A stretch of DNA of 64,000 bases from Ginglymostoma cirratum (lineage: Eukaryota), in NCBI GenBank assembly GCA_024137785.1, contig JAHRHZ010000059.1, forward strand, positions 4,840,624 through 4,904,623, in the 5' to 3' direction. Under the pieces are notes generated by a model. The model did not search any database. It worked only from the letters and a program-made list of their open reading frames with translations, and was not told the origin of the DNA. Position numbers and translations under genes: made by a program. Positions 1-64,000 of this stretch are shown piece by piece; positions within the stretch are counted from its first letter, which is position 1; every line of letters starts with the position of its first letter.

Positions 1-6
1 CTGCAT

Positions 7-1030
7 CAGAGACATACAGTGCAGAAACAGACCCTTCAGTCCAACTCGTTCACACCATCCATGTTTTCCAAGCTAAACTAGTCCCACTTGTCTGTGTTTG
101 ACGCATATCCTTCTAAATCTTTCCTTTCTTTATACCTACACAAATGTCTTTCATATGTTGAAATTATACCTGCATCTACAACTTGATCTGGCAGTTCATC
201 CCACATACAAACCATCCTGTGTGAGAAGGTGCCCCTCAGGACCCTTTTAAAATCTTTCCTCTCTCACTTTAAAAATATGCCATCTAGCCCTGAACTCACC
301 CACCTAAGGTCACCCCTCAAACTCCTATGCTCCAGTAAAACAAAAAGGTCCCAGCCCATCAGCCTCTCTTTTAACTGAAGCCCTCCATTCCTGGCAAGAT
401 CCGTGTAAGTCTTTTCTGAACTCTCTCCAATTTAATGTCTTTCTATAGCAGGGTGACTAGAACTGCACACTGTACTTCAAAAGTTGCCTCAACATCCTGT
501 ACAACCTCAACATGACATCCCAACTCCTAAACTCAATTGTCTGAGTAATGAAGGCAAGCATGCTAAGTGCCTTCTTAACCATCCTGTTTACCTATGATGG
601 AACTTTCAAAAGAACTATGTACCTGAATCCCTAGGTCTTGGTGTTTAACAACACTACCCAAGGCTCTACCAATAATTGGAGAAATCCTGCCCTTATTTGT
701 TCTACCAAAATGCAAAATCTCACATTTATCCAAATTAAAACGCCAGCTGCTACTCCACAGCCCAAGACCCAGTTGATAGGATCCTGTTCTACTCTTGGAT
801 AACCTTCTTCGCCATTGACTATCCTAGTAATTTTGGTGTACGTTCCACAAACATACTCAAAATGCCTCCTAAGTTCTCATCCAAATCATTTATATAGACA
901 AAGAACAGTCGATGCAACACCAATCCATGTGGAACACCACTGTCTGAAAAACAATCCTTCACTACCACCCTGTGTCTCCTACCATCAAGCCATGTTTGCA
1001 TCCAATTGCCACACTCTCCTTGAACCATCC
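7..1030 (-). mobile_element. CR1 LINE, 5'-truncated and decayed (RT C-terminal part and 3' end)
   Basis: ORF 819-1049(-) contains SGVPHGLVL..LFFVYINDL, a decayed GVPQGSVLGP.LF.IYINDL RT motif. The 3' tail GTTGGACTGAAGGGTCTGTTTCTGCACTGTATG on the minus strand resembles the other CR1/HE1 ends in the window. Confidence 0.85.
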
Positions 1031-1344
1031 TCACCACTTGCCTTCCCACCTATTTTTGTCATCTACAAACTTGGTTATAATACATTCACTTTCCTCATCC
1101 AAGTCAGTGATACTCTAACTCACTTGCTCTGAGCAATTAGGTATGGTCATTAAATGCTGGTATTTCCTGTAACATCCACATTCCATGAGCAAATACATTA
1201 AAGAAACCCCAAAAAAAAAGTTTAGTTCGGTCGTAGTAAGTTTTCAAAAAAAAAATACATTCGCACAACGCTGAAAGAGGAGATTAAATGATTTGGAAGG
1301 ATTGATCTTCCGGATGTGTGTGAAGAATTAAGAACCATACTTAC

Positions 1345-1514
1345 CCCCAAAACACCAAACCTTTCACAGAAGTCCCATCCACAAAGGAAATCAATCTCAT
1401 AGTTATGATTGAGAATAACTATGGCATTCTCTTTACCGTATTTAATATAATTCCTTTGGTCAGTATAAAGGGTACATTCTGTACATGACCACCATTCCAG
1501 CAACCACACCAATT
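1345..1514 (-). CDS. AGPAT4: 1-acyl-sn-glycerol-3-phosphate acyltransferase (AGPAT4/LPAAT-delta-like), second coding exon, 170 bp
   Basis: Encodes (Q)LVWLLEWWSCTECTLYTDQRNYIKYGKENAIVILNHNYEIDFLCGWDFCERFGVLG, including acyltransferase motif I NHxxxxD. Acceptor is TTACAG| at 1515 and donor is |GTAAGT at 1344. Phase matches the upstream exon (C+AA = Gln). Confidence 0.9.
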
Positions 1515-2071
1515 CTGTAATTTTAAAAAAAAAGAACAAATAGTTATGCCATTGAAGTCTTGCCCATGAAAATCAAACATAAAAAGATAACCGATGTGGG
1601 TAAAATGGTTCTTATTGGTCAACAGCATCCCGTCAGTATGGAAAAAAGTTTCCATTGTCCTAATTTCTAGTGAGAAGGCCAAAATTGGGTTACATGGGCA
1701 GATGTGGCAATAGAAGACAATCAAGCCTGGTGCTGGGGGTGAAAAAAAAATGGAGTAGACAGAAGAGATTAAAATTTGACGTAAATTTCCATACAAGTCA
1801 GAAAATCACAACCCAATTACTAATGGTCACAAGCCCAAAAACTTGATACTTAGAAATTTCATTTAGAGGCTACAAAATATTCTATATGGGAATATGGAAC
1901 AGTGTCACATTGATTCTGTAATATGTGGTCCTCAGTTCTGGCTAACGCATGTCGCTGGGAAGGACAAGAGTCTGCTTACCCCAAACATACACTGCTACCT
2001 TTCTGGAAGTTTAAAAAAAAAAGGAATAAATTCCTTCTACATTGGCAAATGTGTAATGCATTAAAATTTGA

Positions 2072-2425
2072 GAGGCAATGGCTAAGTGGTATTAAATCGC
2101 TGGGCTGTTAATCCAGAGACCCAGATGACATTCTAAGCCGGGATTCAAATCTCACCAAGGCAGATGATGGTATTTGAATTCAGTAAAATATCTGGAATTA
2201 AAGAATCTAATGGCGACGATGAATCCTTTGCTGATTGTCATTAAAAAAACTCATCTGGTTCACTAATGTCCTTTAGGGAAGAAAACTGCCATCCTTACCT
2301 GGTCAGGCCAACACGTGACTCCAGACTCTCAGCAACATGGTTGACTCTCAACTGCCCACTGGCCAATTAGGGATGATCAATAAAGCCTACCTAACCAGCG
2401 ACACTCTCATCCCATTAATGAATAA
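2072..2425 (+). mobile_element. tRNA-derived SINE whose tail is shared with the second LINE lineage
   Basis: A-box-like TGGCTAAGTGG and B-box-like GGATTCAAATC. The tail CAATAAA..CCAGCGACACTCTCATCCCATTAATGAAT matches the LINE end at about 24870-24917. Confidence 0.7.
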
Positions 2426-2768
2426 AGTGATTTAACCTAATTGGATGATTAATTACTCATGTAGATAGGAAGAAACTATAACTTTTAAAATTGGAAAACA
2501 ATCCAAGAGACTTAAATTTAAAAAAATGTTTAATACCAAACCAAAAGGACAGTTGAGTAAAGGCTTCAATTGGAGATTCATTTTAAAGGGTGTATTTTAA
2601 AATAAATCCTTTTAATGGGAAGTTGCACAGAACGAAAAAGGGAGGTGCTACATCTGGATAGAATGGGAACAGGTTAGCAAAGCAAACAGTGCTCTCCATA
2701 TTTCACTGATGCAGCTTAAAGGCCTCAGATTGTGTAGGTAGATTGGAGACGACGTTACATTTCAGTCA

Positions 2769-2808
2769 CGGGGACGGGGACGGGGACGGGGACGGGGGAG
2801 GGGGAGGG
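2769..2808 (+). repeat. (GGGGAC)4 followed by (GGGGGA) G-rich microsatellite
   Basis: Read directly: CGGGGACGGGGACGGGGACGGGGACGGGGGAGGGGGAGGG. Confidence 0.95.
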
Positions 2809-2944
2809 CAGAAGGCCCTCAAAAAGAATATTCTCTTCCAGAAAAAAAAAAGAAGAAGGGGAAATAGAAATAAATGGCCAATGGTTAACTCACAGAGTCT
2901 AGTCTCCAAGATTTGGCAGCAGTAACAAAATATTTCTAAATCAA

Positions 2945-3045
2945 CCTGTTCACAGATGTCATTACACACCTCTGGAGCAGGTGGGATTTGAACCTAGGCC
3001 TCCTGGCTAGGGGTTGGAACACTACCACTATACCACAACAGCCCT
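2945..3045 (-). mobile_element. Short tRNA-derived SINE fragment
   Basis: Minus strand reads TGTGGTATAGTGGTAGTG..AGGTTCAAATCCCACCTG (A and B boxes). Similar decayed units lie near 34520-34625 and 61370-61465. Confidence 0.55.
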
Positions 3046-4114
3046 TCTTGGTAACAGTAGTAGAAGATGCTGAATAATCCTATGCAGGTGGTCAAAGTTA
3101 ACGAACATAGGTGGTCAAAAAATTTAACAGATGCATCTTTAAAGTGCTAGCTCATATCCAATCTGCCATTTACCTTGCTCAGTACAATTAAACCCCACTC
3201 AAAAGTACTCAGGTTTGACAGTCAGACCACGTCAACTCACCCCACACCTTCCAACTGTGTCAGTCTCACATCCCTCACTGACAGCAGATATTCATCCACG
3301 GTAGGCACATCTGAACTGAACAATGGAACACCACTGATATTCTGCCCTCTGTTTTGCAGGACAACGTTGCCCACTGCTGAAGTGAGCAAAGTCAAACACG
3401 TTGCTTTTGTCCCAAACCGGATTAAGAACACTATGCTGTGCATCATGGAGATGGTCTCAACATGGCAACACCAGATGGTATGGCTAACAGCATTCAAGAT
3501 AACAGTATACTACTAATACTGTATGAATCAACTCCCATACTATGTGACGTGATGTGCAAGTTACAGATGGCATGTTTAGACATCTCTGGTCAACCCACTC
3601 ATCTTTTGATTTTTTTTTTCCCAGGGACCCAATGATTTGCTCCTGTCCAGCCATAGTTGTCTTAGGATAAAGCCAGAGCCTCTCTGCACTTCACACAAAG
3701 AAATACAGGGACTTGGTCGGACACTTTCAAAAACCAGCTTAAATTCTTGCACTGTGCAAACATCAGAACTGCTTAATGTTTTGGTTACATTATCCTTCAT
3801 CTAAATTCTGGAATGCATAGGCTGAATAAATTGAACCTATCACAGGACAACCTCCTCAATCCAGGAACTAAACTAAACCTAGTGAACGTTTGAGATAATG
3901 CAAAGGCAACCAATTCCTTGTTTGCTATGGGGGCTAAACCTACTCTCAGCAGTCCAGGTGTGGACTCACTAACACCTACACCACCACAGCAAGACTTTTA
4001 TTCTTGTACTCTTCTTGCAATAATGGCCAAATCTGCCATTTTCCTTTGAATTGCATACCTGTACTGTATCTGCACGCTAACTTGAGTTTCTTGCCTTGGT
4101 ACAACATACATAAA

Positions 4115-4640
4115 TGCCATAGCTACGTCCTCATCCCCCAACATCACCTCGCTCATCTGTTGCTGAAGCCATCATGTATGTCTTTATTACCTCTGCATTT
4201 GACTACACCAATGCTTTCCTTACTCATATTCCATATTCTATGCTTCATAAATTTGGTCAGCCAAATCTCTGCTACTCAATGTCCTGACTTAGTTAAAATC
4301 CTATTCACCCACTACAGCTAGGCTCAAGGACGTACAATGATTCAAAGTTCAGCAACATGTTGATTTTTATAAAAATCAACATTTCAGTTTTCAAATCCAT
4401 ACAAAATATTTGCACTCCTCTAATTCTGCCTCTTGAGCTTCCCCAATTTTAATTGCATCATCACTGGCAACTGCAATTTCAGTTAAACCCCAAGCTCTAG
4501 GATTCCTTCTCAAAAGTTTATTTCTCTACCTCACTCTCTTCCTTTAAAACATATCTCTTTGACCAAACCTTTAACTATTTTGTATAATCTGTGGTTTGGT
4601 GTCATAATACTTCTGGTGAAGCCATTTGGAAACATTTCAA
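4115..4640 (+). mobile_element. L2-like LINE 3' fragment, old
   Basis: TCTGTTGCTGAAGCCATCATGTATGTCTTTATTACCTCTGCATTTGACTAC resembles the L2 ORF2 C-terminal AE.LIHAFITSRLDY segment. It is followed by an L2-like 3' UTR. Confidence 0.55.
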
Positions 4641-5599
4641 CGATGTTTATCACTTAAGAGTCATAAACATCTGAAGATGATCAAATTAGTTGAGGCAGGT
4701 GTCCATTTGATTTGAGAGTTGTGTGAAGTCTATGTCCCAGTGCAATCAACAGCAGTATTGCAAAATTTAGATTTCCATAAGTTTGCACATCCTAGAAGCA
4801 AGGCACTTTTCTAAAGTCAAATCACACCAGTATTTTTCTATTATGCAACAAAACACTAAAAAAGCTTCCTATTAAAAAGGTCACATTTTCCTTTTTGTCG
4901 CATTAAATCTTCAATTTACTGATAATCAAACTTAGGTTGCCAACCTTTCAGGAATAGGCTGCCTTTTGCATCTATGAAATCAGTTTACTTTATGGCAGCT
5001 TTAGTTACAGTATACCTTCAAAACCACAATTCCATTCACAACACGCAATTTTAGAAAAACAAACAAACAGATTGGGTTAGAAGAAAGATGATCATAAAAA
5101 TGGCAAATTTGAGTGGAATAAGTTCCAGTCAATCTTCTTCCCTCACTGACAATCTAGAAGCAGCAGCATGCTGGAATATGCTTTGGCAAATGGCATTACT
5201 GTACATCATTCACAGGTCTTAAAAAGTTGAACTTTAGCATGCTGGTCATCACAGCCGAAACACAAACCTGGTTGTGCACGTGGTGTTTGTATATACTGTT
5301 AAATGGAGAGAAGATTGGCTTCTGCAAAGGAGGTTTTCCTTTTCAGTGTAATAATTTCATTAACCAGAACATCCTTAGTAATTTCCACTCAGACTTTTTA
5401 AAGAATAACAAAAAGACTATGAGTGCTGTCAAAATAGCTTAGTTGCTCTATCTGCAGCCAATAATTTTACTGAACTATTTCAGGAACTTTCTATCAAGGA
5501 GTTTCTTACCAACAGTGCATGTGCATAACAAGAAACCAAAACAGACTGGCTTGCCTGTCAACAAATTGCTGACAAGTCTATTGTACACTAGAAAACATG

Positions 5600-6005
5600 C
5601 TACCACCAAAAGCAGTGTTGAGGATAGTTTGAATGAGGTGGAACCATTCTTCTTGAGGAAGGCTAAGAGGAGATCACAGAGACTTTTAAAATCAGGAGCA
5701 GGCTGGATAGAATAGATGGGGAGAAAACTCTTCCCGCTTGAAAATAAAGGAGGGGAGAGCAAGAGGACAGATTTTTTTTAAAAAAAGGTGATTTGCAAAA
5801 GAAGCAAAGGTGATTAGGATTGAAATAAACAAAACAAAAATTTCATTCTGGAAGTAGTTAGGGTACAAAATGCCTTGCCTGGATGTGTAGTGGAGCCAGG
5901 ATTAATTAGTTGGGGAGAAGGAGATTGGTACTAGGTAATACGCATATTTGAAGAGCCAGTGCTGGCACAATGAGCTTCTACACTGCAAAGCTTCTGAGAT
6001 TGTGA
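5600..6005 (+). mobile_element. CR1 LINE 3' fragment
   Basis: AGGCTAAGAGGAGAT..TTTAAAATC..GGATAGAATAGATGGGGAGAAAACTCTTCCC is similar to the other CR1 3' regions here. Confidence 0.65.
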
Positions 6006-6757
6006 TTAGTGCACTTTCCTTGTCATTATGGCATTGATTTGTCAACAAGTTAGTTAAATAGATAAAAGCAATTAGTGAAAAGCATTTAATGAAAACAGCT
6101 ATTCACAACATCAGCAAACAACTGAAGTCCTGAAATCAGGACTTTCATCTTCTTTGTTACAGTAATTCCCACTAACCAATCAAGACAGTTTTGAATCACT
6201 GCAAATGAAGTGATGAACAAAATCTAGAAACACGAAACATCATAACTTTAAAAGAAACAAAAGCATAAAATGCTAGGTTTGCCCAACTTTCCCCTTTAAA
6301 GCAGATTCTGATAAGAATATTTTTCATTAATTCACTGCTTAACAATTCTAAACTTTCGCAAGTGGAGGGTGTAAAATATTGATTTAGAGTCACATGTGAT
6401 CTGAAAGCAATTCAACTTACCTGAATGATTAACTGTCTCTGTTAACTTTCAACTTTAAATTTCACCTATCAAGCTGTATTGCTCATAACTAAAAGAACTT
6501 TGTTTACCATCCAAGGCCACCAGCAATAACCAACAAGCCCAGGATCCAGAAAAAGGTTTGTCTATGCATTAACCTCATATGTCAAGCAGAATCTTGATCT
6601 ATGAAACAGCAAAAAAAAAAGCAACTTATCAGTTTCTCTTTTCAACAAAAGACAATTGTTAAAAAAAAAAAGGATGCTGATCTATAGATACACTGAAGCC
6701 ATTTCCTGTGACGGTTCTCATGGTTAGTCAAAAAACAAACAAACAAATAACCAAATT

Positions 6758-8817
6758 GTTACAGAGATAGTAGGAACTGCCGGTGCTGGAGAATCTGAGA
6801 TAACAAAGGTGTAGAGCTGGATGAACACAGCAGGCCAAGCAGCATCAGAGGAGCAGGAAAGCTGACGTTTCGGGTCGACACCCTTCAGAAATGGGGGAGG
6901 GGAAGGGGATTCTGTAAATAAATTTAGAGAGGGGGGAGGCAGATAGAAGATGGATAGGAGGAGAGGATATGTGGACAGGAGACAGACAGGTCAAAGACGC
7001 GGGTTTGGAGCCAGTAAAGGTGAATGTAGGTGGGGAGGTAGGGAGGGGGTAGGTCAGTCCAGAGAGAATGGACAGGTCAAGGAGGCGAGATGAGGCTAGT
7101 AGGTATGAGATGGAGGTGGGAGGAATGGTTAGGGAGGCGGGGATGAGCTGGGCTGGTTTTGGGATGCAGTCAGGGGAGGGGAGATTTTGAAACTTGTGAC
7201 GTCCACGCTGATACCCTTGGGCTGCAGGGTCCCCAAGCAAAATATGAAATGCCGTTCCTGCAGCTTCCGGGTGGCATCATTGTGGCAATGCAGGAGGCCC
7301 AGGATGGACATGTCATCCAAGGAGGAGTGGGAGGGGGAGTTGAAATGGTTCGCGACTGGGAGGTGTAGTTGTAGTTGTTTGTTGCGAACTGAGCGTAGGT
7401 GTTCCACAAAGCAGTCCCCAAGCCTCTGCTTGGTTTCCCCGACGTAGAAGAGGCCACAATGGGAACAGCGGATACAGTATACCACATTAGGAGACGTGCA
7501 GGTGAGCATCTGTTTGATGTGGAAAGTCTTCTTAGGGCCTGGGATGGGAGGGGAAGAGTTGGAAAGGTGTAGGGGCAGGTGTAGCACTTGCTTCGGTTGC
7601 AGGGAAAAAATGCTGGGGGTGGTGGGGCTGGAGGAGGGGAGTGTGGAGCGGACAAGGGAGTCACGGAGACAGTGGTCCCTCCGGTAAGCAGATAAAGGGT
7701 GGGGAGGGAAAAATGTCTTTGGTGGTGGGGTCAGATTGCAGATGGCAGAAGTGTCGGAAGATGATGCGTTGGATTCGGATGTTGGTGGGGTGGTACGTGA
7801 GGACGAGGGGGATTCTGTTTTGGTTGTTATTGCGGGTAGGGGGTGTGAGGGATGAGTTGCGGGAAATGTGGAGACACAGTTGAGGGCATTTTCAACCACT
7901 GGAGAGGAAGTTGTGGTCCTTGAAAAACAAGGATATCTGGGATGTCTGGGAGTGGAATGCCTTATCTCGGGAGCAGATGCGGCAGAGGCGAAGGAATTGG
8001 GAATAGGGGATGGCCTTTTTGCAGGAAGGTGAGTGAGAGGAAGTGTATTCTAGGTAGCTGTGGGAGTCGGTAGGCTTGAAATGAATATCAGTTTCCAGGT
8101 AGATGCCAGAGATGGAGACAGAGAGGTCCAGGAAGGAGACAGAGGTATCAGAGATGGTCCAGGTGGAAAGTGTTAGTGAAGTGGATGAACTGTTCAAGCT
8201 CCTCGTGGGAGCATAAGGCGGCGCCAATACAGTCATCAATGTAACGGAGGAAGAGGTGGGGGATAGGGCCAGTGTAGCTTTGGAAGAGGGATTGTTCCAC
8301 GTATCCTACAAAGAGGCAGGCATAGCTTGGGCCCATGCGTCTGTAGGAAGTGGGAGGAATTGAAAGAGAAGTTGTCGAGGGTGAGAACAAGTTCGGCTAA
8401 GCGGATGAGGGTGTCAGTGAAGGAGGATGGTCAGGCCTGCAGGACAGGAAGAAGCGGAGGGCCTTTAGGCCATCTGCACGGGGAATGCAGGTGTATAAGG
8501 ACTGGATGTCCATGGTAAAGATGAGATGTTGGGGACCAGGGAATTGGAAGTTTTGGAGGAGGTGGAGGGCGTGGGTGGTGTCACGGATGTAGGTAGGGAG
8601 TTCCTGGACCAAGGGGGAGAAAATGGAGTTGAGATAGGTGGAGATAAGTTCGGTGGGGCAGGAGCAGGCGAAGACAATGGGTCAACCAGGGCAGTCAGGT
8701 TTGTGGATTTTGGGAAGGAGATAGAAACAGGCGGTGCGGGGTTGGGGAACGATGAGGTTAGAGGCTGTGGGTGGGAGGTCACCTGAAGTGATGAGGTTGT
8801 GGATGGTTTGGGAGATG
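6758..8817 (-). mobile_element. Penelope-like retroelement (RT plus GIY-YIG endonuclease), 5'-truncated and frameshifted
   Basis: RT motifs IFTMDIQSLYTCIP, MGPSYACLFVG, FLRYIDDCIG and VSFLDLSVSI..KPTDSHSYL are present. The GIY-YIG motif NVVYCIRCSHCGLFYVGETKQRL follows. The motifs are split over several frames. Confidence 0.93.
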
Positions 8818-9609
8818 CAACTGGAGCAAGTGCTACACCTGCCCCTACACCTCGCCCCTCACCCCCATCCCAGGGCCTAAGACCTTCCACATCAAATAGA
8901 TGATCACCTGCACATCTGCTAATGTGGTATACTGTATCCGCTGTGGCCTCCTCTATATCGGGGAAACCAAGCAGAGGCTTGGGGACTGCTTTGTGGAACA
9001 CCTACGCTCAGTTCACAACAAACAACTACAACTACAACTCCCAGTCGCGAACCATTTCAACTCCCCCTCCCACTCCTTGGACGACATGTGCATCCTGGGC
9101 CTCCTGCATTGCCACAATGATGCCACCCGGAAGCTGCAGAACAACATCTCATATTCCGCTTGGGAACCCTGCAGCCCAAGGGTATCAACGTGGACTTCAC
9201 AAGCTTCAAAATCTCCCCTCCCCCAACCACATCCCAAAACCAGCCCAGCTCATCCCCGCCTCCCTAGCCATTCCTCCCACCTCAAGCCCCACCCCCATCT
9301 CCTACCCACTAACCTCATCCTGCCTCCTTGACCTGTCCGTCCTCCCTGGACCAACCTATCCCCTCCCTAACTCCCCACCTACGTTCACCTTTACTGGCTC
9401 CATCCCAGCCTCTAACCTGTCTGTCTCCGCTCCACTTATCTTCTCCTTTATCCATCTTCTATCCGCCTCCCCCTCTCTCCCTATTTATTTCAGAATCCCC
9501 TTCCACTCCCCCATTTCTGAAGGGTCTCAACCCGAAACGTCAGCTTTCCTGCTCCTCTGATGCTGCTTGGCCTGCTGTGTTCATCCAGCTCTACACCTGT
9601 TGTTATCTC
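8816..9609 (+). mobile_element. Inverted second arm (GIY-YIG plus 3' end) of the same Penelope-like insertion
   Basis: NVVYCIRCGLLYIGETKQRLGDCFVEH. This segment is the reverse complement of 6797-7601 and joins the first arm at a TG overlap (8816-8817). Confidence 0.93.
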
Positions 9610-12600
9610 TGCTTTTACATACAACTTTGTTTCCCTTTCAAAGCCCTACTGATCAGTGGTTGCTGCAGCCCTCTCCCTCACAAGAGTCGTCACTTGGTTG
9701 TCTGCTCTACACTCAGCCATTTCAACATTCCACACTTTCAATTGCATCACAATGAACGTCCAGCTATTCTCTGAATGTGCCAGTGTGTATGTACGTACGC
9801 ACGCACACACACCATCCTCCAAGCTTCACATTTCCAAGGCCCCACCCCACGCATCTAGATGCACCTGCACACCTTTCTCACCTAGTCTCTGGCATGAGGT
9901 GATCATGCCTGATGTGGTCATGCATTGCTTCACTCCAACTCCCCCAAAGCCAGCGTGATCCTGACTGATGACGATTCCTCCCATATTATAACCTTCCCAG
10001 CAATGCTTTACTGCAGAACACACTTACCCCCATGAGCTACAACATAGATGATGGAAAGCTGATGATCTTCGACTAAGTCTACTGTAGATGATCAAGGATG
10101 ATGTCAAGCAGTTCAGGACCCACTTGCAGATTGGGTTGGTGATATAAAAAGCAAGAACAAGATCACTGGAAGAGGACAGCATGCCAGGGGTGGAAGCACA
10201 AGTTCATGAGCAGAAAGGAAAAAAAAAAATTCTTATACCATCGAGTTGCAATCCCAGAGCCATACCAGAAATCCTTGGGAAGCAGATTTACATGCTGCTG
10301 TGACACTCTGGATACCAACTATTCAGTGGTTTCCAAAGTTGTGATAGCAGCAGTCTGAGTTTGCAAGCCAACAACCCGGGATTTTGCTACAACATCTAAA
10401 ATCTTGGAAGTTGTGGCATCAACCATTTGATGCTACATCCAGTTGGGTTCCACAGTGGGTAGATTAGTCAACTCTTGCTCTATTCTGAAAGTGATGGATT
10501 TCAAAAAGCTCTGTGCAAGATGCTTTGTCAAATTGGAGCTGGATTCTTCAATGCTCCCAGACATCGAAAACAATTTTTTTGGCAAGCTTTGCAGTGCATG
10601 AAGCATTTAGTCAAGTATATCCAATCAGCTTTCTGCTGTAGCCAGTTACTGAGATCATCTGATTCCTCCGTATCAGAAATTGGGATCACAGTCATTGGTC
10701 AGCTGAGCCAGCATCTATATTACTCTTCTCCCTTCCCAAAAGGGTTCATTTTTGGTTCTTGTGTAGTTGTACCTGATGTGTTACCACATACAGGTTCTTC
10801 TTCTGCCCAAATAAATATACCTCACTCTTGGTCATCAACTCAAAGATGAAGAGCAAGCAATCATACGCAATCACCTTTGCTACCTTTTCTCCCCCCACCT
10901 CTGGGAGAGCTGGTTCAAGCTCTTGGGTATCTAAATGAAAGTAAGTTTAAAGAGAGTGTGGTAGGAGAGAAGAGAAAAGCAAGTTGAGTTGACATCATCC
11001 AAAGCTAGTCAGAAAGGAGAGAGATTGTGGGCAAAAAGAGAATTAGTTACGCAGAAAGCACTGCATAACTACATAATTCTTCCAGCACTCATTATGATGA
11101 CCATGACCTCAGTAAAAGCCCTCCCTTGACAGTAAACAATATCCCTGCCACAGAAGTCCTAACGTGTAAATGGAATTATCCTTCATTATGTGCCACCTTC
11201 TGCTGAAAAACAAAAAAAGGGCAGTGAGTCATTGAGAGCGGTGTTTGCAGTTGTCTGTATGATCCACCCAAATACATTACAACAGCACTAAGTGAGAAGT
11301 AAAAGTACCAAAAGGGGTGAGCCTGCTTGATAGAGATTGTTGGTTGGTGGGTATTAGAGGTGGTCTGAATTAAGCAGTGGATGAGGCCAGTAGTGCAGTA
11401 GGTAAGTTTTGCGATTTGAAGACCGAATTGAATGTGCATTCTTGGAACTATATTCCTAGTATTGACCTTTGCCAATTCCTGAACACATCAGAGATGGCGA
11501 TCTCCTGCATCTCTCCACCTCTAAGCTGTGGATGTGTCTGTGGGGGGGGCCGTGAACAAAGGCCTCCAAATGTTTCTGGATAACCCTGATGTTCCATATC
11601 ATATCATCTCACGTGGACAGCCTACTTTTAATCTTGCAGGAAAGATTTAGTTCATAAAACAGAACCCTCCTCTTACCCACTCCCCACAGTGAAGTGTAAT
11701 TTATAACATTAACACAGTATGTCAAATCAACTTTAAACTGTCAGTAAAAAGAGAAAACCAGATTTGTTTCTAACCAGTTTAAATCATTGTCCAGCACAGT
11801 GACTGTTTGTCTTGAGTGCGCGTACCTGGGAAGTGCGTAGGCCTGCATTACGCAGGAGGCTCAGGATAAATCAACAAAAACTACTGCATCTTTTCCCAGC
11901 CCTACTTTGTTCCTTTTCCACCATCACCAACTTGGAGAGGACTGTGCAGAGAGGGTGGATTCCCACCACATCTTCCAGTCACAATGCAGTCTTTTTAGGA
12001 TGTACTATTGTTTAGTTTCATTAGCCAAATTATTTGCCAAGGTATAAAGCCTTAAAAAAGGAATAAAAAAGTTTAAGTGATCATTGGAGACAGTGTTCAA
12101 GTACAAGGAAGAATACAATTTGTCACAATGCTTCAAATAGGCAATTTTTAAAAAAAATTAAGATCTAGAATAAACAAAAATAAAAAAAAAAAATTGGTTG
12201 TGAATCAAATTGACACCAAGTATTCTACTATTCATGTACAAATATGGCAAGAAGAGAGTTTTTAAAAAACATGTGGATTATTGCAGGAATGCCAAAAATC
12301 CAGAATGTAGCTTTTAAAACTTCACGTGTTCAGACAAAATGAACAGCATTTCATATTTACATGAAATTTAGTCTGCTAGCAGAATCATTTAATATCCATT
12401 GTATCCCCATGATTTGTCTGATGAGTACTGACTCAGCAGCATTGATAAAATACTATTACAAATTGAACTGCCAATTTCCATTAGGAATTAAGCAAAATAC
12501 AATGCTTCTTTGCTAAGAAAATTTAAAATCAACTAATAAATATTTCTAATATTAAAAGGAACCCCCTTCATAATGGCTGTGAATGTATAACAAAATCACC

Positions 12601-12689
12601 CAGAGAAACATTCTACAGTCACAGCAAAGACTAAACTCCATTTACCATTACTCACCCTTATTCCATATTTTTACATGCTTGTGACAAAC

Positions 12690-13105
12690 ACGAACCTACT
12701 CGTCTCAGTAAATGCTGTGCATCAAAACTTATGATAAGCCTTCTAGAAGGCCAGAAAACAACATCTATCAATGCTCGCCTAACCATCATGGTAGGTGACT
12801 TCAAGAGAGAGAGTTACTTAATTTAGTGAGACAGAACATTTGACGCAACTTACTTTAAACTGTCATCGCAACAATCCTCCACTGATAAAGGTTTAACTTT
12901 AAAACATTCAGTGGTGTGTCAGAAGAGCATTTAAAGGCAAAACCGAACACTCATCCACATAACACAAATCAGAGTAACAGGCCAAAAGCTTGATCAAACA
13001 GAAATGTTTTATGGCACATCTTAAAAAGGGTGGAAAGACTCAGCGAAGTGTTGGAACAGAATGCCACAGCTTAGACCAAGGAGCAGACTGTATGGCCACT
13101 ACTGT
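12690..13105 (-). mobile_element. L2-like LINE 3' fragment, old
   Basis: GCCAAAAGCTTGATCAAACAGAAATGTTTTA is complementary to TAAAACATATCTCTTTGACCAAACCTTT in the 4115-4640 element. Confidence 0.45.
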
Positions 13106-13114
13106 TAAAGCAAG

Positions 13115-14650
13115 TTTATTTAGAACATGCTTACAGCACAAAAATAAGCCATATGGCCATTATGTGCCTGTGTTGGTCGATAAAGATCCAACTGCACTAA
13201 TCCCATTTTCCAGCCCTTGGCCCATAATCCTGGAGGCTGTTGCAATGCAGTTGAATATCTAAATACTACTTAAATGTTAGGATAGACTTTCTGGGCTCAA
13301 CCATTCTTTCGTGCAGCGATTGAGACATTCGCTCCCCGATGGGTGAAATAATTTCTCCAGAAACAAACAAATAAACAAACACTCTTGTTAGCCTCTGCCT
13401 CTTACTTGGAGTCTACAGTACCTGCTTATTGATTCCTCAATTGAAAAAAGCCTCAAAATGCCCCTCAAGATTATTACACCTCTTTCAGGTCCCTTCTCAA
13501 CTTTCACTGCTCCAAGGAGAATCAACTCCAGCCTATCCAATTTTTCCCCTCAAATGATAGGAGCCTTCAGCATAGGCAGCATTCTAATAAATCTCCTCTG
13601 CACCCTCACTAGCGCAATTGCATTTTTCTTGTAATTTAGTAACCAGAACTGCATGCACTACTCCAACTGTGGCCTAGCCAGCATTTTCTCCAAGTTCCAG
13701 CATAACCACCTTGCTTTTGAACTCTATGTCGAGTCTAATATATGAAAGTATCCCAAATGCTTTTTGACCATCTTATCTACCTGCCCTTGTACCTTCAGGA
13801 TCTGTAGATACACACACTAAGGTGCCTCTTATCTTCAGTAATTTCCAGAATCCTATCACTCAAATCACATAATCCCTTGCCATGTAAGCCTTACCCAAGA
13901 GCACTTTCTCACTTTTCCAGGTCGAATTCCATTGATATTCTCCTGCATTTTACAGCTATCCTCATTAATTATCATCCTACAAATTTGAGAGACTTCCACA
14001 AATGCCTTGATCATACCCATGATATTCAAGACCAAATATCATTAAATGTACAATACAAAACAGCTTGAGCCACAGAACTGAACCCTGCAGGACTACATAT
14101 AAAACGTACAAAAAAAAACTTCTACAATTACCATCTCGCAGCAAATTTTTGATCCAACGTATCACTTTTTGCCTTGAATCCCGTGAATTTTTCTTCTCGA
14201 TTAGCAAAGCTTTTGATTATGGCAGACTAAAGTCCACGTAGACCACAAATCAAATACATTACCTTGCTTGAATATCTCCTTGACTAACGGTTTTCAAACA
14301 ACCTCCCTTTAACAAATCCACGTCAACTACCCCAGATTAATTAGTCTCTCTAAATACAGATATATTCTGTCTCCCTGAATTCTCACTCATCGCCTAGCTT
14401 CTATCGTGGGCAGGTTAACTGAATCTCATCATTTCCTGCTGTCCCTACCTACCTCCTTTGGTTTTAAATAACGAAGACGTCAGCCATCCTCCAGTCATCA
14501 GGCACATTACTTGCAGCTAAGGGGATTTGAAGAACTGCCAGGGCCCCATATATCTGCTCCCTTGCCTCCCTCAACAGCTGGGATACACCTCATCTGGACC
14601 TACAGGTAGATTCACTTTTAAAGACTGCTAAACGTGCTAGTACTTTCTTT
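13115..14650 (-). mobile_element. CR1 LINE fragment, decayed
   Basis: Contains an RT remnant (WIKNLL..QGSVL in ORF 13977-14207). ACCAGAACTGCATGCACTACTCCAACTGTGGCCT corresponds to RPQLE.C.QFW on the minus strand. Confidence 0.8.
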
Positions 14651-15069
14651 CGATATTAACTAATATTTCACAGTTTTCCACCCCGTCATCTAGAAACACA
14701 TTACCTTTTTCCATTGTGAAGGCTGATGCAAACTATTCATCGAGTATTGTGCTCACATATTCAAGTCCACATACCAATTACCTCTTTGCTCTCGACATTT
14801 TCCCTTGTTACTCTCTTGCTCTGTGTATTTAAAACAAACTTTTGTCATTTCTTTTATTCTACCCTACCAATGCTTTTTCCACACTTTGCTTTCCTAATTT
14901 TAAGCTCCCCTTTGCTCCACACTGCACTAGAGAAATTCCATACAAGTGGCATGAAACACTGGAATGTCCTACAAAATTCACAAGAGCAAATATTTGGAAG
15001 CCAAAACACAACTGCCACTTTAACCTTGAAGTAATAGAAAATACACCTTTCAAAATCACAAGAGATGTT

Positions 15070-15976
15070 TTACGACATGCCACAGCAAAAAAAAAAAGAA
15101 AACCACAACCTCCTCAGAGGACAGACACTACCAATAAAAGGTATCCTTCGTCATCCAGTACTTCCCTGGAGAAGAGAAACTACACCACATTCTTCGCAGT
15201 CTTCAACATGCTCATCGTCAATGACATCTTGCCAAGATCTTCCCTATGCCTCCAGTTCTCACCTTCAAAAAAGAACTACCAAACCTTAACACATCATTGC
15301 TCGCAGCAAACTACCCAGCCGTCAGGGCAACACTGACCACAACACCACGCAACCTTGTCCTGCAGACGTTGCCATGATAGGTCAGATCAGTGACATTGAT
15401 ACTACCATCCCATATGGGAACACCATCTACCACATACATGGCAGATACTCACATGACTCAGTCAATGTTGTCTCTCATATGCTGCAGGCAAGGATGATCT
15501 TGGGTTCTTGTCACATTACTTGTGACCCCATCACACTGTTCTGTATCTGTAAAATCTTCCTTACTGTCCTGTTTTGACACCATCACCTTGATAAATTGTT
15601 ACAATCTCTCTACTTTAATCAGTTTGCACAGTTCAGAATTATTTTGGTCGGACCCTCTGCATGTGACTCTTCTACCCATCACATTATTCCAGTCATTTGG
15701 TCTGTCTCCAGCACCCCTTAGTTTTAATCATTTCTCCCTCATTTAATTGGATTAGAGGTCATCCCTTTGCTGGTTATTCAGCTGTTGACACTTTATTCAC
15801 CATCTAACACTCTTGGTCACCCGCAGAGAACTCAGACACTCCACTCACACCAAATGGTATGATCTTCTGATCTCTCAGCCTATAAACTGTGTCCGTGTGC
15901 TCTATTCTCTCACTGCACCAGACGAAGGGGCTGTGCTCCAAAAGCTTGAGAGTTCAAATAAACCTGTTGGACTATA
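15070..15976 (+). mobile_element. Penelope-like element, a different family, decayed 3' part
   Basis: Frameshifted remnants resembling QYFPG, HLAKIFP.PP.L.FK, RSKLPS and HIHGRYSHDSVNVV lead into the GIY-YIG region. The end motif GAAGGGGCTGTGCTCC.AAAGCTT..TCAAATAAACCTGTTGGACTATA is shared with 45339-45546. Confidence 0.75.
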
Positions 15977-17254
15977 TTCAGAAGAAGTCGTATGACATCA
16001 GATTATAGTCACACTTAAAAACGAATTTCAAGGGCAGAATGCCTCGATTTAAGAAAAGTTGTTTGTACATGTGCCTTACACTAGGATACTGCAATCTGGG
16101 TTCACTTTTAGCTGAATGGAAAGCAGCAAAATAGTTTCTTTGCTTAGACGGCCTCGATTACATGCTGTGTGCAATGGTGTGCTCAGCCTTGAAAGGGCCA
16201 GACAAATAAAGAGCCAGAGCCAGAATCTGCATGACAAGCACAAGCAAATGTTGTTCTTGCCCTGCTTTGAGGTTGTAGTTGCAGCTAAAATAGATGTTGG
16301 CAGGTCTGTTAGAACAGCTTTAAATGAAGGAAAAATAAAAATGTTCTCAAAGTTCAGATGAGATAATTTCTCTCCTTAGGAAGAGGGGTCATTCCGCAAT
16401 GCGCCCTTCTATTAACAGTTTGTCCTGTTCTGCGTGGTCCCCATTTCACAATTTCAAGGATGTGGCCTGCCTGACAACCCATGTCTAGAAGTAATTTGTT
16501 TCAGCACCAGCTAGATCACTCCTTGCAGACTATTAAAACTTTAGACAAGTATAGGTGTTGGAAGCTGCAGTCACTTCAACTCCGAGTTTTGCTATTTATT
16601 TCCTGTTTTACATGAGGTCTCATGCTATGGCAGCTAAAGCACTCATTTTCACACAAAAAGGACAACATGCGAGTTAAAGATGATGGCTATGAAGGTTACC
16701 AGGCCACTGATACCAGGTCCCCTAGTTGTTTAGGGGAAACAGTGATTGTTCTTAGGACAGTTTACATTGTTCCTTACACCAAAAAAGGTGGGCAAGGGGA
16801 TGCTTAGTTATTCTGCTGTTATGAGTAGCTAAGCCATGCTCATTGGCTTAAAAAAAAAAAATTCAGACAAGTTATGACATATGCATTAAATCAGCCAGTC
16901 CTCAAAATAGCATGCATTGGCAAACGTTCGGAGTTAGCGGGCAATTTTCACCAAGTAACTGTCTTCTTCAGACGGAAGATGGACCAGGAACAGAGGAGAA
17001 AGACTTGGCAAAGAGTAACCTAAAAATTCAGCTAGAGAGCAGGATGCTGCCTTTTAAATTTCAGAGGTCACTTGTGTTTGCCAAATGCCTGTTCATTTTC
17101 TGGTATCAGATAAATCAGGAAACGAATGCTTTTAAAAAAAAAAAAAAAAAAAAAACTTTAGAAGTTCCAAGTATCTGTTGCCCTTCTAGGCAATAACAGT
17201 GTTTAGAAGATCCTGCCAAAAGGAGTTTTGATGAGCTACTGCAGTGCATCTTGT

Positions 17255-17900
17255 AGATGGCAGAAACAAATTCCAACATGCACCAATGAAAGGAATGAAT
17301 TTTAAAAACAGTGAATGGGCGCTGAACAAGCAGGCTACTTTGCCCTGCAGGTGTTGAGCTTTGAGCATGTTGGAACTGCACTCATCCAAGGAAATTGGGA
17401 GTGTTCTATCACATCCCTTGGAGATGGTTGACAGGCTTTGGAGGCATAATCATGGGGCTAGCTACTCACCACAGAATTCCACAGCCTTCGACTACTTTTG
17501 TGGCCAACATCTGACTGATCTAATTCAGTTTCAGGATTAATGACAACCCTGAAGATAATAATTACTTTCCTTGACATTCAATGGGATTAAGTTGAATGTT
17601 CATCGCCTGGCATGAATGCCACTTGCCTCTTATCAGCTCAAGCCTGGAAGCCATCCAGCAACAAACACGCTTCAAACTGAGCAGTTTGAATCATGCTGAA
17701 ATTTTTTTTTGGTGGGGGGGGGGCCCAAAATCAAAACAACCATACCCCGGATTTTAAAGGGAAAGTAATGATGAAACTGTTGAAGGTGATGCTTTGGTCT
17801 AGGACACTACCTTTACTAATGTCAGAGACTAATCAGCTCAGTCACAGGGCAACCATAACCACCCTCCTTTGTTCTAAGTATGACTTCAACCAGTTATATG
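17255..17900 (-). mobile_element. LINE of a second CR1-like lineage, decayed fragment
   Basis: Complementary to the 24073-24917 copy, for example GTTGGAACTGCACTCATCCAAGG..GGGAGTGTTCTATCACA and CTTATCAGCTCAAGCCTGGA. Confidence 0.7.
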
Positions 17901-18000
17901 TTTCTTTAATCTACTCGAGAATTTAAGGCATTCTGAAGGATCAAAAACAATTGCATCCATTATCCCTCCAGTTAGCCCTCAAACCCTTTTGAAGTTGAAG

Positions 18001-18627
18001 CAAGATGGCGATAGCGTAGCAGTGCAGCTTACAGGCTCCTCAGACCAGAGTTCAACTACTCCCTCTGGACTTTTACTTCTGTTTTTCCCTTTCTGCTTTT
18101 TCTTAAATGTTGCGTCTATTTATTATTTTACTGTTTCTACTTTCTTCAGCAGAAGGAGGAGTTTTCTCCTGGCCCAGGCCCAGCAAGGTGGCAGCTTCTA
18201 GCCTGGCACAGTGGCCTCTGCCAGCACTGCAGTCTCCTGTATGGCAGCCTTGAGGTTTGGTGGTCTTGTCCTGCAATGAAGGTCTCAGTGTAGAGATCAT
18301 CTGTGGTGGCTTCTGGGTATTCTAGTCACCCAGCATGGCAATCGCACCCAGTCTAGGCATTGAGGTCTTGTATTCCAGTCTGGAACAGTGGCATCCTGTT
18401 ATGGCGTCCTTGACTGTGAGATCTTTGATGGCTGCTTCTGAGTATTCCAGCATTCATCGTCCTAAAATCAACTTTCCCCAAAAACTGGAATTCATTCAAG
18501 ATGAACTGTCTTAATTTTTACTTTGTTCTTTGTATCTATGACTTCAGTCATTAATACAGGTGCCATGGTATGGGGACTCAATCTTCTCTTGTGAAAATAC
18601 ACGTGACAATAAATTGCTATTCTATTG
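18001..18627 (+). mobile_element. Putative non-autonomous retroelement (AAGATGGCG start, AATAAA plus short-repeat tail)
   Basis: Begins CAAGATGGCG, has a GC-richer interior with a diverged internal repeat, and ends CACGTGACAATAAATTGCTATTCTATT. Single copy in this window. Confidence 0.45.
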
Positions 18628-19289
18628 TTAGAACGCAAGTCATTAAGTCTGGGCTTACCATTTAGTTCAATTACATTTCTGGTGTCATTTCTTTATACTA
18701 ATTTTGTTTCTTTAAATACAAGTCCTTTAATTGACAATGGCTATTGAATGGCATAGTCTAGATCAAGCCAGTCACAATAAAAAAAGTGATGTACAACCAT
18801 GCACTTTTGTATATGCAGAATTATAGACCAGAAGTAAAGATTGTGTGTACTATTTCACATTTGACCTGGTGTTTTAACATTCACGACATGCTAGCTAGCA
18901 TGATTTGCAAACACATTTGCATTACATTGAAACTAAAATTTAAAGGCAGAGGAACCAAGTGATGCAGTGGGCTAGTAGTGCCCTGCTTTTTCACCTCTGA
19001 ATTCTCAAAACCAGCTAGTTGCCATGAAAATCAGTGGAATTAACTATGCAAAATGGGAATCTTGCTTGAAGTATAAGAATTCTTATGACATAAGATGAAA
19101 GTGGTGCAGCTGCAATGCCCTTCAGGCATTGGGATTAAGGAAAATTGTTTGTTTACAGGATGGCAATACAAATTTAAAAAAGTATGCCAAGAGATTTTCT
19201 TCTGTGTTGCAAAAGGTCTCCACCCAAACCCTTGGCTCCCCCTTACCATTACCCTATTCAGAAAGCAGGTCTTTCTAACCATGCCGCTG

Positions 19290-20465
19290 CCATGGAGTAA
19301 TATAGCACAGAAACAGTCCCTTCGGTCCAACTAGTCCACGCCAAATATAATCCCAAACCAAACTAGCCCCACCTGCCTGCTCCTGGCCCATACCCCTCCA
19401 AACCTTCCTATTCACAAAACCATCCAAAAATGGATTTTAAGTGTGGTAATTGTACCCGCATCCACCACTTCCTCAGGAAGTTCATTCCACACACAAACCA
19501 CCTTTTGAAAAAATTTGCCTCATGTCTTCTTTAAAAATCTCTCTTCTCTCACATGTCCCCCAGACTTGAAATTCCCCACTCTAGGGAAAGACAACTACCA
19601 TCAACTCTATCTATACCTCTCACTATTTTAGTTTAGAAGCTTCTATCTGGTCATCTTTCAACCTCTTACACTACAGTGTAAGAAAAGTCCCAGCTTATCC
19701 AGCTTTTCTTTATAACTGAAACCCTCCATACCCAGCAACATCCCGGTTAATCTCATTTGAACCCTCTCCGCCTTGATAATATCCTTCCCATAACTGGGCA
19801 ACCAGAACTGGACACAGCATTCCAGAAGAGTCCTCACCAATCTCCTGTACAACTTCAATTTAATATACCGACTCTTGTAGTCAAAACAACTCAGCAATAA
19901 AGACAAGCATGCCAAAATGCCTTTTAACCATGCTGTCTATACGTGAACTTTAAAAGAACTGTGTACCTGCACCCAGGTCCCCCTGTTCTACAATATTATC
20001 CAAGGCCCTACCATTAACTGTATAAGCCCTACCCTTGCATTTTGGTACAAACAATACCTTGTATGTATCCAGACTGAACTCCATCTGCCATTTTTCAGCT
20101 CATTAAACAGATTTGATCAAGATCCCTTTGTAATCTTAGAAAGCCTTCTTTACTGTCTGCCATGTTACCAATTTTGGTGTCATCCACAAACTTGCCAACC
20201 ATGTCTTCTGTATTCTCATCCAAATCGTTTTACATAAGTGACAAAAAAAAAAAAAAAACCCCACAACTGATCCCTGTGGAAGCAACCCTCCACCATTATT
20301 CAGTCTCTTGCCATTAAGAGAATTACATACCCAGTTGGCAAGCTGACCCTGAATCCCACGTGATCTAACTTCACTAATTTGCCTTCCATGCAGAACCTTC
20401 TCAAAGGCTTTACTAAAACCCAAACAAACAACATCTACTGCTCTGCCAGCATCAATGCTGTTGGT
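19290..20465 (-). mobile_element. CR1 LINE, 5'-truncated
   Basis: ORF remnants FSKAFEKVLH, PQGSVVG and LKLYRRLVRTLLECCVQFWLPSYGKDIIKAERVQ, plus a CR1-type 3' end. Confidence 0.9.
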
Positions 20466-21089
20466 AATTTTAGTGTATTTTTATAAATACATCAATAAAT
20501 GTGTATAAGTCACCATATTTAATCCAGCACCATTTTAGTTACATGAATTATAAAAGAAATGATGCATACAAAGTTAAGACAAAATTTCAGTTTTTGTTTC
20601 AACCATGGCTTCTTGATTTTATAAGTGGCTACAGATATTACTTTTACTCCACAGTCAAAAAACTGTCCGAGGTCGCAATACCTTGCCGACATTTCCTGAT
20701 TCAGGATCCTACTACTAATTCAGGTTTTAAAAACCACCTTCAGGAATTCAGAATATGCTCGCAATATTCCACAAGACAGCATGCGATACTCTGTAGGCAA
20801 ATTTTCACTATCATTTGCAGTGATAAACAAAGGGGCTATCACATGTACATGTCCCATTTTCTAAGACATCTCTGATCACAATTACTTGGCAACTTGTATT
20901 ACTGGTCGTCTGTAGCAAAAAAAATGTCACGCTACAAAAATCACAGCGCTCAAAGTAAAAAGTCATTTGAATAAGCATGGAGATGCAGGATTCACTTGTG
21001 ATCTTTGAATAGTTTTGACATTTCTTATCTTAATTAGAAGTCTTTCCACTAACCCACCTCTCTAATCCAGAAGTGAAAGTGGCACAGTA

Positions 21090-21408
21090 GGGCAGCACAG
21101 TGGCTCAGTGGTTAGCACTGCTGCCTCACAGCACCAGCAACTTGGGTTCGATTCCAGCCTCTGGCAACGGTCTGTGTAGAGCTGCACATTCTCCCCTGGT
21201 CTGTGTGGGTTTCCTCCCACAGTCCAAAGATGTGCGCGTTAGGCGAATCGCCCATGCTAAATTGCCCATAGTGTAGGAGGGATGTGTAGATCAGGTGGGT
21301 TACATGGGGATGGGTCTGGGAGGGATGTGCCGAGGTTCAGTATGGAGGTGTTGGGCCGAAGGGCCTGTTTCCACACTATCATCACAGAATCCACAGGGAT
21401 TCTACGAT
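21090..21408 (+). mobile_element. HE1-type tRNA-derived SINE of cartilaginous fishes
   Basis: GGGCAGCACAGTGGCTCAGTGGTTAGCACTGCTGCCTCACAGC..GGGTTCGATTCC head, TGCACATTCTCCCC..GGGTTTCCTCCCACAGTCCAAAGATGTG core, and CR1-like tail GGGCCGAAGGGCCTGTTTCCACACT. Confidence 0.88.
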
Positions 21409-21424
21409 GACGGCAATGACTAAT

Positions 21425-21763
21425 CATGTCATTAGGCTAGCAATCCAGAATTCAGTACAAAAAAAAAAAAAAATTTAAAAAAAAAAATTCTCTTTAGAGG
21501 TGATGTCCTAGGTGGCATTTTTCTTATTAATGCAGGTTATATTCTGGGACTCAGGTTCAAATCGTGCAATGGCAATGGCAGTTGGCAGAACATGAATTCA
21601 ATGACCATGAAACCATTGTCAATTGTGGGAAAAGTTGCAAAACGAGCCACTTTAGGTTCTTTAGGAAAGGAAACTGCTGTCCTTCCCTGGTCAGGTCTAT
21701 AGCAATATGGTTAAGCACTAAATGCTGGCCTAGCCAGTGACACCCACATCCCATGAATGAATT
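21425..21763 (+). mobile_element. Second copy of the 2072-2425 SINE family, head apparently interrupted by the HE1 copy
   Basis: Shares CTTTAGG.AAGGAAACTGC..TCCTT.CCTGGTCAGG and the tail TAAATGCTGGCCTAGCCAGTGACACCCACATCCCATGAATGAAT. Confidence 0.6.
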
Positions 21764-22516
21764 TTAAAAAAAAACCCATACTCGCACCTCCTAGTCACAG
21801 GCAAGTTCCCAACCTCAACAAATACTGGTAATTCATGTGACTCTAAAAGAGCTAGACAAATGAAATTCTGTTCCTTGCTATGTAATTATTAGAACAATGC
21901 ATCAAAATGCAGTTTTTTCAAAAATGAGAAAAGATACCAGGAATAGGATCAAAACAGCCATAAACAGCCTATGATTAAAAGTTATTCCTGAAACCAAATA
22001 TGATTGGAAGATTTCACTGCTTAGCTCAAAGAATGAGCACTAGGACTGCAGCCTTTAGAGCAAGTGAGAAAAATTAGCTGGTAGGGCAGGGAAATGCCAG
22101 TAGCATATTTCAATTTATTGGATTCTGAAAAAAAAAAGGTTTAAATTATTACAGTACTCTTGATAGAAACTTTTTGACAGCTCCACAGGAGAGCATGGCT
22201 ATCTCACTACTAAATTATAAATACTGATCAAGGCTGAAATTCAATTCACAGTCTGACTGCTTAAGTTTCCAAAACACACAAATAAGATTAATTTCCAATA
22301 ACACTTTCCACAACAGGCAAAGTATCAGATTGTCACTATTGTGCTCACGGTGTTGAACAGACAACATGCATTTCAAAAACTGAATTCACATCCAAACTTC
22401 ATAAATACAAAATCACGAAAAAAAGTGACTCCACTTCCACAACACCAACTGATTCTACAGTTACAAATATCCAACACTATAAAGATAGAGTAAATTTGAA
22501 TAAAATGCTTCCTTAC

Positions 22517-22694
22517 GGCTGGCAATGCAGTATGCCAATCTGCAATTAATTCGTCTGTAGAGTTGTTTATTGATCGGCCATATTATCAGGGTGCAGAGCT
22601 GAAGGAAGTTGATGATGAGTCCAGTCACCACAAAGATGTAGCATATGAGAAGGTGGCAGATGAACTGAGATTTCAAGGTGGCTACAATGCCCAT
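22517..22694 (-). CDS. AGPAT4: AGPAT4-like first coding exon (178 coding bp; exon probably 22517-22745 with 51 nt of 5' UTR)
   Basis: GCG-ATG-G start at 22694 encodes MGIVATLKSQFICHLLICYIFVVTGLIINFLQLCTLIIWPINKQLYRRINCRLAYCIAS. Donor is C|GTAAGG at 22516 and the candidate acceptor is TTGCAG| at 22746. The residues KSQF.CHL..CY and WPINKQL favour AGPAT4 over AGPAT3 (comparison from memory). Confidence 0.9.
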
Positions 22695-24072
22695 CGCTTG
22701 CAAAGCCTCCAATATATCCAAAATGTCCAGAGTTCATAAAAAAATCTGCAACATACAAGTCATTTGATACAAGTCAGTCAGTTACCAACTGGAAAGAGTT
22801 AGAATTGATTCTTTTCATATAAAATTAGACTGCAAGTCAAATTGCCAGAGCAAAAAAACTCCCTTTATCCTGAACAGAAAATAACAAACATGAATCTGCT
22901 AGAAACTCCACAGAAATGACTACATAACACTCTTGGTATTTGGATACAAACCATATAGAGGCAAGATGGGAATAGTTTAGAATATCATCATGGTCAGCAC
23001 AGACACATGAGGCAAAGGGACTGTTCTTGCGCTGCACTGTTCTGTTCTATGTTCTATTGTAATACCTCAAAATAGTTAAGGTGGGACAGTTAAGGAACCC
23101 TAATTCTACAAAACAGTTTGCTCCTATCAGATTCCAGTTACCATGGTGGAATCAAACTCATGTCTTTAAAACATTAGCTTGGGGTTCCGGATTCCAACGA
23201 TACTACCACTGCCTCCTTCGCCACACCCATTTTTAAAACGGGCTTCAAAACAGGAGTTTTTTTTTAAAAAAATTATTTGAAAATAAACCACTTTGAAACA
23301 ATAGAAGAACAGGAGAATACGAGAGTTAAGTCTCCCTATTCAGTTCTTAATGCAAAATTATTTCAATCTATTGTAACAAGCAAAGTAAAACTAAATTGCA
23401 AAAAATAAAAACCACTGAGGAATTAGTATAATTAAACTCCAGTTCATACCATGGAATTTAATCAGCCCGATTTCTGTCAACTGTACCACAATGAGAAAAT
23501 TAAAATAGATTAAAAAACTAAGCTAAGAATTTCATTTGTGCATGTGTTGTTATATAGTTACGACAATTTTTGTTGTTAGCTTCAAATACGTAAGGCACAG
23601 GGAAAAAAAAAAATTTACAATCATCTTAATACTTTCCTTGGTTTTGCCTATCAATTAATACATTTTCAGTTGTTGCTTTATTATTTGGTGCTGTTGCATA
23701 TTCAAATTTTTTTTGTGTGCTGCACACATTGGTCCAGGAAAAAAAAACGTTTGTCAAAAGCCACATTCAACAGGACAAGTGAAGTGATCAACAATTTTTG
23801 TTGTGGTCTTGGCAAGTAGGGAGTTTTCAACTGTATTTATCCAACCTTCTAATGTACTGCTTGACCATACTAAGACTGTTATTCAACTGGATAATTCTTG
23901 ACTGTACAAAACAGCCAACCTTTCCACTTCTGTGTATGTACACACTTTTAAAAACGACTGGAGAATGAAAAAGCATACAAAAATGAAACACTTGTTGGCA
24001 AAACACCAATTTTTCTTGCAGCAGTGCCCTAAACATTTAATTTTATCCCTCCATCATAAAAAGGTCAATAGC

Positions 24073-24917
24073 AGAGATGTTCAGTACCATTCACGACTCC
24101 TCAGATACTGAAGCAGTCTGTGTCCGAACGTGATGGACAATATCCAGGCTTGGGCTGACAAGTGGCAAGTAACATCTGCACCATATAAGTGTTAGGCTAT
24201 GACCATCACCAATAAAAGACAAATCTAAACACTGCCCATGACATTCAAAAAGGTGTCACCATCACTGAATCTCCCACTGTCAACATCCTCGGGGTGATCA
24301 CTGTGGCGAGTCCAGTTGAATTTCTGGCCAGACAGTTGCTAGAAGAGCAGGTCAGAAGGTAGGAATACTGTGGCCAGTAACACACCACCTGTCTCCCCAA
24401 AGCCTGTGCACCGTTTACAAGGCACAAGTCAGGAGTGTGATGGAATACACCCCACTTGCCTGTAGGAGTGCAGCCCAACACCACAAGCAGCTTGACACCA
24501 TCCAGGACAAAGCAGCCCACTTGATAATCACTACATCCACAATCATCCGCTCCCTCCACCACCTGATGCTCCGTACACATTGCTGCTACTATCTACAATT
24601 CCCTAGAGATCCTCAGACTGCACTTTCCAAACCCACGGCCATTTCCATCTAGAAGGACAATGGCAGCAGATACATGGGAATATCACCACTTTCAAGTTTC
24701 CCTCCAAGCCACTCACCATCCCGACTTGGAAATATAAATTGCTGTTCCTTCACTCTTGCTGGGTCAAAATCCCAGAATTCCCTCCACAAAAAAGGTATTT
24801 TGGGTCAACCCACAGCAGGTGGACTGCAGTGATTAAAGACAGCTCACTATCAAGGGTAACTAGGAATGGGCAATAAATGCTGGCCAGCCAGCGATACCCA
24901 CACCCCACAAATGAATA
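24073..24917 (+). mobile_element. LINE of the second CR1-like lineage, 3' part
   Basis: GACAATATCCAGGCTTGGGCTGACAAGTGGCAAGTAACA (DNIQAWADKWQVT) and KAQVRSVMEY..LDTIQDKAA. Tail is GGGCAATAAATGCTGGCC..AAATGAATAA. Confidence 0.8.
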
Positions 24918-24989
24918 ATTTCTTTAAAAAACTCCTCAGAACTCCAAGCAAGCTTTCAAAAGTTGGCAACCATGTCAAAAATGAAACTA

Positions 24990-25228
24990 AGATACTTATT
25001 AAACTGGAGAGGGTTCAGAAAAGATTTACCATGTTGCTGCCAGGAACAGAAAGTTTGAGTTATAAAATAAAATGGGCTGGATAGACTAGACCTTTTGTCA
25101 CTGGAGCATTGGAGGTTGAAGGGTGATCTTGGAGGTTTATAAAAATCAAGATGCACACAAGATGAAAGGCCAAGGTCTTTTCCCCAAGATGGTGTGGGGG
25201 GAGGGGGCTCAAAACTAGGGGAGCACTT
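24990..25228 (+). mobile_element. CR1 LINE internal 3' fragment
   Basis: IKLERVQKRFTMLLPG in ORF 24866-25084. Confidence 0.8.
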
Positions 25229-25426
25229 TTTTTTCCTAAAAAGCTTCCTATCTTGTTTACAACTGAATGCAGATACTAGTCTAACTTGGAATTGAAAATA
25301 CTAGTTTATTTACCTGAAACAAGTATAATCCTTGCTATAATATTTTTCAAGCCATTTCATTAAACAAATATCCCTCAACAGTAACAACCTTGCATCCATC
25401 CAAATTTACCTCTTCAACTCAAAAAT

Positions 25427-25527
25427 AGTTCTGAAGAAAGATCACCGGCCCTGAAACATTAACTGAATCTCTTCATAGATGCTGCTAGATCGGCTGAGCT
25501 TTTCCATCAATTTTTGTTCTTGTTTTC
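25427..25527 (+). mobile_element. Solo PLE end with a decayed hammerhead motif
   Basis: AGTT-CTGAAGA-AAGATCACCGGCCCT-GAAAC-ATT-AACT..AGATGCTGCTAGATCGGCTGAGCTTTTCC, same family as 29001. Confidence 0.7.
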
Positions 25528-28500
25528 ATAAAATACACACTTCTTCTGCTTTAACTAAAAAAAAAAAACGACATCTCTCACGGTATTTGGAATAAAGAAG
25601 TCAGTTGTTAGCTTCAAGCCATTTTTCTAAACAATTAGAAAGCCCCAAACCCTTAAACCATGCACTGAATTCCCCAATTATGCTATTTTGTACCTTGCCC
25701 AATTCAGCTGTGTTTTATTGGGGGTTTCCAAAACAATACACACAATGCTCCAGACCAAGTCTGATTTTGTGTTATTCACTTTAATTTATTTCAACCCAAT
25801 ATTATATTTTTGGCAGCAAACATTAGCTGGATGGCACACAGGATCTATGGATTGTAACCCAAAATTCCCTTCCTCATCCATATCTGCCAATAGTTTTTAA
25901 AATTATTATAATTGTTTTGCATATTCCTTAAAAGAAATGATTTTACACTTGGACACAACCATATGTGCTGTGCATGCATTTACCACCAATCTTGAAGAGA
26001 AAACAAAATCTAGGTTCTCCAACAGATTCTACCCACTCTTCTCTTTAAATATTCCTGCTGTTATTGTAGCGTAGTGTATTCTGCTAACTTTCTGCTGCAA
26101 TTACTGCCAGCCTCTCCATCTTGTGAGAAAACATTGGACAGTATCAATACTGGCATTGAGCCTTCGTGATTTCATCACCCGTTCCACTCAACACATCCTT
26201 TTCACAGAATTGCTGTTTTGTTATCACTCACGTACAGTTTTGATTATGTTGCCTCAACCTGTATTACAGGGTACATTATGTTTTCATTTTTATCCACATC
26301 TCAATTTTTCCAAACGCATTAAGTACTCGGAGCCATTTCGTTCCAAATTTTCCACTGTCTTGACATTGGTCCTACTGTCTGAATATACTTAGCTACCAGG
26401 TCTCCCAGTCCTTGTAAAAGAAAGAATTTTACATCTGCTATTCTACTACTCTAATGTCATACCCTTTCAAGCTAACTCCAGCCATCTCCACTTTGGTATT
26501 GCTAACCATTCTGGAATTCTTGGGTGTATCCAGATTGACCTAGTGTTTTAATGACTTGGATTTTAGCCATGGAGCCAGCACCAAATAAAAGTTTGTCTTT
26601 TGACTGACCGAAACATCCATGTTCTGTAGCTTTTCTTCCCAGTTGTAAACGTTTAAAAATTGTTGTGTTTTAAAACATTTTGGCTACATCCACATCATCA
26701 AACAGAACTATATTTATTTATTTGTGATCAGACAGAATTTTTATTCTGCATATTTTAAAAATGCTTTGCTAGTTCTATATATTTTCTTAGCAATTTGATG
26801 CTCAAATACTTGTTTTGCTTAGCCAAGTACATATTTTCCCCACGAATCAGAATTACATATTCAGCAACTGTCTATTCAAAAAGTTCAGCTGGCACAAATA
26901 AAAACAGAAAATACTGGAAAAATAAACAAACAGCATTAGTTTTTCTTCACAAATGCAACCCGAGCTGGTTTATTCAAAAAAATGTATTCTTGTATTTTTG
27001 ACTTCAATTATCTTCCTACGCTAGAACTATTTAATGAGCTATTGTTTCATCCTTCCCATTCTACTCAGGCATACCTTCTGCTAAAATCCACCTTACCTAA
27101 CAACTGCTTATTGCCTCCACCCAGCCATCCTGAATCTGAAAGCATGTTTTCCCAGGAAGTTTCAAATCTCAACAGCTATAAACAATGCACCATTTATATT
27201 AGAATGGCAAATTTTCCCAGTCCTATCATGCAACTCTCTCTTCTGATCCAGAAATTTCACTCAAGAATTAGCTATTCAAGACCTTCATATCCAAAATGCC
27301 TCAGTTTAAAACAAGTTACTTCTGAATGATCGTTTCCTTTCTTTGAAATATCCATTCAAATATCACCTATAAACATTAACTATTTGTAGCAAATTCCCAA
27401 TCGAATTGTTTGATTTAATTCTGTTCCAATTGAGTTGGGCCAGAAGGTTTGCATTCGAAGTCCCACCTGACCCAGATGTGTCACAATTAAAATCTGTGCA
27501 ATTGATTCCATTCGCTCACTTGACAACCTGTTTGTGTTGCTGTCATTTATTCATTAGTGGGCATCATTGGCAGAGACAGCACATAATGACCATCCCCAAA
27601 TGCCACTGAGAAGGTGGTGGTGAGCTACCTTCTCAAACTATGGGTTTAAAAGGTAGCCTCAACTCCATTAGCAAGGGTATTCCAGGATTTTGATCCAGCA
27701 ACACTGAAGGATCAGTAATATATTTCAAAGTCATGTTGCCACCCTTGTCCTTCCAGATGTACATTTAGTGGTCATCAGGTTTGCAAGATGCTGTCACAGG
27801 AGCCTAGGTCAATTTCTGCAGCGCATCTTCTAGATGATGTATGCTACTGCTACTGGACAATGGTAGTGGTAGGTACAGAGGTCTGTGGACGTGGTGCTAA
27901 TCAAATGAGCTGCTTTAACATACGAGGGGCAGGTTAGGAGTTGTTGGAGCTGCATTCATCCAAGCACATAGGGAGTATTCCATCACACTCCCGATTGGCA
28001 CCCTGTAGATGTTGGGCAGACTTTGGTGAGTCAAGATGGAGAATTCACCTGCAAGGTTTAGCCTCTAACCTGCTCCTATAGCCACAATATTTATATGGTC
28101 AGTCCAGTTGTTTCTGGTTAATAGTAGACCCTCCCCCCTCCAAGATGTTGGCAGTGGGGGATTCAAAAATGGTAATACCATTGAGTGTTAAAAGTCAATG
28201 GCTCGATCTTTTGTTGGAGATGATTGTTGTCTGGCACTTCAGTAGCATTTGTTCCACATGTCACTTGGAGTGAAACCTCAAACCTGGATATTCTCTAGGT
28301 CTTGCTGTATTTGTACTTGGATGGTTTCAGTATCAGAGGAGTCACAAATGGTGCTGAACATAGTTCAGAGACCACATAACAAACATTCCCAATTCTGACC
28401 TTAATGATAGAGGGAAGGTTATTGATGAACCTGCTGAAGATTGCTGTGCCTATGACACTAAAGAATAACTGCAGGTGTCCTGGAACAGAGAACACTACCA

Positions 28501-28999
28501 CCAAACAACCAATCATCTCTCTTTGTGCCAGAAAAGTCTCAATCACCAGACACAGCCTTTTCTAGCTCTACCATTCTCTTTCTTCCCTCTTTTCCACCCT
28601 CCCCTCCCCTCCACTCAGTGGCTTGGTTTTTCTGGGGCTCCTTGATCTCACACTCAAAGGCTGGCCTTGATATCAACGGTAATTGTCAGCTTTGCCTCTG
28701 AAATTCATAGGTCTTTTATCCAGGTTTGAATTAAATTTGAGGACCATAATTAACTGAGGTCAGGAGATAAAGAAGTTGCCTGGGCTGGGGGAGGCGCAGA
28801 AACTGAAGCAGAGCATCTGCGAGCAGGTCTTCACTAAGCAAAGACCCGAGAGTAGACTAATGGGGCAGTAACTGGTTAGGTGAGATTGGTCCTGCTTCTT
28901 GTATACAGATCGTATCTGAGTGGGTAGGTACCAGCAGCATTGCTGCACTTGAACAGTTTGGCTAGGGACATGGTAAGTTCTGGAGCTCAAAATCTTCAA

Positions 29000-29036
29000 T
29001 TCTGAGGAAGGGGCACCGGACCCGAAACATTAACTC
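29000..29036 (+). ncRNA. Minimal type I hammerhead ribozyme-like motif (best-preserved copy, probably decayed)
   Basis: CTGAGGA-A-GGGGC-ACCG-GACCC-GAAAC-ATT-AACTC gives a CUGANGA box, stem II and a GAAA box. Sister copies restore GGGTC/GACCC and GTT. Confidence 0.6.
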
Positions 29037-29133
29037 AGTTTCTTCCTTCACAGATGCTGCCAGACCTGCTGAGCTTTTCCAGCAACTTTGTTTTTGTTCC
29101 CGATTTACAGCATCCACAGTTCTTTTGGTTTTT
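29001..29133 (+). mobile_element. Solo PLE end of 133 bp with an 8-bp TSD
   Basis: TCTTCAAT at 28993-29000 and 29134-29141. The insertion begins at the hammerhead core TCTGAGGAAGG. Confidence 0.8.
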
Positions 29134-29747
29134 TCTTCAATATTGTTGTTGGAATGTTGTCAGGGACCATAGCCTTTGTGGTATCAGATGTCTTCAGTGT
29201 TTCTTCATATTACAGAGTGAATTAAATTGGCTGATGACTCAAATCTAGGCTAAGGACCTCTGCAAGAGGCAGGGGTGAACCACCCACTCAACACTTCTGA
29301 CTGATGATTGAAGCATTTGCAACAGCCTTATTGTCTTTTGGATGGATGTGCTAGGCTCCCCCATTACTGAGGACGGGGATATTTATGGAGCCACCTTCTT
29401 CAGTGAATTGTTTAATTGTTCACCATTTTTGACTGGATGAGACATCTAAGTTCTGCAGTTATTCAGTCTGTTGGCTGTGGGATCATTTAGCTGTGTGTCC
29501 CCATCACTTGGTGCTTACGAAGTTTGGCAGGCAAATAGTCCTGTGTTGTAGTTCCACCTGGCTGACACTTATGTATGCCTGGTGTCGTACTCGGCCTGTC
29601 CTCCTGCACTCTTCATTGAGCTATGCAACTATCTGAATTAGTTCCTTCTTATCTAAAGAACTCCTCCCATTTATGACTTTCACTCTTACTGTTTCCATTA
29701 CAATAACAAAGTCCACCTCATCCGTTTCCACTAACCTAATTTTTGGC

Positions 29748-30325
29748 TCAGCCATGGGTTCAGTTAGTAAACACTTTTACCTGAGGCAAAAGATTGTGAG
29801 TTCAAGTCCAACTCTTAGACTGGAGTACAAAAGATCATAGCCAACACCTCTAGTACAGTACCAAGGAAGCGATGGTACCTCTAACAATAAAAACCAAAAA
29901 GAACTGTGGATGCTGTAAATCTGTTGAGGAAGGGTCACTGGACCCAAAATGTTAACTGATTTTTTTTCCTTCAGATGCTGCCAGACCTGCTGAGCTTTTC
30001 CAACAACTTGTTTTTGTACCTCTAACAGCATTTCTTTTGGATGAGGTGTTAAACGGAGGACCCACCTTCACTCTCAGGTGGATGTAAACAAGCCTTGCGC
30101 ACACTTTCGAGCAGAAGAGTTATCCCATCATCTTCACTAATAGTTACCCCTCAGCCAACAGCTGCAAAGAAATTCCAATCACTGCAGCGTTGTTAGTGAT
30201 GTGTAAAACTGACTGCTGCATTTTCTACACTACAAAAAGTACTAAACTTCAAAATTATTTCATGGGCCATAACCTGCGTTACGGTACCCACTGGACATGA
30301 AAAAAGGTGCTACATAAAAAGTCCT
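29748..30325 (+). mobile_element. Deu-domain SINE (SacSINE1/AmnSINE1-like) interrupted by a PLE mini-insertion
   Basis: tRNA-like head GAGTTCAAGTCC and Deu-like core GGATGAGGTGTTAAACGGAGG..CTCTCAGGTGGATGTAAA. The tail is GGTGCTACATAAAAAGTC. Confidence 0.65.
29887..30015. mobile_element. PLE mini-insertion with an inverted terminus and a 12-bp TSD
   Basis: GTACCTCTAACA at 29875-29886 and 30016-30027. The terminal 35 nt or so is inverted on the left, with the hammerhead-bearing segment on the right. Confidence 0.85.
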
Positions 30326-30911
30326 TTCCCCTCCATCTTCTCCCCACTAACATTGGTGTACAAACTGTCTTTCTGTACTATGAAATATTTATTTAGTCTC
30401 TTATCTGAAACTGCCTGATTATGTACATCTCATTTCTCTATTCCTTAGCACAAGAATACTTGTCTTCTCATCTCTTTTCGTTTGAAAAACACTTCCTATT
30501 GCCAGAAAAACCCTACTTGGTTAAGTTTTTAGATAACCATTTCTTTCAGCATTGTCCTGGGAAAAATAGGGATTTGCAGGAACAAAAATAGCTGTGTACT
30601 ACTTCTCCCAATCCAATCTAGTCACTGAATACCAAGCCCATGGTGGGGAACTTTTAAAAATCGGCTAATTGCCATTTTCATTTCCTCCCCACAATTAGTA
30701 CACCAGTAATTCTTCATTATCGTACTCACTTGAATCTTTTTCCTCTGTATCAAGACACAGAACATGTCTTTACAGTGTCACACCTTTCCAAGCTAGCCAG
30801 CTTCTCCACAAAGTGCAGCTCATAACTCTACATGCCAAAGAGCCCACTTCTATTAATTCTATCCTAAGTTTCATTCGCTTTTTTTTGTCTGCCATGAAGC
30901 AATTTCAAGAT

Positions 30912-31313
30912 AAAAACTGAAAGAACTGGAGATGCTGTAAATCAGGAACAAAAACAAAGTTGCTGGAAAAGCTCAGCAGGTCTGGCAGCATCTGTGGTAA
31001 CCTGTTATAATGAAAGGAATAAGCCCTAAAATGTTAACATGTGGGTGTGGGTGTGGGCAAGGGCAAGAGAGATACAGGGGTTTTACGTACATGACATGAA
31101 AATCAAGGAAGAAGAAATAGGAAGAGGAAAGATGTAGGGGTTAATTCAGCTTCTGTTTACACGTGTTGTTAAACTGAAGTTTTTTTTTCAAAACTTGAAG
31201 TTCTGAGGGTCACCGGACCCAAAATGTCAACATTTTTTTCCTTCACAGATGCTGCCAGATCTGCTGAGCTTTTCCAGCAAATTTGGTTTTGTTCCTGTTA
31301 TTGTTGTTGTTGT
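30912..31313. mobile_element. PLE inverted-end insertion enclosing captured DNA, 17-bp TSD
   Basis: TGAAGCAATTTCAAGAT at 30895-30911 and 31314-31330. The arms are 30912-30996(-) and 31201-31297(+). Confidence 0.88.
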
Positions 31314-32285
31314 TGAAGCAATTTCAAGATTTTGATCTTACCTTAGAGTGTCTCCCATATCCCATTTTATCTGACCAACTACCTCATTCACATTTACACC
31401 TTAAAACATATCTCCCTAATCTATTCTGCATCATTCTTCTTCGTCCCAAGAACCCTGATGTCAGTGGTCTCCATTTCCAAAAGTCTTCTAAAAGGCTCTT
31501 GGATATTCTACCAATGTGGTGTTCTTACTGGATATGTAAAACACTCAGGCATCATTTGTACACTTGAATTTGTGTACAAATTGTTGCCCGAGCTACAGTA
31601 TGACAAATCAACTGAGTGAAAAGTATTGAACCTTGCAAACACGTGGTTTTAAAACCAAACCGTTCTATTTTTGTTTTTTTTAAAATATTCAGGTCTCTAT
31701 TTAGGTTGTCTGCTAAACTCAGCGGCTCCAACTGTGAGACAGCATATAAAGACAATAAAATTAACACTTTTAAAATTGGCAAGTTTGTTATGAAGGGTTG
31801 ATAAAAAGTTTACTAAAAACTGTTGCTCCCAATGGCAGAAAGAAGGGGACACCAACCTTAAGTAAAATGTACAAGAAATGGTAGGGTGGGGAGGGGAGGT
31901 GAACCTGGTGAACCGAGTTTTTTTTTTAAAAAGAAAATCACATGCAGTATTTGCAAGGTAATGGAAGGAGATTTATGAGGCGTTGGTAACATACAAGAAT
32001 AACAAAATGCAGGGTTTTGGGGAAAACAGCAGGGAGATGGGAAAGGGTGTAGGCTCTTTCAAAAGAAATATTTATCCAATTACATTAAGGAAGTTAGATT
32101 TTCCAGTTAATCACCCTCCCAAACCCCCCATTGAAAAGAAGCAATTTCTGCTCCTGGAGCAATCATGCAGAACCCCTTTCATTAGGGGAATAAGATCAAT
32201 GTCGGTCTCCAATCACAATAACAGATGTTAGAAGTGTAATGTATTTTTGAGATGCTAAATTATAATGTATTCTGCAAGTTTTCTA

Positions 32286-32479
32286 GTTATAATGAAAGGA
32301 ATAAACCCCAAAATGTTAACGTGCAGGTGTGGGCAAAGGCGAGGGCATGACATACAGGGGTTTACGTACATGACATGACAATAAAGGATGAAGAAATAGG
32401 AAGAGGAAAGACGTGGGGGTTAATTCAGCTTCTGTCTACAGGTGCTGTTAAACTGAAGTTTTTTTTCCAGACTTGAAGT
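32286..32479 (+). repeat. About 195-bp segment duplicated in direct orientation at 31004-31201
   Basis: Both copies run GTTATAATGAAAGGAATAA..AAAATGTTAAC..TTTACGTACATGACATGA..GAAGAAATAGGAAGAGGAAAGA..GTTAATTCAGCTTCTGT..TGTTAAACTGAAGTTTT..ACTTGAAGT. Confidence 0.95.
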
Positions 32480-34226
32480 ACTTATGCCCTTATTCTAACA
32501 TCTGCAGCACTTCACACTCCCATTAAAAGTAAAATGCCATTTGAATGCTGTACATTTGCTCAGTATGTTCTTTAAAAAAGTGCTTAAACCTTCAGTACTG
32601 CTGAAAATATTGAGCTGAATCTTGCAGTTTAGGCCAAATGCAAGTTGCATCAAGTTTGGTGGAGTAACTCTTGCCGCAAGGCCAAGCAAGTGGGAGTTAC
32701 ATCTTATCAAACTCATCGCATTAAGTGGTATTTAATCCCTCATGGCATGCATCATGTCTGATGTCCACAACATCTTACTGAGCATCATTCATGGAGCAAC
32801 TTACCACTGAAAAGCATTTGTAGCTCCAGCACCATATTTAAAAGGCTACTGTGCACCCTGGAAGCATGATCAGCATGGAGCTGCCCTGCATGGTTTTAGG
32901 CTTTTGGCCCAAACAAGGCAGACAGGGACAGATAAACAGTGCCTTGTTTTGCAGGCCTGGTCTTGGAGCTCCTGAAGAATGGGTAGGCAGAACTTCCTCT
33001 TCTACTCCCCCTCCCAGGACCAATGGAGGCCATGACACCTGACCATGCCAGCCTGGTCAGAGGTTACCATCCATATTGGAGCGATCCAGCCATCTGGGGA
33101 GAATATTTAGCACTGAAGGAAGGTAGCCAATGGTGTTCTGCACTACACCAGCACAGGTGCCACCATTTCCCAAATATGTCAATCTCTGCTACTGCACCAC
33201 CTCCCACTAGTGCTCATTATCTACCACTAATGCAATGCAACCAATTCTATACTCACCCTCTCCCAATCCAAACTGGGGCACCACTAACTCTGCACTACCT
33301 ATTCACTCACTCAAGCAAACTGTTATCCTCCCTCATCTTCCAAACCTCCAGCCTCTCCATTATTCCAGAAGCAAAACATCCCACAATGGGGCAAAGAGTC
33401 AAGAAAACCAGTGTGCTACTGATCATTCAGCATCTTGCCCTTTACGATCAGAGGGTAATGACGGGAATCTTGCCTCGAACAGGGCCTAGACTCATTGGAA
33501 GTTTAGTCTGACTGATCCCAAGTAAAGGCTATCCCCTTGATGGGTAGCAGCCCAACAACTATGGCAAGCTTTCTGGTTCTGTGCTGGTGCTAAATGGCAG
33601 GGCAGGACTGATGGGTCAGTCAGATCAGTCAGTACCGCTGGACAAGGGCAATGAGGGTAATGCAAGGCTGGTGGGCTGGAACCAGTTAGGTTCAGAGTAA
33701 GTGAGCACTACGATAGTGAGTAAAGAGCCTACAGATGTAGCCTGGTCTATTCCAAGAGTTGGGTATGCATCGCTGAGCATAAGAGTGTCCTTGCTGTAAC
33801 ATTAATTGCAGGTCCACCTCAAGATATAGCACTGAAATGTAGAGCATCCTGCAGGTGGATCAGAGATGAGCCATAGGTTCAGAGGCTGGTCCATGTTGAA
33901 TACAATGTCCATAGATGGGTGGTGGATGGGGCCAGGGGCCAGGGTCCATGAAGCATGCTGGAGATACTGGCGCCCGATGTTCACCATGGAGGTCTTTTGA
34001 TGCAAATTACAAGCTGAATCCACCAACCATCCAGTTTAGTTTTCATGTCTGGGTTTCCCCCAAAGCTAGTTTGCAGATTTTTTTTTTTTTTTAAAAAACA
34101 TGTCTGAACGTTTACAACCTCATTCGCATCTTCTGGCCCATAGGTTGGGATGTTGCTGTGCCACAACACTGGCTAGTTTGTATGGAGTTTGACAAGATCA
34201 AACCCACGGCAAGTCAAACTGTTAAA

Positions 34227-34428
34227 GAGGAGATAGCAAGAAATGCAGATGCCGGAGTCAGAGTCAATATAGTATGGAGCTGGAGGAACACAGCAGGCCA
34301 GGCAGCAAGGAGCAAAAAGAGTTGATGTTTTGGGCCTGGAGCCTTCAGAGCTAAAGGGTCCAGGCCTGAAACGTCAACTCACTGCTCCTCTGATGCTGCC
34401 TGGCCTGCTGTGTTCCTCCAACTCCAGG
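34227..34428. mobile_element. Palindromic PLE mini-element with an 8-bp TSD
   Basis: CTGTTAAA at 34219-34226 and 34429-34436. The arms GGAGGAACACAGCAGGCCAGGCAGCA and TGCTGCCTGGCCTGCTGTGTTCCTCC meet at the hammerhead motif near 34345-34355. Confidence 0.85.
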
Positions 34429-35019
34429 CTGTTAAAACACCTTGTTAACAAGCATTAATGATACTCTCAAATGGGGCTCATTGCTCTGCTTGGGAAAAAC
34501 ATACAAGATGTGCTGAAAGGCTCTGATAGCACATTGTTAGTGCCCCTACGACTGAGCCAAGAGGCTCAGGTAAGTTTACTTATCCTGAACACAAGTCATA
34601 ACATTTTCAAACAGGCAGAATAAAACAATTACAAAGATGCAGCAAGATGACTTTGACGTCAAGATGGGCCTTACCAAACATCTTGCCCGGTTCGATCACT
34701 CATCATGCCTAATAATATTCTGTCCATTTTGTTGAAGCTTTTCATCTTGTGCAGGGGTTCCATGGCAATGTTACTACCAGAGTTTGCTTCCCAACCATTC
34801 TCCTCTCAATTTAAAATTGAAAAAAAATATACGATGTATTTGTTGTGCTCATCAGGACAACTTACAAGACAAAAAGCTTCAACAAAATGCACACATTTTC
34901 AACAATTACAGAATGTACATTGAAAAAATTTTTGATCTCTGTTGCAAACATGCCCAACTTTTATGCTCAAGTAACATGCTACCAGCATAAAGGCAAAATA
35001 TTGCCCGATAAAAACGGAA

Positions 35020-35203
35020 TTGCTACAGCACAGCTAGAAGCCATTTGGCCCATTGAGTCTGCACAGACCCTCCGAACAGCATCTCAACCAAAAACTCAGA
35101 TCCCTACCCTATCCCCACACTTACCATGCTAATCCACCTAACCTGAATATCTTTGGACTATGGGAGAAAACCCATTCGGACATGGGGAGAATGTGCAAAC
35201 TCC
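35020..35203 (-). mobile_element. HE1-type SINE fragment, followed by an inverted PLE end at about 35205-35290
   Basis: GCCATTTGGCCCATTGAGTCTGCAC..TCTTTGGACTATGGGAGAAAACCC..GGGGAGAATGTGCAAACTCC. Confidence 0.7.
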
Positions 35204-35509
35204 AGGAGATGCTAGAAATTGGAATCAGAGTGCTGGAAAAACTCAGTAGGGCCATAGCATCTGTGGAAAAAGAAACAGTTGATGTTTTGAATACTGCATG
35301 ACTCTCCACTGTCTGAATAGGTTGTTTTAAAATAACGCACAGTAGCACAGCGCAATTTAAAACTCTCCATAAAAATAAAGGTCAGAGGTGCTGAATTTTA
35401 GACAAGATTAGTTAAATGGAAACAAGGTGCAAGTGGAAAATAGAATTCTACTCCAAGGAGGAGGTGTTATCTCCTGACCAATTACATATTAAAAAAGTGA
35501 TCAAAGCCA

Positions 35510-36066
35510 GATTATTGGACAAGACATTGGTTAGGCCACTTTTAGAATACTGTGTTCAATTCTGGTCTCCCTGCTAATAGGGAGGAAAGGGTTCAGAGAA
35601 GATTTACAAGGATGTTGCCAGGGTTGGAGGGTTGGAGCTATATGCAGAGGCTGAATAGGCTGGGGCTATTTTCCCTGCAGCGTCAGAGGCTGAGATGTGA
35701 CCTAATAGAGATTTATAAAAATGAGAGGCATGGATTGGGCAAATAGACAGTCTTTTCTCTGGGAGTGGTGTTGTCCAAAACTAGAGGGCGTATGTTTAAA
35801 AAGGTGTGGGGAAAGATAAAGAAAAAAAGGACCCAAGGGCCAACTTTTGCCCACAGCGGGTGGTGAGTGTTTGGACTGAGCTGCCACAGGAAGCGATGGA
35901 GGCTGATACAATTACAACAACATTTAAAAGGCATCTGAATGGGTAATGAATAGGAAGGGTTGAGGGACGTGGGCCAAATGGGACTAGATTTATCTAGGAT
36001 GATAGCTGGTCAGCATGGACGAGTTGGACCGACGGGTTTGTTTCCACACTGTACACTATGACTCTG
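35510..36066 (+). mobile_element. CR1 LINE 3' end
   Basis: ERVQRRFTRMLPGLEGWSYMQRLNRLGLFSLQRQRLRCDLIEIYK, with the tail GTTGGACCGACGGGTTTGTTTCCACACTGTACACTATGACTCT. Confidence 0.92.
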
Positions 36067-36339
36067 TCCAGTCTTCACCATACAGCTGTTTGGGGGAGCT
36101 CGCAGCAGACTGTTACTTTTCCAAGTCACAACTGAAGTACACAATGAAGACTTTACAGTCAATGAAGTACTTTTGCATGACCTGAGAAGGCACGATATAA
36201 ATATACAACTTACAATAAATTCACACGCTGCAACTCAGGACAAAGATGTGTAACACGAACTGGGGTTACTTTTTACACCCGTGCTCATCAATCAGGTGAA
36301 AAATCAAACTCTTGGTTCTCTGGTGATGAACAGGTTAAA

Positions 36340-36720
36340 AGTACGTTCCCATTCGGTTTTTATTGTTGTTAAACCAGAGGACATTCGGCATTTTGGCTTG
36401 CTCCTGCCGTCTATCAACTTTTAAAATCAGCCCTTTTCTCTGTCCCCAGCCGTTTAGGGTGTACGTTTTAATTGATATTTGACAGAGGCTGTTACCTTCA
36501 AATGACAACCATTTGCCGCCGATCTGCTGCAGGCTCGGCTTCGACAAGGAGGCTCATCCTCTTGCCTCAACTTCCCGCCTCCCACTGTGTGCGCGCTCAG
36601 CCTATTACGTCTCGAGCGAGAGAAAACGGTTGGACACACACACACAAAAAGCCCAGTTTGAATTAACAGAGGCTCGAGCCACTTCACCAGGATACAGTTC
36701 ACCCAGGACTGGGTAGGTTC
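36340..36720 (-). promoter_or_regulatory. CpG-retaining zone, candidate AGPAT4 promoter or non-coding first exon (donor at 36495)
   Basis: Dense CpGs in an otherwise CpG-depleted window and no recognisable repeat. GC-box-like GGGAGGCGGG near 36574-36583 and a minus-strand donor TTTGAAG|GTAACA. Confidence 0.45.
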
Positions 36721-37959
36721 TGACAGTTAACTATCTTTTGACTGGTTCAGCATTTTGCGGTTTATACCTTTGAAGAGGTTAGAGACCCGAAATATTACCT
36801 CAGATTTCTCTCCAAACACCGTAGATCTGCGGAATTATTTTCCGCAGATTATTCCTCCTTAATAGTTGCTTTGAATGACTGTTTTTTCGTCTTCGCCCTT
36901 TATCTGGGCTATGGGTGCTGGACCATTAAGAGTTTTATCCCAGTTCCGTCTTCGCGACTCTACACCTACCAGATTTCCAGCTGGTCAGGAGCTTCAGTTG
37001 ATTCCTCCACCCTCTGGCCTGGAAGATTGTGGCCAGCCGACAAATTATACAACCATACCATTACCAACCCCAAAAAGTACTGACATACAAGCATTCTTGT
37101 CACAGCCTAGCAGCTGTGAAAACTTTTAAACTACTTTGTGATATTGTCAAGGAAATAGTTGAAGGTACAAAAGAAAACCGAGATTTGCATCAGAAGAGAT
37201 GTGACGTGACATTTTACAGGAATATTCTTTTGGGTTAAGTTTGAGACTGGAATGAAAACGTATCAAACAGGAGATAGCCTAGACCCTAACTTATCTTTTA
37301 AGGGCAAATGTAAGGTGCTACATCCCAGATATGATTTGATTAGTCGAACTATTCGGCTTTAAGGCAAAAAAAAACACTGCTTATGGTTAAAAATACAAAC
37401 AAAAAAAGAATCGCCTAACTAAACACAATAAATATATTTAAAATACTCAACTTTTCTAATATAGCAGCATCTCATGCACACACCTTTAGCAAGTGAGGAA
37501 AATATGCACTTTGAACCTAGCATCACAGAGAAAAAGCTGCATCAAGCAGCTTCAACTCAAACCAAATTTCAAACAACTGAAAGCAAAGCTAAATCCCTGG
37601 ATCTGGCAGAGCCCGACTCTACCCACTCATGCTTCTTTTTGTCTAAATTTTAAAAAAACCCAAAGATTTTATACTGCTTTCCATGAAGCAGACCTCAGCA
37701 CCAGGTTTACAACACCCTTCTTTTGGAGGAACAGAAGAGAATAAATCCCCTTTAAAAAGGGGCATTTCACAGAATGATTAAAAAAAGCTTTCAGCCTCAG
37801 TGGGTGCAAAAGGTAGCCTAAAATGAGGTGTTTACAGAACGTTTTGGGACAGCTTATTAAAATAGCACTTTCTGGAGATAACACGACTAGTAAAGTCTGT
37901 TTCTGGTTATGATGCAATGAGGTAAGACTGAAGACCCCTAGATAACAATAACCATGTTA

Positions 37960-38915
37960 TTTTACATTCAATTTGAGGGAGAAGGGAGTGGATAAAGGAC
38001 TAGAACTTTAAATTTAAAAATAAGGGCAACTACGAAAGAAAGAAAATTCCCTAAAAGTGAACTGGCAAAATTAGGTTATGGAATAAAAGATCAATAGAAA
38101 TGCAATGTCATACATTTAAAAAAAGGGAATATTTCAATGAGAAACAAAAATTCCAAGAAGTGGTTAACTAAAAAGGTTAAGACAGTATCAAAACAGAAAA
38201 AAACAAACATACTATTGCAAAGACAGGTGGCAGGTATCATTATTAAACAAGACAAACGATTAATCAGGAGGGGAAGTTAGGGTAGAAAAAAAGCTAGCTG
38301 GAAATAAAAAACAATAGCAAGAGTTTCTATAGGCAAGTTAAAAAAAGTGGGTATTGCTCAGAAAGAGTCTGAGAAATTAATAATAAAAATTAAGGAGATG
38401 GCAGATGACTAGAACTGGTACTTTTGCATTGGTCCTCATGGAGGGAGGGTTTTTTTAAAAAAAACGTGACTTCCCAGGAACAGCTGTAAATCAGTGGTGG
38501 GGGGGGGGGGGTGGCAGGGGGAAGAAGGGAGGAACTCAGGAAAAAATTACAACTACCAGGAAACTGACACTAAGCAAACCACTGGAACGGTGGGCTGTCA
38601 AGTCTATAGGTATTGATTATCCATTTTGGCAGGAGAAACAAAATAAGCAGCACATTTCCCCGAGTGTAGAGAGAGATTGCCATGTTGTGTCCTGGTGCGT
38701 GAATTGCACAAGGTTAGTACGCAGATACAAGTAATTAGGAAAGGCAGTAGAATATTAATTGTGTAGACAGGAATTGATACAAAAGGAGGAGATTATGTAT
38801 GTTTCAATTAACACAGCATTAGATGAAGTCCTACCAGGAGTATGGTGCTCAGTACTGGTCACCTTACTTAAAAAGGAAGCATGTACAGCATTGGATGCAG
38901 AAGGTTTACTAAACT
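37960..38915 (+). mobile_element. Highly decayed CR1 LINE ORF2 fragments
   Basis: AAGGAGATGGCAGATGACTAGAACTGGTACTTTTGCATTGGTC and GGAGTATGGTGCTCAGTACTGGTCACCTTAC resemble CR1 ORF2 segments. Confidence 0.6.
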
Positions 38916-39119
38916 AATAAAACAAAAATACTGTGGCCACTAGAAATCTGAATGACTAAGTGCTGGAGAAACTCAGGTCTGGGCAAGCACAGAGGTCCAC
39001 CCTCACCATTCTCTGCTCTGAATAAAACAAAAAAAAAAACTCCAGCCTATCTGGGTTACATTTTCTTTTCTGGATAGTCAATGCCTATCACTTAAGTGGC
39101 GAGTAACATTTACACCTTA

Positions 39120-39990
39120 TTACCCCAAAACTTGGCACAAGCAGTCAGAGTTGTGAATGGTGCTGAACTATGGTCTTCAGCAAACATTCCTACTTCTGAC
39201 TTTGTCAAACAGAAGATCATTGACGAATCAGTTGAAGATGGTTGGGTCCAAATCAGGAGGCCCAGATTCCAGTTTCACCTGCTCTAGATGTGTGTAATAA
39301 TGTCTCTGAACAGTTCAATATTAAAAAAAACAACATTAGGAACTCCTACCACTATTGTCCTTGGACTCATTTGGTCTCCAAATCACCATTTTCTTTGCTA
39401 GATACAACTCCAATGCCAACTTTAAGCAAGGCTATTTTAGGCCACATTTAGTCACATGTGGTCTTGATGGCAAGGGCAATCACCCCTTCCACCTTAAGTT
39501 CAATATTTTTGGTCCATATATTTGGATCAAGTCTGCAATGACAGCAAGAGCTAAATCATGCTGGCAGAACCCAAATGCGACAAGCAGGGCAAGTGCTACT
39601 TTTAGTACTGTCAATGAGTCTTTCCATTAGCAAAGCAATGACTGAGGAGGCTAATGGTCAGTCGATGGTAAAGTTGGATTTGTCCTGCCTTTTGCAGATA
39701 GGACAATTTCTACACTGCCAGGCTGATTCAGGTTTTGCAGCTGCACTGGAAACTAGATGGCTTGGGGTGTTGATAGTAATGAAGCTGAACTTTAATACTA
39801 TGGCAAAGATATTATAAAAGGGGCTAGAGGCTTCAGCCATTTCTTGCCAACATGGAGTGAATCAGTTTGGCTGGAGACCAGCATCAGTGAAGTTGGGGAC
39901 TTTAGAAGGTCAAAAGGGATCATCCACTTGGTACTTCTGGCTGACACTGTTTGCAAATGCACCACCTAAAGAGTGAATCAGGGCAGAAGG
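39120..39990 (-). mobile_element. LINE of the second CR1-like lineage, decayed
   Basis: Colinear with 28330-29330, for example AATGGTGCTGAAC, TTGGATTTGTCCTGC and CATCCACTTGGTACTTCTGGCTGA. Confidence 0.65.
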
Positions 39991-42066
39991 ATAATTGGGT
40001 AGAGTGAATAGAGTCAACTGGCACGTACTCGCTGTAATAAAATTTATTGTTGAATTGGTCGGACGAGAGATTCCTGGAAGACATTGTACAGCTGAACAGA
40101 ACCAGTGTGACCACAAAATGACGGAATAGAACAAAGTGGAAAAAGAAGAAGTGAACCAAGGTTCCACAAATCTTCACTACATAAGCCACGGAAACTGTGT
40201 CCAATTAAATTGGTAACTATATCTTTTCTTTATTCTCCCTTAAATTTTGTAGGCATGCCACTTCCAATATAGCTAAAAAGTGAACATTTTTAAAAGCTTA
40301 TAATCAGTGTCCCGTGAAGCATTAGAAGAAAAAGATTTTTCTAAAAAGAGACTTTATGACCTTTAATCAAGTTACTTCATATCTCCTTTGTCCTACTGGC
40401 AACAGTCATGGGTTCTCAATTCTTCCTTCATACTTTTACTTCCTCATTCCATACAGCATCCTAACAAATCTCCATTATTTTGTTGCTTCAATATCCTACA
40501 ATTAAAGACATGTCTTTACCTCAGGCAAAATAAATGAGAATAATCACCTCACCAGTCAGTCAACAGGTTGAAATTTGAAGTGAAAATTCAAATTGAAGAT
40601 TCAGCTTCAGCATGGCTACATATTTAAAGAGAGAATTTCATTTAAAGCAAATAGAAGAAAATGTTTACAGTCCTGCTTGAAAATGACAGTTTACTGTCCG
40701 GATATCAATTGACTGTCCAAAGAAATCCAGCAGGAGTCACATTGAGATAATGTTTTATTTAAGAAGCTGTTGTTAATTAAAATGGTTCATTTTATTGTCT
40801 TTGATTATTAATGCTTTTTCAAAAAAAAAAATGCAGTGTTCCGCAACTCCTTGTCAAAATAGTTAGTATTGGTAATCAAAAATGTCCTCTTTCATTAATA
40901 CCAATACAGACACAAGCAAGACAAAGTTTTCTTAGGAAATCCATTATTGTGTCTGTTTTGTTATTGATACACCATTGCAGCTCAAGTTAGAATGACCTTA
41001 AAAAAAAAGCCTGCCATTAAGCTAGGCCACAGTCTTCAACCTTACGGGGCTCCAAATTTCTTTAGCAGGTCTTGGACCTCCAACTTTGCTCAGTTGCACT
41101 CATTTACAGAATTAATGGTTGACAACACACAGGTGATTCAGATATGTAGCAGAAGAGGTTAAGTGAAGCCATCCTAAATCAGTTAGCACATTTGGTAACC
41201 AAGACAAAACTAGCACAGTGATTAGCTGGTTTTGGAATGGTCAATGGGAAAGCAATCACTTCTCACCAAATTTCTAGGGTTAACTCAGCAACTTGCTTTC
41301 CAGATAGTATCAAATACAGATTTGGATTTTGCCCACTATTCCTTGCCACCTCTCCAGAACCATATGGTAGACAGGATTCAATATGCAGAGGAAGATGAAA
41401 GTTCAATATATTAAGAAAGGTGTTTCTGTGTATGGATCCCAGTGTCACTGGCTCCTAATTTAAAAGATTTCATCCCTTAATAGCTGAAGGGAAGGAGAAC
41501 AACAGGAAGGTACCATCCTGGGATTTCAGTTTCAGGTCACTTTAGCTCTCAGCTACAAATTTTATTCAGTAAGAATTGCAAGGCTGCATATGTCCAGGAA
41601 AAGCCAGAAAACATGTTCTGGTAAGGAATTCACAAAGTTAAAATCCTGGAACTCCCTCCATAAAACAGCATTGTAGGTGCATCTATACTTCATGGGACTG
41701 CACTGCTCCACCTCCTTTCCAAGGCTATTAGGTATGCACAATAAAATACTGACATGGTCAACATCCAGATTCCACAAATCAATAACCTTGAAATAAAAAA
41801 AATTAAAAAAAAAAAAAACCATTTTTTGGGAACAAATTAAATTCAATCTCTGGATTTTTTGATGTTCACCATCAGTTGTTCCAGTATTAATTTTCTGGAA
41901 CCTGACGATTCATCACTTCCTGCCTGACAACTCCAACCGTACTGAAAATTGTCCAGGCAAAAAAGATAGAAATCGGAAGTCAAACCATAAAATGTTAGAA
42001 ATACTCAACCAGTCAATAACCCTGTTTTTCTCCACAGATTCTTAATGTTTAAAGTTTGTGAATTCA

Positions 42067-42403
42067 GGGGCAACGCAGTAGCTTAGTGGTTAGCACTGCT
42101 GCCTTACAGCAGTAGGACACAGGTTAGATTGTACCCTTGGGTGACTGTGCAGACTCCACACAGACATTTTGCCCGTGTCTGTGCAGGTTTCATCTGGGTG
42201 CTCCCGTTTCCTCCCATGATCCACAGATGGGCAGGTTAGGTAGACTAGGCAATTTACCGTGCCCATAGTGTATAAGAATGTACAGGCTAGGTGGATTAGT
42301 CATGGGAAATGCAGTTTACAGGGATGGGGTGGGATGCCTTGAGGGCCAGAGTGGACTTGATGGGTCAAATGGCCTGCTTCCACACTGTAGGGAATTCAAT
42401 GAC
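42067..42403 (+). mobile_element. HE1-type SINE
   Basis: GGGGCAACGCAGTAGCTTAGTGGTTAGCACTGCTGCCTTACAGC head and GGGTCAAATGGCCTGCTTCCACACTGTAGGGA tail. Confidence 0.85.
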
Positions 42404-44044
42404 TAATGCTGTTTCTGTCCACAGGTGCTTCCTGATTGGAAGAGTATTTGTAGTTTGATTTTATTCCTTATGACTGTCACATGCTTTAGAGATTAAGTTT
42501 CATTGAATCTAGACCAATTAATGGCAATCTTCAGGCTTTTTGCAACATTTGATATTAGTTTTACTTCAGTGATTTTACAAACAACTCCTATAACAAAATT
42601 GTGGTTGAGATGCTGAAAGTAATAGAAGTCATTTTTCTACTTTTCAACAAGCATTAAAAAAACTGATGAGAAAAAGTATCAATAAAAATTTACTGTGTAA
42701 TGCTATTCAGTTATAGCCAATAGTATCCAAAATTATGAATTTTGGGTATTTAATAGGAGCAGAGTCAGCTGGGATAGGATTTCAAGGAATTGAATGAAGT
42801 CTGCAGTTAGTCCATTCCAGCAAGGCAGCAACAGTAGTGGACAGGCTCACAAGGTGATATAAACAAAGTGTCAACACTGCTTTCACAGATGTTTTTGTCT
42901 TTAGACCAGCCTGTAAGGGTAGTTTGTACTATGGAGGCAATAGGTTGCAAAAGGATTCCATTCTGGAGTCTGTTCACAAGTCAATCTGTATGAAAGTTGA
43001 AATAGAATGCAGCACAATATAAAAACTATCCGTTGTTAAGTGCAGGAAATGCTTACACGTTGGATCTTTAAAATTATTCCCTGTATATAAATGTGTTCGC
43101 AAGTATGAACATTAGTGAGTTGGGAACCCCTTGTAAAAAGATACAGGAAGTGGTCAGCGATAGTGGGGAAAAACAGGCAACAGATACTGATACTACTACA
43201 GTTAGGAACTGAATTCAGATAGTCCCAAGGCTACCTAAAACAGGTTTTCACCCCAATACCTTGTGACAGAGGCAGTGAATACTTGCCTTGTTGGAGACAA
43301 GACTGAAGTAACATGGATATGGAGCAGTTAGAAGCAAATTACTCTTTAAATTTATTGCATTATTTTATCCCATGAAATAAAGAAATTCTTGCCTTCAAAG
43401 GCCACTTTTCTATTTATATTCTTGAGAATATTAAATAGAATGATTACTATAATCTGTTTTAACAGCATAAATATCACCAAAACATACAAGTTCCCCTTAT
43501 TCTTCAAATTACCTGAAAAACACAGGCATATAAAGCATGACAAACTTATAGCATTCTTCTGAACTGAAGTGATTTCAAACTCTTGAAATCAGTCAAGCAT
43601 TTCTGAAATGTAATCACTATCCTAATTTAAGAAACGTGGCAAGCAATTTGTATTGTACTAAATCTGACCTTCTACACATTTCTATATCTTGCTAATAATC
43701 TAGGCAGTTGTGACTTTGATGTTAAATGTTTTTGGTAATATTCTTACGAAGCTCCTTGGCATGTTTGTCTTATGACAAATACAAGTTGCTGATGGGAGCT
43801 TTGCAGGACTGAAGGGCAATCATGATTTTACTTGTTAAACAGTCAAATTGAGTGATTGACATTGAAGCTCCTATTTTTGGACTCACGCTCCTCTTCAAAA
43901 GTAGTCAGACATTCTATTCATACATACCCTGCTCAAGACCAAAAAGAGTCAGGTTGTTAACAGTTGAACCCATGTTCAATGGGACACAAGGTTCTGTAAT
44001 AATGGGTAAAGGAGGAATGTGGGATGAGTTCCATCATTGGGCAA

Positions 44045-44330
44045 ATATTAAATACAAAAAGCAGGGAAGTGTAACTGGAACTATACAGGACATTAGTTAG
44101 GCCACATTCGCAGGTTTATACACACCTTTGGTCATCATATCAGACAATGTTCTAAAAACATTAGAGAGGAGATTTACAAGAATGTTGTCAGAGTTTGAAA
44201 ATTACAGTTATGAGACAAGATTGGAAATGCCAGATGCTAGGAAATGGGATTAGATTGGGCAGTTCATTTATTCCAGCGGCACAGACACAATGGACTGAAT
44301 GGCCTCTATGCTTTAATCTGTGGTTCTCTA
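44045..44330 (+). mobile_element. CR1 LINE 3' fragment
   Basis: CTATACAGGACATTAGTTAGGCCACA..AGAGGAGATTTACAAGAATGTTG..TGGACTGAATGGCCTCT. Confidence 0.7.
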
Positions 44331-45338
44331 ACCTATTTGTGTTGCAAATTCCAAACTTATTACCCAATTCTGTTAGATTCTTGCTAGATAAGGAAACATC
44401 CATCTCCCTGACTGTAAAAATACTCAATTACACTGTTTCCACTGCCTGAGGCAAACACTCAATTCTCATCTCTGCTGTGAAAAGGCACCCCCCAATTTTA
44501 AGACAGTATACCCTAGTCCTGGGCCATGTTTCCTGTCCATCTTGTTAACAAAATTTAACATGTCATGAAAAAAAAAACCAAGTCACTTTTCATTCTAAAC
44601 CCTAGTAGAAAGAAAGCCCAGCTTATTCAGCCTATTCAGATAGGTATCATTATAGTAATAACTTGCTGCAACCTAAATGCTAACTTTGTGATCGAAGGAC
44701 TAGTACACCTAAATTTGTCTGCTACTCAATTCCTGTTACTCTCCTATAAAAAGTCCAGTTTTCAATCTTTAGATAGCCATATTCTCTTTTAAAATGGCAT
44801 GGATTAAAAGAAAGTGTTAATTGTAATGAAAAATAAATGCTAAAATAGATATTTGAATGATTGCACTAATTACCAATTTAAGAGAGTGAGTTCTACAAAA
44901 TTGTAAGCTAGAAAAAGGAAGTGAATTGATTTAAGTGGGAGATGATATTTGGCAAGACAGAAATCTGGACTTCTATTGCTCACTCCACCCATCTTCACGC
45001 TGGCATGTACCCCAGGCGATGCTGCTCTGCAAGAATAGCACTCTAGCTGCTTCTCCTCATCAATGACACAGTTAGTGGTAACCTTACTTCTGAGTTAGAG
45101 GACATGGGCCAGATTGTCACTGGAGACAAATAGCTTTTTAAAAAAAAATTGATACACATGCCACAGACACAAGCCAGTTTCATATTCCTCATCTGCTCTT
45201 CACAAAGATTTGACTCTTCCATAAAATTTTTGGCTCCCACACTGCAGCATAAGGCCCTTGCTGCAGTGAAAAAATGGGATCTGTGAAACAAAAATCAAAT
45301 TCAAATAGCTCTGCTGACTCTGTGCTTTCCATAATACA

Positions 45339-45546
45339 GTCAGAAATCACACAACACCAGGTTATTAGTCCAACAAGTTTATTTGAAACACCAGCTTTCG
45401 AAGCACTGCTCCTTCATTACTTTACCTCACAAAAGGAGCAGCACTTCAAAAGCTTGTGATTTCAAATAAACCTATTGGACTATAACCTGGTATCATGTGA
45501 TTTCTGACCTTGTCCGCCCCAGCCCAACACCAGCACCCCCACATCA
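45339..45546. mobile_element. Palindromic PLE mini-element of the 15.9-kb family
   Basis: GTCAGAAATCACA..CCAGGTTA.TAGTCCAA..GTTTATTTGAAA versus TTTCAAATAAACCTATTGGACTATAACCTGG..TGTGATTTCTGAC. The right arm has an extra tail of about 38 nt. No clear TSD. Confidence 0.82.
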
Positions 45547-45862
45547 TTCCTACCCTACAAGCCAATATCAAATTTGATGGAAGTGGGGACAGACTTCTAA
45601 GTCCCATCCACGATCTTTAGAGGATTCCAGGTCCTTCCACAACTCCTAAAATAAAAAACCCATGTGTAAAAATATCAGTCCAGCTGTTAAGGAATGCTGC
45701 ACTATTAGAAACATATTTCTTTTAGTTCAGATATTAATCCAAAGCCCAGCGGCCCTTAAAGTTAAAAAAAACTATAAGACTATATAAACTATAAAAGCAT
45801 TATTCTGAATTAACAGCCAAGCCGTGCTCCCTAGTTTGCTGATCTCTTTTTAGTTTGAAGCC

Positions 45863-45894
45863 AAATAAATAAATAAATAAATAAATAAATAAAT
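45863..45894 (+). repeat. (AAAT)n microsatellite inside a decayed Deu-SINE-like element (about 45680-46030)
   Basis: Read directly, about 8 units. Confidence 0.95.
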
Positions 45895-47489
45895 CATCAC
45901 TAACAGGTAGTAACACAATGTCCAGATAATGAGATTGGCTGTAAACTTTCCCCACCATTGCAACAGTGCACTTCAAAATGACTTACTTGGTTGAAAAGCA
46001 CTTTGGGAGTACAAAACACACGTACTTTCTTAGCCATACAATAAATTTTTGTACTGTTTTCTTGGGGCCTGATCCGTCACACTACACATTTTAAAACTAT
46101 TGTATGTACAAATTGCTCCCATTCTGTTGGGTCTAAAATTTTGCAACTGGTATGTCAATATATTTGACTTAGCCTTGCACCTCATTCAGGCAAGCAGCAA
46201 CTCACTCAATTATAGTCTTGAGCATTGTATCAATGGAATACATTGGCCATACTCCACCATCCTTCCCAACTTCAGTTTTCAATTGCTAGCTGTAAACAAC
46301 TGTTAGGTGCAAAGCCACAAGCTGAATTTCCCTAGTATTTTTAAAATGATTATGCAATATAGAGTATAATTTAAGGGTAATATTTGAATAATTTATGAGA
46401 TCAAATTATACACTTCCCAACATTCGAAAGAAACAAATATTGTAGGTCAATGAGGGAAGTCAAAAAAAACTACACTCCCATGGTAACTGGCATCTTTTAT
46501 GTCACGCTGTTACTCATTCAAAGACTATCACTGAAACATATGTTTCAAACTAGTAGCCATTAGACTATCATGGCAATGTGACAGAATGAACCAGACACAC
46601 ATCACAACACAAATATTTAAAGTGTCAGCAAATACCAGAATCCCACAGAAAAGCACAGGGACATTCCAATCCCTATTGATACATTCTTATTACTAGTGTT
46701 GTGCATGGATGTAGGAAATTAGAAAAACAACTAGTGCTGATTCATTGGCTATAAACATTTCTTAAGATCTCAAAATCAGAATTTTTGAACAGTTTAGTGC
46801 TCATGAGTAAACAACCCATGCAATCAATTTCTTCCTTTTTGGAAATATGCTTTCTCACTTTCAACCTTCACCCCTCCTTTCCTGAAAGGAAGGATTCAAA
46901 CTGGGGTATTGCATCATAACAATTGGAACACTGCAACTATTCTTTGAGCATAAAAACCAGAAAAAAAAGCAGTTTATATGTCCAAGGAAAACTGTAATAG
47001 TAGGAGGCCAGTACTGTTTATCTGTTGCCTGTCCAGATCTTCACACATACGTGAACTGATATACACAGTCCCAACTCAACAAAAAAATGGCACAAAAACA
47101 CTGGCAATATCAGTAGGCTGTTCAGCCCTGGAGTTTACTTCACCATTCAAATAATCTGCACTTCAACATGCCAAGTGGTAGTTAAAAGAAAAATAATCAT
47201 TGGAAACTTTTAAAGTATTAACAGATTTACTGATCTGACTTTCATGTTATAGCCATGGTGTCCTTTTAAAGATTTGACTTAATTTTCAGCGAAAATTAAG
47301 CATGGAAGTAAAGCCCAAAAGGGAAAATCATTTGATGCAACATTTCTCTTGGGAAATTAATTGAAATATCTTGACTGCAGCAACATAGTCAAAGAAGAGG
47401 ATACTCCACTTGCCTTCTACTGATATGGCTATTACTAAAAGTTAGTGACCAGGTTGCAAGTACAACTTGAACATGCTAACTGACACACC

Positions 47490-50345
47490 ACGGCAGTAAT
47501 GCAGGAAACCAATGCAATGATTATAGAGAGCTGGGAAAGAAGTTAAAAATCAGTACCTCGACATTGGTAATCTCTGTATTACTTCCAGTACCATGTGCTA
47601 GTGAGGTTAAGAACCAGAGGATATGGCAGATGAATGCCAAGCTAAAGAATTAGTGCAAGGTGCAGGGATTCAAATTTCTGGAGCATTGCTATCTTTTCTT
47701 GAGCAGAGGTGATGTGTTCAAGAGGGACAGGTTGCACTTGAACTGGAGGGGGAAACCAATATCCCGGTGGGCACATTTGCTAGTGCTGCAAGGGAGGGTT
47801 TAAAAACTACATCGGCAGGAGAGTGGGATCGTCAAGAGCAGGGAGGCAAGCACAAGGCTGGAAGGAAATACAATAATCAGAAATAGCAAGTTGAAGAGAC
47901 AGGTCATGCTGGAACAGGACAGGGAGCAAGGAATGCCTATTGGATTAAATCCATTTCAATGCAAGAGGCAAGGCTGATGAACTCAGTGTGGATAGGTACG
48001 TAGGACTGGCAGCTTAGTGTGTCTGAGCACAGGTGCTTTAGGTGGGTCAGAGACAGGAAAGGTGGGGGGGGGGGGTGTTGCATTTTTGATTAAGAGGCAT
48101 ATCATGGCAGTAGTCAGAGATGAAATAACTGAGGGATCATTCACTGAGGTTTTGTGGGTGGAGCTAAGAAATGAGAAGAGGATGGTGACTTTATTGGGGT
48201 TGTACCACAGTTCCCCCTAAATAGTCAACAGAAATTAGAGGAACAAATATACAGGAAGATTGCAGAGATTTTTCCTAACATAGACTGGGACTGCCATAGT
48301 GTTAAGGGCTTAGATTGGGAGAGGGAAAAAAAGAGTGGGGAGGAATTTGTTAAAATGTCTTCAGGAAAGTTTCCTCAGGCAGTGCATAGAGGATCCTACT
48401 TGCAAGGGGGTTAAACTAGATCTAATCTTGGGAAATAGGGCAGGACAGCTGACTGGAGGCGACAGTGGGGGAGCACTTTGGGACTTGTGACCATAGTTCT
48501 ATTTTAAAACTAACAGTTATGGAGAGGGACAAAACTAGTCCTCAAGTTCAAGTTCTAAACTAGGGCAAGGCGAATTTTGATGGAATTAGACAGGAGCTTG
48601 CAGGGGTCATTTGGAGTAGTTTGTTTGCAAGCAAAGGAACCTCTGGCAAGTAGGAGGTCTTTGTAAGTGTGATAGCAATGAGTTTAAGGTCTGTATGTTC
48701 CTGTGAGGGTGAAGGGCAAGGTTGGCAGGAGTAAGGAACCCTGGATGACAAGAGAAATTGAGGCTTTGACCGGAAAAAAGGAGGAACAGGCAGCTGGGAT
48801 CAAGGGAATCCCTGAGAGATATACAGAAGCTTACTGAAGAATGAAATCAGGAGGGTGAGAAAGGGAGCACAAGAGCTTTGGAACCACCCTAATCTTCTCA
48901 GCCAAGAGATTCTGTAAGTATATTAAAGGACAAAAGAATAACTAGAGAGAGAGAATAGGACCCCTCAAGGACCAATGTGGACATGTATGCAGGAGATGGA
49001 TGAGGTCCTCAATGACTATTCCTAATGTGTTTACCGTGGAGAAAGACAAGATGACTTGGGAACCTGGGGAGGTTAGTAGTAATATCTTAGGGACAGTCCA
49101 TATCACAGTAGAGGTGGTGTTGGAAGTATTAGAATGTACGAAGGTGGACAAATTTCTTGGTCCTGATCAGATATATCCGAGAGGCTAGACAAGAAATTGC
49201 AGAGGCCCTGGCTGATATGTTTGCATCATTGTTAGCCATGGGGGAGGTCCCAGAAGACTGGAGGGTGCTGAATGTCATGCCTTTATTCAAGGAGGGCTGC
49301 AAAGAAGAACCTGGGAATTATAGACTAGTCAGCTTAACATCTGTAGTAGGCAAGTACTTGAGAAAATTCAGGGGGATAAGATATACTTGCATTTAGAAAG
49401 ATAGGGTTTGATTAGGCTTTGTGCGTGGGAGATCATGTCTCGCAAATTTGTTAAAGTTCTTTGATGAAGTGACCAGGAAGGTTGATGAGGGCAGGGTGGT
49501 AGACGTAGTTTAGTTGAATTTCAGTAAGGCCTTTGATAAGGTTCCACATAGTAGGCTGCTCTGGTAGGTTAGATCACACAGAACCTAGGGAGAGTTGGCA
49601 AATTGGATACATACTTCACTTGATAGTGGGAAGCAGAAAAGTAATAGTGGAAGCATGCTTGTTAGACTGGCAGCCTGTGACTAGTGGTGTGCCTCAGGGA
49701 TTGGTGCTGGGCCCATTGCTGTTTATTATCTATAATCAAATGATTTGGATGAGAATGTACAAGGCATGGTTAGTAAGTTTGCAGATGACACTAAAACAGA
49801 CAGTATTGTGGATAGTGAGTAAGGTTATCAGAAATTGCAGCATGGTCTTGCTCAGCTGGGGAAGTGGGCTGTGAAATGGCAAATGGAGCTTAATATAGAG
49901 AAGTGTGAGGTGTTACAGTTTGGAAAGTTAATTCAAGGTAGAGTTTCATGGTGAATGGTAGGGCCTTAAGGAGTGTGGTGGAACAGAGGGACATTGGAGT
50001 TCAGATGCACGGTTCTGAAAGTGGAATCACAGGTACATAGGGCAGTGAAGGCAGCTTTTGGCACACTGGCCTTCAGTCAGGGCATTGAGTATAGAAGTTG
50101 GGAAGTTATGTTGCAGTTGTACAGGACATTGGTGAGGCCACACTTGTAGTAGTGTTCAGTTTTGGTCACCTTGCTATAGGATGATTGTTGTACTAAACTG
50201 GAAAGAGTGCAGAATAAAATTTACAAGGATGTTGCCAGGACTTAAGGAACCGAGAGGGTGAACAGGCTAGGACATTTTTTCAAAAAAAAAAAAAGAGCAT
50301 AGGAGACTTTGAGTGGGGGGAGGGGGGAGGTGGAGATGTCTTATA
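47490..50345 (+). mobile_element. Long CR1 LINE: ORF1 esterase-like C-terminus, then ORF2 APE endonuclease and RT, multiply disrupted
   Basis: VIS.LLPVP and DRLHLNWRG near 47565-47750. APE remnant GGGGVAFLIK..EVLWVELRN..TLLGLY. RT motifs VPEDWRV.NVMPLFKEG..PGNYRLVSLTSVVGK, FSKAFDKVPH, SGVPQGLVLGPLLF and KFADDTK. Confidence 0.93.
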
Positions 50346-50359
50346 GAAGGAGGCATAAT

Positions 50360-51232
50360 AGGTCTTTTACAGATTGTCAAGATGTAATGAGTGGTGTGCC
50401 ATAGAGATTGGAACTAGGACCTTAATTGTAAACAATTTGTAAACGTGACTTGTATGAATGGACAGAAGGTATGGTTGTGAAATTTGCCAGCGTACAGATA
50501 AGTAGGAAATTTTCTTCAAGTGACATAAGGAGGCTATGAAGAGGTTTATAGGTGAAATTAGCGGATAAAGATGTCAAAAATAGAGTATCAAGTGGGAAAG
50601 ATGTGAAATTCTCCTTATGGCAAGTAAACAAGAAAGCTCATCAAATGCGATATTTATTCCAAGAGGTATTAAATACAAAAGGTTGGAGATTATGCCTCAC
50701 TTATTCAGGGCACTGGTAAGATTACACTAGAGTACAGGACTGCCACCTCATTTAAAAAGAGCAATATTAAAAAAAAATACACATTGAGGTACTTTGGAGG
50801 AGATTTACTAGACTAAATACCTGAAGCGGACAGGTCACTTTGGAGAGGAAAAAAAAAAAGACAGGCAGGGCTTATATTTGCTGGAGTTTAGAAGAGGTGA
50901 CTTGATTGAAACAAAGTCAAGGATCTTGACAGGTTGGATGTCAAAAGGAGATTCAAGAATTACGTTCACTGTTTAAATCCAGGATTGTCCATTTAAAATA
51001 GAGGTGAGGCGAGTTTAAGGATACAAACCTTCAACTTCTGAACAAGCAGCAGAATCAAAATCTGAGTATTTTTAATGGCAAAGGTGAATAGATTTTTGTT
51101 AAGCAAGTGTTTGAAGAGTTGTCATAGCTACGCAGCAGTATGGATTTGAGCTTACAATCAGATCAGCCATGATCTCATTGAATGAGGGAGCATGCTCAAG
51201 GATTGAATGGAATACTCCTACTTGTTCATATG
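50360..51232 (+). mobile_element. Second, older CR1 3' fragment
   Basis: GTAATGAGTGGTGTGCCA..GAAGGTATGGTTGTGAAATTTGCC and the tail GATCAGCCATGATCTCATTGAATG..CTCCTACTTGTTCATATGT. Confidence 0.75.
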
Positions 51233-51262
51233 TAGGAGAAGACAAGAGGGAAGGGTGGTTTG

Positions 51263-52735
51263 GAGACAGTAAGGACTGCAAATGCTGCATGCAAGAGTCA
51301 ATAAACACTGAGCTGGAAAAGCTCAACAAGTCAGACAGCAACCAACAATATTCAGGCCTTTGGGCTGTAAGCTCCCAGGGCGAAATATCAGATGTTGTTC
51401 CTCCAGTTTGGCCTCACTGACAGTGGAGGAGGCCAAGGATGGACATGTTACCAGGGGAGTGGGAGGAGGAGGAGTTAAAGTGGATGGCAATTGGAAGGTA
51501 GGGTTGGTTGGAGCTTGCAGAGTGCAGATGTTCCACAAACCAGTCCCTGAGTCTGCATTTGGTCTCCCTGATGTAGAAGGGACCACATCGGGAGCAACAG
51601 ATACAGTAGATGAGGTTAGATGAAGTGCAGGTAATCTCTGCCGATTTGGAAGGATTGTTTAGGGCCCTGGAGGAATGTGAGATGGGAGGTGTAGGGGCAG
51701 GTGTAGCACCTCCTGCTGTTAGAGAGAAAGGTACCTGGTGTAGTGGAGGGGGTTGATGGGGAGTGTGGAGCTAACGAAGAACATCGTTGAGTGAATGGTC
51801 CCTGCAAAAAAAAAAAAACCAAAAACATGGGTGGGGAGGGAAATATCTTTTTGGTGGTGGGGTCCAATTGTAGGTGGCAGAAATGTCAGAGGATGATGCA
51901 TTGTATTTGGAGGTTGGTGGGGGTGGAATGAGAGAACTCTATCCTTATTGTTGTGGGTAGGGTGGGGCAGGGCAGGGAAAGGAGATGCCGTGGAGAGCAT
52001 CCTTAACAGGAGAGGAAGCAATGTTCCCTAAAGTAGGAGGATATCTGGGAAGTCCTTGATTAGAACACCTTATCCTGGGAGCAGATGCAACAGAGGAATT
52101 GAGTGTATGGGATAGCATTTTTGAAGGAGGATAGGTGAGAGGTGTAGTCGAGGTAATTGTGGGAGTCAGCAGGTTTGAAATGGATGGTGGTACTAAGTCA
52201 GCTGCCTGAGATGGAGACAGAGGTCCAAGAAGGGGAGGGAGGTGTCAGAAATGGTCCAGGTGAATTTGAGGGCATGGTGGAAGGTGTTGGCAAAGTTGAT
52301 GAACAGTTTGAGCTCCTCGCGGGAGCACAAGGCAGCACCAATACAGTCACCAATATTGCAGAAAGAGTTGAGGATGGTGCAGTGTAGTTGTTAAACAGGG
52401 ACTGTGGCAGGCACAGCTTGGGCCCCTGTGGGTGCCCGTGGCCACCCCTTTTGTTTGCAGGAAGTGGGAGGAATCAAAGGAAAAATTGTTGAGGGTGAGA
52501 ACCAGTTCCACCAAGCAAATGAGTGTGTCGGTGGAGGGGGACTGATCAGGCCTATGGGAGAGGAAGAAGCAGAGGGCTTTTAGGCCATTGTCATGTGAAT
52601 ACACGCATACAGGGACTGAACGTCCATGGTGAAGATGAGATATTGGGGGCTAGGGAATTGAAAGCTTTGGAAAAAGGTGGAGGGAGTGGGTTGTGTCCTG
52701 AATGTAGATGGAGAGTTCCTGGACCAAAGGGGAAG
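51263..52735 (-). mobile_element. Penelope-like element, older copy with an internal deletion
   Basis: IFTMDVQSLY, LVELVLTLNNFSFDSSHFLQTKGVATGT..GPS, RRCYTCPY and KLEEQHLIFR.GSLQPKGLNI. Colinear with 6758-8630. Confidence 0.9.
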
Positions 52736-53619
52736 GGGCGTTTTATGGGAAAGATCTGTTCTACGTCTGTTGGATGGTTTTTGTTCAAATTGTAAAATCA
52801 ATTTAAACACTTTCTATAAGGTTTTAAAAAGGGGATTACCCTCCATGTTCTATCTTAGGAGAAGGAAGGATGATTTGGACATTAAGATATTACAATTGAC
52901 TGTTTTTGTGAAAGTTAATGTGCATGAAACATGTCGGAAATACTGGCAATAACTTGATATTAGGGGATCACCACTTTCTGTTTAGAACTGTTAGGAGAAA
53001 TAGACTTAGTGCATTATATTCATTTCCATGGGCAATTGGGTTATGCCCCCTCAAGCCATTTAATTTTGTGTCAATAACAGTAGAGTTCAGGAGTATCAAA
53101 TACTTTGGAATTCAGAGCCTGAATATAAAAGCAGTGTTCAGCATTTTCCCCATTAACTGTATGCTCACCAAGAAGTGAAGTTTGACTGGGTAATAACAGG
53201 TGAAAGGTTATTTCATCTATTCATTTGGTTTATGCTGACCTTAAATCCATTCCAACAAGGTGCCATATTATTCAGAGATAAAGAATGAATGTTGGGAAAT
53301 GACATAACCCTCATAAAACCCACAGTACTGTAATAAACAAGTTATTTTTATTCTTGTATGGGATGTGGGCGTCACTGGAAAGACCAATATTTGTTGCTAA
53401 TTGCTACTGAGAAGGTGGCAGTGAGTAGCAAGACTTTAAAATTTCACATAGATTTAATCCATTTGCTGAATAATTATCCCTATTCAATTCTACAGCTAAT
53501 TTCACTAACTGTAAGAAACACACAGGGTCAAAGAGAGATATGAAACAATGTAAATCCTTTGAGTTTCACAGGATTCTAAATCGGTACATCACATCATTCA
53601 TTTATACCTCTTCCACTAT

Positions 53620-53992
53620 TCAGTCTTAGCTCAGGATTTTTGTTTCTAGAAGGTTTAGTTCAGAATCTTGAACACAAAACCTACACTGACACCCAGTACT
53701 GAGGGGAATGATGTGCTGAGGAGTCAAGTTGCAAATGATGCACTAAACTATCTTGCCCTCCTCAGGTGAGCAAGAGCTTTAAAGCACTGCAAAATGCAGA
53801 GGAGTTCTCTTACCATTCTGGCATAGATTGATCCCTCAGCAACTCACAAAAACAATTAAAAATGTATTCAGTTGATAACGGTGACCTTGCTGCGTGCTAA
53901 GTGTTTCCTACTTCAGGAAAGTCTGAGACTAGCACATTGAATAAAAGCGATAGCCAGAGATAGTGAAAAGCAGTACATAAATACAAGTTCTC
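53620..53992 (+). mobile_element. Deu-domain SINE, decayed
   Basis: CTACACTGACACCCAGTACTGAGGG..GCCCTCCTCAGGTG..GCAGAGGAGTTCTC..ATCCCTCA, with the tail TACATAAATACAAGTTC. Confidence 0.55.
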
Positions 53993-54489
53993 TGGGATCT
54001 GGATCAGAAGGTCCAGATTCAGGTCCATTCCATTCCTAGAAGGGTATCATATTTTAAAAGAGCTTACTCAGACATTATATCTATAAATGAAAGTTCTTTC
54101 TATGCCACTGTTTTGCTGTTTACAAGCTATTTTTACAAAAGCAAGCTACAATCTGAATGGCACACAAGTTTAGATACCTTAAATGACACCACTTTCAATT
54201 TACTCACTTCCCTAGACAATTAGCTGCTCTAAAACAACAATAGGAGGGCATAAAAATTGGCACAGGATAAGCCATCCAGTGATTATTTGCTCTTTCATTA
54301 AAGAAAATTAGTAACCTGCAATTAAGTGGGCCAGAAGTTCTCATTCAAGTCCCATCTGCCCAGAAGTGTATCATAAATTGACCGAAACAAAAAAAAAGTG
54401 GCTTAGCCTTTGCTTAGCTTAGTTAGCATAATTCAAAAAAGAAAAATCCTGTCAAAGTCAGAGCATCATGCCTGATTAAGGCTTACACT

Positions 54490-54785
54490 CATCACCTAAA
54501 GGGAGGCAGCACTGTATGTATGAATATCGTGCCAGTTGGCCAAGATGTTAAACGAAAGCTCTGCCCACCTAAATGGAAATTAAAGAAAGAGGAATTTTCC
54601 TGGCCAACATGTTCTCCTTCTCAAGTGGTAACTACCAAGATCAGATGAGCTGGTTATTCATCTCATTCTCAGATGATCTTATTGTGCACAAACTGGTTGT
54701 ATATTTACCTCAACAAATAAAGCTACTTGTGCAAGACACTTGGCACACTTGCGGCTGAGGCGCTATTAAAATACAGGTTCTCTCT
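54490..54785 (+). mobile_element. Deu-domain SINE, decayed
   Basis: AGATGTTAAACGAAAGCTCTGCC..CCTGGCCAACAT..GTGCACAAACTGGTTG, with the tail GGCGCTATTAAAATACAGGTTC. Confidence 0.5.
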
Positions 54786-55556
54786 GCTTTATAGTTGAAA
54801 CTTTGGGGGCATATTACAAGAATTTCAAAATAAACATGATCAAGATTAACATGCTAAGCATCAACCCTCATCTACCTTCTCCACTGCAGAGGATCAAAAC
54901 TTGGCTGAGTGGGACATCACATGGCATGAACCATTAGTTAACCCTTTAGCTAAATAACTTGCTGGTGACATCACAGCAAGGGCAACAGGACACCTAGGGT
55001 TTTCATGAACAATAGGACAAAAAAGTTTATTCCCAGAAAAGATACTAGTTTCAAGGACCAAACAGAGAGAAAAAAAAAACGACAGGATAAATTACAGTCC
55101 AACCAGAAAGAGAACTGGAGGAAAAAAAAGCAGAGATTTGATTGAACAAAAAAGGAAAATAAGGCTCAGATGTAAATCAAGAGAAAAAAAAATTAATAAT
55201 ATGAAACTTTGAAGCTTTAAGAATTTACCATTTGGGGGCATGAAGCTAAACAGCGTAGCTTTAAAGGAAGAGTTAATGGCATTGTATTACTAATTATTAC
55301 AATATTTAAAAAAATTTATTTTTAAGGAGTTACAATATGTGCTTCTTCACATGACCTTGTTTGTCAGTTTGCATATCATAACTTTCACCATGAACTGATT
55401 TTTCCAGCTGGATTTGAACTTCTGTATCATTACAAGATTTGACCTAAAGCTACAGCTGATGAGACAACTATTTCCAAACTTCATACAGAGCCTCAACAAT
55501 TCTACCATATCAAGTTATTAATAACTAATATTAAAATGTAATCACACATCAAAAAA

Positions 55557-56370
55557 GGGAAAATACTGGGGATGCTGGAAATCTGAAATTAAATAGTGCT
55601 AGAAAATTCAGCAGGTTTGACAGCATCTGTGGGGAGAAAAACAGAAGACATTGAGTCTGATATGACTCTTCAGAAATTGAGAGGGGCTAGAAAATTATTT
55701 TTTTTTGTTAACAGCATAAAAACAAGGAGCAAATGGAGAGGATGACCTGGGTAAGAGACAAAAAGAGAATGCCAATGGTAGTAAAGAAGCAATTTAGGAC
55801 AAAATAGGCATAAATGCTAAGTGGAAATAGCAGAAGCTAGGTCGGTTTTGACAAGAGCAAACCCATACAAACAAGCCATGGGGCAGTTTGAGGTGGGAGA
55901 GGCAATCTAGTCTTGTTTTATTTACTGCTCACAATGTGGTCTCTCTACATGGAGACCAAATGCAGACTGAGTGACTACTTTGCTGAACACTTCTGCTCTG
56001 TCCACAAGAATCACCCCGATTTTTCAGCTGCTTGCCATTTCGATACACTACATTGCTCTCATTGCAGTCCTTGGCCTGCTGCAGTGCTCCAGTGAAGCCC
56101 AGCACAAGGTTAGGGAAGAGAGACGGCGGGCGGGAGGGGTCTAGGCCCGAAATGTCAGCTTTCCTGCTCCTCCGATGCTGCTTGGCCTGCTGTGTTCATC
56201 CAGCTCAACAACGTTTTATCTCAGATTCTCCAGCATCGGCAGTTCCTACTATCTCTGTAACTATTTTCCTGTTGCCTTCAGTTCCAAAGAAGAGATATCA
56301 GACTTTGCTAACTTTCTCTTTCTATAGATGGTGGCAGGCTTAATAGGTTTCTCCAGCACTTTCAGTTTTA
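55557..56370. mobile_element. Old inverted-end PLE structure with a GIY-YIG remnant and a nested younger PLE end (about 56135-56261)
   Basis: Left arm 55557-55675(-). GIY-YIG remnant ETKCRLSDYFAEH at 55905-56100(+). The young end GGGTCTAGGCCCGAAATGTCAGC..ACTATCTCTGTAAC matches the 6758 terminus. The right arm is about 56278-56370. Confidence 0.7.
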
Positions 56371-56399
56371 AAATCTTAAGTGTGTCATGGAAAGCCCCT

Positions 56400-57450
56400 A
56401 TATTTGCAAAGCACGACGAAAACTCGAAACTTAAAAAAAGTGACTACGTCTCGATTCTCAGTTTTGTTTCTTAGAATTGAAATAAAATTGTTCCAGGTGT
56501 CTAAGTTGGTAAATTATGTAATCATTGATATTAAACTATATTATAGCCTGGCTATTTTAAACAGCAAATATACATATAGTTACGTGGCTAATGGAAGAGG
56601 CCTCTTGAAGTGGAAAAACATATTTGGGAAAGCAACTTCCCAGTTGCCGTGGTAACGTGCACACCCCTCGGAAGAAAATAAAATTACAAATATGAACTGG
56701 TTGTCTCAATTTCAAACGCTGCTTTTCAGGCTTCTGATACTATTACTAGAATGGATCGATAGCAGCATTTCCGAAATCTTTTGCCATGGCCGTAACTATG
56801 GCAACAGAAAAGGGGCGTGTAAAGGATACAAAGCAGCAACCAGCAGAGCTGAATTAGTTCATCAGACACGTTTTACCGACTAACAGTAGCCCTTTCCTAT
56901 GCTGGCGAAGATCAGTGATGTGTCTACATTCAGCTGGTGATATTTAGTTGAATGTTGCTATCGAAGTCCAGAGGAATCCAGGTAAATAACTGAGCTTTTG
57001 CTCTTATGTATAGACTAATTCAACTAGCTGCCTGTTTTTGACATCCTTTTCATGCTTTTCGAACATTCAAGCGAGAGAAAACGCGCCGTGTAATTAAACG
57101 AATCTGAACTGTCTCACATACCTTCAAACAAACGGTCTTTGGCACGTGTAGCTCAGTAGCAGAGAGGAAATAAACTATCACGTTTCAGTAAGCAGTAAAC
57201 TCATCTGGAGCTTATAGGGAGGTGAGCTCCACCCACGGGCTGGGCTTGGAGAAGAAATGTGTTCTCAGCTGACGTCTCTCCCCATGCTATGTCACTTCCT
57301 TTTAAAGCTGTGACTTAGCCTAGCGTGGAAAAGGTACTTCTATGATTCATTCTTCGCCCCTCCCTCTCTTGGAGGGTGGCCCATTTTTTACACCGTAGAC
57401 CCCGTAAACAGAGCAGCTTTGTGGAGTCAGCTTCACGAGTGTTGAAATAG
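56400..57450 (-). promoter_or_regulatory. Second CpG-retaining zone, candidate distal promoter, first exon or enhancer
   Basis: Elevated CpG and no recognisable repeat. E-box CACGTG at 57143, TGACGT at 57270, ETS-like ACTTCCT near 57294 and a minus-strand donor TTTGAAG|GTATGT at 57121. Confidence 0.35.
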
Positions 57451-58149
57451 CAGCTGGCCTGGCTGATATCATCATTTCCCCTGACCTATCCCTATTCCAT
57501 AGAGAAGCATGTTGTAAGTTACCCTGACTCTGTGACTTGTAGATGCTTGTGTTGAAATCAACTGAGCATATTGAATGTTTGGGGGACAAAGCCCACACTA
57601 ACACTTATTAATCAAGGAGCTATCAAGGCAGCAACAGCTGGAAATGGAAGTTTGCATGAGTCAGTTACTCAATACTATCACAACACAACAATTTCAAGGA
57701 TCCTTTCTCCCTCTTAAGTGCAAGGTAAGCCCACTTCCACTGCTAGGGTGGGTGAGGGCTGGTATGCCTTCCTTCACCTGCTTGTTGTAGTCCAGAGTTA
57801 AGAAAATGCCTAGCCGATGAGTCACCTCCCCACTGGCTACAGCCGTATTTGGGTTGTCTGATCATGCTGTAATGCACAAATCCATTTTTTTCAGCAGATT
57901 TATCTGTTCTGTCTATTTTTGCTTTGTGCATTCAAGAGTGGTATGTTAAACTACACAGCAGACACTTGGACAGATATGTCATTCTGAAGGATTTATAATC
58001 ATTTTCAGATTATAGGAATGTTAAAAAGATAACATCTAACCCTCAATCCTCTTCCCCTTCTCTGATATTTGAATTCCTTTTGGAGAGAATGTGAAGCATG
58101 TAAAATATGCATCTTGTACTTTTCCAAAAAATTTTGAAACACATTAGTT

Positions 58150-58449
58150 TAGAATCCCTACAGAGTAGAAGTAGGCCATTTGGCCCATGAAGTCCACACC
58201 AACCCTCTGAAGAGCATCCCATCCAGACTGAACCTCCTACTTTATCCCTGTAACCCCCACCTAGCCTGCACATCCCTGGACACTATGGACAATTTAGCAT
58301 GGCTAACCTGCACGTTTTTGGACTGTGGAACCAAACTAAAGTACCTGGAGGGTACCGACACAGACACAGGGAGAATGTGCAAACTCCACATAGTCACCCA
58401 AAGTGGAATCAAACCCAGGACCCTGGCGCTGTGAGGTAGCAGTGCTACC
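58150..58449 (-). mobile_element. HE1-type SINE
   Basis: Reverse complement of the 21090 family: TAGAATCCCTACAG..GGCCATTTGGCCCA..GGGAGAATGTGCAAACTCCACA..GGAATCAAACCCAGGACCCTGGCGCTGTGAGGTAGCAGTGCTA. Confidence 0.88.
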
Positions 58450-58744
58450 TGTTTTGGGCTAGTGTAATTTCTTTTTTAGTATAATTGTAGAAATTTCAGA
58501 GATCAGAGTAACACCATTCAGTGAATATTCAACATCATTGATGGCATGTGAAAGTTTCCAGAGAAAACATAAACACTATGTAAAGTTAAAGCCTGAAAAG
58601 ACTTATAACGAGTTTAAAATGCTCTATGTCAGTGCACAAAGCAAAAACAGAAGAGAAACCTGTTGAAGTAATAGATTTGTGCAATACAGCATGATCAGAT
58701 AACTTGTGGATGGTCAGATAGTCACCACACAATGTAATTGTTAA

Positions 58745-59107
58745 CGGTAGCTCAGTGGTTATATTCTTGCCTCTGAATTGGAAGGTTGGGTTTCACGCCC
58801 CATGCAAAATTTGAGAAATATCAGTGCAACACTGAAGGCGTACACCTTTAGTTTGCAGTGTTAAACTAAGGCTCTATTTTTCTCTCGCGGATGTAAAAGA
58901 TCCCATGTGCTATTTTAAAGAGCAGGAGAGTTTTCACTTGTGTAATGAATAATATTTATCAACCAGTATCACTTGGTGGTACCTTGCCCTGCATTATTTG
59001 ATTGCTGCACTTTGTACAACAGTGACTATATTCAAAAATACTAATTAACTGCAAGTCAGTTTCAGACGTTCCAATGTCATGAAGAGAACATATAACTAAG
59101 TCTTTCT
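58745..59107 (+). mobile_element. Deu-domain SINE
   Basis: GTAGCTCAGTGGT head and GTTAAACTAAGGC..GGATGTAAAAGATCCCATGTGCTATTTTAAAGAGCAGGAGAGTT Deu-like core. Confidence 0.7.
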
Positions 59108-60669
59108 TGGTTTTAGCCCTAAAACTGTACGGATCACATAATCCTAGATTTGATGTTTTATTAGGTGTTGAGTTTGCTGATTTCAATATCTGCCACCATG
59201 ATACCTCTTTGTTAAAGTAAAAAGAATGGAAAATTGCCTAAGTCAGGAACGTTTTATTTTACTAAGTATAGCAGAGAAGCGTTTAAGTACTCTAACGAGA
59301 ATTTTTATACTAGTATTTACACCGTTCTTGCGAGTGCAGTGCAGGGTTTTTTCTAGTATGAATCCAAACGTCTACAAGTCAGCCAGGCAACCGATTTTCC
59401 TGCTTGTGCTAACAAGTCTCACTGGTATATGTAACCAGTGAGTTAGGAGTACTGCAACTCACCAGTTTTGAAAGAGTAGGGATCAAATGGCTCCAACAAA
59501 AAACAGCTGACAGAAACTGGCCTAGAAATGAGTAGTAGATGATTTTTGGGATACAGTGGGTCTTCAAACAGGCCAAAGTTTATTTTTTGTGGCTGGTAGG
59601 AACACTGAAATTTCCTGGTCCACACTCAGGCATTGAATGTTTCCCTGGCCTTTTATTGAGCGGCTTCCTTTTAAAAATCTGAGGCCACTCAATTGCGGAT
59701 AGAACTGGGTGCAACATGCATTATTTGAGGCTGCACAACCATTTAAAGGCAAGCCTAAAAGCTGTTTTTGTTGGGCTTTTGCCTTCAAAAAATACACACA
59801 ATTTTCTAACTGCCATTTTAAAGGAGAGAATTATTTGATATTATGGCTAATCACTGGAAATTAAAATTAGGCAGTTTCTGTAAGAAAATCTAAAGACCCA
59901 CAATATTGATTTTACACTCCAGTTGAAAACTGTCCTTCATTGTTAGAGGTCACATAGGAGGAATGATTACTTTTTAAAGCTACAGGGTTCATTACTATCA
60001 GTAGAACGTTGTAGTCAATGATTCGTTGGTACTAATGGAGCAGGACCTCAGCATGAGTTAGCCTTATCTGTGTAATGTTTACTGGCTTGACAAGCCCCTC
60101 AAACTCACTGCCTATTTAGTCTTCTTTGGCTTGGCATCCATTGCCTCTTATGCATCTTTTGGGTACTATAGAAGCATAAGATGTTGTACTTCACTTATCA
60201 TTATAGAATTGCAAAAAATCAGATTGCCTGTCATTGATAACTACAATAATTTAAGGTTATAACAAAACTTGCCATTTCTGCCGTTGAAAGTTAAATGATG
60301 TTAAATATAAATCTTATTATTAAAAGAGATGGCCTCAACATTTCCATGTCCCTTGAGCCTTGTTTCTCAGTAGTCTTATAAACCACGCTGTATAATCATT
60401 TGATCTTCACATTTTCCCAAAAGCTGCAAATTTCTTCCTGCCTCTGCATGCTTCCTCTATGCATCACACTTATATAAAAGCATTGAACCTCACAACACAG
60501 AAGAAGTCCATCAAATCTTTGCCGGCTCTTTCAAAGAATGGTCTAGCAAATCTCAATGTCTGCTTTCTCCCTGTAGTCCTACAAATTTCTTTTTTTCAAA
60601 TTTATAACTAATTTTCTTTTGCAAACATTTGATTGCAGATCAGAATAACTGATTATGTAAAACAAAATT

Positions 60670-60771
60670 GTATCAGAGATAAAAGGTACTGCAGATGCTG
60701 TTCCGGAGGGAGGAGGGTAACTGCTCCTATGATGCTGCTTGACCTGCTGTGTTCATCCAGCCCCATGCTTG
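60670..60771. mobile_element. 102-bp PLE mini-insertion with an inverted terminus and a 17-bp TSD
   Basis: TTATGTAAAACAAAATT at 60653-60669 and 60772-60788. Confidence 0.88.
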
Positions 60772-60814
60772 TTATGTAAAACAAAATTCTTCATTTTCTG
60801 TCGCAATTCAAAGA

Positions 60815-61135
60815 CAGAACTTGAGTCTATAATCTAGACTGACAATCCACTTGCGTGGAAGTACTGCATTGTTAGAGGTACCAGCTTTCAGACGTGATGT
60901 TAAACTGAGGTTCCATTAATCCTCTCAGGTGGATTTCAAAAAACATGTCTGGCCAATACTTATTCCACAGTTAACATCGTAAGGAATTCAATTTCTGGTC
61001 ATGTATCTCATTGGTGTATCCTGCTGTATGTAAGCTGACATATACATTTCCAAATATTACCACAGTTACCACATTTCAAAAGTACTTAATTGTAATTGGG
61101 ATATCCCGAAGTTGTGAAAAGCTCAATATAAATAC
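60815..61135 (+). mobile_element. Deu-domain SINE
   Basis: CTTTCAGACGTGATGTTAAACTGAGGTTCC..CCTCTCAGGTGGAT..CTGGCCAATACTTATTCC, with the tail GTTGTGAAAAGCTCAATATAAATAC. Confidence 0.65.
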
Positions 61136-62834
61136 GTTGAATTGCTTTCATGTTACAGCACATCCTTTAACTCACTGTAAATAATGCACATGTGGGTCTT
61201 AATTGTCAGCCACTATTTGGCTGTGGAACCATCAGAGATAGGATCAGTTGTTAATTTTCTGCTTTTTAGTGCTAGGACAACGAATCCAATTGAAGTGCTC
61301 CAACTGCTTACTCAACTGAATTGAACTGGACTCAATATAGACCAATTATTAATATTGGGCTTTATAGGTACAGTGTTGGAGTCATTACTTCTGAGCCAGG
61401 TAGCTTAGTTTGGAATTCCACCTGAACCAAATTGTTTCATAACACATCTGAGCAGATTGATTAAAAATATTTAGTCCAGTTATTGAACTTGGCGCTCTCC
61501 TGGTCTGCAGAGCTTAATGCCTCACTGTACTATTGACAGGGCACAGGCTTGGATTTTGATGCATCAGAGATGGACGACAGGGGATGGAGGGAACCATGAA
61601 GTTACATACAACGGTTTTAGACTGTTGATCATGCTCTCCTGTGGTCTGAGAAGACCTCAGCAGCCATTCTCTGGCCTCCTGATATCTTTGAGGACCCAGC
61701 AGGCAGAGAAATCCTCCTGTCTCATTGTACAACTTAGGGTGCTGGTGTTACTGGCAGAGCAATTGAGCTTCTGCTGTCCACAGCAGAAGGACTTCAGAGA
61801 AATCCCCAGGTGTGGAAGGCACCCATCCTTCCTCTCTTGTAAGGTATACTTGTACATCCCTACTCACCTTAGAAGGATGAGGACCTGTTGGGCACTCAGG
61901 TGACTTGTCCTTTCTTGAATTGCTACTGCTCCTTTGAGTTCATGGACAAAATGGTGACATGTAGATCTGTGCGTGTACAGTTACTGAGCTGGATATCCAA
62001 TTGAGTTGCCATTCTCTGATGAAGGAAGTCATATCACTGATGAGAGGGGAATGGTATCATTCACGGTGTGTGGATGGATTCCTCCACTATCTGAGTCAGA
62101 ACATGGATACCCTGTAGACCTCCAGCATCTGTCATTGTGCAGACAACTCCACATCATCCCAGTGATACGACTGACTATAATGTATAATATCATCCAGTAT
62201 TACTATGGGGTTATCTTTTTAGCAAGATCTCCCTCTCGTCTAATGATTTCCTAAAAGTATTGACTCATCTTTGTACCTCCTAGAGCATTGAAAATGTTTG
62301 TGTCACACCAATGTAGTCATTGTTCTTTGTGAATTCCAAGTTTGAGCATCAGTTGCTGTTAACCGTGGTACAGTGATTGCACTCGCGCCTCAGGTGGCTC
62401 CAGTGACTTCAGAAAATATTCTAGACTAACAGCTCAGTGTAAGACTAGGGAGCATGCACTGTCAAAAATGCTGTCTTTCACAGGAGAAGTGAAGTAAATT
62501 TCTCCTTTTACACTTCCGGTTGAAAATTTCATTTGATTCAGTGGCTTGTGCCTGATGCACAGTAGATTGAAGATCTCATACTTTCTGCATAAAAATCATA
62601 TCTGTATCTTCCTCCATTTCTGTTTCTTCAGTTGAAGATATTGAGAATTGCACTCTCTAGCATAATTCAGGTACAAGAGTTAATGACAAAATCCCTGAGT
62701 GATATTCTAGTGCTGAAATGAGGGAGAGCTACAGTTTGGGTGATGCTATCAATGAATCTCAAACCAAGGCCCGCACAACTCTCTGAGGTGAACATAAAAC
62801 ACTAGGAAGCACTAGTGAGAGAACAGCACTAAAT

Positions 62835-63037
62835 GAAGAACTGTAAACCCTGGAGATCTGAAGCAAACTAAAACAGAAATTCTTGAAGAAATTAAGATTT
62901 GGTCTGGTAGCATCTGTGATCCAGTAATCCTTCTTCAAACTCCTGAAGGTGAATCACCGGGCTCAAAACATTAACTCTCTTTTCTCTCCAAAGACGCTGC
63001 TAGGCCTGCTGAGTTTTTCCAACAATTTCTGTTCTTT
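62835..63037. mobile_element. Decayed inverted-end PLE mini-element inside a Deu-SINE-like element
   Basis: The left arm AACAGAAATT.TTGAAGAAA..GGTCTGGTAGCATCTGTG faces the right arm CTGAAGG..TCACCGGGCTCAAAACATTAACTC..CCTGCTGAGTTTTTCCAACAATTTCTGTT. Confidence 0.65.
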
Positions 63038-64000
63038 TTTGATTGAAAGAAGAACATTCGGCAGAGCAAGTTCACCCACATATCACCCATGTATTAAGTG
63101 TCACTAGAACAAATTATCTGAACATAACTATATTCCTTCATCCTGCACTCAAAATTCGCCTGTGAAATAAGCTCCCTTTCCTGACATGCCAATTAAGAAA
63201 TCTGCAAGGGCTTCTCTACTATTGTTTACCACAAGATACCTTCTCTGATCAGTATATGTTTTGGGATTTCTACAGTTCCACACACAATAAGACTGGCCTT
63301 GTCGGCAACCTTCTAAACAGAACCCAATGTATTTGAATACCATGCATAATTGATGCTTAAAAAGAATGCATCAAAACTATCCTGCAGCATAATTGCTCCC
63401 CTAATCAGATAATTTTTCAATATATATCATACAATCCCCTGAATGGATCTAAAGTCACGACCTTTCTCTCTGAACATTGCCCAGTTGATATCAGGTTACC
63501 CTAGTAAGGTATCTCAAAATTTCTAACAGCAGGTAAAACCAACTGCATCATGTTGTTACTATGTCAACGTGTTACTGGTATGTAGGCCATATGTCCCAAA
63601 GGCTGGCAAATTATATCAAACAGCCATCAGATGTTTGCAACAAGCCATCTACTGACCATATCCTGCCAACCGTGCTTACAAAACTCAAAATGCAGCACCC
63701 AACATTCGATATGATTCTACGATTGGACAACATTGCTAAATAATCTTTAGAGCACTAAGTATTACTCTGAGAATCAATTTAAGATTGTCAGTTGGATTTT
63801 GGTATGGCACATTTGTGCATTCTGGAAGATAGATAGGCCAGGACAGATAGACCGGACCATGTTCTTTGCAGAAGGATCATGTACAGGAGCTCCCCGATTT
63901 ACAAACATATGACTCATGAATGATTGTACTTACGAACACAGTCCCACATATGGGTCTGATTTTAAAGATCTAACATACGAATGTTTCCTGAACTTACAAT

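Follow-up and report, generated by a model that had tools for sequence, protein, structure and literature searches.

A Penelope-like element insertion in Ginglymostoma cirratum encloses a copy of a neighbouring, decayed element end that may have been templated by RNA

In this study, we have analysed a 64,000-nucleotide stretch of the Ginglymostoma cirratum genome (GenBank assembly GCA_024137785.1, contig JAHRHZ010000059.1, positions 4,840,624 to 4,904,623 of the forward strand), referred to here as the window, and have found that an insertion of a Penelope-like element (PLE) at window positions 30895-31330 holds, between two outward-facing arms, a copy (S') of a segment (S, 32286-32479) lying about 1 kb downstream, which belongs to a decayed PLE end. 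That S' was made by the RT of the element from RNA of this neighbour, during the same insertion as the arms, is in our judgement an evenly balanced proposition. The original prediction of one integration event with a locally templated centre stands as regards the TSD-bracketed structure and the local template; that S' arrived together with both arms is something we infer.

The two TSD copies are identical at 17 of 17 positions, as had been predicted, and have no further copy in the window; the duplication may measure 15-17 bp, since its last two bases may belong to the A/T at the 3' end of the element, and ends of this PLE family are often trailed by A, AT or ATT. Both outward-facing ends and the (TGT)n filler were recovered as well; the forward end had been placed from 31201 and starts 2 nt earlier, and arm 2 and S' overlap by 3 nt (AGT). 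Arm 1 matches a real family copy at 93% and, compared with the family majority, shows 0/80 differences outside CpG or polymorphic columns and 5/6 within them, while arm 2 has 7/90 differences from the family plus 6 gaps, and its hammerhead is damaged by a 4-nt loss and by CpG decay. The filler between arm 1 and S' may be a diverged copy of the roughly 10 nt to the left of the donor, past a 4-nt microhomology (by eye); in relative C it is of equal length, with 4 of 9 letters different. The (TGT)n-like filler likely arose by slippage at priming. S' aligns with S at 86.6% across 201 columns (E 1.5e-62), and the two differ by 22 substitutions and by 4 gap columns in 198, so that the direct copy is present as predicted, in a diverged and not an exact form. 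No host gene was identified near the locus by Pfam in 146 of 166 non-repeat ORFs, which gave one sub-cutoff match, and the effect on the host is therefore probably nil.

Table. Features of the insertion and its donor (positions in the window; PLE positions counted from the RNA end)
Feature	Position	Strand	Remark
Left TSD, 15-17 bp	30895..30911	+	Same as 31314-31330; relatives A and C share it together with the beginning of arm 1
Arm 1, PLE 3' end, family positions 0 to -85, terminal-start type	30912..30997	-	
Junction filler, 6-7 nt	30998..31003		
Captured copy S' of the neighbouring decayed end, relic positions about -135 to -42	31004..31201	+	
Arm 2, PLE end, -135 to -31, internal-start type	31199..31297	+	
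(TGT)n-like filler	31298..31313	+	One parallel among 42 TSD-flanked pairs
Right TSD	31314..31330	+	Same as left TSD
Single-copy middle segment, 955 bp, right TSD to donor	31331..32285		
Donor block 1, decayed hammerhead block, relic start (-136)	32285..32320	+	Weight matrix 22.1 bits
Insert splitting the relic, ~100 nt	32321..32418	+	
Run of 20 bp identical in S and S', inferred deletion crossover of relative C	32416..32435	+	
Donor block 2, decayed PLE end to about position 0	32419..32521	+	Profile 13.7 bits

The arms belong to an EN+ PLE, whose GIY-YIG endonuclease is C-terminal and encoded ahead of the 3' pLTR: in longer family members, a GIY-YIG ORF precedes this end by about 240-330 nt. 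The Pfam GIY-YIG model matched one family copy with an E value of 2e-4 (22.1 bits against a cutoff of 22.6), another copy with 0.17, and the sister family with 1e-5, above the cutoff. Motifs of RT type lie further upstream in broken frames, from which an intact ORF was not recovered, and RVT_1 was matched below the cutoff (E 4.5e-4) in one of two fragments, that of the sister family. Family copies contain the hammerhead core motif by sequence; Rfam returned no hammerhead match, its sole result being MIR533, matched below threshold in a different PLE hairpin, and short folds of the putative hammerhead were no better than those of shuffled sequences.

Among 253 arm hits, 111 start at the RNA end and 96 at -45 to -27, and 146 stop at -140 to -129, that is, at the hammerhead start, with 11 stops at -81 to -87. 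Closely spaced pairs join a terminal-start to an internal-start arm in 54 of 58 cases, and 41 of the 58 have a TSD of at least 9 bp (median, 13). Filler of at least 10 nt is found in 2 of 42 TSD-flanked pairs, the present insertion being one of them, and is (GTT)n at the internal-type end in both. The arms, the TSD and the (TGT)n filler are ordinary for the family, in which an inverted 5'-truncated copy, a one-sided tail of 30-40 bp and a TSD recur; the inverted-plus-tail layout is described for PLEs in the accessible portions of PMC8557442 and PMC3846280. The pair layout and the two start registers agree with the two-strand nicking and the two RT start sites, 30-40 nt apart, reported for an anole PLE in vitro (PMC11167929, available text). 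Elsewhere in the window, a head-to-head pair of the same family at 29876-30028 has non-overlapping arms (-31 to 0 and -130 to -36) and a 12-bp TSD and resembles twin priming on one RNA, a single full end (-137 to 0) with a TSD of ~8 bp by eye lies at 28996-29133, and a long inverted pair of the sister PLE family, both of whose arms contain GIY-YIG frames, occupies 6753-9609.

The donor had originally been taken for plain host sequence, a view that we have abandoned. The donor is a decayed PLE end that runs from -136 to about 0 and is split by a ~100-nt insert, for which no match was found in PLE upstream profiles. A profile of 84 older copies gave 13.7 bits over 32420-32516, and its reversed decoy had 0 matches of at least 8 bits in 1.22 Mb. 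The second line of evidence is a weight matrix of 116 hammerhead starts, which peaks at 32285 with 22.1 bits, a level compared with 0 of 2.47 million reversed-decoy positions reaching 19.1 bits, and which was trained on a pattern that tolerated CpG decay and was devised after the donor had been seen. Collinear pLTR similarity is seen by these two methods and is weaker by others: a plain HMM of the hammerhead block gave only 4.2 bits on the donor, plain local alignment with the PLE end gave P values of 0.08-0.22, a young-copy profile gave 1.9 bits on the relic, and the relic stems are weak (z -0.4 and -1.9). A relic match like that of the donor was found in only 104 of 20,000 non-repeat segments, and no TSD was found around the relic. 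As the hypothesis of local capture had required, a genome search with S returned exactly two matches, S and S' (2/2 candidates scored), in a search that skips very common words, so that distant kin of the donor could escape it. The possibility that the donor is a dispersed repeat or a non-autonomous family was rejected on these two genome matches, with the very common words skipped.

The ends of S' fall on recognisable positions of the relic. S' starts at -135, 1 nt from the predicted relic start, and the hammerhead-start matrix scores 18.9 bits at 31003; the chance of a start near a same-strand hammerhead start is about 0.0008 for a distance of up to 5 nt and about 0.002 for up to 15 nt. At the other end, the stop at 32479 corresponds to about -42, as read from two anchors in an ungapped register, and sits about 7 nt past the family internal-start peak (-35/-36). 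Since these ends nearly match those of an internal-start arm, S' looks like a third arm. A word shared by the donor and the PLE end, which had been noted as perhaps due to chance, proved to be real and non-chance; it is the hammerhead core of the relic with two CpG-type changes. The accompanying suggestion that it guided capture failed, as the word lies ~20 nt inside the copy, and a role as an in-register junction guide was rejected because neither junction falls at it.

Related organisms provide a second view of the locus. In contigs of A (X1 and X8, from two studies) and of C (X17), the left flank continues into arm 1; separately, contigs from the same three sources lead from arm 1 across the segment straight to the right flank of the donor, with the middle missing. 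X17 and X18, from one study, have arm 1 and a filler of the same length to the left of the segment. Flank differences from the window amount to 29/634 in A and 46/635 in C, and organism B is represented by two 151-nt records identical to the window, neither of them at the junctions. Among the relatives found, there was no empty site with one TSD copy, A and C already having arm 1. In C, 7 of the 8 sites as far as 32415 carry the S' state and 4 of the 5 beyond it the S state (Fisher P 0.03), a hybrid signal of 13 sites in one species, with A scored in part only; the scoring leaves out an ambiguous block of low complexity and two sites close to the end of the contig. A is concordant with the hybrid pattern at the sites listed.

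Single-strand annealing or unequal recombination between direct repeats removes one repeat and the interval and leaves a hybrid. The relatives have a single hybrid repeat and lack the interval, the full scoring being that of C only. The simplest reading of these sequences, with A, C and the window unrooted, would be that recombination within the 20-bp run of identity deleted about 1.28 kb; the ~1.3 kb that separates copy from original was probably lost from A and C when the pair later recombined. Deletion is preferred because the reverse order demands the gain of a TSD, arm 2 and 955 bp of unique DNA. The locus differs from other cases of direct-repeat recombination in that the insertion itself would have made the repeat pair and the end product mimics a retrotransposon target-site deletion.

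Local copies at PLE ends were also sought elsewhere. Among the 73 pair rows of a census of 167 loci, which is biased to young copies, only the present insertion has a unique local spacer; it is one of 15 rows with a gap of >35 nt, the others being 6 with N, 2 with longer PLE sequence, 2 with nested repeats and 4 mis-pairings. Six of the 73 rows have an N run between the arms; gaps at palindrome centres are thus common, and the number of captures may be an underestimate. Junction probes in 1.22 Mb of readable sequence, out of 1.664 Mb contiguous, detected a unique local copy at 8/70 PLE 5' ends, 2/169 3' ends and 44/3,823 random positions. Two of the eight positive 5' probes are the present insertion, and three were dropped on inspection, L012 for its long old arms, L082 as part of a larger duplication and L040 because arm plus flank are shared. 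There remained three new 5' captures (L038, L094 and L193) against 0.24 expected (P 0.002), a recurrence that supports the predicted PLE route to local duplication. The donors of L038, L094, L193 and of a further capture, L179, are ordinary DNA in which PLE signal is absent, and a search for TSDs at L038, L094 and L193 found none.

The layout of L193:3449-3691 is that of the present insertion, with a trace of a minus arm, a 7-nt filler, a direct copy of ~90 nt and a plus arm; its donor (L193:4521-4617) lies 0.8 kb downstream, and no TSD was found. At L094:2299-2411, L038:212-293 and L179:7912-8025, which involve three other PLE families, ordinary local DNA has been copied at 5' junctions from donors on the priming flank at distances of 0.5-9 kb. 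The PLE ends at L040:7926-8061 and L041:8039-8209, separated by 10 kb, have 38 nt of 5' flank in common, in inverted orientation; the flank appears native at L040, and the L041 insertion may have involved a switch to the neighbouring end. The arms at L109:9344-9440 and L110:355-451, 1 kb apart, have 3 of 4 rare variants in common (3-10% elsewhere) and no shared flank, and two of these variants are missing from the partner arm of L110; one of the two is possibly a second neighbour-templated arm. Other repeat edges are likewise enriched in local copies (13 against 2.2 expected), and 2 of nine such regions viewed are capture-like, so that capture is not established as specific to PLEs. That it may not be specific is also suggested by L177:2927-2975, where two pieces of a non-PLE repeat, which we take to be LINE-like, flank a 50-nt copy of sequence 0.6 kb distant. 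Local two-copy duplications number 37 in 1.22 Mb, or about one per 33 kb, most of them without an edge repeat, and the window contains an inverted one (57853-57930 and 58633-58703, 79% over 78 nt) whose edges are without repeats. An open frame at L072:1165-1389 resembles, by motif, what is presumably a hexokinase exon.

As a whole, these data are in our view best explained by RNA-templated re-initiation on the neighbouring relic, an explanation in which we place about as much belief as disbelief. The endonuclease would nick both strands 15-17 bp apart and both ends would prime cDNA synthesis, starting for arm 1 at the RNA end and for arm 2 about 31 nt inside it. The arm-2 cDNA would halt at the hammerhead start and jump, via three shared bases, to a putative relic transcript, landing near the relic's own internal-start region; it would then reach the hammerhead start of the relic RNA and be joined to arm 1 via the short filler, the product having one inverted and two direct ends, as is usual for Penelope. 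Subsequently, on the lineage or lineages of A and C, the 195-bp direct repeats would have recombined with the loss of about 1.28 kb, comprising arm 2, the right TSD and the middle, and left a remnant that mimics a one-armed insertion with a target-site deletion.

An RNA template would provide one cause for both ends of S', namely, an internal start near the tail and a stop at the hammerhead start. Template switching is expected to involve a partner in the same orientation, and the shared orientation and the 3-nt overlap seen here fit RT template switching as presented in the accessible part of PMC13174262; the orientation of S', which is that of arm 2, the single TSD and the overlap are such features as are also compatible with a DNA template. 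By analogy, the stop at the hammerhead start may equal a transcription start, and an internal promoter has been reported for Drosophila Penelope (PMC2377424, available text). S' has neither poly(A) nor an intron. The ages agree within error, S and S' differing at 22/194 positions over two lineages and the arms at 7/170 non-CpG positions over one. Recognition of the relic by the RNP is doubtful, because the relic was already heavily decayed when copied (1.9 bits; weak stems). When arms were tested for resemblance to their neighbours, P was 0.005 at one of four margins and 0.08-0.09 at the others, with pairs counted twice.

We rank this explanation above DNA-templated repair, which is nonetheless a serious contender with perhaps a third of our belief. 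Within a single insertion, the right end would be resected and the arm-1 cDNA would anneal ~1 kb along by microhomology, be extended by 195 nt by a host polymerase or the RT, be released, and re-anneal to the arm-2 cDNA via 3 bases; overlap with the relic would then be a coincidence or reflect the binding or nicking of its tail region by a PLE protein. The four other captures, of ordinary DNA with the same geometry as the present insertion, indicate that a DNA route exists in this genome: they comprise the three in excess of expectation and one at another PLE family (L179), and their donors lie on the arm-priming flank in 4/4 cases, 0.5-9 kb off, two direct and two inverted, which fits resection. 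There is also a 4-nt match, by eye, about 10 nt left of the donor start, and L1 yields insertions of this kind (bioRxiv 10.1101/2024.08.27.596794 and PMC11702581, accessible portions). However, a DNA template does not account for both ends of S' falling on the cDNA-like registers of the relic, for which the chance of the start alone is about 0.001-0.002, and in-register pairing with the relic predicts an inverted copy or a run into the middle, neither of which is observed. Furthermore, with no TSD at L038, L094 and L193, these captures are not proven to be single events.

An origin in two steps, in which a head-to-head pair formed first and the copy entered its centre later, trimming arm 1 to -85, either by break repair at the palindrome or as a separate trans-mobilised PLE insertion, is unlikely. 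Arm 1 is shorter than most, 146/253 arm hits reaching -129 or beyond, but the 11 hits with stops at -81 to -87 show that arms stop naturally near -85. Nested repeats occupy the centre of 2/73 pair rows, and the ages cannot resolve events a few percent apart; even so, the divergence of copy and donor (22/194) if anything exceeds that of the arms and TSD (3/71; P 0.10), a second TSD is absent, and the junction of arm 1 with the copy is older than the split from A and C. It is most improbable that A and C preserve the ancestral state in their one-armed allele and that the longer form in the window is later or an assembly artefact. The short form occurs in 2 of 3 species, the flank differences permit the window to be grouped with A, and no read of the window species was seen to span arm 2 or the right TSD. 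Nevertheless, a second TSD, a second arm and 955 bp of single-copy DNA would have to be gained from nowhere, the divergence between S and S' (11%) exceeds that between the window and A (4.6%), and the segment in C shifts from copy-like to donor-like. An assembly duplication would be expected to be near-identical, unlike the divergence of 11-13% seen here, and the left junction is common to the relatives; both points tell against the artefact that had been named from the outset as an alternative.

This insertion is close to several known systems. EN+ PLE insertions have the same one inverted and two direct ends, one-sided tail, TSD and hammerhead at the pLTR start (PMC8557442, PMC3846280 and PMC11167929, as far as accessible), whereas the middle direct unit comes here from a long-dead copy 1 kb off and not from the active family. 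In Adineta vaga, non-family sequences likewise lie within TSD-bracketed PLE structures, with Pen1 spacers, the NRPS of Pen3a and unrelated sequences between solo pLTRs, and action in trans on pLTR signals has been proposed; unlike the present case, the accessible part of that report (PMC3846280) describes no adjacent donor, relic-bounded ends or later deletion. L1 twin priming also involves two cDNAs from both ends and a junction copy of <250 bp of nearby DNA (available text of bioRxiv 10.1101/2024.08.27.596794 and PMC11702581), and such templated insertions account for 22/3,598 insertions. The L1 templates described there lie within about 15 bp of the site, compared with about 955 bp here and up to 9 kb in the other cases, and PLE arms, unlike those of L1, overlap in the RNA. 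Assignment to the L1 class of templated insertion was rejected for this reason, the distance (955 against ~15 bp) not fitting and the length (195 bp) fitting; the two work alike. LINE-1 chimeras made by RT switching have the partner 5' of the element, in the same orientation and within one TSD, as here, but the partner in those chimeras is an abundant RNA of other origin (U6, rRNA, Alu), whereas the present partner is an adjacent locus (PMC13174262, accessible part). Capture between pLTRs in rotifers and templated insertion in L1 are thus already in print in these sources; an arm copied from an adjacent dead PLE was not found in the literature at the level of titles and the beginnings of abstracts, with most subscription papers outside this scope.

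The origin of the tandem and inverted ends of PLEs is still open, according to the accessible portions of PMC8557442 and PMC11167929. Identical family RNA conceals the choice of template; where a decayed source locus can be identified, as in this one well-resolved locus on which our case rests, it reveals the template that the enzyme used as well as where it started and stopped. The relatives, in turn, show a two-step route, local duplication followed by recombination, to a 1.3-kb deletion that would be mistaken for a direct product of insertion. We tentatively propose, at somewhat below even confidence, that a stalled PLE RT may re-initiate on the RNA of dead PLEs ~1 kb off, with the same start near the tail and the same stop at the hammerhead start. 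Old relics would then remain in use as local templates, some ordinary-looking arms would be copies of neighbours, and the resulting repeats would seed deletions that pass as target-site deletions.
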